Shown here in pieces: positions 1 through 64,000 of a stretch of DNA of 64,000 nucleotides. Under the pieces are notes generated by a model. That model saw only the letters and a list, made by a program, of their open reading frames with translations, was not told where the DNA came from and made no database searches. Origin of the DNA: Armatimonadota bacterium (GTDB lineage Bacteria; Armatimonadota; Fimbriimonadia; Fimbriimonadales; GBS-DC); assembly GCA_037444405.1 (NCBI GenBank), contig JBBIML010000018.1, positions 1-64,000 of the forward strand, given 5' to 3'. How positions within the stretch are numbered: the first letter of the stretch is position 1; each line of letters begins with the position of its first letter. The translations under genes were made by a program, and so were the position numbers.

Positions 1-724
1 GATGCACCTCGCGAAAGACGCGCACCAGAAAATCGAGATACTCCTCGTAGCTCCGATACAGGGTGTAATCGCGCGCGTTGTAGTAGGGGGGCGAGGTGAA
101 GGTCAGATGAACCGACTCGTCGGGCACATAGGCGAGCATGTCCAGCACATCGGCGCACACCATCAGGTTCTTGAGCCAGTTGGGGCTGATGGGATGCGGC
201 AAGCCAGTCGCGCCCGAACTGGAAGGCATCAGCTCGCGGCGAATGGATGCGCGAACCAGCTCGTTCGGGTGGTCAGCAAGCGAGCGCAGAATCGCCTGCA
301 CATGGTGCGCTGACGGAAGCAGAGCAGCGCCCGAATCGCCTGCAGCACCACCTTCGGGTCGGCATCACTCAGACATTCGGTGAGAATAGGGATTGCATCC
401 GGCATGCGCAGACGCCCGATGGCAGAAACCAGCTCCCTGCGGACCAGCGTGTTGCTTTCTGCACGCACGCGGCTCGGTGAAGGTGGTCAGCAGGGCGGGG
501 TTTTCGAGGCGTGCCAGCCCCTTCACGGCGGCAAGGCGTACTTCCGCGCTGGGGTGGCTCAAGAGATTCAGCAACGGCTCGGGGTCAAAATCGGGCGGCA
601 GGCGACCCAGCCGCTCCAGCACCGTTAGCAGATGGCGCGTGCCATGCCGCGCATCCAGCATCTGGCGGAAGAAAGCCGTATCGCCCCGCTGTTTCGCCTG
701 CTCAATCTGCTCGCGTGTGATCAT
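1..724 (-). pseudogene. HEAT-repeat protein fused to a site-specific (N4-C/N6-A) DNA methyltransferase; two frameshifts; runs off the window edge
   Basis: Three abutting pieces. 724-~473 has HEAT repeats (LSHPSAEVRLAAVKGL). ~472-~306 is another frame (RAESNTLVRRELVSAIG..DPKVVLQAIRAL). 304-1 returns to the first frame and reads ..CADVLDMLAYVPDESVHLTFTSPPYYNARDY..YEEYLDFLVRVFREVH, containing MTase motif IV TSPPY. Confidence 0.75.
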
Positions 725-745
725 GCCCCAGTGGAATCATACCCG

Positions 746-1711
746 TTATCCCTTCGCCTGCTCAATAATTGCCTGGGCAAGCAGGGCGGTTTCGGGGTTC
801 AGCACGCCTTCGGGTTCGCGTCCGCTCTGGATACAGCGCAGGAAGTATTCGGGGGCGTTGCGCTCGCCTTCGGGCAGCGGGTCAGGCGTCTCATACACAG
901 GCTCCAGACCGCGCCGATGAATGCGCACTTTGCCCTCGGTCACGCCCGCCGTCGCCTCCGTGCCGTACACGATGGGGTTCGGCGCACCATCGCTGCCAAT
1001 CTGCGACCATGTGGCTTCGATAACGGCAATCGTGCTGGGATAGCGCAGGATCAGGGCGGCGTTGTCGTCGGCGACGGGGTAGGGCTTGGTGAGGTTGCCC
1101 CGCGTCGCCAGCACCTGATCGGGGCTGCCGAACAGGTCGGCACACATCACGGCGCCGTAGCAGGCGAAATCGGCTAACGCGCCCGCGCCGTTGAGATACT
1201 CGTCATAGAGCCAGCTGACGAAATAGGGATCACAGCCGATTTCGCGCGGTCCCGCGTGCCCTGCGCGGAACCGAAACCCAAAAATCTGCCCGAACTCGCC
1301 CGCCTTCGCGCGTGTCAGCAGGCTCTGAATCGCGGGGTTCCAGCGCGTGGGGTAGTTAATCATCAGCAGGCGCTGGGTGTGCCGGGCGGTCGCCAGCATG
1401 CGCTGGGCATCAGCTAAATCGGCAGCCATCGGCTTTTCGACCATCACATGCGCGCCGCGCTCCATCGCCTCGATAGCAATCCGGGCACTGGTGCGGTTAT
1501 CGGCGCAGACCAGCACGATATCGGGTTGCTCCTGCGCCAGCATTGCCTGCCAGTCGGTGTAGGTGCGTTCGAAGCGCGGGGCGGCGCGCTCCAGCAGGGG
1601 CGTCGCGTCGGCGACCGCCGTTAGGCTCACCTCAGGCTGGGATGCCCACTGCTCTATCAGCCCCCACACATGCCCGTGCGTCAATCCCGCCACACACAGT
1701 TTCAGGCTCAT
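746..1711 (-). CDS. Gfo/Idh/MocA family NAD(P)-dependent oxidoreductase
   Basis: N-terminal Rossmann-like segment, HVMVEKPMA motif and GAGALADFACY. Start moved to MSLKL because the longer ORF runs through the MITE. Confidence 0.85.
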   Translation of the reverse strand: MSLKLCVAGLTHGHVWGLIEQWASQPEVSLTAVADATPLLERAAPRFERTYTDWQAMLAQEQPDIVLVCADNRTSARIAIEAMERGAHVMVEKPMAADLADAQRMLATARHTQRLLMINYPTRWNPAIQSLLTRAKAGEFGQIFGFRFRAGHAGPREIGCDPYFVSWLYDEYLNGAGALADFACYGAVMCADLFGSPDQVLATRGNLTKPYPVADDNAALILRYPSTIAVIEATWSQIGSDGAPNPIVYGTEATAGVTEGKVRIHRRGLEPVYETPDPLPEGERNAPEYFLRCIQSGREPEGVLNPETALLAQAIIEQAKG

Positions 1712-1779
1712 GATGGCTTGCTGATTCGCCAGGAAACCCGCTTTGCCTGCAGGTTCAGGCGCGTTCTCCCTCCACCCCT

Positions 1780-1856
1780 GAGGGTGTTCGAAAATAGGGC
1801 GCGGTCCCCGCGCCCTGCTCAACCGGCTCGCAAGAGATGATTTCCTGAACACCCTC
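1780..1856. mobile_element. MITE-like element, copy 1 (77 bp)
   Basis: Terminal inverted repeats GAGGGTGTTC/GAACACCCTC and an internal GC hairpin. Flanking near-direct repeat CTCCACCCCT/CCCCACCCCT. Close homolog at 40171-40246. Confidence 0.7.
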
Positions 1857-1865
1857 CCCCACCCC

Positions 1866-1895
1866 TTGACAAAGCCGTAATCGATAGGGTATAGT
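1866..1895 (+). promoter_or_regulatory. Sigma70-type promoter for the nar cluster
   Basis: TTGACA-N18-TATAGT; AGGAGG SD lies before ATG 1970. Confidence 0.6.
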
Positions 1896-1969
1896 AAGCC
1901 CCATAAGCGAGCTGACTTAACTGTGTAGGTTCACTGGGGCAATATGCTCGCTTGCATAGGAGGGATAGA

Positions 1970-2527
1970 ATGACGATCAAAGGTTGCAGGGCGGAGCTAT
2001 GGGAGGACGCTTCCCGGTTGCCGCACTGCTCACGACGAGCGGTGATCCGGGCGCTTGCCTGCCTCCTTCTGCTGTCTCTGATAGGGCTTATCCCCGCTGT
2101 TTCTCTGGCGAAGTCCACCGACGGTCAGTCAACTTTCCAGCAGCTCTGTGTCCCATGTCATAACTTCGGTGGTGGCCCCCAGAAGACCGGACCCGACCTG
2201 AAGGGCGTCACTATGCGGCGAGAGCGGGAATGGCTGCGCCGCTGGATTAAAGAGCCTGATAAGATGCTGGCGGCGGGCGACCCGATAGCGACCCAGCTCC
2301 TCAAGGAGTATAAGAATGTGCCCATGCCAAGCTTCAAGCTGACCGATGAGCAGGTGGAGGCGATTATCGCCTACCTGGAGAGCATGGATGCTGCTCCCAC
2401 CACTTCGCCATCAGGCACCATTCCACCGCTCTACTATCCGACCCTTATTACCGCTATCGCCACGATCGGGGTGCTGACCGCCCTGGGACTGCTGTCAGCC
2501 AGAAAACAAGTGGAGGTGCGATCATGA
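1970..2527 (+). CDS. Membrane-anchored monoheme cytochrome c (NarC-like position)
   Basis: Signal-like hydrophobic stretch, CVPCH heme motif, GPDL, axial Met in VPMP and a C-terminal TM helix. ATGA overlap with narG. Confidence 0.85.
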   Translation: MTIKGCRAELWEDASRLPHCSRRAVIRALACLLLLSLIGLIPAVSLAKSTDGQSTFQQLCVPCHNFGGGPQKTGPDLKGVTMRREREWLRRWIKEPDKMLAAGDPIATQLLKEYKNVPMPSFKLTDEQVEAIIAYLESMDAAPTTSPSGTIPPLYYPTLITAIATIGVLTALGLLSARKQVEVRS

Positions 2528-5500
2528 AAAGCCGATGGTTCAACATCACCAGCGAGTCTCGCTCATGGGAAGATTTTTATCGCAGTCGCTGGTCCTATGA
2601 CTACAGCGTGCGCACCAGCCATGGGGTGAACTGCTCCATGTCGTGCAGCTGGGAGGTCTTTGTCAAAGACGGGCTGATCTGCTGGGAGCTTCAGAAGGTG
2701 GATTATCCCCAGATTGACCCCGATATTCCCAATGTGGAGCCACGCGGATGCCAGCGGGGCGTCACAGCGTCCTGGTATCCCTATAGCCCGCTGCGTCCGA
2801 AATATCCCTATGTGCGCCAGGTGCTGTGGTACCACTATCAGAAGGAGCGCCGGAACGGCAAGGACCCCGTTGAGGCGTGGGCGAGCATTGTTGAAGACCC
2901 GGAGCGGGCGCAGGCTTACAAGTCAGCTCGCGGTAAGGGCGGCTGGAAGCGTGTCAGCTGGGACGAGGCGACGGAACTTATTGCCGCAGCGCAAATCTAC
3001 ACAATCAAGAAGTATGGTCCCGACCATATTGCGGCATTCTCGCCTATCCCCGCGATGAGCCTGGTCAGCTTCCTCTCCGGACACCGCTACAATAATCTGC
3101 TGGGCGGTATCTATTGCAGCTACTATGAATGGTACCACGACCTGCCCCACATTGAAGCCACCATGTTCGGCGATCAGACCGAAAACTGTGAAAGCTCCGA
3201 CTGGTACAACGGCACCTACTGGATTATCGCGGGTAGCAACCTGAACATGACTCGCACCGCCGATTGCCACTTCCTGCCCGAAGCCAAGTATCGGGGCACC
3301 AAAGTCGTGGTGGTCTCGCCCAACTACTCCGATGTGACCAAGTATGCCGACCTCTGGGTGCCGCTGGTGCCTGGCAGCGATGGCGCCTTCTTCCAGGCAT
3401 GCATCCATGTGATTCTCAAGGAGTTTTATGTCGACCGAGAGGTGCCCTACTTTGTGAACTATCTCAAACGCTACACCAACCTGCCCTTCCTGGTTATTCT
3501 GGAGCCTGACCCCGATGGTCAGAAGTTCCATCAGGGGCGGTTCCTGCGGGCATCAGACCTTGCCGATTATGCTGACCAGGAGAACGCCGAATGGAAGATG
3601 ATCATGATGGACGCTCAGGGGAGGCTGCACCTGCCCCCTGGCACCATCGGTTTCCGCTGGGAGAAAGAACCCACAGGCAACTGGAACCTGCAGCTGAAGA
3701 ATGTGGTCACGGGCGAGGAGTTCGACCCGCTGCTCACCCTGCTGGGCAAAGAGGACCAGCGGGTGATGGTCTCCTTCAGCGACTTCACTCACACCTTCAG
3801 CATCTGGCTGGGAAAGAGCAAGAGCAAGACCGAGAAAGCCAGAGAGGTGCTCCGTGAGGTCCCGGCGAAGGTCGTGACCACGAAAGATGGGCGACAGGTG
3901 CTGGTGACCACCGCCTTCGATCTGCTGATGGCGTGGAATGGTCCCTCCCGTGGGCTTGGAGGTGATTATCCGAAAGACTATGACGATCTCAAGCCCTTCA
4001 CACCTGCCTGGCAGGAGCCGATCACAGGCATCAGCCGCCATCTGGTGATTCAGGTCGCGCGCGAGTTCGCCGAGAACGCGGAAAAGACCCAGGGGCGCTC
4101 GCTGATTATCACGGGTCCGGGTATCCAGCACTGGTATCACGGCGCTTCTATGTATTATCGCAGTGAGGCGGTGATGTTAGCCCTCTGCGGCTGTCATGGA
4201 CGCAACGGCGGCAACTTCAACCATTATGTCGGCACGCAACACACCCGCCTGCACGCCGCCTTCAAGTATCTGGGCGCCGCCGCCGACTGGACCTTCCCCG
4301 CACGCCTGATGAACTCCACCTCGCTCTGGTACTTCCACACCGGGCAATGGCGCTACGATGGCATGCCTTTAGACACCCAGTGGAGTGCCGACGCGAAGAA
4401 ATGCCCCACCTATAACCATGCCGCCGACTTCAACGCCCTGGCGGTCCGACTGGGCTAGCTGCCCTTCTTCCCGCAGTTTGATCGCAAGAACCCCATCCAG
4501 CTCTATGAGGAAGCCCTTCAGGCGGGTTGCCAGACCGATGAAGAGGTGAAGGCGTGGGTGCTTCAGCAGTTCAAGGAGGGACGGCTCAATTTTGCCATCC
4601 ATAACATCGACGCGCCCGAAAACCACCTCAAAGTGCTGACTGTATGGCGCGGCAACCTCATCGGCACCAGCATGCGCGGGCACGAACTCGCCCTGAAACA
4701 CTTCCTGGGCACCCACCATAATGTACTGTATGACCATGAACCCGCCAGGGGGCTGGTCAAAGAGATCAACTGGGACCCCGAAGAGTGCCCCATCGGCAAG
4801 CTGGACCTGCTGGTGAATCTCAACATCCGCATGGACTCCACCGCGAACTATGCCGATGTGGTCTTGCCCGCTGCTTTCTGGTACGAGAAGTACGATATCA
4901 CCTTCGGGGATATGCACACCTTTGTGCATCCCCTCCAGCCCGCGACCGACCCGCCATGGGAGTGCAAGCACGACTGGGAGGCTTTCAAGCTCATCGCCAA
5001 AAAGTTCTCGGAGCTGGCGAAGCGGCACTTCCCGAAGCCTGTCAAGGACATCGTGTTGAAACCCCTCTGGATGGACAGCCCCGACCAGCTGGGTCAGCCG
5101 CTGGGCGAGGTGAAGGACTGGAAGAAGGGCGAGGTGGAACCCATCCCGGGCAAATACTTCCCCCACATCTTTATCGTGGAGCGAGACTACACGCAGGTCT
5201 ACGACCGACTGGTCTCGCTGGGACCGCGAATCGACCACTACGGCTCCAAAGGGCACTACGCGGACCTCAGACCCATCGTGGAGGAGGAGCTGAAACAGAA
5301 CGAGGTGCTGACGGTGAAGAATGGGCGGGTCTACTTTGAGCGCGCCGAGCAGTTCTGCGAGCTGATCTGCCAAGTCTCCCCCGAACTCAACGGGCGCCTG
5401 GCGCACATGTTCTTCAAGGAGATGGAGAAGAAGGTGGGGCTGCCCCTTGCGGATCTGGTGGAGCCAGTCAAAAGCCGTCGCGTCCACTATAAAGAGCTGG

Positions 5501-6282
5501 CTTCCCAGCCGCGACGCATCCACACCACACCGATGTGGGGCGCCATCCTGTTCGACCCCGAAACGGGCAAGCAGCGCCCCTTCGCCCCCTGGACGCTCAA
5601 TGTGGAGCGGCTCAAACCCTGGCACACCCTCACGGGACGAATCGAAATCTACTTCGACCACCAAGCGATTCGCGAGCTTGGGGAGGCAATCCCGACCTAC
5701 AAGCCCCCGCTGGATATGGTCGCCATCGGCGACATTCGCCTCGACAAGGCGGAACCGAAGTCCAAAGTGTTCCGCTTCATCACCCCGCACGGCAAATGGC
5801 AGATCCACAGCTCCTTCCGCGACCACTGGCCCATGATGCACATGTCACGCGGTGGTCCGACCGTCTGGCTCAACCCGGAGGACGCGGACGAGATCGAGGT
5901 GAAGGACAACGACTGGGTGGAACTCTACTGCGAGAATGGCATCCAGGTCTGTCGGGCGGTGGTCAGCCATCAGGTACCTCGAGGGATGGCTATCGTCTAT
6001 CACCAGGTGGAACGCCATGTGAATGTGCCCTTCTCGCCGCTTGCCAAAAAACGAGGCTGCACCGACCTTCGCGGTGGCAACAACAACGCCACCACCCGCA
6101 TCTTGATGAACCCCCACACGATGGTGGGTGGCTACGGCAACTTCTGCTACGACATCAACTACTGGGGCACCAGCCCCTCCGAGCGTGACCACGGCGTGCT
6201 TATCCGCAAAATGCCGCCGGCATCCGGCAAAAAGGAGGTCATCTACCGCGAAGAGGAGCTGCACCTGCTACCTGCCCGCTAA
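2524..6282 (+). pseudogene. narG: Nitrate reductase / nitrite oxidoreductase-type Mo-bisPGD alpha subunit (1252 codons) interrupted by an in-frame TAG at 4456-4458
   Basis: FS0 motif HGVNCSMSC...EPRGCQRG, Mo-Asp motif WYHDLP, HYVG, TPHGKWQIHS. ORFs 2524-4458 and 4546-6282 share one frame and read AVRLG*LPFFPQF across the stop. No Tat signal. Confidence 0.85.
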
Positions 6283-6305
6283 AAACAACATGGAGGAGGC
6301 GAACG

Positions 6306-7868
6306 ATGAGAGTCAAAGCGCAATACAGCATGACTTTCAATCTGGAGAAGTGCATCGGGTGCAACACCTGCACCGTCGCCTGCAAAAATGTGTGGACCAA
6401 CCGCGAAGGCGCGGAGTACATGTGGTGGAACAATGTGGAGACCAAGCCGGGCATCGGCTACCCCAAACGCTGGGAGGACCAGGAACTCTGGAAAGGGGGC
6501 TGGGTGCGCCAGGGCAAAACCCTGCGCCTGCGCTACGGCAGCCGCCCTTATATGATGCTGAACCTCTTCTTCAACCCGCATATGCCAGAGATGGCAGATT
6601 ACTATGGGAAGGATGTCTACACCTTCACCTACGATGACCTGCACACTCCCCGAAAGGGCAACCAGCAACCCGTGGCACGCCCCAAATCGATGGTCACCGA
6701 AGAGGAGGACATTCCCCTCACCTGGGGTGTGAACTGGGAGGACAACGCGGGCGGCGCCCATGTAACGGGCAAGTACGATGTGAACTTCCGCGGGATGAGC
6801 AAAGAGGAGCATGAGGCATACCTCAAGTTCCGCGATGTGTTCTACTTCTATCTCCCGCGCATCTGCAACCACTGCATTAATCCCGCCTGTGTCGCCGCCT
6901 GCCCATCGGGAGCTGCCTACAAGCGCGAGGAAGACGGCATCGTGCTTATCGATCAGCAGCGCTGCCGCAACTGGCGCTACTGCATCTCCAGCTGCCCCTA
7001 CAAGAAGCCCTACTATAACTGGTGCACCGGCAAGATGGAGAAGTGCATTCTCTGCTATCCGCGCGTCGAAGCGGGATTGCCACCCGTCTGCTTCCATAGC
7101 TGTGTGGGACGCATTCGCTCCTTCGGCGTGGTGCTTTACGACATGGATCGTGTCCAGGAGGCGGCGCTGGCAGACGACCACGACCTCGTACGCGCCCAGC
7201 GCAGTATCATTCTGGACCCGTTCGATGAGGAGGTCATCCGTCAGGCGAAAGCCAACGGCATCAGCGACGAGTGGATTGACGCTGCCCAGCGCTCACCCGT
7301 CTACAAACTGTTCAAAAAGTGGGAGCTGGCGCTCCCATTGCATCCGGAGTTCCGCACGCTTCCCATGCTGTTCTACATCCCGCCGCTTAGCCCTGTGATC
7401 ACCAGCATGGGACAGCGCTCTCCGGATGAGACGGACATTTTCGACATGGCAAAGACGCGCAGTGTACTGCCCGATATCGACGAGCTGGACAAGCTGCGAA
7501 TCCCCCTGAAGTATCTGGCGAACCTGTTCGCTGCGGGCAACGAGGAGGAGGTCAAGAAGTCGCTGCGGCGTCAGCTCGCCGTGCGCCACTACGAGCGGAG
7601 CCTGCGTGTGGACGGCAAGCCCAATCTGGAGGTGCTGGAAAAGGTCGGGCTGACCGAAGAGGACGCCCGCGGCATCACCCGCGCGCTTTCCCTCTCCTTC
7701 TATCATGAGCGGTTCGTGATACCGACCACCCGACGCGAAGCCGCTGACCTCAGCCCCTACACGGAGCGCGGCACCGCCGGCTTCATCCCATTAAGCCCGT
7801 GGGCGCCCATCAAGCGACGCAAGAGCTACTATAAAGCCCACCATGACCCCCAGAAAGAGTACGAATAA
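6306..7868 (+). CDS. narH: Nitrate reductase beta (Fe-S) subunit
   Basis: CIGCNTCTVACK, WNNVETKPG, CNHCINPACVAACP, CRNWRYCISSCPY, CILCYPR and LHPEFRTLPM. Confidence 0.93.
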   Translation: MRVKAQYSMTFNLEKCIGCNTCTVACKNVWTNREGAEYMWWNNVETKPGIGYPKRWEDQELWKGGWVRQGKTLRLRYGSRPYMMLNLFFNPHMPEMADYYGKDVYTFTYDDLHTPRKGNQQPVARPKSMVTEEEDIPLTWGVNWEDNAGGAHVTGKYDVNFRGMSKEEHEAYLKFRDVFYFYLPRICNHCINPACVAACPSGAAYKREEDGIVLIDQQRCRNWRYCISSCPYKKPYYNWCTGKMEKCILCYPRVEAGLPPVCFHSCVGRIRSFGVVLYDMDRVQEAALADDHDLVRAQRSIILDPFDEEVIRQAKANGISDEWIDAAQRSPVYKLFKKWELALPLHPEFRTLPMLFYIPPLSPVITSMGQRSPDETDIFDMAKTRSVLPDIDELDKLRIPLKYLANLFAAGNEEEVKKSLRRQLAVRHYERSLRVDGKPNLEVLEKVGLTEEDARGITRALSLSFYHERFVIPTTRREAADLSPYTERGTAGFIPLSPWAPIKRRKSYYKAHHDPQKEYE

Positions 7869-7876
7869 GGAGGAGA

Positions 7877-8461
7877 ATGATGCACTCTGAAACCCTGAAG
7901 CAGGTGTACGCGCTGATCGCGGAGCTGTGGTGCAGCCCTGCCGAGCAGGAACAGGAATCGGTGAGCGAGCAGGCGCCCGCAGTGCTGACCGCCCTCACAG
8001 CGGTGGATACGGAGGGGGCGGAAGCGCTGGCTCAATTCCTCGCAAACCCTGTCCCAGAGGAGGAATATGTGGCGCTGTTCGAGCTGGACCCTCTCTGCCC
8101 CCTCTATCTGGGCAGCCATGTCTTTGAGGAACCGAAAACCTGCGCCCAGGCAGCCGTCTCCGACCGCAACAGCTACATGCTCGAGCTCATCGGTATCTAT
8201 CGCCACTTCGGCATGGTACCGAATGGGAAGGAGTTGCCGGACTATCTGCCGCTGATGGTAGAGTTCCTCGCCTTGACCGCAGGCTCCAGCGACCCCCTGC
8301 GTGCCCGGTTCATTCAGGAGTACCTGCTCCCATTTCTGGAACCGATTCGGGAGCGGCTTGCGGAACTGAACTCGCCTTACCTCCACCTTCTGAAGGTGCT
8401 GGAGCGCGTGCTTGCCTACGATCTGCAAACGAATGCGACGGAGGTGACAGCTCATGTTTGA
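7877..8461 (+). CDS. narJ: NarJ/TorD-family molybdoenzyme maturation chaperone
   Basis: EEYVALFE and ELPDYLPLMVEFL; located between narH and narI. Confidence 0.85.
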   Translation: MMHSETLKQVYALIAELWCSPAEQEQESVSEQAPAVLTALTAVDTEGAEALAQFLANPVPEEEYVALFELDPLCPLYLGSHVFEEPKTCAQAAVSDRNSYMLELIGIYRHFGMVPNGKELPDYLPLMVEFLALTAGSSDPLRARFIQEYLLPFLEPIRERLAELNSPYLHLLKVLERVLAYDLQTNATEVTAHV

Positions 8462-9152
8462 CTATTTCTTCTTTGTCGGGCTACCCTATATCTCGCTCCT
8501 GCTCTTTGTGTTTGGCTCGCTCTATCGGACCTTTACGGGCTTCAAGAGCTTCTATCGGGGACGATTTGACTGGAGCGCCCGTGGCGACCTGCTCTGGACG
8601 ACCCGCTCCACCGGCTTCTTCGGGCGAGCCTCCATTGGACCCGCTGTACTGTGCCTGCACTGGGGACTGATTATCGTGATCCTTGCCCATATTGTGGGGT
8701 TCATCGGCGGAGCGGTTATGAATCCCTCACTGGTGGACTTTTTCCGCTGGGCAGGTCTGTTTGGTTGTCTGCTGGTGTTGTACGGCGCTCTCTGGGCGTT
8801 CATCCGTCGGCTGAGCGTGCGCCAGCTGCGGGCGATGAGTACCCTGGAGGACTACCTCGTGCTGTTGTTCCTGATCGTGAGCGTGGGTTTAGGACTTTAC
8901 CATTCGGCGATAACACTCGCCTTCGGCGTCTCCTACGCTGTGGGTCCCTGGCTGGTGGGTCTTCTCACCCTGCGTCCGGACCCGAACCTGCTAACGACCG
9001 CGCCGCTGGCTATCAAGCTGCACCTGATTGTGAACTTCGTCTTCCTCGCCTACTTCCCCTTCACCAAGCTGGTGCATGCCTTCAGCTATCCGTTCGGCTA
9101 CCTCACGCGCCCCTATATTACCGTGCGAAGGTATGTCGCGCTGAAGAGGTAG
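8454..9152 (+). CDS. narI: Nitrate reductase gamma subunit (di-heme cytochrome b)
   Basis: Five TM segments with heme His pairs LHWG..HIVG and LHL..FPFTKLVH. Confidence 0.9.
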   Translation: MFDYFFFVGLPYISLLLFVFGSLYRTFTGFKSFYRGRFDWSARGDLLWTTRSTGFFGRASIGPAVLCLHWGLIIVILAHIVGFIGGAVMNPSLVDFFRWAGLFGCLLVLYGALWAFIRRLSVRQLRAMSTLEDYLVLLFLIVSVGLGLYHSAITLAFGVSYAVGPWLVGLLTLRPDPNLLTTAPLAIKLHLIVNFVFLAYFPFTKLVHAFSYPFGYLTRPYITVRRYVALKR

Positions 9153-9183
9153 CGGCAACTCAAGGTGTAGAAAGGTGATAGCC

Positions 9184-10776
9184 ATGCGGGATGGACGAGG
9201 TAGCCCAAAGGAGGGTCTTGTCGGTGCAACAGTGGGGTTCTTCGTTGGCTTTGCAGCGGTTGCCCTCTTCGGTCCGACCGCCCTGCGCTTTAAGGAGCTG
9301 ATGGGGCTGAGCCCTCAGGAGGTGGGATTGCTGGTGGCGATCCCGGCGCTTTCAGGCTCGCTTTTGCGAATCCCCTTTGGGGCGTGGGTGGACACCACGG
9401 GCGGGCGCAAGCCGTTCCTGATCCTGCTGGGGCTTGCCCTGGTGGGGATGACAGGGCTGACCCTGCTGGTCCACCTGTATTACCCGGAGCGGCTTCATCG
9501 GGGATTCTACCTGCCTCTGCTTGTGCTTGGCGTGCTCTGCGGCTGTGGCATCGCCACCTTCTCCGTCGGGATAGGACAGGTGTCTTACTGGTTTCCACGT
9601 TCCTATCAGGGGCGGGCGCTGGCGTTCTACGCAGGGCTCGGCAATTTGGCGCCGGGATTGTTCTCCCTGCTGCTCCCCATCACGTTGGGGAGCTGGGGGC
9701 TTAAGGGCGCCTACCTCGCATGGCTATTGATACTCGCGGTGGGCACCGTGCTGTACGCTTTCATGGGGCATAATGCCTGGTACTTTCAGTTTCGCCAGCA
9801 GGGGCTTTCGGAGCTGGAGGCGCGTCAGCAAGCAGCGGCACGCGGTCAGGAAAATTTCCCCACCGGGAACCTGGTGGAAAGCCTGCGGGTTTCAGCGCTT
9901 ACCTGGCGAACATGGGCGCTGGTCGTTATCTACTTCACCACCTTTGGCGGCTTCGTTGCCCTGACCGCGTGGTTGCCAGTCTACTGGAGCTCCTTTTTCG
10001 GGCTGGGAGCGATCACTGCTGGCGCTTTAACCGCCCTCTACTCGCTGCTAACCTCGTTTATTCGAGTCGTTGGAGGCGGGCTGTCCGATGAGCTGGAGCG
10101 CGGCGGTGAAAACACAGCTATTCTGGCACTGATGACGATGGTTAACGGCGCATTGTTGATGACGCTCACCAGCAAGTTCGAGGTTGCCGTGCCGGGCATC
10201 ATCCTGATGGCGATTGGCATGGGCATATGCAACGCTGCAGTCTTCCGATTAGTGCCTCAGGTAGTGCCCCAGGCGGTCGGCGGCGCTGCCGGCTGGGTTG
10301 GTGGGCTGGGCGCCTTCGGTGGCTTTATAATCCCTCCCATCATGGGGTTCGCAGTCCAGCGGCACGGAATGGAAGGCTATCCGCTTGGATTTGTGACCTT
10401 CCTTGCCCTCTCACTGCTTTCCCTCTTTCTTGTATGGATTCTCAAATACTTGCGGTCCGAGACCGAGCCATCGCCATCCATCACGAAAAGCGAGCTAACT
10501 GCTCGCCCGATAAGTGATCGAACGGCTTCGACCTATCGCATTATCATCGACGCTAACCGATGCTGGGAACTGGCAACACGCGAAGGCGGTTTCCAGTGCG
10601 ACCGATGTGTACGCGTCTGTCCCCATGTATTTGAAAAACCCTCCCCTCACGCCCCTGCGCGCGTGCGACCGGGTGTTGAGGTCGACGCCCATCTATCAGC
10701 CGTGCGAAAAGCGATTCGGAGCTGTCCGGCAAACGCCATCCTTCTGGTGGAAGTCGTGGAAGAGAGCCGAGTTTGA
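9184..10776 (+). CDS. narK: NarK/NNP-family nitrate/nitrite MFS transporter with a C-terminal ferredoxin-like domain
   Basis: Both NNP arginines present (LLRIPFG, FIRVVGG), plus YFTTFGGF and GGLGAFGGF. Tail reads IDANRC-x11-CDRCVRVCP...CPANAI. Confidence 0.85.
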   Translation: MRDGRGSPKEGLVGATVGFFVGFAAVALFGPTALRFKELMGLSPQEVGLLVAIPALSGSLLRIPFGAWVDTTGGRKPFLILLGLALVGMTGLTLLVHLYYPERLHRGFYLPLLVLGVLCGCGIATFSVGIGQVSYWFPRSYQGRALAFYAGLGNLAPGLFSLLLPITLGSWGLKGAYLAWLLILAVGTVLYAFMGHNAWYFQFRQQGLSELEARQQAAARGQENFPTGNLVESLRVSALTWRTWALVVIYFTTFGGFVALTAWLPVYWSSFFGLGAITAGALTALYSLLTSFIRVVGGGLSDELERGGENTAILALMTMVNGALLMTLTSKFEVAVPGIILMAIGMGICNAAVFRLVPQVVPQAVGGAAGWVGGLGAFGGFIIPPIMGFAVQRHGMEGYPLGFVTFLALSLLSLFLVWILKYLRSETEPSPSITKSELTARPISDRTASTYRIIIDANRCWELATREGGFQCDRCVRVCPHVFEKPSPHAPARVRPGVEVDAHLSAVRKAIRSCPANAILLVEVVEESRV

Positions 10777-10804
10777 GCAGCTCATCATTTCCATCGGATG
10801 GTTG

Positions 10805-10830
10805 CCCCCTCCCCATGAAAGGGAAGGGGG
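10805..10830. repeat. REP-like C-rich/G-rich hairpin between convergent genes
   Basis: CCCCCTCCCC-ATGAAA-GGGAAGGGGG. Confidence 0.45.
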
Positions 10831-10840
10831 TTGACCACTT

Positions 10841-11758
10841 TCATGGCTGGCACGCGCTGCAGGGACCGCGCGAGCATTGACCCCGCGTGGCGCTGGGGTC
10901 ATAGTCGGGGCGGAACAGCCACGGGTTGCAGCCGTCCCACCAGATACTGCCTGGTTGACCCTGCGCGTTATACTGCGTGTAGGGGTCGGTGCGCCAGTCG
11001 GTGTCGTTGGGGGCGAGCTGGGCGCCCAGCCGACGCCAGCGCGCGCTGCCATCCGCCGCGATGAAGGTCGCGCCCTGCGCGTGAATCCACATCGTGCCGT
11101 CCAGCCCGAACATCACGCCGCGCGGGTAGGCGTCCGACACCACGCCGCTCAAACAGCTGAAGTAGCGGCAGGGGCGAGCGGCATCGGTACACTCCAGCGA
11201 CGGGTTGGTGAGCGCGAAGCCCTCCACCGCCACCTTGCCGCGCCCCTCCCATATCACCGGCAGAGTCGATGGGCTGGCGACCACCGCCTGACTCAGCCCG
11301 TGCAGGAGTCCATTATAGGTGTAGCTCACGCGGGCGGGCGGCGACACCGAGTAGTTCACGCCGCTCAATCGCACCGATGCCCCCGACGGGCAGGCGTACA
11401 GCCCCAGATTCTTGATATAGGGCTGGATCGCGTTTGACCAGTGAACTGGATAGGCAGCCATCAGCGGATGATTGGGCGGCAGGTCGGGACGCCAGTTCGC
11501 GGGCGTCGCGTGGTAACGATTCCAGAGCCATGCGCCTGTGCCCCCTTCACGCCCAAAACCGAGCGGGAAGGTCTCTTCATGGTCGGTCAGATAGCCCATT
11601 AGCGCCGGCCCAAGCTGACGCGAATGGTTCAGGCAGGCGGTCTGGCGCGCCTTCTCCCGCGCCTGGGCAAACACAGGCATCAATATCGCTGCCAGCACAG
11701 CGATAATCGCTATCACGACCAGTAGCTCAATCAAAGTGAACCCTCGTGCATTTCGCAT
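10841..11758 (-). CDS. Prepilin-type N-methylation / DUF1559 protein
   Basis: [30 protein letters not shown] and C-terminal [12 protein letters not shown] (H-X9-DG); SD AGGAGG. Confidence 0.9.
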
Positions 11759-11765
11759 GATTTCT

Positions 11766-11877
11766 CCTCCTGATGCGGTTGGGATTACCGACGATCTGTC
11801 GGCGAGCAAAACAGCGTAAGCGCGCAGCACACCGTTGCGTGCTGTGCAGCGGATCAAGAGCGGGACGCATCAGGAGG
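11766..11877 (-). promoter_or_regulatory. SD-sequestering long-range stem pairing the leader's RAPP codons with the DUF1559 SD
   Basis: + strand CCTCCTGATGCG (11766-11777) and CGCATCAGGAGG (11866-11877) are a perfect 12-bp inverted repeat. Confidence 0.75.
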
Positions 11878-12246
11878 CGCACGCGGGGATTCAGGAGTCA
11901 GTGTGCGCAGGTGGGCGGCAAGGACTGGCTCGATCCAGCTGGGTGACGCTTTCCCGGCGGGTGTTGGCGCCGTGCCCTCGCCTGTGAGCGTCGCCATCAG
12001 CGGCACGAAGGGCATCGGCTTCTTGGGTGGGTCGCCCGGTTGCGGCGCCTGCGGATGGCAGATTCCGCAGTTCGGGCAGGCGTCCGAATCGGGCGCGGTG
12101 AGCCAGTCTGCGACAGGCACGCTCCGACAGCATGACGGCTCCTGCCGCTCGCAGGCGTACCAGCAGCCCAGCGCCATGCTTACTGGCGCCACTATCAGCC
12201 ACAGCGCCAGCACCGATATGAGCCATCGCTGAATCGGGCGTGCCAC
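11854..12246 (-). CDS. Cys-rich exported leader peptide with CxxC and C-terminal RAPP motif (DUF2946/CruR/CutF-like)
   Basis: Signal-like N-terminus, CWYAC, CC, CPNCGIC, Pro-rich linker and the end ..[11 protein letters not shown]. Confidence 0.7.
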
Positions 12247-12281
12247 CGCTGTTATTATACCCCAGCAGGTAGACTCTTGCC

Positions 12282-12848
12282 ATGCGCATCTACACGCGGA
12301 CGGGTGACACGGGCGAGACGGGGTTGATTGGCGGGGCGCGCGTGCCCAAAGATGATCTGCGCGTGGAGGCTTACGGCAGTGTGGACGAGCTGAACGCCAC
12401 GCTGGGGCTGACGCGCTGCTTTATTGAGCATGAAGACCTGAACGCCCTGCTGGAGCGCATTCAGCGGCAACTGTTCGATATGGGCGCGGAGCTGGCGTCG
12501 CCGCCTGAACGCGCCCACCAGTTTGCCACGCTCAGTGAAACCGATGTGCAGGCGCTGGAGCAGGCGATTGACCAGCTGGAGGCGGAGCTGGAGCCGTTAC
12601 GCCAGTTCATTTTGCCAGGGGGTACGCCCGCCGCCGCCGCGCTCCATCTGGCGCGCACCGTCTGCCGCCGCGCCGAGCGGCGCGTGGTCACGCTCAACCG
12701 CCACAGCACAGTCCGACCAGTGGTGATTCAGTATCTCAATCGTCTCAGCGACCTGCTGTTTGTGCTGGCACGAGTCGCCAATCACCGCGCCAGCGTGCCC
12801 GATGTCCCATGGAAACGGGCAGCAGAACAACTGTCTCCAGTGGAGTAA
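12282..12848 (+). CDS. pduO: ATP:cob(I)alamin adenosyltransferase, PduO type
   Basis: IYTRTGDTGET, YGSVDELN, FILPGG, ARTVCRRAER and YLNRLSDLLF. Confidence 0.93.
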   Translation: MRIYTRTGDTGETGLIGGARVPKDDLRVEAYGSVDELNATLGLTRCFIEHEDLNALLERIQRQLFDMGAELASPPERAHQFATLSETDVQALEQAIDQLEAELEPLRQFILPGGTPAAAALHLARTVCRRAERRVVTLNRHSTVRPVVIQYLNRLSDLLFVLARVANHRASVPDVPWKRAAEQLSPVE

Positions 12849-12866
12849 GGTATACTCCATCCTGCG

Positions 12867-13394
12867 ATGCTGCCGGAAGAGGCGGTTCCTGTTGCTGGGG
12901 AACGGGTCAGTTTTGAGCGGGAGCGTGGGGTCAGCGCGATTGTGGTCTCCCCGGAGGTCACCTATCTCTTCGTGCGCGTGCCCGATTCGTCCGATGTGCC
13001 CCAGCAGCGGCTGGCAATCCTGAACGCGCTGAAGCAGGCGAACATCAGTATCTTTTTGATTAAGCTGCAGCGGCAGGGGCTGAGTTTCGGCGTGCAAGCG
13101 ACCGAGATGGAGCGTGCCCGCGCCGTGCTGGAGGAAGCGGGTTTCTCTGTAACGGTCAAGCCCCAGCGCGTAATGGTGTCGGTGTTCGCGCAGAACATGC
13201 GCGAGTTGCACGGCGTGCTGGCGCGAATCGCCGAGATTCTGTACGAATCGGGCGCGGCGATCGAGCAGATCAGCGACGCGCACAACCGCGTCACCTGCCT
13301 GATTGAAGCCAGCAAGGCGCCGCAGGTGGTCGCCAAACTGCGGCGTGCCTTCCGCCTGCGCGAGCGAGCCGTGCATTACGCCACCAGGAGGTAG
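12867..13394 (+). CDS. Stand-alone tandem ACT-domain protein (aspartokinase beta-like)
   Basis: Two ACT-like repeats (MVSVFAQNMRELHGVLARI..ISDAHNRVTCLI), 2 bp upstream of lysC. Confidence 0.7.
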   Translation: MLPEEAVPVAGERVSFERERGVSAIVVSPEVTYLFVRVPDSSDVPQQRLAILNALKQANISIFLIKLQRQGLSFGVQATEMERARAVLEEAGFSVTVKPQRVMVSVFAQNMRELHGVLARIAEILYESGAAIEQISDAHNRVTCLIEASKAPQVVAKLRRAFRLRERAVHYATRR

Positions 13395-13396
13395 CC

Positions 13397-14770
13397 ATGC
13401 GCATTCGGGTGCTGAAGTTCGGGGGCACAAGCGTCGACACGCACGAGCATCGGCTCATGGCAGCCCGCAAGGTGATCCAGTGCCTGGAGATGGGCTGCAA
13501 GCCGGTGGTGGTCGTCTCCGCGATTGGGCGGCGTGGCGAGCCGTACGCCACCGACACCCTGGTGGAGTTCCTCACCCAGTTAGACCCCAGCGTGCCGCCG
13601 CACCCGCGCGAGAAAGACCTGATGATGGCGTGCGGTGAGATTATCTCCACTGTGATTATGGCGCAAACGCTGCGCATTCTGGGCTATCCGTCGGTCGCGC
13701 TCACGGGCAATCAGGCGGGCATCATCACCGATTCGGAGTTCGGCAACGCGCGCATTCTGGAGATCAACCCCACGCCCATCCTGCGCTGTCTGGAGTGCGG
13801 CTGGATACCGGTGGTGGCGGGCTTTCAGGGCGTGACGCGACCCGATAAAATTTTCTCTCGGGGCGCCATCACGACGCTGGGTCGGGGCGGGAGCGACACC
13901 ACCGCCGCCGCACTGGGCGCCGCGCTACAGGCGGAAGCCGTCGAGATTTACACCGATGTGGACGGCGTGAAGACCGCCGACCCCGACTTCGTGCCCGACG
14001 CGCCCACCCTGCGCGAAATCACCTATGAAGAGGTCGCCGAGATCGCCCATCAGGGTGCGCGCGTGCTGCACCCACGCGCCGCCGAAATCGCGATGGACTA
14101 CGGAATCCCCCTCTGGGTCAAATGCACCTTCACCGATGAGCCGGGCACGCGCGTAGTCGCCCAGCTCAAATCGGGACAGCGACGCATCACGGGCGTCACC
14201 CATACGGGCAAACTGGTCTATCTCAGTTTTCATATCCCTTACGCCGAGCATAAGGCGCTGCTGGAGCTGGAAATCTATCGGCTGATGGCGCGCATCGGGG
14301 TCAACCTGCAGGGCGTGGGCGTGGATGAGGAGGGGCTGGGCATCGCCTTCTCGCGCGAACACTGGCAGCGCGTGCGCACCGCGCTCGACGGGCTGGTGGT
14401 GCCCCTGCGTTCAACTGCCTGCACCAACGGGCTGCCGGTGTTCTACCTGCTGCAGTTCGGCGAGCAGCCCACCGAAGTGTGCCAGATTCAGCGCGGGATG
14501 CTGGACAAGGCGGGGCTGGGCGGCGAGCGACTGCGCCCCGTGCCCATCAGCGTCGCTGAAGGCTGCACGATGGTCTCCCTCATCGCGCACGGCTACAGCC
14601 AGGAACCCGGCATCTTCGCCATGCTCTATCAGACGCTGCTGCAGGAGGGCATCCCCGTGTGGCAGACCGCCGACTCGGAGCTGAGCCTCTCCTGCATCAT
14701 TCCCGAAAGCGAAGTGGAAAAGGCGGTGAGAGTAATCCATGAGCGATTCGGACTCCATCAGGCGAGCTGA
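13397..14770 (+). CDS. lysC: Aspartokinase
   Basis: VLKFGGTSV, VVVVSA, VAGFQG, TTLGRGGSDTTA, YTDVDG and C-terminal ACT domains. Confidence 0.92.
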   Translation: MRIRVLKFGGTSVDTHEHRLMAARKVIQCLEMGCKPVVVVSAIGRRGEPYATDTLVEFLTQLDPSVPPHPREKDLMMACGEIISTVIMAQTLRILGYPSVALTGNQAGIITDSEFGNARILEINPTPILRCLECGWIPVVAGFQGVTRPDKIFSRGAITTLGRGGSDTTAAALGAALQAEAVEIYTDVDGVKTADPDFVPDAPTLREITYEEVAEIAHQGARVLHPRAAEIAMDYGIPLWVKCTFTDEPGTRVVAQLKSGQRRITGVTHTGKLVYLSFHIPYAEHKALLELEIYRLMARIGVNLQGVGVDEEGLGIAFSREHWQRVRTALDGLVVPLRSTACTNGLPVFYLLQFGEQPTEVCQIQRGMLDKAGLGGERLRPVPISVAEGCTMVSLIAHGYSQEPGIFAMLYQTLLQEGIPVWQTADSELSLSCIIPESEVEKAVRVIHERFGLHQAS

Positions 14771-15110
14771 GGAGGGCGAGCCGCCAGAGCCGATTGAGCC
14801 GCCGGAGCTGCCGCCGACGCCCGAACTGCCTGAGGTGCCTGAGGTGAAGTTCGAGCGTCCAAAGCTGGAGCCGTCGCGTGCGCCGCGCGTGCTGGAGGCG
14901 TCGCGCGGGATGGCGCTCGCCTTCTCGGTCGGCTTCGCGCTCACCGGTCCCATCATTCTGGGCGCACTGCTGGGGCTGTGGCTGGATCGCCTGCTGCACA
15001 CCGCGCCCTGGCTGACCGTCGGGTTGCTGCTGCTGGGCATCGTGGCGGGCTTCACCCAGATGATTCGCATACTCGATCGCCTGCAGGAGGAGCAGGAGCG
15101 CAAGCCGTGA
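14739..15110 (+). CDS. atpZ: AtpZ/AtpI-family small membrane protein
   Basis: Two TM helices with GLWLDR..PW..GLLLLG. Confidence 0.75.
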   Translation: MSDSDSIRRAEEGEPPEPIEPPELPPTPELPEVPEVKFERPKLEPSRAPRVLEASRGMALAFSVGFALTGPIILGALLGLWLDRLLHTAPWLTVGLLLLGIVAGFTQMIRILDRLQEEQERKP

Positions 15111-15481
15111 GAGAGACGCCTTCACCCGAAGCAATGGTGCGTTCCGCGGTGCGCCTGACCGCGCTGCTCGCCGCGCTCGGTTTCATCGCAACGCTGATGC
15201 TGGGCGTGCCGCGTGTGGGTGCAGGGCTGCTGACTGGCACGCTGACGATGGGCGCCATCACGCTCTTTCACAGTGCGCTGGCACGCCGATTCGCCCAGCC
15301 GGGCAGCCGCGCCTTCCCGCGCATGCTGATGCTCTCCGGAGTGGTGAAGTATCCCATCCTGATCCTGATTGTCTACCTGATGGTCAAGGGCGGGATGGCG
15401 ATGGTGGCGGGCTTCATTCTGGGCGTGCTGTTGCCGCTCGGCGTGCTGACCGTGCTGGCGGTTCGCGCCAGCGCCGCCTGA
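15107..15481 (+). CDS. atpI: ATP synthase protein I-like 4-TM membrane protein
   Basis: GTGA overlap with atpZ; four hydrophobic segments including VKYPILILIVYL. Confidence 0.55.
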   Translation: MRETPSPEAMVRSAVRLTALLAALGFIATLMLGVPRVGAGLLTGTLTMGAITLFHSALARRFAQPGSRAFPRMLMLSGVVKYPILILIVYLMVKGGMAMVAGFILGVLLPLGVLTVLAVRASAA

Positions 15482-15502
15482 CCAGCGAGTATACTGTTAG
15501 CG

Positions 15503-16540
15503 ATGGCACGATTCGTCATAGGGGTCGATCTGGGCGGCACAAATGTGCGCGCGGCGCTGGTGGATCGCACGGGCACAATAGTGGGCGAGCCGTTGCAACA
15601 GCCCTCGCGGGCGCAGGAGGGCTTCCCCGCCACGCTCGACGCGATTGTGCGCACAATTGAGGGCGCCATCCAGTCGGCGGGTGTTGAAAAGCGCGCGATC
15701 GGCGCGGTTGGCATGGCGGTGCCAGGGCACATCGATAGCATACGGGGCGTGGTGCGCTGGGCGCCCAACTTCGGCGAGTGGCGCGATGGTCTCTTTCACG
15801 AGTGGCGCGAGATACCGCTGGGCGACGCCGTTCAGCAAAAGACGGGACTGCCCGTGTGCATGGGCAACGATGCGAACCTTGCCGCGCTGGGCGAGTATTA
15901 CTACGGCACGGGGCACGGTCGGGCGAAGGGGCTGGTGATGCTCACGCTGGGCACAGGTATCGGCGGCGGTGTCGTGCTGAGTCAGGAGCAGGTGCAGGGC
16001 AATGCTCGCTGGGGGGGCGGCGTTCTGCTGGTGGGCGCAGGCGGCGGCGCAGGCGAACTCGGACATACGATTGTGCTGATGGGTGGACCCCGCTGTGGCT
16101 GCGGCGCCGCCGGCTGCGTCGAAGCGCTCGCCAAGCGCGACGCGATTATCGAACGCGCCCGCGAGAAGATTCGCCGCGCGCCCAGCTGCCTGCTAACGCA
16201 ACTGTGTGAGGGCGACCCCAGCCGAATCACGCCCAAGCTGGTCGCCGACGCCTGCGAGCAGGGCGACCCCATCGCCCGCGAGGTGTGGGAGGAAACAGGC
16301 TACTATATCGGCGTCGCCGTCGCCAGCTTCATCAACATCTTCAATCCCGAAGTGGTGGCGATTGGCGGTCAGATTGCCAAAGCGGGCGCGGTGCTGTTCG
16401 ACGCGATTCGGCGCGCCGCACGCGACTACGCCATTCCCACCCTGCTGGAGATGTGCCAGATCCTGCCTGCCGAACGCATCGATGACGCAGGCATTCTGGG
16501 CGGCGCCGCGCTCGCATGGCAAGCCGTCGGGGAGGGCTGA
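15503..16540 (+). CDS. ROK family sugar kinase (glucokinase-like)
   Basis: GVDLGGT, NDANLAALGE, TLGTGIGGG, GELGH and CGCG..GCVE. Confidence 0.92.
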   Translation: MARFVIGVDLGGTNVRAALVDRTGTIVGEPLQQPSRAQEGFPATLDAIVRTIEGAIQSAGVEKRAIGAVGMAVPGHIDSIRGVVRWAPNFGEWRDGLFHEWREIPLGDAVQQKTGLPVCMGNDANLAALGEYYYGTGHGRAKGLVMLTLGTGIGGGVVLSQEQVQGNARWGGGVLLVGAGGGAGELGHTIVLMGGPRCGCGAAGCVEALAKRDAIIERAREKIRRAPSCLLTQLCEGDPSRITPKLVADACEQGDPIAREVWEETGYYIGVAVASFINIFNPEVVAIGGQIAKAGAVLFDAIRRAARDYAIPTLLEMCQILPAERIDDAGILGGAALAWQAVGEG

Positions 16541-16543
16541 ACC

Positions 16544-16750
16544 ATGCGCTTCCAGATGCACCGACGCACCGAACAGAAAGAGGATGGACGCCTCATCCAC
16601 TACTACACCTTCACGCCCCTGAATGATGAATCGGAGCCTGTCGATTCGTCGCCCGCAACCCAGCCCGATAGCCAGCAGCCGTCGCCCCCGCGTTGCCTGG
16701 GCGTCCCGCCCCAGCCACTGAAGCCAGCGGAGGATGCCTCGCCTCAATAA
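16544..16750 (+). CDS. Small hypothetical protein ([12 protein letters not shown] motif)
   Basis: GGAGG SD; 3 bp after the ROK stop; protein-like N-terminal half. Confidence 0.4.
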
Positions 16751-16766
16751 GGTACAATATCAGCCG

Positions 16767-17672
16767 ATGAGCTTTCAGGAGCTGTTGATGCGGCTGGAGC
16801 GGTTCTGGGCGGACTACGGCTGCCTGATTCTGCAGCCGTACGATCTGGAGGTGGGCGCAGGCACGATGGCGCCTGCCACCGCCCTGCGCGCGCTGGGACC
16901 CGAACCGTGGAATGTCGCCTATGCGCAACCGACGCGCCGACCCGCCGACGGACGCTACGCCCGCAACCCCATGCGGCTGCAACACTACTATCAGTATCAG
17001 GTCATTCTCAAGCCGTCGCCCGACGATGTGGTTGATGTCTATTTAGAGAGCCTGCGCGCGCTGGGCATCCAGCCTGAAGAGCATGACATCCGCTTCGTGG
17101 AGGACGACTGGGAAGCCCCGACGCTGGGCGCATCAGGCGTCGGCTGGGAAGTGTGGCTCAACGGCACCGAAATCACCCAGTTCACCTTCTTCCAGCAGGT
17201 GGGCGGCATCGAGTGCGACCCCGTGTGCGCCGAAATCACCTACGGTCCCGAACGGCTCGCCATGCTCATCCAGAAGAAAAACAGCGTGTGGGAGCTGGAG
17301 TGGGGGCACGGGATCACCTACGCCGAAGTGGACTATCAGGCGGAACTGGAGCATAACTACTACAACTTCGAAGAAGCCGACACCGCCATGCTGTTCCAGC
17401 TGTTCGAGATGTACGAGCGGGAGGGCCAGCGGATTGCCGAGCGCGGGCTGGTTCATCCCGCGTTCGACCTGGCGCTCAAATGCTCGCATATCTTCAACCT
17501 GCTGGACGCGCGGGGCAGCATCTCGGTGACGGAGCGCGCCAGCTATATTCAGCGCATTCGCGCCCTCGCCCGCGCCTGCTGCCTGAAATATCTCGAACAG
17601 CGCGAAGCGGAGGGCTTCCCCCTCCTCCAGAAAGGCTGGCGAACACAGCCCCCGTGCAACGGGAGTGATTAA
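16767..17672 (+). CDS. glyQ: Glycyl-tRNA synthetase alpha subunit
   Basis: [46 protein letters not shown] and [13 protein letters not shown]. Confidence 0.95.
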
Positions 17673-17674
17673 TC

Positions 17675-17917
17675 ATGCCAAAAGCGCGAATCTATATCAC
17701 TCTGAAGCCGACGCTGCTGGATGCGCAGGGGCGCACGATTCAGAACGCCCTGCATCAGCTGGGTTTTAAGGCGGTGCAGAATGTGCGCGTGGGCAAATAT
17801 CTGGAGATTGAGCTGGCGCCCGACGGCGACCCGCGCGCCCAGATCGAAGCGATGTGCCAGCAACTGCTCGCCAACCCCGTGATTGAGCAGTACCGCTACG
17901 AGGTGGTCGACGAATGA
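17675..17917 (+). CDS. purS: FGAM synthase subunit PurS
   Basis: LDAQG, VRVGK and [10 protein letters not shown]. Confidence 0.93.
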
Positions 17918-18588
17918 GAGCCGCGGTGGTGGTCTTTCCCGGCTCCAACTGCGATCGGGACGCTTACTATGCCCTGCGCGATGTGCTGGGCTATCCGGTG
18001 GATTACCTCTGGCACGCCGAGCCGCGACTCGACAGCTACGATCTGGTGGTTCTGCCTGGCGGCTTCTCGTATGGCGACTATCTGCGTCCCGGCGCGATTG
18101 CCCGCTTCGCACCGATTATGGATGCCGTTCGCGCCTATGCTGAACGGGGCGGGCGCGTGATTGGCATCTGCAACGGCTTCCAGATTCTGTGTGAGGCGGG
18201 GCTGCTGCCCGGCGCGCTCACGCGCAATATCGGGCTGAAGTTCATTTGCAAGCATGTGTATGTGCGCGTGGAGAACAATCAGACGCCCTTCACGCGCCTG
18301 TTCCGCAAGGGCGAGGTGTTGCGCCTGCCGATTGCGCACGGCGACGGACGCTACCTGTGCGATGAGGAGACGCTGCGTCGAATGGAGGCTCGCGGGCAAA
18401 TTATCTTCCGCTACTGCGCTCCCGATGGCTCCCTCGATGAAGCCTGGAACCTCAACGGCTCACTCGAAGCCATCGCAGGCGTGGCGAACGAGAACTTTAA
18501 TGTGCTGGGGCTGATGCCACACCCGGAACGCGCCTGTGAGGCGCTGCTGGGCAGCACCGACGGACGCCGCATCCTCGCCCTGCAATAA
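17914..18588 (+). CDS. purQ: FGAM synthase glutaminase subunit PurQ
   Basis: [27 protein letters not shown] and MPHPER. Confidence 0.95.
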
Positions 18589-18652
18589 GATTATCCCCCC
18601 CTTGCAAAACTCCATAAAAATAGGGTATAACGCCATTCACTGAGGTGCGGCA

Positions 18653-19450
18653 ATGCAACGCAAAGGGTTTACTTTGATAGAGCTGCTGGTCGTTATCGCG
18701 ATCATCGCCATTCTGGCGGCGATCCTGTTCCCGGTGTTTGCGCAGGCGCGCGAATCGGCGCGCAAGACCCAGTGTTTGAGCAACACGCGCCAGATTGGTC
18801 TGGGCGTGATGCAGTATGTGCAGGACTATGATGAGCTTTTCTTCCCCAGCCCCTGGCCAGGCGGTTGTGCCGAAACAGGCTACTTCACGAACAATCCGCT
18901 TCACCCGCGCCAGCACTGGGCGACAGTAATCTATCCCTATGTGAAGAACGGCGGCGTGTTCGACTGCCCCAGCTATTCTGGCACGACCTATATCGCGGCG
19001 TACGCGCTGTGGGAGTGCGGGCGCGGTGCCAACAGCCCCCGAATCGTGCCGTTTGTGGAGTACGGCATCAACGAGGTCCTTTTCGGCAACATGGACAGCA
19101 GCGGGCGACCGATTCCAACCGCGCTGGCGAAACTGCAGGAAGCTGCCAGCATCGGTATCATCGTCGACAACAACTACATCTTCAGCTGGCGTGTTTGCCT
19201 GCTGGGTCCCGCCGACCCGCAAAACTTCCGCAAGTACTGGCCGGAGGGACGCAACGGCTGGGAGTTCTATCAGGGCAATCCGCGCCATCAGCGCGGGATG
19301 AACTTCGTCTACGCCGATGGGCACTCCAAATGGGCGCGTTCAACCGACACGCCAGGCAATCGTCCTGATTACGAGAAGGGCTACTACCCTGTGTTGATGA
19401 GCGATGGCAAGTTCGCCACGCAAGCGGCGTGCGAGCAATCGCCCGATTAG
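18653..19450 (+). CDS. Prepilin-type N-methylation / DUF1559 protein
   Basis: [20 protein letters not shown] and [13 protein letters not shown]. Promoter TTGCAA-N18-TATAAC at 18602-18631. Confidence 0.92.
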
Positions 19451-19461
19451 GAGGTGTGGTG

Positions 19462-19665
19462 ATGAGGCAGGAGGTTCCGACCTGGCTGGCAGTGGTGATT
19501 ATTGTTGCGATTCTGGTGGTGGCGGGCTTTTTCCTCTATCGCTCCGTCACAGCGGGCGGTGTGCAGGGCACGGGTCGCCCCGGCGAAGTGCAGGCGGCTC
19601 CACCTGTGCCGGGCGGCGGCGCGCCCCCACGCCCGACCACGCCACCCTCGCCATCGGGATACTGA
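19462..19665 (+). CDS. Small single-pass membrane protein with Pro-rich tail
   Basis: AGGAGGT SD and the sequence MRQEVPTWLAVVIIVAILVVAGFFLYR. Confidence 0.7.
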   Translation: MRQEVPTWLAVVIIVAILVVAGFFLYRSVTAGGVQGTGRPGEVQAAPPVPGGGAPPRPTTPPSPSGY

Positions 19666-19673
19666 TAACCTGA

Positions 19674-19705
19674 ATCCCTCTCTCCCGCAACCGGGGGAGA
19701 GGGAT
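19674..19705. repeat. REP-like hairpin
   Basis: ATCCCTCTCTCCCG-CAAC-CGGGGGAGAGGGAT. Confidence 0.55.
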
Positions 19706-19790
19706 CTATCGAAGAATCACCGTCTCCCACAACGCTCCGGGCAGGAAATGGGCTTTTTGTTGCGAACCCCGTTAAAGGAGGCAAGATGAG

Positions 19791-20876
19791 ATGCGAACGA
19801 TGGCACTTCTGCTTGCAGGCTGTTTGCTGACGGTCGCATGGGCGGATCTTTCGTTTGGCGGTAATGCGACCCGAGGGATGGGCGGCGCTGGATTGGCGGT
19901 GCTGCGCAATCCTGCTTCCCAGGCTTATCTGAACCCCGCCGCGATTGCCTATGTGCGCGGCGTGCGACTCGGCATGGGCAACTTCGATCTGGGCGTGCAG
20001 GGCGCCAGCCTTGAGGATGTCTTCGATGCGATCGAGCTGCGCCAGGGCAGCTCCATCAATATCGAGGAGGGCGCTGAACTATTGCGCCAGTTCGCTGACG
20101 AAGACACGCGCCTGAGCCTGCTGGGCGACTTCGGGCTGATGATAAACGGCATCGGCATCTCGGTCGGCGGGGTGGTGGACGCCCGCTTTCTGCCCAACGA
20201 GCCGTTGCGCACATGGGCGCGCACCAGCGGCGACAGGGATAACATCCCCAACGATGCGCGGGGCGACATTATTGCGATGGCAGCGGTGAGCCTGCCCGAC
20301 ATCACCGGCGGGGTTCGCCTGCCGCTGCAGGGTGGCGAGCTGGCGGTCGGCGCACGGGTGCGCACCATGCGCGTGTTCTACACCCACTACTTCGCCGATG
20401 CGGATACCCTGCGCACGCGCAACGACGCCGCGCGCGCCCCTGAACTGGGCGGACGCGACTTCATCGAGCGGCGCACCACCGGTGTCGATCTGGGAATCAT
20501 CTGGAAACCCGATAGCGCCATCCCCTACACGCTCGCATTAGTGGTGGAGAACGCGATTGAACCCGACCTGCGCATCGACGCAACTGGTCGGAACGGCGCC
20601 GATGTGCGCCTGAAGCCGTTCCGACGCGCGGTTCATCTCGGTTTCGCCTCCGAGACGCGGGCAGGAACGCTGGTGGCGCTCGATGTGATCGACATCGGCA
20701 ACCGCACGGGGCGCGGCGAGCTGCGCTTCGGTGCGGAGCAACGGCTCGGACCCCTTCGAATCCTCACGGGCTACGCCTCCCGCACGGGTTGGACCGCCGG
20801 GCTGGGCCTCGGCGGCTTCAGCTTCGCCTACTCGCGCGAGTTCCCGCTCACCGTCTCGCGCACGCTGGTGTTCTGA
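19791..20876 (+). CDS. Predicted outer-membrane beta-barrel (FadL/TraF-like N-terminus)
   Basis: Signal peptide, RGMGGAG..YLNPAAI, amphipathic strands and terminal Phe. Confidence 0.6.
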   Translation: MRTMALLLAGCLLTVAWADLSFGGNATRGMGGAGLAVLRNPASQAYLNPAAIAYVRGVRLGMGNFDLGVQGASLEDVFDAIELRQGSSINIEEGAELLRQFADEDTRLSLLGDFGLMINGIGISVGGVVDARFLPNEPLRTWARTSGDRDNIPNDARGDIIAMAAVSLPDITGGVRLPLQGGELAVGARVRTMRVFYTHYFADADTLRTRNDAARAPELGGRDFIERRTTGVDLGIIWKPDSAIPYTLALVVENAIEPDLRIDATGRNGADVRLKPFRRAVHLGFASETRAGTLVALDVIDIGNRTGRGELRFGAEQRLGPLRILTGYASRTGWTAGLGLGGFSFAYSREFPLTVSRTLVF

Positions 20877-20882
20877 TTGCGC

Positions 20883-22142
20883 ATGACCTGCGAGATTATC
20901 TCGGTCGGCACGGAGCTGCTGCTGGGTCAGATAGTGGACACGAACGCCGCTTTCCTGTCGCGCGAGCTGACAGCGGTCGGCGTGCAGGTGTTCCGGCGCG
21001 TCACGGTGGGCGACAATCTGCAGCGGCTGACCGACGCGCTAACAGACGCGCTTTCGCGAGCCGATGTGGTGATTACCATCGGCGGGCTGGGACCAACCGA
21101 AGACGACCTCACGCGCGAGGCGATTGCCGCCGTGCTGAACGAACCGCTGGAGTACGACCCTGCGCTGGGCGAACAGCTCCAGCAGTTGTTTGCCGCGCGG
21201 GGGCGCACCGTAACGCCCAGCCAGCTGCGTCAGGCGCACCGACCACCCTCCGCAACGCCCCTGCCGAACCCCAACGGCACCGCGCCCGGACTGAAAATCG
21301 AGCGTAACGGCAAGCTCCTCTTCGCGCTGCCGGGACCACCCAACGAGTTCCAGCTGATGGTGCGCGAGCAGGTCATCCCGGAGCTGATGGAGCGCGCGGG
21401 CGGAGCGGTGATCCGCTCGCGCGTGCTGCGCCTGTGCGGGATTGGGGAAGCCGACGCCGAAGCGCGCGTGCTGGAGCTGGTGCGCTCCACCAATCCCACG
21501 CTGGCGCCGCTGGCACATCTGGGCGAGGTTCACCTGCGCATCACCGCCCGCGCAGCTTCCATCGCCGAAGCCAACGCGCTGATTGAAAAAATGGAACACG
21601 CCGTGCGCGAGCGACTGGGCGCCTATATCTACGGCACGGACGACACCACGCTGGAGCAGGCGGTCGTGCAACTGCTTCGCGAGCGCGGGATGAGCCTGGC
21701 GACCGCCGAATCGTGCACGGGCGGACTGCTGGGGCATCGCATCACCGAGGTGCCGGGCAGCTCCGATGTGTTTCTGGGCGGGATTGTCGCCTACAGCAAC
21801 GCCGTCAAAGAGCAGGAGCTGGGCGTGCCGCGCGCGATTCTGGAACAGTATGGTGCAGTGAGCGAGCCGACCGCCCGCGCCCTTGCCGAAGGCGTCCGCC
21901 AGAAACTGGGCAGCTACTGGGGCATCGGCATCACGGGCATCGCGGGACCCACCGGTGGCACGCCCGAAAAACCCGTCGGGCTGGTCTATGTGAGCCTGAG
22001 CGACCCGACCGCCACCCTCGTGGAGCGGCACCTGCTGCTGGGCGACCGCTCCACCATCAAGTGGCGAGCGTCGCAGGTTGCGCTGACGCTGTTGTGGCGG
22101 GGTATCCTTGAAGGCGGATGCGCCTCTTTATTGCAATCTTGA
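20883..22142 (+). CDS. cinA: CinA (molybdopterin-binding-like domain + NMN deamidase PncC)
   Basis: VGTELLLG, GGLGPTEDD, TAESCTGG and GIAGPTGG. Confidence 0.93.
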   Translation: MTCEIISVGTELLLGQIVDTNAAFLSRELTAVGVQVFRRVTVGDNLQRLTDALTDALSRADVVITIGGLGPTEDDLTREAIAAVLNEPLEYDPALGEQLQQLFAARGRTVTPSQLRQAHRPPSATPLPNPNGTAPGLKIERNGKLLFALPGPPNEFQLMVREQVIPELMERAGGAVIRSRVLRLCGIGEADAEARVLELVRSTNPTLAPLAHLGEVHLRITARAASIAEANALIEKMEHAVRERLGAYIYGTDDTTLEQAVVQLLRERGMSLATAESCTGGLLGHRITEVPGSSDVFLGGIVAYSNAVKEQELGVPRAILEQYGAVSEPTARALAEGVRQKLGSYWGIGITGIAGPTGGTPEKPVGLVYVSLSDPTATLVERHLLLGDRSTIKWRASQVALTLLWRGILEGGCASLLQS

Positions 22143-22705
22143 TACCGCCCGAAGTGAAGGCGGCGCTGGAGCGATTGCAACGCCAGCTGCGGGCACAACT
22201 GCCCGATGCCGCCCTGCGCTGGGTCACGCCCGATAACTTCCACTTCACCCTGCTCTTTCTCGGCGAGCAGCCCGAAGAGCGGCTATGCGAGATCGAGCGT
22301 GCGATGCACTCAGCGGTGCAGTCCATCGCGCCCTTTGAGGTGGCGGTTGGCGGGCTGGGCGTGTTCCCGAACTGGCAGCGCCCCGCCGTGCTGTGGGTCG
22401 GCACACAGGCAGGCGCGGAGCCGATGAGCCAGATTGCCACTTATCTGGAGCGCGCGCTGGTCGGTCGCGCCGATAAACCGTTCCACGCGCACCTGACGCT
22501 CGCCCGAATCAAGCTTCACAGGGAAAAAGTAGGGGCGAGGCATGCCTCGCCCCTACCGCTGCCGACGCGCCTGCAGACGGTGGTCGACGCACTTCAGCCC
22601 GCTCCTGTGGGGCACTTCACCGTGAAGCAGATCAGCCTGATGCAGAGCGAGCTGCACTCTTCCGGCGCCCGCTACTCCGAGCTGCGAGCCGTGCCCCTTG
22701 GATGA
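22118..22705 (+). CDS. thpR: RNA 2',3'-cyclic phosphodiesterase (2H family)
   Basis: MRLFIAI and two HxT motifs (HFTL, HLTL); follows cinA. Confidence 0.9.
   Translation: MRLFIAILIPPEVKAALERLQRQLRAQLPDAALRWVTPDNFHFTLLFLGEQPEERLCEIERAMHSAVQSIAPFEVAVGGLGVFPNWQRPAVLWVGTQAGAEPMSQIATYLERALVGRADKPFHAHLTLARIKLHREKVGARHASPLPLPTRLQTVVDALQPAPVGHFTVKQISLMQSELHSSGARYSELRAVPLG
22529..22556. repeat. GTAG-family REP palindrome inside thpR
   Basis: Perfect 28-bp palindrome GTAGGGGCGAGGCATGCCTCGCCCCTAC. Confidence 0.8.
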
Positions 22706-22713
22706 CCGCAATG

Positions 22714-22750
22714 CCCCTCGCCCCTCTGGGGAGAGGGTACGGGTGAGGGG
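22714..22750. repeat. CCCTCACCC/CCCTCTCCC-type REP
   Basis: Its reverse complement closely matches 27259-27299. Confidence 0.7.
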
Positions 22751-22770
22751 TCGGGATAAAGGAGAAATCG

Positions 22771-24306
22771 TTATCGCACCACGCGCCGCCCGTCGAAGCT
22801 GGGCGAGACCGTCCGCTGCCGACGAATATAGTCCGCTACCACATCTAACATCACCTGCTTCGTGTCGATCAGCGTGATGCCTGATGGCTTCAGGTAGCGC
22901 TCGGCAAAGTAGGAGTTGGTCGTGCCGCGATAAACGGCATCGTCGCGGATCGGCTCGCCGTTCAGCGTGGCTTCTATCAGGCGTCCGTTTTCGATGCGAT
23001 AGCGCAGGTTCGCGCTGCAGGTTGGGCGCTGACGCTCCAGTATCTGCTTGAGCGCGCGACCCGTGATCTCAAACCGCACCACCGTGTTGCCGAACGGCAT
23101 CATACGCGCTAAGTCGTAATAGGTGATGGCGCCCTTCGCCAGCTGGATGCGGATGCCATACAGATTCTGCAGGTCAAAATCGCTGTTCATCATGGCGCGC
23201 ACGGCGTCGCTGACCAGATAATATTCGGCGAGGTCATCGCCGCGTTGCACGAAGTCGTCCGCTGCGTAGCCGACCACACGCCCATAGCGCGCCGCGAGCG
23301 GCTTCCAGTAGCGGGCGACCACGCGGGCGACCTGCGGGTCTTCAGGAATGGCGCGCGTGATGGGGATCAGCTGCCCTTTGTATGCCACCACGCGCCAGCG
23401 TCCCGTGTCGGGGGCGCGATAGCAGATGAGATCGAGCCGTCCCAGCTCGCCGCCCCACTGGTGCGCCTGCACGATGAGAGTGCCGTTGAGCGCGAAAATC
23501 TCGTTTGTGCCCCACGCCACGAAGCGGGGTTCCGGCAGGCGCGTGTGTGAGTGCCCGCCCACAATCACATCGATGCCCGGCACGCGCCGCACCAGCTCCA
23601 GCTCGGTCTCTATCCCCAGGTGCGAGAGCAGAATCACCACATCTGCCTGCCGGCGCAGCTGGGGCACCAGCTGCTGGGCGACCTCGAAAGGGTCTAAAAT
23701 ATCCACGCCCTCCCGCGCGCCGCGGTAGTTCTGCGTGTCCTGCACAATCAGCCCGAACAGCGCGATTCGCAGCCCGTTGCGCTCGATAATCACAGACGGC
23801 GGCACCAGCGGCTGACCCGTGCGGCGCAGGCGGGCATTTGCGCACACGAAGGTGAACCGCGCCATGCGAATCAGCTGCTGCACCTGCGCGAGCGTGTTGC
23901 TGAACTCGTGGTTGCCCAGCGTGGCATAGTCGTAGCCGCAGGCGTTCATCGCGGCGACATCCGCCTCGCCCAAGTAGTGCAGGGAGAAGGGCGTGCCGTC
24001 CATGAAGTCGCCGCAGTCGACCACCAGTGTCTGCTCGCGGTACTGCTGGCGCAGCTGCCGGATGAGGGTGGCGCGGCGGGCGATGCCGCCAATATCGTGC
24101 TTGTATGGCAGTTGCGCCTCCTGCGAGTTCGGGTCAATCCCCTGCGGGTAGCTGAACGGCAGCAGATGCCCGTGCGTGTCGTTGGTGTGCAGAATCACGA
24201 TCCGCGCCCAGCGTTGCCCCGAATCGACGGCAAGGGTAATCTGCAGAGTTAGCCCCAGCAAGCTCGCGACGATGCCGGGCAGCCACCATCCTTTGCTTCG
24301 GCTCAT
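22771..24306 (-). CDS. Exported 5'-nucleotidase / metallophosphoesterase
   Basis: HTNDTHG, DCGD, LGNHEF, LSHLG and GGHSH, plus a C-terminal substrate domain (MPFGN). Confidence 0.9.
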   Translation of the reverse strand: MSRSKGWWLPGIVASLLGLTLQITLAVDSGQRWARIVILHTNDTHGHLLPFSYPQGIDPNSQEAQLPYKHDIGGIARRATLIRQLRQQYREQTLVVDCGDFMDGTPFSLHYLGEADVAAMNACGYDYATLGNHEFSNTLAQVQQLIRMARFTFVCANARLRRTGQPLVPPSVIIERNGLRIALFGLIVQDTQNYRGAREGVDILDPFEVAQQLVPQLRRQADVVILLSHLGIETELELVRRVPGIDVIVGGHSHTRLPEPRFVAWGTNEIFALNGTLIVQAHQWGGELGRLDLICYRAPDTGRWRVVAYKGQLIPITRAIPEDPQVARVVARYWKPLAARYGRVVGYAADDFVQRGDDLAEYYLVSDAVRAMMNSDFDLQNLYGIRIQLAKGAITYYDLARMMPFGNTVVRFEITGRALKQILERQRPTCSANLRYRIENGRLIEATLNGEPIRDDAVYRGTTNSYFAERYLKPSGITLIDTKQVMLDVVADYIRRQRTVSPSFDGRRVVR

Positions 24307-24371
24307 GGCACGAAAGTATACTCGAAGCGGGGAACCCCTGCGAGCGTTCAATCGTTCCCTCTAACCACATC

Positions 24372-24851
24372 ATGGCGGATAACAGGATAGGCAGGCGGGC
24401 GTTTCTGGAGTGGGCAATCGGGCTGTTAGGAGGCGCGATCGGTGTGGCGCTGGGCATCCCGATTGTGGGCTATCTGCTGGCGCCGTTGCGAACCCGCATG
24501 CGCCGCCGCCAGCTCATTCCGCTGATGGCGGAAGAGGACCTGCCGCTGGAGGGCGAGGTGGCGGAGGTGCTGTACACGGTGCCGATTCAGGACGGCTGGC
24601 GTCGGCGGCGCGAGGTGCGCATCGCCTATGTGGTGAACCGCGGCGAGCAGCTGCTCGTGCTGTCCAACCTCTGCACGCACACAGGCTGCGGCGTGCGCTG
24701 GGAGTCGGAGCGCCAGCGGTTCGTCTGCCCCTGCCACGGGGGCGAGTTCGACATGGAGGGGCGCGTGATGAAAGAGCCGCCGCCGCGCCCACTGCGCCGA
24801 ATCGCCCATCAGCTGCGCGACGGCGCCCTCTGGATCGAGGTCGAGGCATGA
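24372..24851 (+). CDS. Rieske 2Fe-2S subunit of a bc-type complex
   Basis: Tat motif GRRAFL followed by a TM helix; CTHTGC and CPCHGG. Confidence 0.92.
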   Translation: MADNRIGRRAFLEWAIGLLGGAIGVALGIPIVGYLLAPLRTRMRRRQLIPLMAEEDLPLEGEVAEVLYTVPIQDGWRRRREVRIAYVVNRGEQLLVLSNLCTHTGCGVRWESERQRFVCPCHGGEFDMEGRVMKEPPPRPLRRIAHQLRDGALWIEVEA

Positions 24852-26266
24852 AGGGGCAACGGTTCTGGCACTGGCTGGACGACCGCAGCGGCTACCGCGC
24901 CATCCTGCACACCCTGCTGCACGAGCCGTTGCCCCGCAAAATCGGCTGGCTGCATGTGCTGGGCAGCGGCGCACTGTTCCTGTTCCTTGTGCAGCTGATC
25001 ACGGGCATCCTGCTGGCGATGAACTATGTGCCCTCCACCGCCGAAGCCTACGACTCGGTGCAGTATATCACTCACGAGGTGCCATCTGGCAGGCTGGTGC
25101 GCGGGCTACACTACTGGGGCGCGTCGCTGATGGTGATCGTGGTGGTGCTGCACATGCTGCGCGTGTTCGTCATGGGCGCGTACAAGCGCCCGCGCGAGCT
25201 GACCTGGATGGTGGGTGTGATCCTGTTCGTGCTGACGCTCGCGTTCGCCTTCACGGGCTACCTGCTGCCGTATGACCAGAAGGCGTACTGGGCGACGCGC
25301 GTGGGCGTAAGCTTCGTTGGTTATGTGCCGTTCGTGGGCGAGCATCTGAAGCGTATCCTGTACGGGGGCGACGAGCTGGGCGCGCCGACGCTCACGCGCT
25401 TCTACGCGACCCATGTGCTGGTGCTGCCGCTGCTCATGATGACCCTGATCGGCGTTCATCTGATGCTGATGCGGCGCAAGGGCGAGATGCCGCCTGGCAC
25501 CGAAGCCGATGAGGAGGCGCAGGTGGAGAAGCCGCTCCGCTTCTACCCGCATCAGCTCTGGAAGGACATGGTGTTCGCGAGCGTGCTGCTGGGACTGCTG
25601 TTCGGGCTGACCCTGCTGTGGGGCGTGCATACGGAGCCGCCCGCCGACCCGACCAACAACCGCTACCTGCCGCGCCCGGAATGGTACTTTTTACCGCTGT
25701 TCCAGCTGGAGAAGGTGCAAATAGGCAGGCTGGTGCTGTTTGGCGGCTCGCGCGTGTGGCTGGGCACGGTGCTGATCCCCGCGCTGTTTGTGCTGCTGTT
25801 GCTCGCGCTGCCCTTTATTGAGCGCAATCCGTCTCGCCGCCCGCGTCGGCGACTGCTGACGCTGGCGAGCGCGGGCATGCTGCTCGTGCTGACGGTCTGG
25901 CTGGGCGTCGATGCGAAGATAGAGACGGACCGCGAGCGGGCGCGACTGGCGCAGCAGGCGACCGCGCCGCGCTTCAGCGGGCTGGCAGCCATCGGGCAGC
26001 GGCTGGTGATGGATCGCTGCCTGCGCTGCCATCGAATCGAGGGGCAGGGCAGCCGCAAAGCGCCCGAATTCGTGCGACTCGCGCCCAGCGAACCGCCCCA
26101 CTGGACCAAAGACCAGCTGATTTTCTATCTCATCAACCCTTCTGAAACCCATCCGGGCACGGTGATGCCCTCCGCGAAGGAGCTGGGGCTGACCTCGCTG
26201 GAGCAACTGGAAGCTGTCGCCGAATATATCCTGCACTACAAGCCCCTGCCGCGCCCGCGCCGCTGA
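24848..26266 (+). CDS. Fused cytochrome b / subunit IV / cytochrome c
   Basis: RGLHYWGAS..HMLRV, TGYLLP, RFYATH..H, RPEWYF and C-terminal CLRCH..VMP. Confidence 0.9.
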   Translation: MKGQRFWHWLDDRSGYRAILHTLLHEPLPRKIGWLHVLGSGALFLFLVQLITGILLAMNYVPSTAEAYDSVQYITHEVPSGRLVRGLHYWGASLMVIVVVLHMLRVFVMGAYKRPRELTWMVGVILFVLTLAFAFTGYLLPYDQKAYWATRVGVSFVGYVPFVGEHLKRILYGGDELGAPTLTRFYATHVLVLPLLMMTLIGVHLMLMRRKGEMPPGTEADEEAQVEKPLRFYPHQLWKDMVFASVLLGLLFGLTLLWGVHTEPPADPTNNRYLPRPEWYFLPLFQLEKVQIGRLVLFGGSRVWLGTVLIPALFVLLLLALPFIERNPSRRPRRRLLTLASAGMLLVLTVWLGVDAKIETDRERARLAQQATAPRFSGLAAIGQRLVMDRCLRCHRIEGQGSRKAPEFVRLAPSEPPHWTKDQLIFYLINPSETHPGTVMPSAKELGLTSLEQLEAVAEYILHYKPLPRPRR

Positions 26267-26462
26267 TACCCCGCAAAAATACCAGATTTCGCACCTTTCG
26301 GGGCGCCCCTCTTGACATTCGACCCCGAATTGGGGTATATAATAAGGGCGATTCGATGTCCGCTTTTGGGCGGATTTCGAGCCTTTAACAGGTGGATGAC
26401 CCTTATCCACTCCATCGGGTGGAACGGGTGCATCCTGAACTCTAAAGAGAGGAGGTACAACG

Positions 26463-27176
26463 ATGATGAGACATGGGCAACTCTGGTTGAGCAGTATCGC
26501 GATTGCGGCGCTAATCGCAGGCGCCAGCGCCCAGACCTGGGACGAGACCACAAACGGCGGCGGAGACGCCGGTGATCTACCCGGCACCGCGCAGGTGGTG
26601 CTTGGCAGTGGTCCACTGACCGCCATCACGGGCACATACGACGCCAATGATGTGGACATGTACCAGATTCTCATCTGCGACATCGTGAACTTCGACGCAC
26701 GGTTACTGTCCAGTGAGACCACCTTCGACACTCAGCTCTGGCTGTTCAAAGCCAATGGCACAGGCGTTATCCACAACGATGATGACCCCACCACTGGGCA
26801 GGGGCTTCGATCCCACATTGGTGCAGGTGCAGGCGGCGTCTTTCAGGGAAGCACACAGCTCTATCCTGACTGGGTAAGCTTCGTCACGAGCACCGGCTTG
26901 ACCAACGGGCTTTACTATATCGCCATCAGCCGCTACAACCGCGATCCCCTGAGTGGGGGCGCCACTATCTGGGCGAACACCCCATTTAGCCGCCAGCGTG
27001 TGCCTGACGGCGCCAATCCGGGCGGAGCGGTCGATAGCTGGTCTGGCACTACCAGCGCAGGAGGCGCCTACACGATTCATCTGGAGGGCGCCTGCTTTGT
27101 GCCTGAACCCGCGAGCATGCTGGCGCTGGGTGCGGGTCTGGCAGGCTTGCTGGGTCTGCGTCGGCGCAAGAAGTGA
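26463..27176 (+). CDS. PEP-CTERM surface protein
   Basis: Signal peptide, DVDMY/DTQLWLF/NDD motifs and the tail VPEPASMLALGAGLAGLLGLRRRKK. Confidence 0.9.
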   Translation: MMRHGQLWLSSIAIAALIAGASAQTWDETTNGGGDAGDLPGTAQVVLGSGPLTAITGTYDANDVDMYQILICDIVNFDARLLSSETTFDTQLWLFKANGTGVIHNDDDPTTGQGLRSHIGAGAGGVFQGSTQLYPDWVSFVTSTGLTNGLYYIAISRYNRDPLSGGATIWANTPFSRQRVPDGANPGGAVDSWSGTTSAGGAYTIHLEGACFVPEPASMLALGAGLAGLLGLRRRKK

Positions 27177-27187
27177 GGGAGTTTCTG

Positions 27188-27352
27188 CCCTCACCCCCAT
27201 GCCCCCTCTCCCGCTGCGGCGGGAGAGGGGGTTCTTATTCTGGGCTGAGCGGATTTAGCCCCCTCACCCGTACCCTCTTCCTCTGAAGGGGGAGAGGGGT
27301 TTCCTGCTGCTCCCCTCTCCCACAGCGTGGGAGAGGGGCTGGGGGTGAGGGG
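27188..27352. repeat. Cluster of three REP-like elements
   Basis: 27188-27231, 27259-27299 and 27312-27352 (inverted), each a CCCTCACCC arm plus a CCCTCT(C/T)CC-loop-GGGAGAGGG hairpin. Confidence 0.75.
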
Positions 27353-27374
27353 TGTCGCGCGGTACAATCGAGTT

Positions 27375-28061
27375 ATGCCCGCTAACGGCTGGGTGCTGGA
27401 TCTGGGGCTGATAGGCTATCGGCAGGCGTATGAGCTGCAGACGCGCCTGCACGCGGCGCGCGTCGCAGGTGAGATACCCGACACCCTGCTGCTGCTGGAG
27501 CATCCGCCCGTGATCACGCTGGGCAAAGGCGCCCGCGCCGAGCATCTGCTCTTCAGCCCGGAGTTCTACGCCCAGCGCGGGGTCGAAGTCTGCCCGACCG
27601 ACCGTGGGGGCGATGTTACCTGCCATATGCCCGGTCAGCTCGTGGGCTACCCCATCTTTGACCTGCGGGCGCACGGACGCGATCTGCATCTTTTCCTGCG
27701 CCAGCTGGAGGAGGTATTGATACGCACCCTGCACGAGTATGGCGTCGAGGCGTTGCGCTCGCCCGGCTATACGGGCGTGTGGGTGGGCAACGAGAAGATT
27801 GCCGCGATTGGCATCAAGGTTGCCCGCTGGGTCAGCATGCACGGCTTCGCGCTGAATGTGAACAACGATCTGGGGCTGTTCGGGCTGATAGTGCCGTGCG
27901 GGATTGCCGATAGGGGCGTGACATCACTGAGCCAGCTCAAACAGCATCCTGTGCCGATGGAGGAGGTCAAAGCGCGAGTGGTCCGGCAGTTTGAGGCGGT
28001 GTTTGGGCTGGCGCTGATGCCTCCAGAAACGCCTTCAGCACGGGTCTCAATTGCGGTTTGA
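27375..28061 (+). CDS. lipB: Lipoyl(octanoyl) transferase
   Basis: LLEHPPVITLG, DRGGDVTCH.PGQLVGYP, KIAAIG, HGFALN and IVPCG. Confidence 0.93.
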   Translation: MPANGWVLDLGLIGYRQAYELQTRLHAARVAGEIPDTLLLLEHPPVITLGKGARAEHLLFSPEFYAQRGVEVCPTDRGGDVTCHMPGQLVGYPIFDLRAHGRDLHLFLRQLEEVLIRTLHEYGVEALRSPGYTGVWVGNEKIAAIGIKVARWVSMHGFALNVNNDLGLFGLIVPCGIADRGVTSLSQLKQHPVPMEEVKARVVRQFEAVFGLALMPPETPSARVSIAV

Positions 28062-29163
28062 CCCGCTCCACCAGGAACGAGTCGTGCCCCCACGGGCTGT
28101 CGATAATCACATGCTGGGCGCGCTTGCCGAGCGATTGGAGCGTGCGCACCGCCTCTTCCTGACCCTGCGGTGGGAAGAGCCAGTCGGAGGTGAAGCTGAT
28201 GAAGAGCATCTCTGCCTGCACGCGGCTGAGCGCGCGCTCAAGGTCGCCCGCGCCATAGGTCGCCGCGAGGTCGTAGGTGTCCATCGCACGGGTGATGTAG
28301 AGGTAGCAGTAGGGGTCGAACCGTTGCAGGAAGGTGCTGGCTTTATATTCCAGATAGCTCTCCATCTGGAAGGTGATGCCCCAGAAGTCGGGTTCGGGAT
28401 GGCGTTCGCGTCCGAACTTGTGCCAGAGGGCGTCGCTGGAGAGGTAGGAGAGGTGCGCCAGCATGCGGGCGAGCGCCAGCCCACGCCGCGCGCCTGCCTC
28501 CCCGCCTGTCATCAGCCCCATCAGGATGGTCTGACGCTGGATGTGATTGAGCGCAATCACCATCGGGCTGGAGCGGGCAGGCGCGGCAATTACAATCGCC
28601 TTCTGCACGCGCTCCGGATAGCGCACCGCCCACTCGAATGCCCGCATGCCGCCTGTGGAGCCGCCCACCACCGCGTAAACACGCTCGATGCCCAGCCGCT
28701 CCAGCACCACCCGCTCCAGCTCCACCCAGTCGCCGACCGTTATCGGCGGGAAGGTCAAGCCGTACGGTTCGCCCGTAACGGGATTGGTGGAGAGCGGCGA
28801 GGTAGTGCCGTACGGGCTGGCAAGCACATTGATGCAGATGACAAAGAAGCGCTCAGTGTCCAGCGCTTTGCCTGGTCCGACATAGAGGTCCCACCAGCCG
28901 GGCTTGCGGTCGTCAGGATGGTGCCTGCCGGCGGCGTGTGCGCCGCCCGAGAGCGCGTGGCAGAGCAGGATCACATTCTCGCGTTCGGGCGCGAGCGTGC
29001 CGTAGGTCTCGTAGGCGACCTCAACGGGCGCCAGGCGTGCGCCGCAGGCAAGCGTCAGCCCTTCCTCGAGGCGCAGATGCTGAGTCTGCACCAGCCCGAC
29101 GCTGCGCTCGGGCTGTTCGGGCAGCACGGCTGCCCTGCTCTCTGGCTCGTCTAACGGTTTCAT
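27967..29163 (-). CDS. metX: Homoserine O-acetyltransferase
   Basis: YETYG, CHALSG, GWWD, GGSTGG (Ser nucleophile), SDWLF and GHDSFL. Confidence 0.9.
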   Translation of the reverse strand: MKPLDEPESRAAVLPEQPERSVGLVQTQHLRLEEGLTLACGARLAPVEVAYETYGTLAPERENVILLCHALSGGAHAAGRHHPDDRKPGWWDLYVGPGKALDTERFFVICINVLASPYGTTSPLSTNPVTGEPYGLTFPPITVGDWVELERVVLERLGIERVYAVVGGSTGGMRAFEWAVRYPERVQKAIVIAAPARSSPMVIALNHIQRQTILMGLMTGGEAGARRGLALARMLAHLSYLSSDALWHKFGRERHPEPDFWGITFQMESYLEYKASTFLQRFDPYCYLYITRAMDTYDLAATYGAGDLERALSRVQAEMLFISFTSDWLFPPQGQEEAVRTLQSLGKRAQHVIIDSPWGHDSFLVERVKPQLRPVLKAFLEASAPAQTPPQTAGPLAL

Positions 29164-29218
29164 CGGTTGCACTCACCACCCGTGCATGCCCGGTCATCGC
29201 CCGCCATGGCGCGGTCAG

Positions 29219-29782
29219 TCAAGTGGGCGGGCGGTGTGGGGCGCCGCGGCGCACCAGCATGACCGCCACGCGCTCCGGCTTGACCGCCTCGCGCAGCACT
29301 TCCAGCGCGCGTTCCGCCTCCACGCTCTCCGAGCAGAAGAACAGATCGACCGCCGCGTAGCGATGCTCGGGCCAGGTGTGAATCGTGTAGTGCGATTCTT
29401 CGATGATGACCACGCCTGACACGCCGTAGGGTTCGAACTCGTGGAAGAAATGGCTGACGATATTGGCTCTGGAGGCGTGGGCGGCGCGAATAAGCGTGTG
29501 GGCGACCGCGTCGACCCGCTCCAGCGTGCCTGGCTCACAGCCGTACAGCTCCACCAGCAGGTGCGTGCCCAGCGAGCGGCAATCGTCCTGCCGCAGGGTG
29601 GTGGGCGCGAGCTCGATGTCAAATTCATGGGAGCGGATGGGCACGACGGCATGGGTGGACACGGCGCGTGTCAGTCGCATCAGACGCTCGCGCACCCAGC
29701 GCCCAAGCGACGCGACGGGCGCCAGCCAGCCCGTTGCCGACCGCGCAGGTCGGCTCCCCAGCAAACCAACCCGAATAGTCAT
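29219..29782 (-). CDS. speD: S-adenosylmethionine decarboxylase proenzyme (SpeD/SpeH type) with N-terminal extension
   Basis: GTHLLVELYGC, GVSGVVIIEESH (self-cleavage site), HTWPE and AAVDLFFC; AGGAGG SD before 29782. Confidence 0.85.
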   Translation of the reverse strand: MTIRVGLLGSRPARSATGWLAPVASLGRWVRERLMRLTRAVSTHAVVPIRSHEFDIELAPTTLRQDDCRSLGTHLLVELYGCEPGTLERVDAVAHTLIRAAHASRANIVSHFFHEFEPYGVSGVVIIEESHYTIHTWPEHRYAAVDLFFCSESVEAERALEVLREAVKPERVAVMLVRRGAPHRPPT

Positions 29783-30168
29783 CGTTAGCCTCCTGTAGCC
29801 GTCGGACACTGATCGCGCCGACAGCCGTTCAACCGTTTATTTTTCAGCCATCAGGCTGAACCGAGTGCAACACGGCACAAGCCGTGCTGACCCCGGAGGC
29901 GATTTGGGTTTATTTGCGCGGTCGGTTCGGCATGGTGGGTCAACCGCCCTGCAGAGGGCGTTGCCCCGCAGACGCTCAAAAGGGTGAAGCGCCTATGGCG
30001 AGAATCCAAGACGGCAAACGAATCGGGAACGCATTCGCCCACCGCGTTGGACCGCGACATAGCGCCCGCTTCGCCTCCCCCTTTGGGTTCGTCTGCAACC
30101 CGTCGCACGGGCTGCACGCGGGGGCTATTATACCCCATTCGACAAAAAGTCAAGGGCATGCCGCGAAT

Positions 30169-30987
30169 CTACGGCTCCGACTGATAGGGGATCAGCAGCG
30201 AGACGCGGCGATTGGAGTAGTGATAGGGGTCTTTCGGGTTGCGCAGGCGGGTGGCGGCGTAACCCCGCACCTCCGCCACCTGCCCCTGCCATAAACCGCT
30301 CGATTCCATGATGCGCCGCGCCGCGTTCGCCCGATCGGTCGACAGCTCCCAGTTGGAGTAGATTTGCTCATACCGATAGCGGCGAGCGTCGGTGTGTCCC
30401 TCAATCACCACCCGATTGTCCAGCTGACCCACCTCGCGAGCGATGAGCATCAGCAGTTTACGAGCCGCTGGCGTCACCTCCGCGCTGGCGGTCTTGAAAA
30501 ACACCGGCTCGGGTCCCTCAATCAGCTCGATGCGCAGCCCTTCCTTGACGAATTCAATCTTCACATGCTCTTTCAGGCGGGCGAGGTCGGGGATGGTCGC
30601 CAGCGCGGCTTCAAGATACTGCTTGAACGCCTCCAATCGCTCCCGCTCACGCCTTGTCCCTTTCGAGATGCCCGGCGGCTTGAAACCCTCGTTGCCTGAA
30701 GTGTGGGGCAGCTCCATCGTGTTTTTGCCGCCTGGCGGCAGGGCGTCGTTCACCGTGAAGACCGCTTTAGAGCGCATCTGCGCCTCAAAGAAGCCGGTCG
30801 GGTCACGAAAGTAGCCTGCAATCGCTTTGCGAATCTCCTGATCCAGCCCCACAATCCACATTACGAGGAAAAACGCCATCATGGCGGTCACGAAGTCGGC
30901 GTAGGCGACCTTCCATGCGCCGCCGTGATGCCCATGCCCGCCCTTTTTGCGTTTAACGACCCGAATTTCGCCTTCTGCCTGTGCCAT
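30169..30987 (-). CDS. motB: Flagellar stator MotB
   Basis: HGGAWKVAYADFVTAMMAFF and an OmpA-like domain (IEGHTD, NWELSTDRA, NRRV). Confidence 0.93.
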   Translation of the reverse strand: MAQAEGEIRVVKRKKGGHGHHGGAWKVAYADFVTAMMAFFLVMWIVGLDQEIRKAIAGYFRDPTGFFEAQMRSKAVFTVNDALPPGGKNTMELPHTSGNEGFKPPGISKGTRRERERLEAFKQYLEAALATIPDLARLKEHVKIEFVKEGLRIELIEGPEPVFFKTASAEVTPAARKLLMLIAREVGQLDNRVVIEGHTDARRYRYEQIYSNWELSTDRANAARRIMESSGLWQGQVAEVRGYAATRLRNPKDPYHYSNRRVSLLIPYQSEP

Positions 30988-30996
30988 CGCGCCTCC

Positions 30997-31875
30997 TTAT
31001 GCTGCCTGCGCTGCCGCTGCGCTGCTGGTGTTGCGCACCGCCTCCTCCATCTCCGGGAAGCTCGGTCGCAGGGTGGGTTCGATGCTGCGGCGGGCGAACT
31101 CGATGCATGTCAGCGGCGCGTCGCCCCGCGCGAACGCAATCAGCGCCTGCCGAATGCACTGCAGGTACTGCTCCTCGGGATGCACATTGTTTTCCACAGC
31201 GGACGCCAGCGGCTGGAAGATTCCATAAGCCGAAAGCACGCCGAGGAAGGTTCCCACCAGCGCGGAGGCGACCTTATGCCCGATTTCTTCGGGTGGACCA
31301 TCGATTGCGCCCATCGTGATGACCACGCCCAGCACCGCCGCGACAATCCCGAAGCCGGGCATCGCGTCGCCCACCCGGCTTAACACATGCGCGGGCTTCA
31401 TCGCCTCTTCGTGGTGGCGCTCGATGTCCATCTCGGTCATCTCCGCCAGTTCGAACGCGCCCACCGCGCCCGTCAGCACCACCTTCATCGTGTCGCACAG
31501 GAACGCCAGCGCGTGATGGTTGTTCAGAAGCCCCGGAAACTGCTGGAACAGCGTGCTTTCGTGCGGACGCTCCACATGCTGCTCCAGCGCGAGCAATCCT
31601 TCCTTGCGGGCAAGCGTGAACAGCGCGAACAGCGCACGCAACAGCTCTAAAAAACTCTCCTTCTTGTAGGGGCTGCCCTTGAGTGTGCCCAGCACCGCCT
31701 TGATGACCTGACTGATAATGGCGGGTGGGTTGCCCACCAGCATGGAGCCAATCGCAGCGCCCCCGATAATGATGAACTCCGAAATCTGGATGAGCGCGGC
31801 GACCTTGCCTCCGTGCATCAGGAACCCGCCCAGTATCGCACCGAACAGCACCAGCGTGCCAACAATAACAAACAT
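30997..31875 (-). CDS. motA: Flagellar stator MotA
   Basis: EFIIIGG, RKEGLLALE, PGFGIVAAVLG and ALVGTFLG. Confidence 0.93.
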   Translation of the reverse strand: MFVIVGTLVLFGAILGGFLMHGGKVAALIQISEFIIIGGAAIGSMLVGNPPAIISQVIKAVLGTLKGSPYKKESFLELLRALFALFTLARKEGLLALEQHVERPHESTLFQQFPGLLNNHHALAFLCDTMKVVLTGAVGAFELAEMTEMDIERHHEEAMKPAHVLSRVGDAMPGFGIVAAVLGVVITMGAIDGPPEEIGHKVASALVGTFLGVLSAYGIFQPLASAVENNVHPEEQYLQCIRQALIAFARGDAPLTCIEFARRSIEPTLRPSFPEMEEAVRNTSSAAAAQAA

Positions 31876-31985
31876 CCAGCCCCAAACGCCTCCTGTGCAG
31901 CAGTTATTCCACTTCAGGCGAACAAAAAGCAGGTAAGTTTCGGGAGTTGGAAAGGACAGGAAAACAGGGATGCCCGTAAAATTAC

Positions 31986-33392
31986 TTGATGATCGAGATG
32001 GGCATCCTTGCGTGGAGTGTGGCAGCGGTCGGTTTTGCGGGTGGGTTCGTGGCGGCGCTGATGGCGCGGCGGCAGGCGGGCGTGCCCGCCTTCGCGTTGC
32101 CCACACTGTGGCTGTTGAGCGTGCTGGCGTTCGGCTTGACCCTGCCGACGGAACCGCCCCCGACCTTTCAGCCCGGTGGAATGCTGGGCTGGGGCATTCT
32201 GCTGACCTCAGGCTTATGGCTGATCAGCGCGTTTGTCGCGACGTGCAAGGGCTGGGACTGGCTGGGCGCCGCTTTGCCCCTGATTGCGCCCGTGCTGGCG
32301 TTGACCTTCGCGCGGGGCTATTCCTTGCCCGCGCTGTGGGGGATAAGCATCGCGACGGTGCTGGCGTGGTGCCTTCTGCGCGGCGTCTGGGGCGTGGTCG
32401 GGAGCGTCGCGCTGAGCGTGCTATCGCTCACGCTGATGACAGGGCTGGCTTTGTATGCCGGTGCGCCACGCTGGTACGGGGTGTGCGTTGCTGGTGGGGC
32501 GGTGGTCGCGCTGTGGCTGATTGCGTGGCGGTCGCGTCAGGCACCGCTCGGCTGGTGGTGGGCGCATGTGCTGACCTTCGGCGCGTTCACGCTGACGGCG
32601 CTCGGCTATCACCTGTCGGGTGTGGAGGGGCGGTGGCTCTATCTGGTGCTGCTGGCGCTGATTGCCGTGACGCTCGCGCGCGGGCTGGGCGGCGTGGGCG
32701 AGTGGAGCCGCTATGCCCTGCTGGTGTGGGTCGCGCTGTTCGCAGGCGTGTTCGCTCTTCAGCGCGGCTTCGGGCTGGCGTCCTGTGCGCTGATGGTCAG
32801 CCTCTACGCGATGGTGATGGCGCACGAGCGCAGGGTTCAGACGGAGCCGTCGGAGCGCGAGCTGTATCGTGTCGGCGCGGTGCTGCTCACCTTCCTGAGC
32901 GCGTTTCGGCTGTTCGTGCTAAGTTATCCGTTGCGCCCGCCGCGCGCCGATTTATACACACATTACGCGCTGGTCGGCTTTTTGCTGGCGCTGGTGGGGC
33001 TGGGCGTGCTGGCGCTCTGGTGGCAGCGAGGCGAGCGGGCGCCGCTTATGCGCGTATTGATGGCAGGCTTCTGGGCGGCAGGTCTGCCCTTGCTGTTAGG
33101 CGCGCTGTTTGGCGAGCGGGCGACGGCGGGCTGGCTGGCGGGCGCGCTTGCCGCCGCGCTCAGTGCGTACCTCTATAGCCCCGATCAGCCCGATTCGCCC
33201 CCGCTTACCGAATGGCTCTATCCGCTCGCCTTCGCAGGCGCAGCCATCGCGCTGCCGCTCACCGAGCTCGTGGTGCCCTATGCCGACCTGACGCGCCAGA
33301 CACGCATGTATATCGTCACAGGCGCGGGCGGGCTGCTGGCGTTAAGCCTGCTGATTGCCTTCCTTCTGGAACGACGGGTTCAGCGGACCTGA
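31986..33392 (+). CDS. Polytopic membrane protein of unknown function
   Basis: Long ORF of many consecutive hydrophobic segments; no recognised motif. Confidence 0.65.
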   Translation: MMIEMGILAWSVAAVGFAGGFVAALMARRQAGVPAFALPTLWLLSVLAFGLTLPTEPPPTFQPGGMLGWGILLTSGLWLISAFVATCKGWDWLGAALPLIAPVLALTFARGYSLPALWGISIATVLAWCLLRGVWGVVGSVALSVLSLTLMTGLALYAGAPRWYGVCVAGGAVVALWLIAWRSRQAPLGWWWAHVLTFGAFTLTALGYHLSGVEGRWLYLVLLALIAVTLARGLGGVGEWSRYALLVWVALFAGVFALQRGFGLASCALMVSLYAMVMAHERRVQTEPSERELYRVGAVLLTFLSAFRLFVLSYPLRPPRADLYTHYALVGFLLALVGLGVLALWWQRGERAPLMRVLMAGFWAAGLPLLLGALFGERATAGWLAGALAAALSAYLYSPDQPDSPPLTEWLYPLAFAGAAIALPLTELVVPYADLTRQTRMYIVTGAGGLLALSLLIAFLLERRVQRT

Positions 33393-33439
33393 AAAGCAGG
33401 AACAGGCTTCAACTTCGCGAATCAGCAGGAGCGATTCGG

Positions 33440-34345
33440 ATGAGCGCGTTTTCATTTCCGAAGCGGGTGCGGGTGGTGGAGGTCGGGGCACGCGACGGGC
33501 TGCAGAACGAGCCGACCTTCGTGCCGACCGAAGCGAAAATTCGCTTCATCGAGATGCTGGCGGAGGCGGGGCTATCGGTGGTGGAGGCGACCTCGTTCGT
33601 CAGCCCGCGCTGGGTGCCCCAGCTTGCCGACGCCGAGCAGGTGCTGATGGGGCTTCGGCGGCTATCAGGCGTGCGCTATCCCGTGCTGGTTCCGAACCTT
33701 AAGGGACTGGAGCGGGCGCTGACGGCTGGCGCGCGCGAAATCGCCATCTTCACCGCCGCCTCCGAGACCTTCTGCCAGAAGAATCTCAATCGCACAATAG
33801 AGCAGTCGCTGCAGGAGTTCGAGCAGGTGGTGGCGCAGGCGCGTCAGGCGGGTCTGTGGGTGCGGGCGTACATCTCGACGGCGTTCGTGTGCCCCTATGA
33901 GGGCATCATCAGCCCCGATAAAGTGTTGCCCATCGTGGAACGGCTGCTAACGATGGGCGTGGACGAGATCAGCCTCGGCGACACGATAGGCGCCGCTGTG
34001 CCCACACAGGTCGCCCAGCTGACCGAGCGATTGCAGGGTGTGTTGCCGCTGGAACAGCTCGCTTATCACTTTCACGACACCTACGGGATGGCGCTGGCGA
34101 ATGTGCTGATGGCGTTGCAGATAGGCGTGTCGATTTTTGATAGCAGTGCGGGCGGGCTGGGCGGCTGTCCCTTCGCGCCCGGCGCAGCGGGCAACCTCGC
34201 CACCGAAGACCTGCTCACCATGCTGCACGGGATGGGCATCGAGACGGGCGTCGATCAGCGGAAGGTCGCTGAGGCGGCGCGTTATATTTTGCAATATCTC
34301 CAGCGGGGCACGCCGCCGAGCCGATTCCTGCAGGCGTGTCGTTGA
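33440..34345 (+). CDS. Hydroxymethylglutaryl-CoA lyase
   Basis: EVGARDGLQNE, LGDTIG, HFHDTYG and GGLGGCPFAPGAAGN. Confidence 0.92.
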   Translation: MSAFSFPKRVRVVEVGARDGLQNEPTFVPTEAKIRFIEMLAEAGLSVVEATSFVSPRWVPQLADAEQVLMGLRRLSGVRYPVLVPNLKGLERALTAGAREIAIFTAASETFCQKNLNRTIEQSLQEFEQVVAQARQAGLWVRAYISTAFVCPYEGIISPDKVLPIVERLLTMGVDEISLGDTIGAAVPTQVAQLTERLQGVLPLEQLAYHFHDTYGMALANVLMALQIGVSIFDSSAGGLGGCPFAPGAAGNLATEDLLTMLHGMGIETGVDQRKVAEAARYILQYLQRGTPPSRFLQACR

Positions 34346-34349
34346 TGCG

Positions 34350-35792
34350 CTATGCCTGCTGTTTCGCCTGCTGCCAGAGGGCTTCCCACTCGTCGGGCGT
34401 GAGCGATTCGAGGGTGCGTCCCTGCTGAGCGGCGGTCTGCTCCATCCATTGGAAGCGCTGGATGAATCGATCGACCATGCGGCGCAGGCTCTCTTCAGGG
34501 TTCAGCCCCGCGTGGCGGGCGATGTTCACCGCCGTGAATAGCAGGTCGCCGATCTCGGCATCGATGCGTTCTTCCGAGCCGCTTTCGATGGCGCGGCGCA
34601 GCTCGCGCTCCTCTTCTTCGAGTTTCTCCAGCACACCCTGAATGTTTTCCCACTCGAAGCCTGCGCGGGAGGCGCGGCGGGAGACCTCCAGCGCCCGCAA
34701 CAGGGCTGGCATCGAGCGCGGGATGCCCTCCAGAATCGAGGCGTGCGCTCGCTGCTCGCGCTTGAGCCGATCCCAGTTGCGCAGCACCTCGTCGGCGTTC
34801 TCCAGCGCGACATCGCCGAACACATGCGGATGGCGCTGAACCAACTTGTCGTTCAATCGCTGAACCACCTGATAGATGTCGAACGCGCCGCGCTCCTTCG
34901 CCAGCTGGCTGTGCAGCATCACCTGCAGCAGCAGGTCGCCCAGCTCCTCGCACAGTTTATCGGCGTCGCCCGAATCGAGGGCGTCGATCACCTCGTACGC
35001 CTCCTCAATCAGGAATGGCTTGAGGCTTTCGTGGGTCTGCTCACGGTCCCACGGGCAGCCTTCAGGGCTGCGCAGGATGGCGACAATCTCTGCCAGCCCA
35101 TCGAATCCTTCGAAGCGGCGCTGGCGTTGTGGTGCAGGTGGCACGAACAGGCTGGTGAGCGGGTCGTACCGCTGCTGGTCTAACTGTTCCAGCGGCACCG
35201 TTTTGACCTCCGTTGCGCCCTCGATGCCCGCGGCATGCACCAGCTTGACGGGGAAATCGGGCGGGTAGTGGCGCAGGAGTTCGGTCTGCACACGGCACAC
35301 CAGTTCGGGCGATTCTAACTGATAATAAATCTGCGCCAGGTTCGGGTTCGGTTGCACGCGGGGCAGGGTGCCGGCATCCAGCAGTTGCAGTCCGTGGCTC
35401 AGGGTGTAGCCGACGGCTTCCAGCACAGGTTCTACGAAGCTGCGGCTGGGCACCAGGCGTGTGGGGATGCCCTCCTGCTGGGCGCGTTCGAGAATGATTC
35501 GCACCGAATCTTCGGCGATGAGGGGGTGTCCGGGCACGGCGTAGGCGATGGGGCTGGCTTCTTGCGCAGCGTTCAGCACGAACTCGGCGATGCGATAGGC
35601 GCGCGCATTCGCATCCGCATCGGGCGCCAGCTCGTCCAGCGATTCGAAGGTGATGCCCGCCAGGCGCAATGTGGTGGCAGCGGGGTGGCTGGCGGTCCGC
35701 AACAGCACCCGCTGGGCGCGTCGAAGCGCGCCCAACGCCTCTGCGCTCATCTCCCGCGCACCGCCTGCCCCCAGCCCCACCAGATAGATCAT
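34350..35792 (-). CDS. mazG: Tetrapyrrole methylase-like / MazG NTP pyrophosphohydrolase fusion (YabN type)
   Basis: LVGLGAG, YAVPGHP, GCPWDREQTH, EELGDLL and RHPHVFG. Confidence 0.92.
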   Translation of the reverse strand: MIYLVGLGAGGAREMSAEALGALRRAQRVLLRTASHPAATTLRLAGITFESLDELAPDADANARAYRIAEFVLNAAQEASPIAYAVPGHPLIAEDSVRIILERAQQEGIPTRLVPSRSFVEPVLEAVGYTLSHGLQLLDAGTLPRVQPNPNLAQIYYQLESPELVCRVQTELLRHYPPDFPVKLVHAAGIEGATEVKTVPLEQLDQQRYDPLTSLFVPPAPQRQRRFEGFDGLAEIVAILRSPEGCPWDREQTHESLKPFLIEEAYEVIDALDSGDADKLCEELGDLLLQVMLHSQLAKERGAFDIYQVVQRLNDKLVQRHPHVFGDVALENADEVLRNWDRLKREQRAHASILEGIPRSMPALLRALEVSRRASRAGFEWENIQGVLEKLEEEERELRRAIESGSEERIDAEIGDLLFTAVNIARHAGLNPEESLRRMVDRFIQRFQWMEQTAAQQGRTLESLTPDEWEALWQQAKQQA

Positions 35793-35807
35793 TGCAAGAC
35801 CAGCCTG

Positions 35808-36857
35808 TTAACGAGTCGAGCCTGCCGGATTGGTCTGGCTCGTTTGCTTCGCCTGCTCCTCCAGCGACTTGCGTGCCTGCTCCAGGTCTTTTTCGTAGCG
35901 CTCTTTCCAGCGCGGGTTGAGAATCTCGACCTTCGCCTTGGTAACGGCGCGGGCAATCTCGACATCGATGTCCCGATTTTTCTGGGCACCCTTTTGCAAC
36001 AGCAGTTGCTCGCGGATAGTGTCTTTCACCTCCTCGAAGGGCAGCTGGCGGCCGGGCAGGTGGGTGATAATCTCATATCGGACTGCTGTGTTGTTTCCCA
36101 GTTCGATCCAGTCGGTTACCTGTCCCACTCTGGCATTTTGCAGAGTGCGGCGAATCTGCCGGATCAGCGCCTCTTCCGCCTGATTCCGTGCCCGAATCTC
36201 CCCCTCGATGGGGATCTCGGTTTCACCTGCCTGCGTATTGATGGCGGGGTTCTGGGAATATTTCTGCACGATGCTCTGGAAACTGAAACCGCGCTTGAGG
36301 TCGTCGTCAATCTGCTTTCGGATAATGGGATTGCCCACCTGCACTGCTCGCACGCGAACCGAGGCAGGGCGATAGAAAGCGCGTTTATTCTGCTCGTAGA
36401 ACTGCTTAACCTCCTGCTCGGTGACGGTGACGCCGCGCGTGATAAGGTTAAAGTAGGCGAGGGCAACCCGAACCTGCTGCCGATATTCGTCCAGCGTCAT
36501 GATTTTTTGTTCGGTGATGGCTTGCTTGGTCTGGGGGTTGTTCTTGAACTCGCGTTCGACACGCTCTTCGACCTGTTTATCGGTGGGCATCACGCCCTTC
36601 TCCCTCGCCATTTGCAACAGCACCTGCTCGCGGATCATTGTGAGCAGCACGGCGTAGCCCGCCGGGACCGTTGTGAGCTGGTTTGGTCCAATCTGGACAG
36701 GCACACTGACCAGTTCGAGTCGTCGGTAATACTCCTCGCGGGGTATCTGATTATCGTTGATTTTGGCGACAGGCTGCTCGCCAGAACGGCATGCGGGCAA
36801 CATCAACGCCGCTATCAGCCCCATACTCCAGTAGATGCCAATTGAAAGTTTCATCAT
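35808..36857 (-). CDS. PrsA/SurA-like foldase lipoprotein
   Basis: Lipobox LPAC, VAKIND, EVKQFYEQN and PFEEVKDTI. Confidence 0.75.
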   Translation of the reverse strand: MMKLSIGIYWSMGLIAALMLPACRSGEQPVAKINDNQIPREEYYRRLELVSVPVQIGPNQLTTVPAGYAVLLTMIREQVLLQMAREKGVMPTDKQVEERVEREFKNNPQTKQAITEQKIMTLDEYRQQVRVALAYFNLITRGVTVTEQEVKQFYEQNKRAFYRPASVRVRAVQVGNPIIRKQIDDDLKRGFSFQSIVQKYSQNPAINTQAGETEIPIEGEIRARNQAEEALIRQIRRTLQNARVGQVTDWIELGNNTAVRYEIITHLPGRQLPFEEVKDTIREQLLLQKGAQKNRDIDVEIARAVTKAKVEILNPRWKERYEKDLEQARKSLEEQAKQTSQTNPAGSTR

Positions 36858-37321
36858 TCCTCCTCCGAATGTCGTCGCTGCAAGTTGAGAATGAGTTCCA
36901 CTTCGCCCGGTGCATAGCCCGTTTGATGGGCGATTTCCTGGATGCTCAAGCCCTGTTGCGCCAGCACGGCGACGGTGCCAAAAGCGCGTGGCTCATTCTC
37001 GCCTATTTTATACCCGACAACAGGGGTTGGGGTTTCCACAGGGGGCGATTCGGTGGTGGTCTCTGGTGGTGGCTGCGGGGACTGCGCGGCGTTCAGCGCC
37101 TGCTGGAGCGCGTGGATGGCGGCTTGCACGCGCGCCTCAGCGGATTCGGCTTCCCGGGTGAGCCGTTGCAGGAGCGCGTCGATGGTACGGCGCAGCTCTT
37201 CCATCTCGCCGGTGAGCGACTGGCGTGCCGCCTGCGCCCGCAACTCCGCCTGCGCCCGCAGGAAGAGCAGCCAGCCTGCTACCAGCAGCAGCGCCTGCAG
37301 CAGCACCATCATCTCTGCCAT
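36854..37321 (-). CDS. TM + coiled-coil + C-terminal HTH-like protein
   Basis: N-terminal TM helix and C-terminal GLSIQEIAHQTGYAPGEVELILNL. Confidence 0.7.
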   Translation of the reverse strand: MAEMMVLLQALLLVAGWLLFLRAQAELRAQAARQSLTGEMEELRRTIDALLQRLTREAESAEARVQAAIHALQQALNAAQSPQPPPETTTESPPVETPTPVVGYKIGENEPRAFGTVAVLAQQGLSIQEIAHQTGYAPGEVELILNLQRRHSEEE

Positions 37322-37333
37322 AGCAACATCTCC

Positions 37334-37504
37334 TCACACTTCCACATCGAGCTGGCGTGCCTCGCTCTCGTCGGGCGGCTGCTCCTCGCCCGGTTTCGGG
37401 CGCGGTGGGGGACGACGCGGCTGGTTCGGCTGGTCCCGCACCGGCTGGACCCGCACCGGCTCACGCGGCAGCACCCGCTCCGGTGGGCGAATACCCTCCG
37501 CCAT
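37334..37504 (-). CDS. 56-aa small protein not in the ORF track
   Basis: SD GAGGTGAGG; MAEGIRPPERVLPREPVRVQPVRDQPNQPRRPPPRPKPGEEQPPDESEARQLDVEV*; fills the gap in a co-oriented run. Confidence 0.6.
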   Translation of the reverse strand: MAEGIRPPERVLPREPVRVQPVRDQPNQPRRPPPRPKPGEEQPPDESEARQLDVEV

Positions 37505-37576
37505 GATGTCCTCACCTCATGGGGATTATCGGTATTTTGGTCAAAAAAGTGGAAGGTGTGCGCTCGCAGGTTCGCT

Positions 37577-38089
37577 TCAGGAGGCGCTCTCCGGACTGGC
37601 AGCACGGTCGTCGATCAGGGCGTGTGAACCCTCCGGGGGAGCCATCTCCAGCGCCTGCAGGTGTGAAAGCAGCACAGAGCGCAGTTCGATAATCAGCGTG
37701 CGTTTGCGGGTTTCGAGAGCCTCGATTTCGTTCAGCAGGTGCTGGATTCGCGCTTCCGCTTCGCGCCGCATCTGCTCGGCTTGCTGACGCGCCGCCTGCA
37801 GAATCAGCTCCGCTTCGCGATGGGCGTTCGCACGGGTCTCATCCGCGCTTTTTTGAGCCAGCACCAGCGACTCCTTGAGTGTGTTTTCTAAAGTGCGATA
37901 GCGCTGCACCTCCTCCCGCAAGCCAATCAGCTCCTCGCGCAGCTGCTGATTCTCGGTCAGCACCTCTTCATAGCAGGCGGCGACTTCCTGCAGGAAAGCT
38001 TCCACCGCCGTCGGGTCGTACCCGCGCAGGCGGCGGCGGAACTTTCGGGTCTCAATCTCCAGCACCGTCAGCCGTTTTGCCTCGTTCAT
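37577..38089 (-). CDS. divIVA: DivIVA domain protein
   Basis: LTVLEIETRKFRRRLRGYDPTAVEAFL followed by a coiled coil. Confidence 0.88.
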   Translation of the reverse strand: MNEAKRLTVLEIETRKFRRRLRGYDPTAVEAFLQEVAACYEEVLTENQQLREELIGLREEVQRYRTLENTLKESLVLAQKSADETRANAHREAELILQAARQQAEQMRREAEARIQHLLNEIEALETRKRTLIIELRSVLLSHLQALEMAPPEGSHALIDDRAASPESAS

Positions 38090-38105
38090 CGCTGTTGATC
38101 CTGAT

Positions 38106-38702
38106 TTAGCCGCCAGGCGGCGGTGGGAAGTCCAGCACCGACACAGGTACGCGCAGACTCACGCCACGATTGGCGTCTTTAATCTCCAGGTAGGTGCTGC
38201 CCATGCGAAGCCCCTGAAGAGTGCAACTGGTCTCGGTTGTTCCGACGATGGTTGCGAAGGTGTTATCCACGATGGAGAAGCGAAAGGACGCCGCGAGGCG
38301 GTTGCCGGCAGAATCGCGCACGACGGCGCTCACCTGCTGCTGTGTTCCAACCCAGACCTCTATGGACGCAGGGATTGCTTCGATACGGTATTGGTTCAAG
38401 TCGTAGCGCACCACGCTCTGGGCGCCAACGCGTACCTGAAACTCCTGTGCAACTATCTGCCCGTCCTCGGCGAATTCGACACGAACCGTGTAGGTGCCCG
38501 CTGGCAAATCGGTCAGTTCGAGTGGTGCGGTGCCACGCGGCTGGTTGTTCAGGAACACCTGGGCGCCAGGCGGTGTACCCTCCACACGCAGGCTACCCGT
38601 GCCGCCCGCGCCGCCACCGCCTCCACCACCTGAGCATGCCCACAGAATGACCAGCGCGATGATTCCCAGACCTATCTGAACTTTGTGGACTGTGCCTCTC
38701 AT
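38106..38702 (-). CDS. PEGA/Ig-like domain lipoprotein
   Basis: Lipobox LWAC, a poly-Gly linker and the PEGA pattern GTPPGAQVFLN..GTAP. Confidence 0.75.
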   Translation of the reverse strand: MRGTVHKVQIGLGIIALVILWACSGGGGGGGAGGTGSLRVEGTPPGAQVFLNNQPRGTAPLELTDLPAGTYTVRVEFAEDGQIVAQEFQVRVGAQSVVRYDLNQYRIEAIPASIEVWVGTQQQVSAVVRDSAGNRLAASFRFSIVDNTFATIVGTTETSCTLQGLRMGSTYLEIKDANRGVSLRVPVSVLDFPPPPGG

Positions 38703-38728
38703 GGTTGCCTCGTCGATTAGACGCCTCA

Positions 38729-40123
38729 TCAGAACTCGGCGTTGCCCGGCGTGCGCGGGAACGGAATCACATCACGAATGTTTTTCATGCCCGTGATATA
38801 CATCAGCATGCGTTCGAAGCCCAGCCCGAAGCCGGAGTGGGGAGCGGAGCCGTACCTGCGCAGGTCGAGATACCACCAGTAGTCTTCCTCATTCAGCCCC
38901 GATTCGCGGATGCGCTGGAGCAGCACATCGTACCGCTCCTCGCGCTGGCTGCCGCCGATAATCTCGCCCACGCGCGGCACCAGCACATCCATCGCCCGCA
39001 CTGTGCGCCCGTCGTCGTTCACCCGCATATAGAACGCCTTAATCTCCTTCGGATAGTCCGTTACAATCACGGGCTTTTTGAACACCTCTTCGGTCAGGTA
39101 GCGTTCATGCTCGGTCTGTAAATCGTTGCCCCACACCGGCGGGAACTCCCAGTTGCGCCCAGCCTTTTGCAAAATCTGGATTGCCTCCGTGTAGGTCAGA
39201 TGCTCGAAGGTGGCGGTCGCCACATGCTCCAGCGTCGCCAGCACTGTGTTGTCGATGCGCTGGTGGAAGAACTCCATGTCTTCCCGGCAGTTGTCCAGCA
39301 CATACTGGATGATATATTTGAGGAACTCTTCGGCGAGTCGCATATTGTCGGGCAGCTCGTAGAACGCCATTTCGGGTTCGATCATCCAGAACTCGGCGAG
39401 GTGGCGGGGCGTGTTGCTGTTTTCGGCGCGGAAGGTGGGACCGAAGGTGTACACTTTGCCGAAGGCGAGCGCGAAAATCTCGGCTTCGAGCTGACCGCTG
39501 ACGGTGAGGTAGGTCGGTCTGCCGAAAAAGTCCTGGCTCCAATCGATGTGCCCATCGGGCGTGCGCGGTGGGTTCTCCAGATCGAGGGTGGTGACGCGGA
39601 AGAGCGCGCCTGCGCCCTCACAGTCGGAAGGCGTGATGATGGGCGTGTGGACATAGAGGAAGTCGCGCTCCTGAAAGAATTTGTGGATGGCATAGGCAAG
39701 CGCGTTCCGCACGCGGAACACCGCCCCGAAGGTGTTGCCCCGCACGCGCAGATGGGCAATCTCACGCAGGAACTCGAAGGAGTGCCCCTTCTTCTGCATC
39801 GGGTAGGTCGCGGGGTCAGCTTCGCCGTAAAGATGGATGCTCTCCACGCGCAGCTCGACGGGCTGACCGGGCGCGGGCGATTCGACCAGCTCGCCCGTGG
39901 CGGCGATGCAGGCGCCAGCGGTGATGTGCTTAAGCAAGCCTTCGGGCACGACGCCCTCGTTCACCACCAGCTGCAGGCTTTTGAAGCGGGAGCCGTCGTT
40001 AAGCTCAACGAACGAGATGCCCTTCGAATCGCGGCGGGAGCGCACCCAGCCGCGCACAGTGAGCCGACTGCCGATGGGCATCTGATACGCCTGCTTGACC
40101 GACACCACCTGCGCCTCTGCCAT
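38729..40123 (-). CDS. asnS: Asparaginyl-tRNA synthetase
   Basis: [34 protein letters not shown] and GGSQREER. Confidence 0.96.
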
Positions 40124-40170
40124 CAGAGGCTATTGTACCCGATGGACTAACGCATTTAGACCAACCCCCT

Positions 40171-40246
40171 GAGGGTGTTCAAAACAGGGCGCGATCGCCG
40201 CGCCCTGCTCAAGCGGCTCGCAAGAGATGATTTTTCGAACAGCCTC
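40171..40246. mobile_element. MITE-like element, copy 2 (76 bp)
   Basis: TIRs GAGGGTGTTC/GAACAGCCTC; perfect 9-bp flanking direct repeat CAACCCCCT (40162-40170 and 40247-40255). Confidence 0.75.
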
Positions 40247-40300
40247 CAACCCCCTTGACAGCCATGCGGCGCGTTCAGGTATAATAGAGTCGCTCACGGT

Positions 40301-40377
40301 GGGGCCATGGTCTAGGGGACTAGGACGCCTGGTTTTCAGCCAGGAGGACGGGGGTTCGAATCCCCCTGGCCCTACCA
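40301..40377 (+). tRNA. tRNA-Glu (anticodon TTC)
   Basis: Acceptor GGGGCCA/TGGCCCT, anticodon arm CCTGG-TTTTCAG-CCAGG, T loop GGTTCGAATCC and encoded CCA. Promoter TTGACA-N19-TATAAT. Confidence 0.95.
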
Positions 40378-40426
40378 GCTTTTTATTTTGCCTCAGGTAT
40401 AATCCCGCCGCACAGGGAGCGCAGGG

Positions 40427-41581
40427 ATGAAACTGCACGAGTATCAGGCGAAACGGATTCTGCAGGATGTGGGCTTGCCCGTGCCGAAGGGCGAGGTGGT
40501 CAGCAGTCCCGAAGGCGCCCGCGCCGTCGCTGAGCGGCTGGGCACGCGCGTGGTGGTCAAAGCGCAGGTGCATATGGGCGGGCGCGGCAAGGCGGGCGGC
40601 ATCAAAGTCGCCAGCACGCCCGACGAAGCCGCTCAGGCAGCCCAGCAAATCCTCGGCAAACGGCTCATCTCCCCACAGAACCCGCAGGGACTCGTCGCTG
40701 AAACCGTGCTGGTCGAAGAAGCCATCGATATCCAGCGCGAGCTTTACATCGGCATCACGGTTGACCGCACGCGCCAGCGCAACGCCCTGATGGTCAGCCA
40801 GTTCGGTGGGATGGACATCGAGGAGATCGCCGCGAGCCACCCCGACGCGATTGCCACCGTCGCGATTGACCCCTTTCTGGGCTTGACCGACTATCAGGCG
40901 CGGCAGGTGCTGTACAATGCGGGGCTGGACACCGAGCTGACCCGCCAGTTGACGCCCATCCTGCAGGGGCTGTATCGGGCTTATATGGCGTGCGATGCGA
41001 ACCTTGCCGAAATCAATCCCTGTGCGCTCACCACCGATGGGCAGGTGATGGTCGCCGACGCCAAAATCACCATCGACGATAACGCGCTGTTCCGCCAGAA
41101 GCGGCTGGCGGTCTATCGTGAGGAGAGCGCAGAAGACCCCATCGAGGCGGAGGCGCAACAGCGCGGTGTCGCCTATGTGCGACTGGGCGGCAATATCGGC
41201 ATCATCGGCAACGGCGCAGGGCTGGTGATGTGTACCGTCGATGAGGTCGCACGCGCGGGGGGCAAGCCTGCCAACTTCCTCGACATCGGTGGTGGCGCTA
41301 AAGCCGACCAGGTGCGAAACGCCGTCGAAATCGTGCTGATGGACCCGAATGTGAAGGGGCTACTCTTCAACATCTTTGGCGGCATCACGCGCGGAGACGA
41401 GGTCGCGCGCGGCATTCTGGAAGCGCTGCAGGCGATGAATGTCTCCATCCCGATTGTGGTGCGACTGACCGGCACGCGCGCGGCGGAGGGGCTGGCATTA
41501 CTGCAGGGCACGCCGCTCATCCCCGCCGAAACGATGCAGGAAGCCGCCCGCAAAATCGTCGAGCTGGTGGGCAGCGCATAG
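40427..41581 (+). CDS. sucC: Succinyl-CoA synthetase beta subunit
   Basis: MKLHEYQAK, GGRGKAGG, EINP, GNGAGL, NFLDIGGG and NIFGGI. Confidence 0.95.
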   Translation: MKLHEYQAKRILQDVGLPVPKGEVVSSPEGARAVAERLGTRVVVKAQVHMGGRGKAGGIKVASTPDEAAQAAQQILGKRLISPQNPQGLVAETVLVEEAIDIQRELYIGITVDRTRQRNALMVSQFGGMDIEEIAASHPDAIATVAIDPFLGLTDYQARQVLYNAGLDTELTRQLTPILQGLYRAYMACDANLAEINPCALTTDGQVMVADAKITIDDNALFRQKRLAVYREESAEDPIEAEAQQRGVAYVRLGGNIGIIGNGAGLVMCTVDEVARAGGKPANFLDIGGGAKADQVRNAVEIVLMDPNVKGLLFNIFGGITRGDEVARGILEALQAMNVSIPIVVRLTGTRAAEGLALLQGTPLIPAETMQEAARKIVELVGSA

Positions 41582-41638
41582 CTTCTGAAATGCTATAGCC
41601 GACAGGAAACGCCCTGTTAGAGGCGAACTGGTAAGGCT

Positions 41639-44242
41639 ATGGGTAGGCAAACGGTTGGGAACGGCTGCGCGGCGGCAATCGCCCTCGCGCTAACAGGCTT
41701 GTTGTACGCTCAAAGCATCGGTCATCTGGGCAACGCGCGCGGGGACACGACCCCACTGATCGACCCGATGCGCCCCGTTATGGAGATCGGGCAGACCTAC
41801 GCCGTGTTGCAATACTTTACCGCCACACCGTGCGAGACACGGGTGCAGCTCCGTGCCAGCAATCTACCCGCGACCGCATGGCGCCCGCCAGAGCGCAGGC
41901 GGAACCTCTGGCAGGGGCGTGATGTGCGGGTGATGCAGGGCGAGCCGGGCAGGCGCACCTATCACCGCATCCGTATCGAGGGTCTCAAGCCTGGCACGCG
42001 CTACTACTATCGGGTGTATGACCCGGGCACAACACCGACACGCGAGGAGCGCAAATGGGGTGCGGAGCCGCCCTGGCGACGCGAGTACGCCTTCGCCACG
42101 CTCGCCCCGCGCGGCTACAAAACCATCATCCATCTGCCCGTCAAGGTGTTGATTATGCCGAATGTGGTGAATGTTGCCTCCGCCTATGCCGATCCGAACA
42201 ATCCTGCGCCGCCTCCACCCGCTCTCACGCCCGAACAGATCGAGCGCATCAGGCAGGAGTACGCGATTGCTGCCCGCTATTTCTGGGTCAACAGCGGCAT
42301 GCGCCTGTGGGTGGATTTCCACATCTTTATTGATGACCGCTGGCAGCGGTGGGGCGAGGAGCCGCCAAACGCGCAGGGCTTCTATAAAGGGCTGCCCGTC
42401 TGCCGCAGCTACGCGGGCGTCGACTTCGCGGGTCCTGGTGGCGGCGCGTTCACCATCGTGGATACGCGCGATCCCCAGCGCATCAATCATCAGCCTGTCT
42501 ACGAGGAGATGCCCTATGCGGGTCAGATCGAGCAGGCGTTTCCGCGTCGCTGGGATGCTCAAAAGCGCGAGTGGGTTTTTTATGCCAGTGGGGGCGGAAC
42601 CTTCGGCGTGGACGGCTTCCCCGATGGCATCCCCGCCCGCTCGCAGTTTCTGGGCGGCGGCGACACCGCGTGGCTCGTCACGCACGAGTTCCATCACCAG
42701 CTGGAATCGTACAGCGCGTTCTCGCTCAACAACCGTGAAGATGACCGCATCGTGTTCAATCATCCTGAACCACGCTATCGGCGAACCAACCCCGACGGCT
42801 CCATCGCGATGAACCCGTGGAACACGGCGGGGCGGCACGGCGAACACTGGAATGTGATGGCGTACTGGGATCGGACGCTGACCGACGCGCAGTGGCTGCG
42901 TTTCTATTTCGGCGAGGTGATTACCGTGCGCGATTCGGATGGCGACGGCTTTCCCGATAACGACCCGCGCCTGCCGCTGGATGAGAAGCGGTTCGGCACG
43001 GATCCGCGCCGCGCGATGACCGACGGGCGGCTGAACGACCTGCGCAAGGCGATGCTCAGCAGCTGGGCGCCTGCGCCCCTGCAGTTCAGCCTCAACAAGC
43101 CGCCGTTTCAGGCGTACCGCCCCGACCCACGCCGCCCCGACAGCGACCGCGACGGTCTGCCCGACGCGATAGACCCCTATCCGCTCTATCCGTGGCAGCC
43201 ATTTGTAAGCTACATGCGTGCCACCATTGACGGCGTCGACGACGAGTGGACGGCACTTCCACCCGCTGGCGAACGATTATGGCAAGGAGAAAACCTAAAA
43301 CTCACCTTCAAGCATGCGCACGATGATGACGCCTATTACGGCTGTTTCCGCATCACGGGCGACTGGAGCCGACTCTATGTGGTGCTGGACGGCGAAGGGC
43401 GCGGCGTGTTCTCGGGCGAGGGCGTGGTCGGCTTCGAAGTGCTGAACGGCTCGCAGGTCGAGCTGCGCCCCACAGGCTGGGGCGCACCGGGCATCCAGTG
43501 GAAAGCCACGCGCCAGCGCGACCGCACCACGATCATCGAGTTCAGCCTGCCCAACGGCGGCGAGGGCAAATGGTACTGGTGGCGTGGCGGGCGTGAGGTC
43601 GGCATCGCCATCGATGTGTGGGACAGCCGGGGCAGAGGCTACTCGCTGTACGAGCCGTATGACCTGTTCTACTGTCGCATGCTGGAGCCGGTGGGCACGC
43701 TGCCACCGCCTGCCAGCGCGCCCGCTGAACTCACGCCAGAGCGGGCAACCCGCACCTTCACGCCCAGCAACCCCGGCGAGCTGAAAATCGGCGAGGGCTG
43801 GCGCACCGAGAACGGCGCATGGGTCTATGACGGGCATCCCGAATCGCTCCTGCTGATTGAGGGTCTGAATGCGCGCGCCTTCGACCTCTGGATGGAGTTC
43901 GAAGCCCGGCAGGACGGTATTCTGGCAGCCTTTTTGCCCACCACCGCTGAGATGAATGCGGGGCGCGACTATGTGGTGTTCGTAGGCGGCTACGGCAACA
44001 CCATCACCCGCTTCCGCCTGTTCGGACGCGAAGAGGGCGACAGCGAGGTGATGATGTCGCCCGGTCGCCATCGGCTCCAGCTCACGCGGCGCGACGGGCA
44101 GGTGTGGGCGCTGTTCGACGGCAAGCCCATTCTGTGGGCGCGCGACCCGAACCCCCAGCAACGCATCGGCAAGCTCGCCGTGATTGGCGGCTACGACGGC
44201 AAACAGCGCGTGTACGCGATTCGCTATCGAGTGGACGAATGA
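41639..44242 (+). CDS. Large secreted multidomain protein with HExxH and Ca-binding DxDxDG repeats
   Basis: Signal peptide, Fn3-like HRIRIEGLKPGTRYYYRV, THEFHHQLE and DSDGDG/DSDRDG. Confidence 0.75.
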   Translation: MGRQTVGNGCAAAIALALTGLLYAQSIGHLGNARGDTTPLIDPMRPVMEIGQTYAVLQYFTATPCETRVQLRASNLPATAWRPPERRRNLWQGRDVRVMQGEPGRRTYHRIRIEGLKPGTRYYYRVYDPGTTPTREERKWGAEPPWRREYAFATLAPRGYKTIIHLPVKVLIMPNVVNVASAYADPNNPAPPPPALTPEQIERIRQEYAIAARYFWVNSGMRLWVDFHIFIDDRWQRWGEEPPNAQGFYKGLPVCRSYAGVDFAGPGGGAFTIVDTRDPQRINHQPVYEEMPYAGQIEQAFPRRWDAQKREWVFYASGGGTFGVDGFPDGIPARSQFLGGGDTAWLVTHEFHHQLESYSAFSLNNREDDRIVFNHPEPRYRRTNPDGSIAMNPWNTAGRHGEHWNVMAYWDRTLTDAQWLRFYFGEVITVRDSDGDGFPDNDPRLPLDEKRFGTDPRRAMTDGRLNDLRKAMLSSWAPAPLQFSLNKPPFQAYRPDPRRPDSDRDGLPDAIDPYPLYPWQPFVSYMRATIDGVDDEWTALPPAGERLWQGENLKLTFKHAHDDDAYYGCFRITGDWSRLYVVLDGEGRGVFSGEGVVGFEVLNGSQVELRPTGWGAPGIQWKATRQRDRTTIIEFSLPNGGEGKWYWWRGGREVGIAIDVWDSRGRGYSLYEPYDLFYCRMLEPVGTLPPPASAPAELTPERATRTFTPSNPGELKIGEGWRTENGAWVYDGHPESLLLIEGLNARAFDLWMEFEARQDGILAAFLPTTAEMNAGRDYVVFVGGYGNTITRFRLFGREEGDSEVMMSPGRHRLQLTRRDGQVWALFDGKPILWARDPNPQQRIGKLAVIGGYDGKQRVYAIRYRVDE

Positions 44243-44922
44243 GCCATCGACGCGGTGAGTGGTGGGTCGCGCTGTTAGGCGCGCTGATTCTGGCGTTCCT
44301 CTTTTTCTACAATCGCCAGCCGTACACTGTGTACGCCCTGCACTGGCTGGGTCTGGAGCGTGCGAACGCGCCCCTGCGCAGCTGGGAGGAGTATTTCGTG
44401 GTGAACAGTGCGCTGCTGCTGTGGCTGCCGGTGCTGATCATCGCCTTTGTGGGCAAGGGCGAGCTGAGCCAGTATGGGCTGGCGCGCGGCGACGGCGCAC
44501 GCGGCGCCCTGTTCGCCCTGCTGATGTACCTGCCGATGACGGTTGTGCTGTGGTTCGCCTCGGCACGACCCGACTTCCAGAGCTACTACCCGCTGGATAA
44601 GCGCGTGCTGACCGATACTGCCTACGCCATCTACTTCGAGCTGGCGTACGGCTACTACCTCTTCTGCTGGGAGTTCTTCTTTCGAGGCTTTCTCACTTTT
44701 GGGCTGTACCGCTGGTTGGGCTGGTGGGGTGTGGGGCTGCAGGCGGTCGCGTTCGGCGTGATGCACATCAGCAAGCCCATCCCGGAGCTGATAAGCTCCT
44801 TCGTTGCTGCGCTGATTCTAAGCTGGGTCGCGTTGCGCGTCAAATCGTTCCTGCCGTGCTTCTGGGCGCACTGGGCGGTCTCCATGACGCTTGATCTGAT
44901 GCTCATCTATCGGGCACGCTGA
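44239..44922 (+). CDS. CPBP/Abi (CAAX-like) intramembrane metalloprotease
   Basis: WEFFFRG, FGVMH and a late His motif; ATGA overlap with the upstream gene. Confidence 0.85.
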   Translation: MSHRRGEWWVALLGALILAFLFFYNRQPYTVYALHWLGLERANAPLRSWEEYFVVNSALLLWLPVLIIAFVGKGELSQYGLARGDGARGALFALLMYLPMTVVLWFASARPDFQSYYPLDKRVLTDTAYAIYFELAYGYYLFCWEFFFRGFLTFGLYRWLGWWGVGLQAVAFGVMHISKPIPELISSFVAALILSWVALRVKSFLPCFWAHWAVSMTLDLMLIYRAR

Positions 44923-44995
44923 GAGGGAAGGACCCCCTTGCAAAACCCTGTAAAGATGGGGTATAATGGAACTACCCTTGGAAAGGAGGCTATCG

Positions 44996-46276
44996 ATGAT
45001 GAGGATTGGAACGGTTGCAGGGCTTCTGGCGCTCAGCATTGGCGGGAGCGCACTATGGGCGCAGACCTTCACGCATCTGAAGTCGGTCGATCTGTCGAGC
45101 TACTTCACCGCGGGCGGTCCGCAGGGCGACACGGTGTCGGATGTCGCTTTCGACGGGCGCAACCTCTATGTGGCGGGTTTCTCGGTCGCCACCACAACAG
45201 ACCCTGTGCCTGTTGGCGTTCTCAAGATCGAGAATGTGTTGCTACCCGCTGCCAGCTGGAACTATATCCCGCTCATCTCGCTCACTCAGGCGGCACAGAG
45301 CCGCGTGTCGTATGTCGTCTATAAAGACGGCTACCTCTATCTGGGCACGGGGTTGGGTGATGGCAGTGGCGACCCAGCCCGAACGGGCGTCCGTCGATTC
45401 GATGCGACCACTGGTGCCTGGGACAGCCAGTGGAACGGCACGGGCGTGGTGATGCCATCCGATTTGACGCCCGGCACAACCACGCGCATGGAGTGCGTGT
45501 CGATTGATCCGGGCTATCAGGGCAGTGGCGAGACGCTGGCGATTCTGGCGCGCGGGCGCGGGATCATCTTCCGGCGCGACTTTGTGAGTGGGGCGGCTGC
45601 CCCGAACCTGCTGTGCGTGCCCACGCGCCCCGACAACACCACCACTACTGGCATGCGCGATATCAGCTTTGCGCCGAACGGGGACGCCTACCTGCGAGTG
45701 GACAACAGCGTCTGGTATGCCCAGCGCACGGGCGCCAATAGTGTGGCGAACAACCGGGCTGATCTCATGCTCGACTTCTCCACAGATAGCGCGTTTCAGG
45801 TGCAGATTAATGTGCTGTACCTGCCGACCCCTTCTGGCGACCTGCTGCTGTTCAACCGACGCGATGGCAACAACACCTATAAAAAGGTCTTCGTGTATCG
45901 GGGCAGCGGCGCCAGCTGGACGCCCTATCTGGAGCTGACAGGCGACGAGCCGCTGCCCGATGGCACGACGCCGAACCCGTTCGCCCGCGATGTGCTTAAC
46001 TTCACCTTCGGCGATGGTCCCGACCCATCGGCGGGTGATGTGAATGTGGACGGCATCGTGGACGATGCCGACCTGCTGGCGGTGCTGTTCGCCTTCGGGC
46101 AGACAGGAGCCGATTTAGCCGAAGATGTGAACGGCGACGGCGTGGTGGACGATGCTGATCTGCTCACGGTGCTGTTCAACTTCGGTTCCAGCCCCACTGC
46201 CCGCTACCTGTTCGTTATCGAGGCGAACTTCGTTGCCGGTGACGACCGCCTCGATATCTACCGCGTGAATCCGTGA
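44996..46276 (+). CDS. Secreted beta-rich protein with a dockerin-like EF-hand pair
   Basis: AAAGGAGG SD, signal peptide and GDVNVDGIVDDADLL..DVNGDGVVDDADLL. Promoter TTGCAA-N18-TATAAT at 44938-44967. Confidence 0.8.
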   Translation: MMRIGTVAGLLALSIGGSALWAQTFTHLKSVDLSSYFTAGGPQGDTVSDVAFDGRNLYVAGFSVATTTDPVPVGVLKIENVLLPAASWNYIPLISLTQAAQSRVSYVVYKDGYLYLGTGLGDGSGDPARTGVRRFDATTGAWDSQWNGTGVVMPSDLTPGTTTRMECVSIDPGYQGSGETLAILARGRGIIFRRDFVSGAAAPNLLCVPTRPDNTTTTGMRDISFAPNGDAYLRVDNSVWYAQRTGANSVANNRADLMLDFSTDSAFQVQINVLYLPTPSGDLLLFNRRDGNNTYKKVFVYRGSGASWTPYLELTGDEPLPDGTTPNPFARDVLNFTFGDGPDPSAGDVNVDGIVDDADLLAVLFAFGQTGADLAEDVNGDGVVDDADLLTVLFNFGSSPTARYLFVIEANFVAGDDRLDIYRVNP

Positions 46277-46287
46277 TTCGGAGTTGA

Positions 46288-46328
46288 CCCTCATCCCTGC
46301 CCCCTCTCCCACAGTGTGGGAGAGGGGG
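46288..46328. repeat. REP-like element
   Basis: CCCTCATCCC..CCCCTCTCCCACAGTGTGGGAGAGGGG, near-identical to the 27312 hairpin. Confidence 0.7.
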
Positions 46329-46411
46329 TACAATACTGGTGATGCCTGAAGTCTACGAGGAACGGGTGGGGGCTACTGCGCGGCTTAGCCCCGGGAATAG
46401 GTGGTGAGCGG

Positions 46412-47059
46412 ATGGCGACCAAGATTCGAACTCACCCGCGCAAGCGTTCCGGTGCGCTTCAGCCTGCGGAAGCGGTTTCGCTGGGCGTGCAGCGCTATCG
46501 GTTTACGCCCGAACAGTTTGAGCAGCTGGGGGCGCTGGAGCTATTTCGCGACCAACGCGTGGAACTGATCGGAGGAGAAATCGTCCAGATGGCACCCGCC
46601 GGTCCTGAGCATGGAAGCACGGTGGATCAGGCAATGCTGAGCATCGGGCAGCGCTTGCCCCGAAAGCCATACTACATGCGGGTTCAGAATCCCCTGCGTT
46701 TGGGGGGTAGCGAGCCGTTTCCCGATATTGCGATTGTGCCGGGCAAGCCCAGCGATTACCGCCAGCAGCATCCCACCACCGCACTGCTGGTGATCGAGAT
46801 TGCCGACACCTCGCTGGAATACGACCGCACCGAGAAGATGAGTTTATATGCCTCGGCAGGGATACCCGAATACTGGATAGTGAACCTGGTGGAGCGGTGT
46901 CTGGAGGTGTATCGGGAGCCGGTGTCGCCGGCGGAGGGGACAGCGTTCAATGCGCGGTATCGCTGGCTGCGGTATTATGGTCTGGAGGAGGTGGTGTGTC
47001 CGCTGTTTGAGCCGACGCTGGAGATACCTGTGCGCACTCTCTTCGAAGGCGAAGAGTGA
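46412..47059 (+). CDS. Uma2 family (PD-(D/E)xK) endonuclease
   Basis: ELIGGEI, PDIAIV, LVIEIAD and YASAGIPEYWIVNL. Confidence 0.88.
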   Translation: MATKIRTHPRKRSGALQPAEAVSLGVQRYRFTPEQFEQLGALELFRDQRVELIGGEIVQMAPAGPEHGSTVDQAMLSIGQRLPRKPYYMRVQNPLRLGGSEPFPDIAIVPGKPSDYRQQHPTTALLVIEIADTSLEYDRTEKMSLYASAGIPEYWIVNLVERCLEVYREPVSPAEGTAFNARYRWLRYYGLEEVVCPLFEPTLEIPVRTLFEGEE

Positions 47060-47116
47060 GAGGCTGTCCAGCGTTCCTCCCCAGCCATCCTCAGTCGAGC
47101 AGCTATCCAGAAGCGT

Positions 47117-48160
47117 TTAGCTATTGCCGCGTGGTTTTGCATCGACGATCACGCCGTCGAAGATGGCGACATTCGATTTCACCTTGCAGTTGCGTCCGAC
47201 GACGCAGCGCACCAGCATCGTGTCGCGCATCACCACCGCGCCATCCCACAGAATGCTCTCCTGCACCACCGCGCCCGCTTCCACAATGCAGTTTTCGCCC
47301 AGCACGCAGTTTTCCAGCACGCGCGCGCCCGATTCGATGCGGGTGCCGGAGCCAATCACGACGGGATAGCCCACCTCCGCATCTTTAGCGATTTGAACCT
47401 CGTCGCCAATCCACACATATTTGCGGCGTTCGGGGTAGGGCATCTGCAGGTTCACGCGCCCCGCGAGCGCGTCCCAGTGCGCCTGCTGATAGGTCTTCAG
47501 GTTGCCCACATCCTTCCAGTAGCTGGAGGTGAGGAAGCCGTACAGGGGCAGTCTGCGCTCGATAAGGAGCGGCAGCAGGTTCGCGCCAAAGCCGTATGGC
47601 TTACCCTTGGGGATCAGCTCCAGCGCCTCTGGCTCCAGCACATAGATGCCGATGTTGGCGGCGTTGGAGAAAATCATCTCGCCTCGGGGCTTCTCCAGAA
47701 AGCGGGTGATGCGCCCCCGCTCGTTCAGCAGAGCGATGCCGTACTCCGATGGGTCTTCCACCAGCGAGAGGGCAATCGTGCAGAGGGCGCGCTTCTCTTT
47801 GTGGAAGCGCACCAGGCGCGTAAGGTCTAAATCGGTCAGGTCGTCGCCACCAATCACGATCAGGGTGTCGTCGAAAAACGCCTCACAGCGTTTGACGCTG
47901 CCCGCGTCGCCCCAGAGCTGCTCCTCTTCCGAGTAGTGGATTCGCACGCCCCAGCGTGAGCCGTCGCCAAAGTAGGCTTTGATCTGCTCGCCCAGATAGT
48001 ACAGGTTCACCATGATGTCGGTGAAGCCGTGCTTTTTGAGCAGGTTGACCAGATGCTCCATCACGGGTCGGTTCACGATGGGCACCATCGGCTTGGGGAT
48101 GGCGCGAGTGAGCGGGTCGAGCCGCGAGCCGACGCCCGCCGCCAGAATCATCGCTTTCAT
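47117..48160 (-). CDS. NDP-sugar pyrophosphorylase (mannose-1-P guanylyltransferase-like)
   Basis: MILAAGVGSRL..PKP, EKP, YWKDVG and a C-terminal hexapeptide beta-helix. Confidence 0.9.
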   Translation of the reverse strand: MKAMILAAGVGSRLDPLTRAIPKPMVPIVNRPVMEHLVNLLKKHGFTDIMVNLYYLGEQIKAYFGDGSRWGVRIHYSEEEQLWGDAGSVKRCEAFFDDTLIVIGGDDLTDLDLTRLVRFHKEKRALCTIALSLVEDPSEYGIALLNERGRITRFLEKPRGEMIFSNAANIGIYVLEPEALELIPKGKPYGFGANLLPLLIERRLPLYGFLTSSYWKDVGNLKTYQQAHWDALAGRVNLQMPYPERRKYVWIGDEVQIAKDAEVGYPVVIGSGTRIESGARVLENCVLGENCIVEAGAVVQESILWDGAVVMRDTMLVRCVVGRNCKVKSNVAIFDGVIVDAKPRGNS

Positions 48161-49275
48161 CGCACAGCAACCTCCGCCTGCACAAAGTCGCGAATCGCCT
48201 CCGCAACGAAGGCGATCTGGTCTTCGGTGAGTTCGGAGTGGATGGGGATGGACAGCACTTCCTGCGCGGCGCGCTCGGCGTGCGGGAACGCGCCCGCCTC
48301 ATAGCCCAGGAAGCGATAGGCGGGCTGAAGGTGCAGCGGCAACGGGTAGTAGACCGCGCTCTCGATACCCCGTTCGCGCAGATGTTCGCGCAGCTGGTCG
48401 CGCCGCGCATGGCGAATGGTGAACTGGTGATAGACATGGTAGTTATAAGGTGCAGCGAAGGGCAGCCCGATATCGGTGTCCTCTAACAGCGCGCGATAGA
48501 GTGCGGCATGATAGCGGCGGCGGTCGGTCCAGTCGTTCAGGTGGCGCAGTTTCACGCGCAGGATCACCGCCTGCAGCTCGTCCAGTCGGCTGGTGTAGCC
48601 GATGTCTTCGTAGTAGTAGCCGCCGTTCATGCCATGCACGCGCAGGCTGCGCACCTTGCGGGCGATGGTTTCATCATGGGTGATGACCATGCCGCCGTCG
48701 CCCGCGCCGCCGATGTTCTTGGTGGGGAAGAAGCTGAGCGTGGCGGCATGCGCGAAGGTGCCTATCGGCTGACCGTGATGGGTCGCGCCGATTGCCTGCG
48801 CCGCGTCTTCGATCAGCCACAGCCCATGCCGATCGGCGATCTCACGCAGCGCCTGCATCTCCGCCGATTGACCGTACAGATCAACGGGCAGGATGGCGCG
48901 CGTGCGCGGCGTGATCGCGCGTTCCACCTGGTCAGGGTCAAGGTTGTAGGTGAGGGGATCGATATCCACGAAAACGGGTCGTGCGCCCAGCAGCACCACC
49001 ACTTCGGCTGTGGAGACGAAGGTGAAGGGCGTGGTGATGACCTCGTCGCCGGATGCGATGCCGATCGCTCGCAGGGTGAGCTTGATGGCGTCCGTGCCCG
49101 AGTTCACCCCGACGGCATAAGGCGCGTGGCAGAGCGTGGCAATCTCCTGCTCCAGCGCATGCACATGCTCGCCCAGCACATAGCGCCCGCTCTCCAGCAC
49201 CGCGTGGAGCAACGGCTCCACTTCCGCCTGAATCCGGCGGTACTGACTGCCTAAATCTGCCATCCTGACTTGCAA
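48157..49275 (-). CDS. DegT/DnrJ/EryC1/StrS PLP aminotransferase
   Basis: NSGTDA, IEDAAQA, SFFPTKN and SRLDELQA. Confidence 0.92.
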   Translation of the reverse strand: MQVRMADLGSQYRRIQAEVEPLLHAVLESGRYVLGEHVHALEQEIATLCHAPYAVGVNSGTDAIKLTLRAIGIASGDEVITTPFTFVSTAEVVVLLGARPVFVDIDPLTYNLDPDQVERAITPRTRAILPVDLYGQSAEMQALREIADRHGLWLIEDAAQAIGATHHGQPIGTFAHAATLSFFPTKNIGGAGDGGMVITHDETIARKVRSLRVHGMNGGYYYEDIGYTSRLDELQAVILRVKLRHLNDWTDRRRYHAALYRALLEDTDIGLPFAAPYNYHVYHQFTIRHARRDQLREHLRERGIESAVYYPLPLHLQPAYRFLGYEAGAFPHAERAAQEVLSIPIHSELTEDQIAFVAEAIRDFVQAEVAVR

Positions 49276-49364
49276 GGTGCGATACCTCCCTGTCGCCTCA
49301 AAAACGCCGCCCGTTTCGGCGGAGCTTTTGATTCGAACTCATCGGGCATAGTATACCTTACCGT

Positions 49365-50486
49365 TCAGGCGTGGTTTGAGTCGTTCACCACCGAAGCAAT
49401 CTGGCTCAGATAGTTCTCGCTGGCGCCGTAGCGGGTGATAACATCGTAGGAGAAGAGGCAGAATCCGCGTGTGCCGAGCCGTCGCATGGCGCGGATTTTG
49501 TTGATGGTGCTTTCGGGTGTGATTCGCCACGCGCCGATGCCCCCAATCACGGGGCGACCTGCCGCCGCCTGCAACGCCAGCTCTATCTGGCGGATGACCA
49601 CGCCCGTGTCGGTGTCATACGCCATCGGCAGCACGGTGTCCAGCCAGTCGCGGCGCAGCCAGAGCGTCCAGTTCTGCAGTTTGCGCCGATACGCGCTGAG
49701 CGGGTTGGGATAGACCGCCGCCGACAGAATCAGGCTGGGATTGATTCGGCGGGTTTGCTGGGCGAAGGCTTTCACGAAGGCGTCCACCTGCTCGCGGCGC
49801 CAGTCGTTCCACTCGGCGGGGAACGCCTGCGTCCACGCCAGCGGATTGCGCAGCGCCTTGCGGTCTAACTCGCGCCGTCGCTGCTCACTCACCTGCGGGG
49901 CGATCGAGGCGCGGAACCGGGCGCGACAACCTTCGCAATAGCAGTAGCCCTCATAAGGGTAGCGTACATAGTCGAGATGGATGCCGTCCAGCGCGGGGTA
50001 GTTGCGGGCAACCTCGGCGAACACTTGGAGCAGGTGCGCCCGCACCTCGGGATTGCTGGGGCACAGGTAGACGCCCTCCACGCGCCCTGCGGTGGTCATC
50101 TGATAGCGGTTGCGTCCGTCGCGGGCGATCCAGCGGCTCGCGCGGCTGACCACATGCAGGGGGCTGCGCGGCGGCTGCGGGCGGCTCCAGACATAATAGA
50201 CATTCAGCCACGCATGCACCATCAGCCCCGCCGCCCGCGCCCGCTCCAGCAGGTAGCCGAGCGGGTCGAAGCTGGCGGGCTGGTTCGCCAGCGCCTCCGC
50301 GCGCGGCTCGTAGCTGGAGCGATAGTAGGCGTCGCCCCGCCCGCGCACCTGCACCAACAGCGTGTTGAACCCGTACGCCCGCGATAGCTCCACCACGCGC
50401 TCAATCGCCTGCGGTGAAACCATCGAGGTGCGCACCACCCACAGCGCGCGCACCTCCGCCGGCAACCGCTCCCGTGCCGTATCCAT
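49365..50486 (-). CDS. Glycosyl hydrolase-like 10 (DUF187/YddW) protein
   Basis: EVRALWV, VQVRGRGDAYY, VHAWLN, DGIHLDYVRYP and PMAY; start uncertain. Confidence 0.82.
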   Translation of the reverse strand: MDTARERLPAEVRALWVVRTSMVSPQAIERVVELSRAYGFNTLLVQVRGRGDAYYRSSYEPRAEALANQPASFDPLGYLLERARAAGLMVHAWLNVYYVWSRPQPPRSPLHVVSRASRWIARDGRNRYQMTTAGRVEGVYLCPSNPEVRAHLLQVFAEVARNYPALDGIHLDYVRYPYEGYCYCEGCRARFRASIAPQVSEQRRRELDRKALRNPLAWTQAFPAEWNDWRREQVDAFVKAFAQQTRRINPSLILSAAVYPNPLSAYRRKLQNWTLWLRRDWLDTVLPMAYDTDTGVVIRQIELALQAAAGRPVIGGIGAWRITPESTINKIRAMRRLGTRGFCLFSYDVITRYGASENYLSQIASVVNDSNHA

Positions 50487-50571
50487 CCTGACCCAATAGA
50501 ATACCCCCTGCAAAGAGGTGTACTGCCTTTCGGACAGGGAAGATCAGATGGCAAGCGGAACCTTACCCGCA

Positions 50572-50874
50572 CTACGGTGAACCCCCTGCCATCTCTCTCA
50601 GCATAACGAGCATGAGCAGCGCTCCAGAAACGACGAGGTGCAGAATCATCAACACGGTGGCGATGATTCCCAGAATGCGACCTGCAACGACCAGCCCTCG
50701 ATCGATGGGGTTGCCGATTCCCGCATCGATCTCGCGCAACGCATTGTTGCCCATACTCCATGCCACGGGTCCAAGAAGATTGCAGCAGACCAAGCTCAAA
50801 ATACCCAGCACCAGTATCAGAGTTGCAGTCGCGCGAATTAAAAACTTAACATTCGGGCTGCTTCCGTTCGACAT
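50572..50874 (-). CDS. Small 2-TM membrane protein (DUF4190-like)
   Basis: LILVLGILSLVCC..GPVAW..G and AGRILGII; GGAGG SD before MSNGS. Confidence 0.7.
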   Translation of the reverse strand: MSNGSSPNVKFLIRATATLILVLGILSLVCCNLLGPVAWSMGNNALREIDAGIGNPIDRGLVVAGRILGIIATVLMILHLVVSGALLMLVMLREMAGGSP

Positions 50875-51119
50875 GTCAGTACCTCCTGCGAGGATTTCGG
50901 TTCGCAGGAGCGACGGCGAACCCTGCTTAAGTGCCTCAAAGGGAGTGGACGCCCCTTGATTTTTAGCCCCGCCATGTGCTACAATATAGGTGGGGAGGGA
51001 ACCCATGCAGGCACTTTCCCGATAATAGGGCATGGGAGCCGATTCCCCAGAGAAAATAGCGGAGGTCGTATGGAAATAATCTATCAGAACGGCGGTTGTG
51101 CCGCGATGGAGGGTCGAGA

Positions 51120-53612
<2,493 letters not shown>

Positions 53613-53630
53613 AGCGCTCGCTGGAGGTTC

Positions 53631-53668
53631 AGCGCTGCTGAAGATTGGCTTCAGCAGCGCTATTTTTT
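53631..53668 (+). terminator. Intrinsic terminator after clpC
   Basis: 13-bp stem AGCGCTGCTGAAG/CTTCAGCAGCGCT followed by ATTTTTT. Confidence 0.85.
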
Positions 53669-55973
53669 ATCGGTGGCGGAAGGCGAGCAGGCGCAAGCCG
53701 TTTAGCACCACCAGCAGCGTGCTGCCCTCGTGCCCGATCACACCGAGCGGCAGGCGCAGTCCCGCCACGAAGGTCAGCACAATCAGCAGCACGATCACCG
53801 CCGTCGCGAAGACGATATTCTGCTTGAGGATTCGCATCGCGTGGCGACTGAGCGCGACGGCGTATGGGAGATTATTCAAATCGTTGCCCACGAGGGCGAC
53901 ATCGGCGGTTTCGAGGGCGGCATCGGTGCCCGCGCCCATCGCGATGCCCACCTCAGCGGCGGCTAAGGCGGGCGCGTCGTTCACGCCGTCGCCGACCATC
54001 GCCACCGCGCCGCACTCCTGCGCCAGGCGTTTCAGCACCTGCAGTTTCTCATCGGGCAGAAGGTCGGCGTAGACCCGCTCGATGCCCGTTTGCCGGGCGA
54101 CGGCGCGCGCAATCGGCTCCGCATCACCCGTGAGCATCGCGATACAGGGTATTCCAAGCGCTTTCAGTTGTTGCACGGCGGGCGCCGCATCGGGGCGCAC
54201 TTGATCGGCGACCGCTGCCACCCCCAGCGGGCGAATGGACGCGTCAGGCTGGTCAGCAGGCGTACAGGCAATCAGCACCGCCGTCTTGCCCGCGTCGCGC
54301 AGGGTCTGGATGAGCCGACGCGCTTCAGAAGGCACTTCCTCAAACAAGCGCAGGTTGCCAATCAGAATCGCCCTCTCGCCTCGAATCGCTCGCACGCCCC
54401 TGCCAGGCAACGCCTCGAATGCCTCCACCGGCTGAGGCTGGTAGCCGCGCGCCTGCGCCGCCTGCACCAGCGCCTGCGCAATCGGATGCTCCGAGAGCGA
54501 TTCTACATCGGCGATGCTCTGCCACAGCTCCGATTCGGGCGTGTCGCCTATCGGCATCAGGTCGGTGAACACCAGTTTGCCCTCGGTGAGCGTGCCTGTT
54601 TTGTCGATGGCTATCGCCTGCACGCTTGCCAGCCGTTCGATGGGTTCGCCGCCTTTGAATAAGATGCCGCGTCGGGCAGCGTTGGCGATGGCGGAGAGCA
54701 GGGTGGCAGGCGTGCTGATGACCAGTGCGCAGGGCGAGGCGACGACGAGCAGCGTCATGGCGCGATAGAAGGCGTCGGCGAACGCCCAGCCGAGCAAGGG
54801 CAGCCCCAGCGCGACGAGCGCGGCGCCGCCCAGCACTGTTAGTGCGTAGCGCTGCTCGAACTGTTCCAGCCATCGCTGCGAGCGCGCCTTCTGCTCCTGC
54901 GCCTCCTCCACCAATCGCAAGATGCGCTGGAGCAGGGTCTCGCTTACAGGATGCTGAACCTCAATCTCCAGGATGCCGCTGGTGTTAATCGTGCCCGCGA
55001 ACACCTGCGAGCCAGCGGTTTTAGCGACGGGCACCGATTCGCCCGTGATGGGCGACTGATCCACATGCGATTCGCCGCGCAACACGATGCCATCGGTCGG
55101 GATTCGCTCGCCAGGTCGCACCAGCACGCGCTCGCCCCGTTGCAGCTCTTCGGCGGGCACGACCTGCTCGCCCTCATCGGTGAGCCGTGTGGCTAAATCG
55201 GGCTGGAGCGCCATCAGTGCCCGCACCGCCTGCCGACTGCGCATCAGCGCGTAATTTTGCAGGGTGTTCGAAAGTGAGAAGAGGAACAGCAGAGTGGCGC
55301 CTTCGGCGGCTTCGCCCACCAGCGCGGCGCCAATCGCTGCCAGCAACATCAGCAGGTTCACATCCAGACGCCGCTCGCGCAGGGTTTTCCAGCCGTCCAG
55401 CGTGCCGAAGGAGCCGCCAGCGAGATAGGCAATCCCATAGGCGATCGTGGCAAGCGCCGATGCATCCGCTCGACTTGCCAGCCCGCCCAGAATGAGCATC
55501 AGCAGGTTGATGGCGGTCAGTGCTGGCTCCCAGAAGGCGCGCGTGCGCCAGCGTGGGGCGGACGGCTCGGCGGGTTTTACGCGGCGCACAAGTCGTCCTG
55601 CGGCAGGCGTGGAATCGGTTCGCTCGACGGTCAGCACGCGCCCGTCGAACGAGGCGTGATAGATGGAACCGTTCAGTCGCCACTGCTTGCCGTGCTGTTG
55701 CACACTGGGGCACTCCTCGCAGACGCCACCTTGTGGGTCGCGCAGGGCGCAGGTCGGCACGCGCTCGCCCAGCGCCTGTATCAGCGGCTCCACGCTCCGC
55801 TGCGCCTCGTCCGCGCGCAGGCGGTCGCCGTCATATTCGACCTCCACCTTATCCTGCTGATAGTCGTAGCGGATGCGCTGCAGGGCGGGTTGATGCGCCA
55901 GCAGCCGCGCCATCTCGTCGGAGCAGGAGTCCGACTCCGCCCGGCGTTTCTGCCACCATCGAATCGGGTTCAC
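53667..55973 (-). CDS. P1B-4-type heavy-metal P-type ATPase (PfeT/ZosA-like)
   Basis: TGES, SPC in the metal helix, DKTGT, GDGVND and HEGST. Confidence 0.9.
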   Translation of the reverse strand: MNPIRWWQKRRAESDSCSDEMARLLAHQPALQRIRYDYQQDKVEVEYDGDRLRADEAQRSVEPLIQALGERVPTCALRDPQGGVCEECPSVQQHGKQWRLNGSIYHASFDGRVLTVERTDSTPAAGRLVRRVKPAEPSAPRWRTRAFWEPALTAINLLMLILGGLASRADASALATIAYGIAYLAGGSFGTLDGWKTLRERRLDVNLLMLLAAIGAALVGEAAEGATLLFLFSLSNTLQNYALMRSRQAVRALMALQPDLATRLTDEGEQVVPAEELQRGERVLVRPGERIPTDGIVLRGESHVDQSPITGESVPVAKTAGSQVFAGTINTSGILEIEVQHPVSETLLQRILRLVEEAQEQKARSQRWLEQFEQRYALTVLGGAALVALGLPLLGWAFADAFYRAMTLLVVASPCALVISTPATLLSAIANAARRGILFKGGEPIERLASVQAIAIDKTGTLTEGKLVFTDLMPIGDTPESELWQSIADVESLSEHPIAQALVQAAQARGYQPQPVEAFEALPGRGVRAIRGERAILIGNLRLFEEVPSEARRLIQTLRDAGKTAVLIACTPADQPDASIRPLGVAAVADQVRPDAAPAVQQLKALGIPCIAMLTGDAEPIARAVARQTGIERVYADLLPDEKLQVLKRLAQECGAVAMVGDGVNDAPALAAAEVGIAMGAGTDAALETADVALVGNDLNNLPYAVALSRHAMRILKQNIVFATAVIVLLIVLTFVAGLRLPLGVIGHEGSTLLVVLNGLRLLAFRHR

Positions 55974-56425
55974 CGCGTACCTCCGTTCGATTGTTCCATA
56001 GCTGTGCGCTCACCGTTGCGGCAGCGGGGGCACAGCCCGTAGTAGACGATTCGCGCGCCCTGAATCTCGTAGCCCGAGCGCGCCGCCACACGCTGACCCA
56101 CCTGTTCGATAGCCTCATCTTCATAATCGCTCACATGATGGCAACGCATGCAAACCAGATTGATGTGCGGAGTGAGATCGGCGTCGAAGTGTTCGCTGCC
56201 GTCGCCCGCATCACCCAGCGTATGCACCAGCCCCAGCTGCTTCAGCACATCGAGCGTCTTGTAGACGGTCGCCAGGCTGAGCGTGGGGAACTGGGGCAGC
56301 AGCGCGTGATAGATCATCGAGGCTGTCGGATGGTCTTTGCTTTCGGTAAGCAGGCGGCAGATAGCCACGCGCTGGGGTGTCAGGCGCAGCCCCGCCCGCT
56401 TCAGCCCCTCTATGAGGGGATTCAT
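55970..56425 (-). CDS. Fur family regulator (PerR-like)
   Basis: RLTPQR, HPTA, SLATVY, H..C..C and CPRC; GTGA overlap with the ATPase. Confidence 0.9.
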   Translation of the reverse strand: MNPLIEGLKRAGLRLTPQRVAICRLLTESKDHPTASMIYHALLPQFPTLSLATVYKTLDVLKQLGLVHTLGDAGDGSEHFDADLTPHINLVCMRCHHVSDYEDEAIEQVGQRVAARSGYEIQGARIVYYGLCPRCRNGERTAMEQSNGGTR

Positions 56426-56441
56426 CGCCATCACCTCCGTC

Positions 56442-56458
56442 TGGATAACCATTTTCCA
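56442..56458. promoter_or_regulatory. Candidate Fur/Per box
   Basis: Imperfect palindrome TGGATAACCATTTTCCA between the TTGACA-N18-TATAAT promoter and the SD. Confidence 0.5.
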
Positions 56459-56729
56459 CAGCGAATTATACTCCATTTCGGACAGCCGTGTCAAGGGGGC
56501 GAACAAATCCGCTCCAGAAAGCAGGATTCCTGCAAAGGGCGTCGTATTTTATAAACGGCAGGGACATGCGCGCCGTTCGTGAAAAATTTAACGGCACGGC
56601 GGTGAACCCATCCGCGTCGAACTGTGATATAATAGATAGGACGACGCAGGAACTTGCTGGCAGCGCGTGCCGTATCTATCGAAGGAGCGTCTTAATTGGG
56701 ACGCAGGCGACGGACAGGCGCGGCATTAA

Positions 56730-56747
56730 TTGTGAAATCGGTCACAA
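56730..56747. promoter_or_regulatory. Rex operator / CRP-type palindrome
   Basis: TTGTGAA-ATCG-GTCACAA has one mismatch to the Rex consensus TTGTGAAnnnnTTCACAA and an exact TGTGA-N6-TCACA core. Confidence 0.65.
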
Positions 56748-56778
56748 AATGGCGCCACTGGTCAGGAGGTGATGTCAA

Positions 56779-58122
56779 TTGCCGATATTGGATGAGGAAA
56801 CCGAAATGCTCGTAGAATCGCAGGCGGTTGCCCGTGTGGGGCGGACGGGGCATGAGATGCCCTATCCCGACCCGCTCGAGCTGGAAGATGAGAGCCTGAG
56901 CCTGGAGGAGGTCGAACCGATTGATGAGGAACTGACCTCCATCGGGCTGGCTGGCATCGGGGTCGACGAAGAGCTGGACGAGGAACCCGATTTCTGGGGT
57001 GGCGTGGACGAGGAGACCCCGCATGAGGACGACAGCGTCGATGTGGAGCTCTGGATGCTCCAGAGCCGCCGCTCGCAGCTGCTGACCCCAGAGGAGGAGA
57101 TTCATTACGCCCAGCAGGTGCAGGAGGGCGAGCGCCTGCTGCGCATCCGACGCGAACTTGCTGAAAAGCGCAAAGTGCCACCCGAGCAGATCAGCGAGGA
57201 AGAGTGGGCGCAGGCAGCAGGACTGCCGCCCTACGAGCTTGCCTTCCGCATGGAAGAGGCGGACGAAGCCAAACGCAAGCTCATCGAGTCCAACCTGCGG
57301 CTGGTGGTCAGCGTCGCCAAGCGATATGGCGCACGGGGGATGTCAATCGCAGACCTGATTCAGGAAGGTAATCTGGGACTGATTCGCGCCGTCGAGAAGT
57401 TCGACCCGAACCGCGGCTTCCGCTTCAGCACCTACGCCACCTGGTGGATTCGCCGCGCGATTGCCCGTGCCATCATCAATCACGGGCGCACCATCCGAAT
57501 CCCCGTCTATGTGGCGGAGCTGATTAACCGCGTCATCAAGACGGAGCAGCGACTGCAACAGATTCTGCAGCGGGAGCCGACCGACGAGGAGATTGCCGAA
57601 GAGATTGCGCGTGAGCGGGCGGCGCAGGAGCTGCTGCAGATGCTGGGGCGCATGCCGACCGAAGAGGAGATTCGGCGCCACATGCCTAAAGTGAAGCGGC
57701 ACATCACGCCCGAGCGCGTGCGCGAGATGCGGCGCGCATCGATTGAGCCAATCTCCATCGAAAGCCCCGTCGGCGAACGGGAGAACGCCACACTCGGCGA
57801 GTTCATCCCGTCGCAGGACATACCCACACCCGCCGACGCGCTGGAGCGGCTCATCCTGCGCGAGCAGATCGAAATGATCCTCCAGAAGCTGCAGCCGAAG
57901 GAGCGCGAGGTGGTGCGCCTGCGCTTCGGGCTGGACGACGGGCATCAGCGCACGCTCGAAGAGGTCGGCGCCGCGCTGGGCATCACCCGCGAGCGCGTGC
58001 GCCAGCTCGAACTGCGTGCCATGCGCAAACTGCGCCAGATCGGCGAACGCATCGAGGACCTGCGTCGCAGCAAAGGGCTGGAACTCGAAGAAGCGCTCGC
58101 CGAAATCGGTGAGATTCAGTAG
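56779..58122 (+). CDS. rpoD: RpoD/SigA-type sigma70 factor
   Basis: Acidic N-terminus, [37 protein letters not shown] and TRERVRQLE. Confidence 0.85.
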
Positions 58123-58124
58123 CG

Positions 58125-58871
58125 ATGATGACCGAGACGCGCGTGCCGACACCGACCTTAGAACGACTCGCCACCTACCTGCGAGTGCTGCTCGATGCGC
58201 GCGAGGCGGGGCTGGAAACGCTTTCGTCACGCGACATCGAGCGGTTCTGCGGCATCAGCGCCGCCCAGTTCCGTAAAGACCTCTCCTACTTCGGCGAGTT
58301 CGGCAAGCCCGGCGTCGGCTATTCCACGCAGCAACTCATTGAGTGCATCGAGCGCATTCTGCGCCTGGATCGGGAGCAACCGATGCTGCTGGTGGGCGCG
58401 GGCAATCTGGGCGCGGCGCTGGTCGGCTACCCCAACTTCCGCGCCCACCGATTCCGCATCGCCGCCGTGTTCGATAACAACTTCGTCAAGATTGGACGAC
58501 CGTTCGGCGAGCTGATCATTGAAGACATCGCCCGGCTCAAAGAGGTGAACGCGCAGATTGGGGCGCAGATCGCGATTATCGCCGTGCCCGCCAGCGCAGC
58601 GCAGGAGGTCGCTGACCAGCTGGTGGAGGCAGGCATTCGCGCGATTTTGAACTTCGCGCCCACCAGCCTCAAAGTGCCCCCTCATGTGCATGTGCGCAAT
58701 GTCTCGTTCCTGCAGGAGCTGGCGGTGCTGTCGTACCATCTGGCGCAGGAACCGTCCCCGTGGGAGCGCGACACAGAACACGCACTAACTGACGGGTGCG
58801 TGAGTAATCAGCGGGCAGCGAACAGCAGACGCACGCGCACCACCCGCAAGCAGACGGGCGCACGCCGGTAG
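58125..58871 (+). CDS. rex: Redox-sensing repressor Rex
   Basis: RLATYLR, FRKDLSYFGEFG..GVGY, GAGNLG and ILNFAP. Confidence 0.95.
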   Translation: MMTETRVPTPTLERLATYLRVLLDAREAGLETLSSRDIERFCGISAAQFRKDLSYFGEFGKPGVGYSTQQLIECIERILRLDREQPMLLVGAGNLGAALVGYPNFRAHRFRIAAVFDNNFVKIGRPFGELIIEDIARLKEVNAQIGAQIAIIAVPASAAQEVADQLVEAGIRAILNFAPTSLKVPPHVHVRNVSFLQELAVLSYHLAQEPSPWERDTEHALTDGCVSNQRAANSRRTRTTRKQTGARR

Positions 58872-58882
58872 GGAGCCAGAGC

Positions 58883-60523
58883 ATGGAGTACGACTACCTC
58901 GTGCTGGGCAGCGGCATCGCAGGACTGACCTTCGCCCTGAATGTCGCCCCAAGCGGCTCCGTCGCCGTCATCACCAAAAAACAGCGCTCCGAATCGAACA
59001 CCAACTACGCACAGGGCGGTATCGCTGCCGCGCTCGGCGCCGACGACTCGTGGGAACTGCACATGCAGGACACGCTCGTGGCGGGCGCGGGGCTATGCGA
59101 CCCGGAAGCGGTGGAGGTGTTGACCCGTAACGCCCCCCGCATGGTACAGTGGCTCGTCGAGCTGGGCGCAGAATTCGATACCAATCCGGACGGCACGCTC
59201 GCGCTGGGACGCGAAGGCGGGCACTCGCGCAACCGAATCGTGCATGCCGCCGACCATACCGGCGCCGAGATCGAGCGCACGCTGCTGCGCGCCGTGCGAC
59301 CCCTGCCCTCCGTCACCCTGCTGGAGCATTATTTCGTGCTGGATTTGATAATAGAGGGCGACGCCTGCGTCGGCGTGCAGGTGCTGGATACCCTGACTGG
59401 TGATCTATTTGAGATTCGGGCGAAGGCAGTGCTGCTGGCGACGGGCGGCTGCGGGACGGTCTATCTGCACATGAGCAACCCTGCGATTGCCACTGGCGAC
59501 GGCATCGCGATGGGCTGGCGCGCGGGCGCCGTCATCGCCAATATGGAGTTCATCCAGTTCCATCCCACCACGCTTTATGTGCCTGAGCCGGAGGCGCAGG
59601 CGTTCCTGATTTCGGAGGCGGTGCGGGGTGAGGGCGGCATCCTCAAGCGGCGCGACGGCTACCGATTCATGCCCGATTATGACCCGCGCGCCGAGTTAGC
59701 CCCACGCGATATTGTCGCCCGCGCCATCGACGCCGAGCTGAAAAAGACGGGCGACCCGTTCGTCTATCTGGACATCACCCATCTCGACGCCGACTTTATC
59801 CGTCAGCGGTTCCCCACCATCTATCAGCGGTGCCTGCAGGCTGGCATCGACATCACGCGCGAGCCGATCCCGGTGGTGCCGGCGGCACACTATGTGTGTG
59901 GGGGCGTGTGGACAGACTTATGGGGTCGTACGACGGTGCGGCGGCTCTATGCCTGTGGCGAGGTTGCCTGCACGGGGGTGCATGGCGCGAATCGGCTGGC
60001 GAGCAACTCGCTGCTGGAGGCGCTGGTGTTCGCCGAGCGAGCAGCCCAGCACGCCATGACGCGCCTGGACGAGCCACCCCCGATCCCCCGCCCCACACCA
60101 GTCGCCCTGCCAGACCCTGCTCAGTTGCTCGCTGAAACCGACTCACCACCTCCGCTTGACTGGAACGACACGCGCCTGCGCGTTCGACAGCTGATGCAGT
60201 CGAAGGTGGGCATCGTGCGCTCGGTGGCGCGATTGCAGGAGGCACACGCCGAACTTGAAACCATCCTGCGCCGCATTGAGCAGGCGTTCCGTCGCCAGAC
60301 GCCAACAGTTCTCGCCAGCGAAACGCGCAATATCGCCACCTGCGCGTGGTTAATCACCGAATGTGCCCTGCGCCGACATGAGAGCCGCGGGTTGCACGCG
60401 GTGCTGGACTACCCCGATACCCGCGCAGAGCTGGCTTATCCGACGGTGATCGTGCGCCATGAAAAAGGTGGACTGCATTCTGCGCCCGCACAAGCTGGAG
60501 GAGGTCAAAACCGCCCTCAGTGA
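58883..60523 (+). CDS. nadB: L-aspartate oxidase
   Basis: GSGIAG, AQGGIA, EGGHS, QFHPT, SEAVRGEG, HY.CGG and GVHGANRLASNSL. Confidence 0.93.
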   Translation: MEYDYLVLGSGIAGLTFALNVAPSGSVAVITKKQRSESNTNYAQGGIAAALGADDSWELHMQDTLVAGAGLCDPEAVEVLTRNAPRMVQWLVELGAEFDTNPDGTLALGREGGHSRNRIVHAADHTGAEIERTLLRAVRPLPSVTLLEHYFVLDLIIEGDACVGVQVLDTLTGDLFEIRAKAVLLATGGCGTVYLHMSNPAIATGDGIAMGWRAGAVIANMEFIQFHPTTLYVPEPEAQAFLISEAVRGEGGILKRRDGYRFMPDYDPRAELAPRDIVARAIDAELKKTGDPFVYLDITHLDADFIRQRFPTIYQRCLQAGIDITREPIPVVPAAHYVCGGVWTDLWGRTTVRRLYACGEVACTGVHGANRLASNSLLEALVFAERAAQHAMTRLDEPPPIPRPTPVALPDPAQLLAETDSPPPLDWNDTRLRVRQLMQSKVGIVRSVARLQEAHAELETILRRIEQAFRRQTPTVLASETRNIATCAWLITECALRRHESRGLHAVLDYPDTRAELAYPTVIVRHEKGGLHSAPAQAGGGQNRPQ

Positions 60524-60791
60524 GCTGGGCATCACGGGACTGACGGTCAGCGAGGTGCGCGGCTGTGGCAGCTCTCCGCCCGAAAGCCCCTTCGGCGACG
60601 AGGTGCTGATTCGGCTGCCCGTGCGCCTGCGCCTGGAGATGGTCGTGCCCGATGAAATGGTCGAACCCGTGATTGAGACCATTCTGCACCATGCGCGCAC
60701 GGGTCAGCCCGACGACGGCAAGATTTTCGTGACGCCGTATGAAGACGCCATCCGCATCCGCACCGAAGAGCGTGGTGACGCGGCTCTTTAA
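60459..60791 (+). CDS. PII family signal protein with non-canonical T-loop
   Basis: RPHKLEEVK, GLTVSEVRG, DGKIFV and RIRT; lacks Q39/Y51 equivalents. Confidence 0.88.
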   Translation: MKKVDCILRPHKLEEVKTALSELGITGLTVSEVRGCGSSPPESPFGDEVLIRLPVRLRLEMVVPDEMVEPVIETILHHARTGQPDDGKIFVTPYEDAIRIRTEERGDAAL

Positions 60792-60816
60792 ACAGAGCAG
60801 GTAAGATAGTGCCGCT

Positions 60817-63456
60817 ATGGATTCTGCCGGGCGTGTGGTTGGGCGGTGGCTGCTGGGCGTGTGGGGGTCGCTGGGCTGTTTCGGGCGCGGGCTGACCCTG
60901 CTGGCGCTGGTCAGCGCGCTGATTGCCGGGCTAACTGGCGGGCTGACTCCTGCTAACTGGACGCTGTTTGCCTTCTGGGTGCTGGCGAACGCGCTGATGG
61001 GGCTGAAGGCGGTGGCGGTCAGCCTGACGCGCCCGCGCCTGTGGGCGTCCATCGCCTCGATCGCCTTCGGCTGGTCATTCATCGGCGCGTTTTTGAGCGC
61101 GATCCTGATGCCTGTTTGGATGGCGAATGCGGCTTCGCAAGCGGAGTCGGTCGCTTTCGGCGGCGCGTTCCTGCTGTTGATGGCGGGTATCAGCTTCGGG
61201 CTATCACTGATTTGCGGCTTTTTCGTCAGTCTGTTCGGGGCGGGGCTGGGGCTGGCGGCATCGGCGGTGGCGGAGCAGGCAGCGGCGCGCTGGGGGCTGA
61301 TGGCATGCTGGGGCTGGCAGGCAGTGGGGCTGTTGCTGGCGTTGCTGGGCATGCCCGCGATGCTGGTGCTGACGGTGTGGCTGGGCGTGCCGCTCCTCAC
61401 CGTGCTGACCGTGCGCCAGCTGGTTCATGGCCGGTGGCTGCATAGCAGCTGGCAGTGGGCACGCCACTGGCTCCGACGCCTGCTGGTTATCCAGCAGGGT
61501 ACCGGCGCACGCCGACGGACGCTCGATTTGCGTGGCGCCGCGATTGGAACCGCTATCGGGCTGCTGACATGGCTGGTGTGGCAGTCGGGCGTGCTGATGC
61601 CCCTGCAGGCGAACAGCCTCATCTGGCTCATCCGGTTCCGCAACGAACCGTGGGTGCAGGAACGCAGGGGCATGAGCCTGGTGCTGGGGCAAACGCAGGC
61701 GTCAAGCCGTATCGTGCTGCTTCAGCATGACCAGCAGAGCTATGCGGCGATCGATAAGCGTTCGGAGTGCGCGGTGCTGGCGCAGGCGATTCGGCAGTTG
61801 CGTGCGTGGCGGGCGCGGCTGCTGCTGGTGCCAGTCCCGTTGCTCACAGCCGACGGCGTCGATTCGGAGCCTGCGCGACGCCTGGCACAGCGCAATCGGC
61901 GTGATCTGAACCTGCTGATGGCGGCGGCGCGTGAGGTGGGCAATGTGGTCTGGGTGGTGCCGAATGCCCAGCGGCTGCCGCCCGAAGCCCGGTCGCTGAT
62001 CCGAACGGGCAAAGCCGTCGGCAACCTTGAGCATGTGCGCTATCTCGCGCCCGCACTGCCCGTGCTGGAGCGCAGTCGCCGTTTCGAAGCGCCTCCGCTC
62101 GCCGCGCTCCAGCATATCGACCGCCGTGCGTATGAGCGGCTGCAGGGACGGTTCGTGCCGACCGAGTTCTATGGCGACCAGCCCGGCGAGGTGTTTCCGC
62201 AGGTGCCGCTCGCCTGCGTGCTGACCCGACCGCCGCTCTACTGGCTGGTTCAGCGGCGCACTGAGCGCGACGGGTTGCTGACGGAGCGCATCTTCGATGT
62301 GCAGGCGATGCCAACGCACCAGCTGTTCGAGAACCGCATCGTGCTGTTGCCATATTCGCGGCCGGAGCTGTATCAGACCCCGATAGGGCGCATGGACGCG
62401 CAGCAGCTGATGGCGCATCAGCTCGCCTCATTGCTTGACGGGCACACAGGTCGTGGGCTGTCAGCGGGCTGGGTGGGGCTGGTGTTGCTCGCGCTGGGGC
62501 TGATCAGTGGCTCGCTGTGCCTGCGCCGCACACCCCTCGAAGCGTGGTGGATCGCGATTCTGATTGCGCTGGTCGTCTGGCTGTTCAGCCTGGCGCTCTT
62601 TCTGGTGGGGCGAATCTGGCTGGACCCGCTGCTGCCCGTATTAAGCGTGGCGCTGACCGTGTTGCTGGTCTCGCAGATGGCGTTTGTGAGCGAGAGCGCG
62701 GAGCGTGCCCGCCACCGTGCGCTGCTGCAGCGGCTGGTCGCGCCCGAAGTGGCGGAGCAACTGCTGGAGGACATCGCGGAACGGCTCAGCCCGGGCGGTC
62801 AGCGCTGTCGGGTAGGAGTGCTGTTCGCCGACATCCGTAACTTCACCCGCTTCGCGGAGGCACACACGCCGGAACAGGTGATTGAGCGGCTCAATCGCTA
62901 TCTAAGCGCGCTCACGGACGCGCTCCACGCGCATCAGGGCATTCTGGACAAGTACACGGGCGACGGGCTGATGGCGCTGTTCGCGGCGCACCTGCTGCCA
63001 GAGCCGGAGTCGGACACAGGGCTGATCTGTCGTTCGGTGCGCGCCGCGATAGCGATGCAGCACGCGCTCCAGCAGGTCACTGTCGATTCGTCGGCGGGCG
63101 CGCCGCTGGGCATCGGCATCGGACTGCATTTTGGTGAGGCGGTGCTGGGTCTGCTGGGCAGCCCGCACCAGTTCAACTACACGGCGGTGGGTGGCACGGT
63201 GGTGATTGCGGCGCGATTGCAGGCGCTGGCAGCGGCGGGCGAAATCGTGATGAGTGAGGTGGTCTATCGCACCGCGCGTGAAGCGGGCGTTGTGCCCGAC
63301 CTGCCGCCCGAAACGGTGCAGCTCAAGGGCATGACGGCGTCCTTTGTAATCTATCGCCTGCGCGCGCCTGCCCCAGCCGAGCCGCAGCCACACGCGGATG
63401 CACGCACCGATGTGTCTGAATCCGCACCCCTTGCGATGGGAAGAGAGTTCAGATGA
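60817..63456 (+). CDS. Multi-TM, CHASE2-like class III adenylate/guanylate cyclase
   Basis: LFADIRNFT, DKYTGDGLMALF, GIGLHFG and YTAVGGTVVIAARL; YQTPIG..H before three TM helices. Confidence 0.85.
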   Translation: MDSAGRVVGRWLLGVWGSLGCFGRGLTLLALVSALIAGLTGGLTPANWTLFAFWVLANALMGLKAVAVSLTRPRLWASIASIAFGWSFIGAFLSAILMPVWMANAASQAESVAFGGAFLLLMAGISFGLSLICGFFVSLFGAGLGLAASAVAEQAAARWGLMACWGWQAVGLLLALLGMPAMLVLTVWLGVPLLTVLTVRQLVHGRWLHSSWQWARHWLRRLLVIQQGTGARRRTLDLRGAAIGTAIGLLTWLVWQSGVLMPLQANSLIWLIRFRNEPWVQERRGMSLVLGQTQASSRIVLLQHDQQSYAAIDKRSECAVLAQAIRQLRAWRARLLLVPVPLLTADGVDSEPARRLAQRNRRDLNLLMAAAREVGNVVWVVPNAQRLPPEARSLIRTGKAVGNLEHVRYLAPALPVLERSRRFEAPPLAALQHIDRRAYERLQGRFVPTEFYGDQPGEVFPQVPLACVLTRPPLYWLVQRRTERDGLLTERIFDVQAMPTHQLFENRIVLLPYSRPELYQTPIGRMDAQQLMAHQLASLLDGHTGRGLSAGWVGLVLLALGLISGSLCLRRTPLEAWWIAILIALVVWLFSLALFLVGRIWLDPLLPVLSVALTVLLVSQMAFVSESAERARHRALLQRLVAPEVAEQLLEDIAERLSPGGQRCRVGVLFADIRNFTRFAEAHTPEQVIERLNRYLSALTDALHAHQGILDKYTGDGLMALFAAHLLPEPESDTGLICRSVRAAIAMQHALQQVTVDSSAGAPLGIGIGLHFGEAVLGLLGSPHQFNYTAVGGTVVIAARLQALAAAGEIVMSEVVYRTAREAGVVPDLPPETVQLKGMTASFVIYRLRAPAPAEPQPHADARTDVSESAPLAMGREFR

Positions 63457-63818
63457 GGAAACAAGCCCTCCCACCCAACCTGCGCCTTCCGCCGCTTCAG
63501 CGCGACATCACGGGTACACTTTTTACCGTGCGGCTGGAGGTGGAGAACAGTCTGGCGCAGACCTATCGGCGGCTGAGCCTGATCAGCGCAATGGTGATGC
63601 TCATCGGCTGGCTGTGGCACCTGTGGCGACACGATGCGCAAAACGGGCTGATTCTGGTGGGTGTCGGGCTGTTGCTGCTGACCCCGCTGCTGGCACTGAT
63701 GCATCTGGCGTGGTTGGTCGCGGGCGCGGATCGCCCCACTGCCCGCTATAGCCTGCTCACGATAGGGCTGGTGGGGCTGGCGCTGCTGATCGGACTGCTG
63801 ACAGGGGGTGGACGATGA
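63453..63818 (+). CDS. Small 3-TM membrane protein (DUF1634-like)
   Basis: GVGLLLLTP motif; ATGA overlaps on both sides. Confidence 0.6.
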   Translation: MRKQALPPNLRLPPLQRDITGTLFTVRLEVENSLAQTYRRLSLISAMVMLIGWLWHLWRHDAQNGLILVGVGLLLLTPLLALMHLAWLVAGADRPTARYSLLTIGLVGLALLIGLLTGGGR

Positions 63819-64000
63819 GCCAGCTGACGACGCTGACACGCGACTTGAGCGCGATTGTGGGCAACGAAGCGGTCATCACCGACCCGACCGCACTGCGCAC
63901 CTACGACTGCGACGCCTACACTATCGAGAAGGCGCTGCCCACTGTGGTGGTGCTGCCCCAGACGACGGAGCAGGTGGTGGCGATTGTGCGCTATGCGAAT
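63815..64000 (+). CDS. FAD-linked oxidase, GlcD-like (5' partial)
   Basis: MSQL..IVGNEAVITD..YDCDAY..PTVVVLPQTTEQV; truncated by the window end. Confidence 0.75.
   Translation, partial: MSQLTTLTRDLSAIVGNEAVITDPTALRTYDCDAYTIEKALPTVVVLPQTTEQVVAIVRYAN

Follow-up and report, generated by a model that had tools for sequence, protein, structure and literature searches.

What controls a DUF1559 gene that lies behind a small reading frame whose last codons are complementary to the gene's own Shine-Dalgarno (SD) sequence? The arrangement is found on the minus strand of a 64,000-nt stretch of DNA from an Armatimonadota bacterium (the window), where a leader ORF of 130 aa (11854-12246, counting the GTG start at 12246 and the TGA stop at 11856-11854) precedes a prepilin-type gene of 305 aa (10841-11758, stop included). 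In Planctomycetota, Verrucomicrobiota and Armatimonadota, DUF1559 ranks with the families of unknown function that have expanded most. The product encoded here matched Pfam N_methyl (PF07963; E 1.2e-9, 37.8 bits against a cut-off of 21.2), SBP_bac_10/DUF1559 (PF07596; E 3.9e-7, 30.8 bits, cut-off 23.3) and the NCBIfam prepilin N-terminal domain (TIGR02532; 32.7 bits, cut-off 16.3). Its orthologues are 65-85% identical, and an AlphaFold2 model computed with eight sequences reached a mean pLDDT of 35.5, too low to use. From the sequence comparisons described below, we consider it likely that the leader is a RAPP arrest peptide acting as a translational switch on this gene.

The anatomy of the leader, including its CxxC and CC cysteines, agreed with the preliminary description, whose coordinates were all confirmed on the minus strand. 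Upstream of the ORF we identified a promoter-like site (12254-12283; -35 ATGGCA, 18-nt spacer, -10 TATAAT; 10/12 matches) whose -10 box ends 7 nt before the GTG, and since this distance is so short the leader mRNA is probably leaderless; a TATAAT-like box also lies 6-8 nt upstream of the start codon in 19 of 23 related leaders. The N-terminus, judged by eye, carries two Arg followed by about 19 hydrophobic residues (residues 8-26, 12169-12225), a conserved, putative export signal or signal anchor in which W16 and L17 were invariant across the leaders compared. A lipobox-like (L/V)xGC comes after this segment in most leaders of the alignment. The cysteines form a cluster (12058-12165) made up of C28xxxC32, C39C40 and C57xxC60xxC63, in which C32, C39, C40, C57, C60 and C63 were invariant among 11 leaders and C28 was present in at least 90%. 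The protein ends in RAPPDASRS, with RAPP encoded by CGT GCG CCT CCT (11872-11883), the Pro-Pro pair at residues 124-125 and five residues between the motif and the stop.

RAP(P) stalls are described as holding RAP at the P-site and Pro at the A-site (PMC10951233). Counted from that P-site codon, positions +1 to +12 form the anti-SD arm (CCUCCUGAUGCG; 11866-11877), predicted to pair with the SD arm (CGCAUCAGGAGG; 11766-11777), whose GGAGG core is at 11770-11766 and whose end lies 7 nt before the ATG. As the preliminary description had noted, the codons P-P-D-A, CCTCCTGATGCG (11877-11866), are the exact reverse complement of CGCATCAGGAGG (11777-11766), and 95 nt separate the leader stop from the DUF1559 ATG (11758). 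When 11745-11900 was folded, the minimum free energy (MFE) structure (-58.6 kcal/mol, z = -3.62) contained the 12-bp stem, and none of 200 shuffled sequences folded as well. The same structure placed the two small hairpins reported earlier inside the stem, at 11820-11850 and 11787-11803, the equivalent of the second showing compensatory changes in relatives.

Are these features conserved? RAPP was invariant in all 11 leaders aligned, which come from several genera of Armatimonadota, whereas its surroundings varied, both in the 1-10 residues that follow and in most of the preceding 58. The motif was also found in 7/7 database homologues of the leader and in 12 of the 14 representative leader matches examined, and in every one of the 24 leaders with CxxCxxC the R of RAPP lay 56-60 residues beyond the last Cys. 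At the codon level, R and A are encoded by synonymous codons in different leaders (CGT/CGC; GCG/GCC/GCA); the second Pro codon was CCT in 21/21 loci, and the pair was CCTCCT in 13 of these. In the host genome CCT makes up 11.8% of Pro codons and CCTCCT 1.5% of Pro-Pro pairs.

The scan of related genomes that had been suggested did recover RAPP leaders with a covarying anti-SD ahead of DUF1559 genes. Pairing of the SD with the anti-SD was predicted in all 21 species-representative loci (mean pairing probability 0.91), and in the MFE folds of 15 loci, a set that shares species with the 21, the SD was always paired within +1 to +22 from the P-site codon. The register differs between clades: the anti-SD coincides with the PP codons in most loci and is shifted 3-20 nt further 3' in four (L003, L004, L007 and L009), always in reach of a ribosome stalled at RAPP. 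With one locus taken from each of nine clades, the cognate arms formed 103 bp in total; arms mis-paired across clades formed 75.4 on average and 92 at most, so that none of 133,496 derangements reached 103, although counts across related loci overstate independence because the loci are kin. We used helix counts here in place of duplex energies, which are too noisy in GC-rich sequence: for arms of 36 x 33 nt the cognate pairs had the better mean but did not rank first.

An alignment of 14 loci, with a structure assigned by hand, gave the same picture. By column count 79.9% of cells were paired, a value lowered by three rows lying one column out of register, against 36-50% in slid structures; the covariation score was 0.213 versus 0.116, and none of 500 shuffles scored as high. 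Both sides had changed in 6 of the 15 stem pairs and, in the helix equivalent to the second hairpin, in 4 of 8 pairs. When 20 loci were aligned with MAFFT, RNAalifold did not recover the long-range stem, since that alignment had set the SD arms out of register. These data bear on the simplest rival, namely that a spurious ORF happens to lie next to a fortuitous inverted repeat. By a rough estimate, chance would supply about 0.4 inverted repeats of 12 nt within about 100 nt in every 64 kb, and taken alone the repeat would not be surprising; however, the ORF, RAPP, the cysteine motifs and the pairing are all conserved across genera, and since the inverted repeat is both conserved and covarying in relatives, the likelihood of chance is negligible.

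With RAPP near its C terminus and a same-strand gene whose SD would be masked by a structure over the stall site, the leader has the layout of a RAPP-type arrest peptide. We propose that a transcript, probably leaderless and beginning at the leader GTG, is translated into an exported or membrane-anchored, cysteine-rich peptide of 130 aa, and that the ribosome making it may arrest at RAPP, a step known for RAPP peptides that we infer for this one. A ribosome stalled there would sit on the 12 nt from the P-site codon onward, that is, on the anti-SD, and would block the long-range stem; with the stem blocked, the DUF1559 SD would be free and a second ribosome could initiate. If the pause were short, the leader would be completed five codons on, the stem would re-form and the DUF1559 gene would be off. 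Since the stop is only five codons past RAPP, any translating ribosome would open the stem briefly, so the switch would require a real difference in dwell time. The arrest strength of arrest peptides depends on context. Here the length of the pause would be set by the fate of the extracytoplasmic cysteines (metal binding versus disulfide formation or pulling), because CxxCxxC lies 56-60 residues behind the peptidyl-transferase centre, about what is needed to span exit tunnel and translocon together. The earlier proposal that a stalled ribosome covers the anti-SD and frees the DUF1559 SD thus gains support from the invariance of RAPP, the pairing in 21/21 loci, the covariation, the retention of CCT and a paralogous leader at a metal operon, described below.

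The same stall could be used differently. In attenuation of the CruR type, a ribosome stalled at RAPP would mainly shield a Rho-utilisation (rut) site within the leader's C-rich 3' half, Rho-dependent termination would occur before the DUF1559 gene, and the stem would be secondary. Between about 12100 and 11840 the leader mRNA does contain a bubble of C over G, which is highest (+23%) over the RAPP codons, the genome encodes a Rho above the family cut-off, and CruR operates via Rho (PMC9426467). However, Pro/Ala-rich coding also yields C-richness, and rut sites lack structure, of which the intergenic region has a great deal. Moreover, termination by Rho explains neither the covariation of the SD arm with the last codons of the leader nor the retention of rare CCT codons, and we regard it as quite unlikely to be the main mechanism. 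Rho attenuation and an SD-masking stem could coexist.

The proposed SD-masking switch has a close counterpart in CutF, from the cutFOG operon of Rhodobacter capsulatus. CutF too is an exported leader of small size that carries CxxxC, further Cys and a Pro stall motif at its C terminus; the SD of the gene behind it is hidden by an mRNA structure until stalling exposes it, and the system is linked to copper and metal handling (PMC9973294; 10.1101/2025.02.05.636593). The leader also has the features by which 'CutF-like' proteins were defined (fewer than 150 aa, PP in the last 15 residues, a Sec signal peptide and a same-strand gene less than 1000 nt downstream; PMC9973294), with 130 aa, PP at 124-125, a gap of 95 nt and a putative signal peptide judged by eye; the signal classes in the Fig. 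7 legend of that work include one named 'PILIN'. The two nevertheless differ: CutF stalls at PPP in an EF-P-dependent manner, whereas the leader here has RAPP; the cutF anti-SD lies in a local intergenic stem-loop, whereas here the stall codons, which lie within the leader ORF, serve as the anti-SD and pair over about 100 nt around two hairpins; and the CutF target is a multicopper oxidase rather than a pseudopilin-like DUF1559 protein, with no sequence homology detected between CutF and the leader. CruR of Bordetella pertussis (Bp2923), a DUF2946 protein, likewise shows a conserved CxxC-RAPP spacing and a stalled state that is ON for the downstream genes, but it acts via Rho-dependent termination, its stall is relieved by copper, and its spacing is 45 residues (within 1-2) instead of the 56-60 seen here (PMC9426467).

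The leader combines C57xxC60xxC63 with a C-terminal RAPP, both invariant, a motif combination of the DUF2946 type, and the preliminary description had called for a search against that family. Membership was below threshold in every test. Against Pfam, the leader matched no family at E<=1, DUF2946 (PF11162) included; the PF11162 profile gave two weak matches among the 11 leaders (best E 0.0095, below the gathering score) and none among 12 leader representatives; and an hhalign comparison of the leader alignment with seven DUF2946 members of the same phylum returned a probability of 1.4%. In a six-frame PF11162 search of the genome, neither this leader nor its paralogue on contig C12 was matched. 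The weak matches that the genome did contain (L097 and L098) lie in alternative frames of other genes and were rejected as spurious. Since DUF2946 homology is not detectable, the transfer of function from CutF and CruR is an argument from design, not from descent. In its design the leader also resembles SecM-secA, MifM-yidC2 and ApdA/ApdP, in which an exported monitoring peptide arrests close to its C terminus and the stalled ribosome disrupts a structure hiding an SD. Those systems, however, regulate the protein-localisation machinery and sense its pulling force, in contrast to the DUF1559 pseudopilin and, for the paralogue, the metal-efflux operon found here.

What might the leader sense? 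The paralogous leader on contig C12 of the same genome ends in RAPPV followed by the stop, and its CCTCCTGTGTGA is a perfect complement of the SD region of the gene behind it. That gene encodes a secreted HMA-domain protein; after it come genes for a P-type ATPase and for a CusB-like protein that has a heavy-metal-binding domain. By sequence, masking by the C12 leader is predicted to follow the scheme of the DUF1559 leader, its target being the first gene of a heavy-metal efflux operon. In another genome (G414), a related leader precedes a secreted Cys-rich protein of 84 aa. The preliminary description had metal binding or export force release the stall; since the paralogue controls an efflux operon, the signal would instead probably prolong it. 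A thiophilic metal such as copper may therefore lengthen the stall and turn the gene on, as proposed for CutF; which metal it is and which way it acts are read solely from the paralogue's operon and from CutF.

The same mechanism could answer to a signal other than metal, with the leader reporting export or periplasmic disulfide (redox) capacity and with pulling or oxidative folding releasing the stall, as for SecM and MifM. Seven conserved Cys in the leader and nine in a DUF1559 product that itself needs export would suit such a role, and RAPP/RGPP uORFs do precede DsbA-family and thioredoxin-domain genes elsewhere (PMC12992588). Yet the paralogous leader with the same Cys layout heads the HMA, P-type ATPase and CusB-like operon, the relative in G414 precedes what resembles a metallothionein, and no Sec, Dsb or pilus-assembly gene lies downstream of the leader; we consider a redox or export signal unlikely.

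In the DUF1559 product, C295, C300 and C303 form a Cys-x4-Cys-x2-Cys motif in a C-terminal tail of 16 residues (10844-10891) that is missing in the closest paralogue; all three are invariant in orthologues. The leader was present at 17/17 DUF1559 relatives with the Cys tail versus 2/35 without it, one of these two (L055) having a variant Cys/His tail, and in the host genome only 1 of 34 prepilin-motif genes has such a leader. Judged by these sequences, the leader marks one DUF1559 subfamily, that with the tail. Such constant company might instead mean that the leader works chiefly as a partner of the DUF1559 protein, stable, metal-binding and either secreted or lipid-anchored, with RAPP and the stem only coupling or tuning translation without any sensing. 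Its conserved Cys motifs and lipobox-like (L/V)xGC would befit a real envelope protein. But its C-terminal half is almost unconserved save for length and RAPP, which is typical of a spacer and not of a folded domain, ordinary proteins strongly avoid RAPP (PMC12992588), and the same leader design fronts unrelated operons, which makes a partner role improbable. Returning to the sensing switch, we offer a further, rather doubtful but possible reading: the tailed DUF1559 protein would be a metal-induced, metal-binding pseudopilin whose tail binds Cu(I) or another thiophilic metal at the envelope, and leaderless RAPP sensors of a dedicated, hitherto unrecognised family outside DUF2946, with stall codons that are the anti-SD, would turn its synthesis on.

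Is such a switch new to DUF1559 genes, as the preliminary description held? The pairing itself is not. The survey by Fujiwara et al. (EMBO J 2025; PMC12992588) counts, in the source data for its Fig. 4B, 112 RAPP uORFs upstream of 'DUF1559 domain-containing protein' against 68 for AAPP (6.5-fold, adjusted p 1e-31), and the leaders listed there are rich in Cys/His, some being annotated as DUF2946. That survey shares with our locus a small protein with a C-terminal RAPP and a downstream DUF1559 gene, but DUF1559 is a table row only, and the main text is silent on DUF1559, RNA structure, SD masking and a leaderless start (PMC12992588). The combination was already tabulated without discussion, and the switch is very probably of a kind described for copper sensing, acting on a new target.

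For the biology of these bacteria, the locus indicates that sensors like CutF and CruR exist beyond the reach of the DUF2946 model. It is also a particularly clean case of stalling proline codons that are themselves the anti-SD, and because they double in this way the switch should be easily dissected by synonymous recoding. One DUF1559 branch thereby gains three testable handles: a probable arrest-peptide switch of its own, a sister switch at a metal-efflux operon of the same cell and a tri-cysteine tail found only on the regulated paralogue. If the reading as a metal-binding pseudopilin is true, it would be the first functional assignment for any DUF1559 branch, and would suggest that the His/Cys-rich RAPP leaders before DUF1559 genes in other phyla act likewise.

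On the minus strand, the leader ORF runs for 130 aa from a GTG at 12246 to the TGA at 11856-11854 and ends in RAPPDASRS, the RAPP codons CGT GCG CCT CCT occupying 11883-11872. A 338-aa TTG ORF extends the same frame upstream and was rejected as the real start. The 12-nt anti-SD CCTCCTGATGCG (11877-11866, minus strand) equals, base for base, the reverse complement of CGCATCAGGAGG (11777-11766, minus strand), which holds the GGAGG located 7 nt 5' of the ATG at 11758 of the DUF1559 gene. Leader, RAPP, exact complement, SD, two hairpins and DUF1559 gene were each found where the preliminary description had located them. The proposed structure was also recovered by folding: in the MFE structure of 11745-11900 the 12-bp SD/anti-SD stem closes a multiloop with the two hairpins, with an energy of -58.6 kcal/mol (z = -3.62) that none of 200 shuffles matched in stability.

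We then compared this pairing among related loci. By MFE the SD pairs with the segment from -3 to +22 relative to the first Pro codon in 15 of 15 first-round loci, and the one-genome-per-species set agrees, with 4 or more SD bases in this pairing at 21 of 21 loci (mean ensemble probability 0.91), the two sets sharing species and all loci being kin. The register of the pairing moves between clades: in most loci the anti-SD is made up of the Pro-Pro codons and the 2-8 nt that follow them, it lies 3-20 nt further downstream in four others (L003, L004, L007 and L009), and the residues after RAPP differ in step with the register (DASRS, AASFC, VLS, LSELA, PSEPA, V...). When each of 9 clades was represented by a single locus, the best SD-overlapping helices, with one mismatch allowed, summed to 103 bp for cognate arms versus a mean of 75.4 and a maximum of 92 for arms swapped between clades, with 0 of 133,496 derangements reaching 103; mismatch-free helices gave 79, against 61.0 on average and at most 74 for the swapped arms. 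In a column-wise count over 14 loci, 79.9% of cells were paired versus 36-50% with the partner slid by 1-3 columns, three rows of this alignment being one column out of register, a bias that works against the structure. The covariation score for these loci was 0.213 versus 0.116 (0 of 500 shuffles equally high), and both sides had changed in 6 of 15 long-stem pairs, one example being GC in 4, UA in 3, UG in 3 and GU in 1. The codon choice at RAPP agrees with the pairing, as all 21 loci use CCT for the second Pro and 13 of them have CCTCCT for the two together, against a genome background (648 long ORFs) in which CCT makes up 11.8% of Pro codons and CCTCCT 1.5% of Pro-Pro pairs. This comparative evidence supports the proposal that a stall at RAPP would free the SD of the DUF1559 gene.

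A six-frame search of 41 related genomes returned clear homologues of the leader, and in 11 loci the homologous frame ends with RAPP, a further 1-10 residues and a stop. Invariant in an alignment of 11 leaders are M1, W16, L17, C32, C39, C40, P52, C57, C60, C63, L87 and R-A-P-P, with C28 nearly so. The sequence from C63 to RAPP is almost unconserved, but its length stays within 56-60 residues in all 24 leaders that have CxxCxxC, a count obtained from 26 rows by removing one alternative-frame artefact and L030, a relative with only CxxC and a spacing of 64. Since the synonymous codons for the R and A of RAPP vary among leaders, selection acts on the peptide and not just on the RNA. The family is small: searches turned up 7 leader proteins in 5.8 billion clusters, each carrying RAPP, 15 matches among 1.84 billion representatives (RAPP in 12 of the 14 examined), and profile matches in 6 genomes out of 401 drawn from across the phylum, among them all 3 other genomes from the window's own family. 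Its relatives are placed in Armatimonadota / Fimbriimonadales. Two database proteins, P0013 and P0019, diverge from midway in a frameshift-like manner and lack RAPP, and a third, P0018 (170 aa), has a 32-residue extension (MWVY...) to the protein end instead of a stop after RAPP; assembly errors or decay of the switch may explain them. In most DUF1559-linked leaders a lipobox-like (M/V)-(A/V)-(L/V/A)-G-C closes the hydrophobic segment (in the window 12163-12177, minus strand, residues 24-28), so the first Cys might carry a lipid instead of binding a metal; the HMA-linked paralogous leaders lack this motif.

A link to DUF2946 (PF11162), raised in the preliminary description, was not borne out. 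The window's leader had no match in a Pfam search, DUF2946 gave weak, sub-threshold matches to 2 of 11 leaders and none to 12 leader representatives, a six-frame search of the genome with its HMM found neither of the two RAPP leaders encoded there, and hhalign of the leader alignment with seven true DUF2946 members from this phylum returned a probability of 1.4%. Judged by sequence, the leader is not a DUF2946 protein and is a separate family with its own spacing rule: in CruR, described as a DUF2946 leader, CxxC and RAPP are 45 residues apart (PMC9426467), versus 56-60 here. It falls within the operational 'CutF-like' definition, CutF being described as a leader that is exported, contains CxxxC and carries a Pro motif at its C-terminal end (PMC9973294), and by analogy it would work like CutF and CruR. 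True DUF2946 leaders (RAPP or RGPP) of other families in the same phylum (L099-L110) precede genes for large secreted or outer-membrane proteins and other types, and no prepilin gene was found downstream of those examined.

In RAPP stalls, RAP is described as occupying the P site, with Pro in the A site (PMC10951233). A ribosome stalled at this RAPP would have its P site at 11877-11875. Given the length of the ribosomal mRNA channel, the 12-nt anti-SD, at +1 to +12, would then be wholly inside it. The SD lies ~107 nt from the P-site position, so a second, initiating ribosome would meet no steric conflict. We infer the arrest, its signal and the direction of that signal. In CruR, copper is described as relieving the stall, after which Rho terminates transcription (PMC9426467); a contribution of this type to control at the leader is possible, given a C>G bubble across its 3' half and a genome that encodes Rho. 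EF-P is also present. The unmasking of the SD by a stalled ribosome is the reading favoured by the comparative data.

The target gene (10841..11758, minus strand) encodes a 305-aa protein with Pfam N_methyl and SBP_bac_10/DUF1559 above threshold and an NCBIfam prepilin N-terminal domain, and it is the only one of 34 prepilin-motif genes in this genome with a RAPP leader. Its closest paralogue (56% identity) stops exactly where the 16-residue tail of the target starts, and the three Cys of this tail are invariant in 8 orthologues. We tabulated 63 relatives, 8 of which had too little upstream sequence to be informative. With at least 300 nt upstream, a RAPP-type leader was present at 17 of 17 loci with a Cys-x3-5-Cys-x2-Cys tail, ending 95-140 nt upstream, versus 2 of 35 without it; three truncated DUF1559 genes all had one. 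The exceptions were L055, with a variant tail (...HKACKHCL) and a leader ending RAPPVLG, and L071, whose RAPG match, 256 nt away, is probably spurious. What the leader marks is therefore a single orthologous DUF1559 subfamily, the one that bears the tail. As many DUF1559 paralogues are also Cys-rich, the specific feature is the tail and not the Cys count.

The genomic context of related leaders points to metals. A profile search identified, elsewhere in this genome, another RAPP leader (contig C12, 1477-1881, plus strand; ...WAPRAPPV-stop), whose CCTCCTGTGTGA (Pro-Pro-Val-stop) complements without mismatch TCACACAGGAGG, just 5' of the next gene. It shares with the window's leader the hydrophobic segment, a CC pair and CPxCxxC (29% identity over 69 residues, E 1e-4). 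The operon downstream (1993-7182) encodes a secreted HMA-domain protein that contains CEGC and has a His-rich tail (Pfam HMA 3.7e-17; CopZ and MerP are the top NCBIfam matches, none of which reaches its cut-off), a P-type ATPase whose N terminus is rich in His, and a CusB/HlyD-type protein with a heavy-metal-binding domain. This locus appears to be a sister switch that controls a metal-efflux operon, and the arrangement also occurs in two related genomes (G002 and G004). Downstream of the distant relative L030 (G414:C3, about 1158-2150, plus strand; ...ARAPPCA-stop) comes a secreted protein of 84 aa, largely Cys, Lys and Gly, that looks metallothionein-like.

Upstream of the leader, a promoter-like site (12254-12283, minus strand; -35 ATGGCA, 18-nt spacer, -10 TATAAT) ends 7 nt 5' of the GTG. 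A TATAAT-like box, often TGGTATAAT, ends 6-8 nt before an ATG, GTG or TTG in 19 of 23 leaders (26 loci minus 2 without upstream sequence and L037, filtered out), and the start codon behind it lies 121-129 codons upstream of RAPP. With so short a distance, the leader is probably translated from a leaderless mRNA. At 12278-12289 the -35 element overlaps the first codons of a divergent PduO-type cobalamin adenosyltransferase gene (12282-12848, plus strand), the two genes having a very tight divergent control region in common. On the other side (7877-10776, plus strand) paired genes for nitrate-reductase delta (NarJ-like) and gamma (NarI) precede one for a 533-aa MFS transporter/C-terminal 4Fe-4S ferredoxin fusion, which is convergent with the DUF1559 gene. 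A terminator scan found no intrinsic terminator on the minus strand; a G+C-rich hairpin between the convergent genes (CCCCCTTCCC ... GGGGAGGGGG, 10805-10830) has no U-run and was not called.

The claim that no such switch was known on a DUF1559 gene holds in part. Fujiwara et al. (2025) describe small proteins with C-terminal RAPP/RGPP upstream of many gene classes (PMC12992588), and their Fig. 4B source data list 'DUF1559 domain-containing protein' with 112 RAPP versus 68 AAPP uORFs, many leaders of the listed pairs being His/Cys-rich. DUF1559 is not mentioned in the main text of that paper, nor are SD masking or RNA structure discussed there, and the word DUF1559 was not found among the matches listed for literature on DUF2946, copper or arrest peptides. 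The RAPP-leader/DUF1559 association is already tabulated in print, though without discussion; the switch is of a known kind, its leader a new sequence family and its target new as well.
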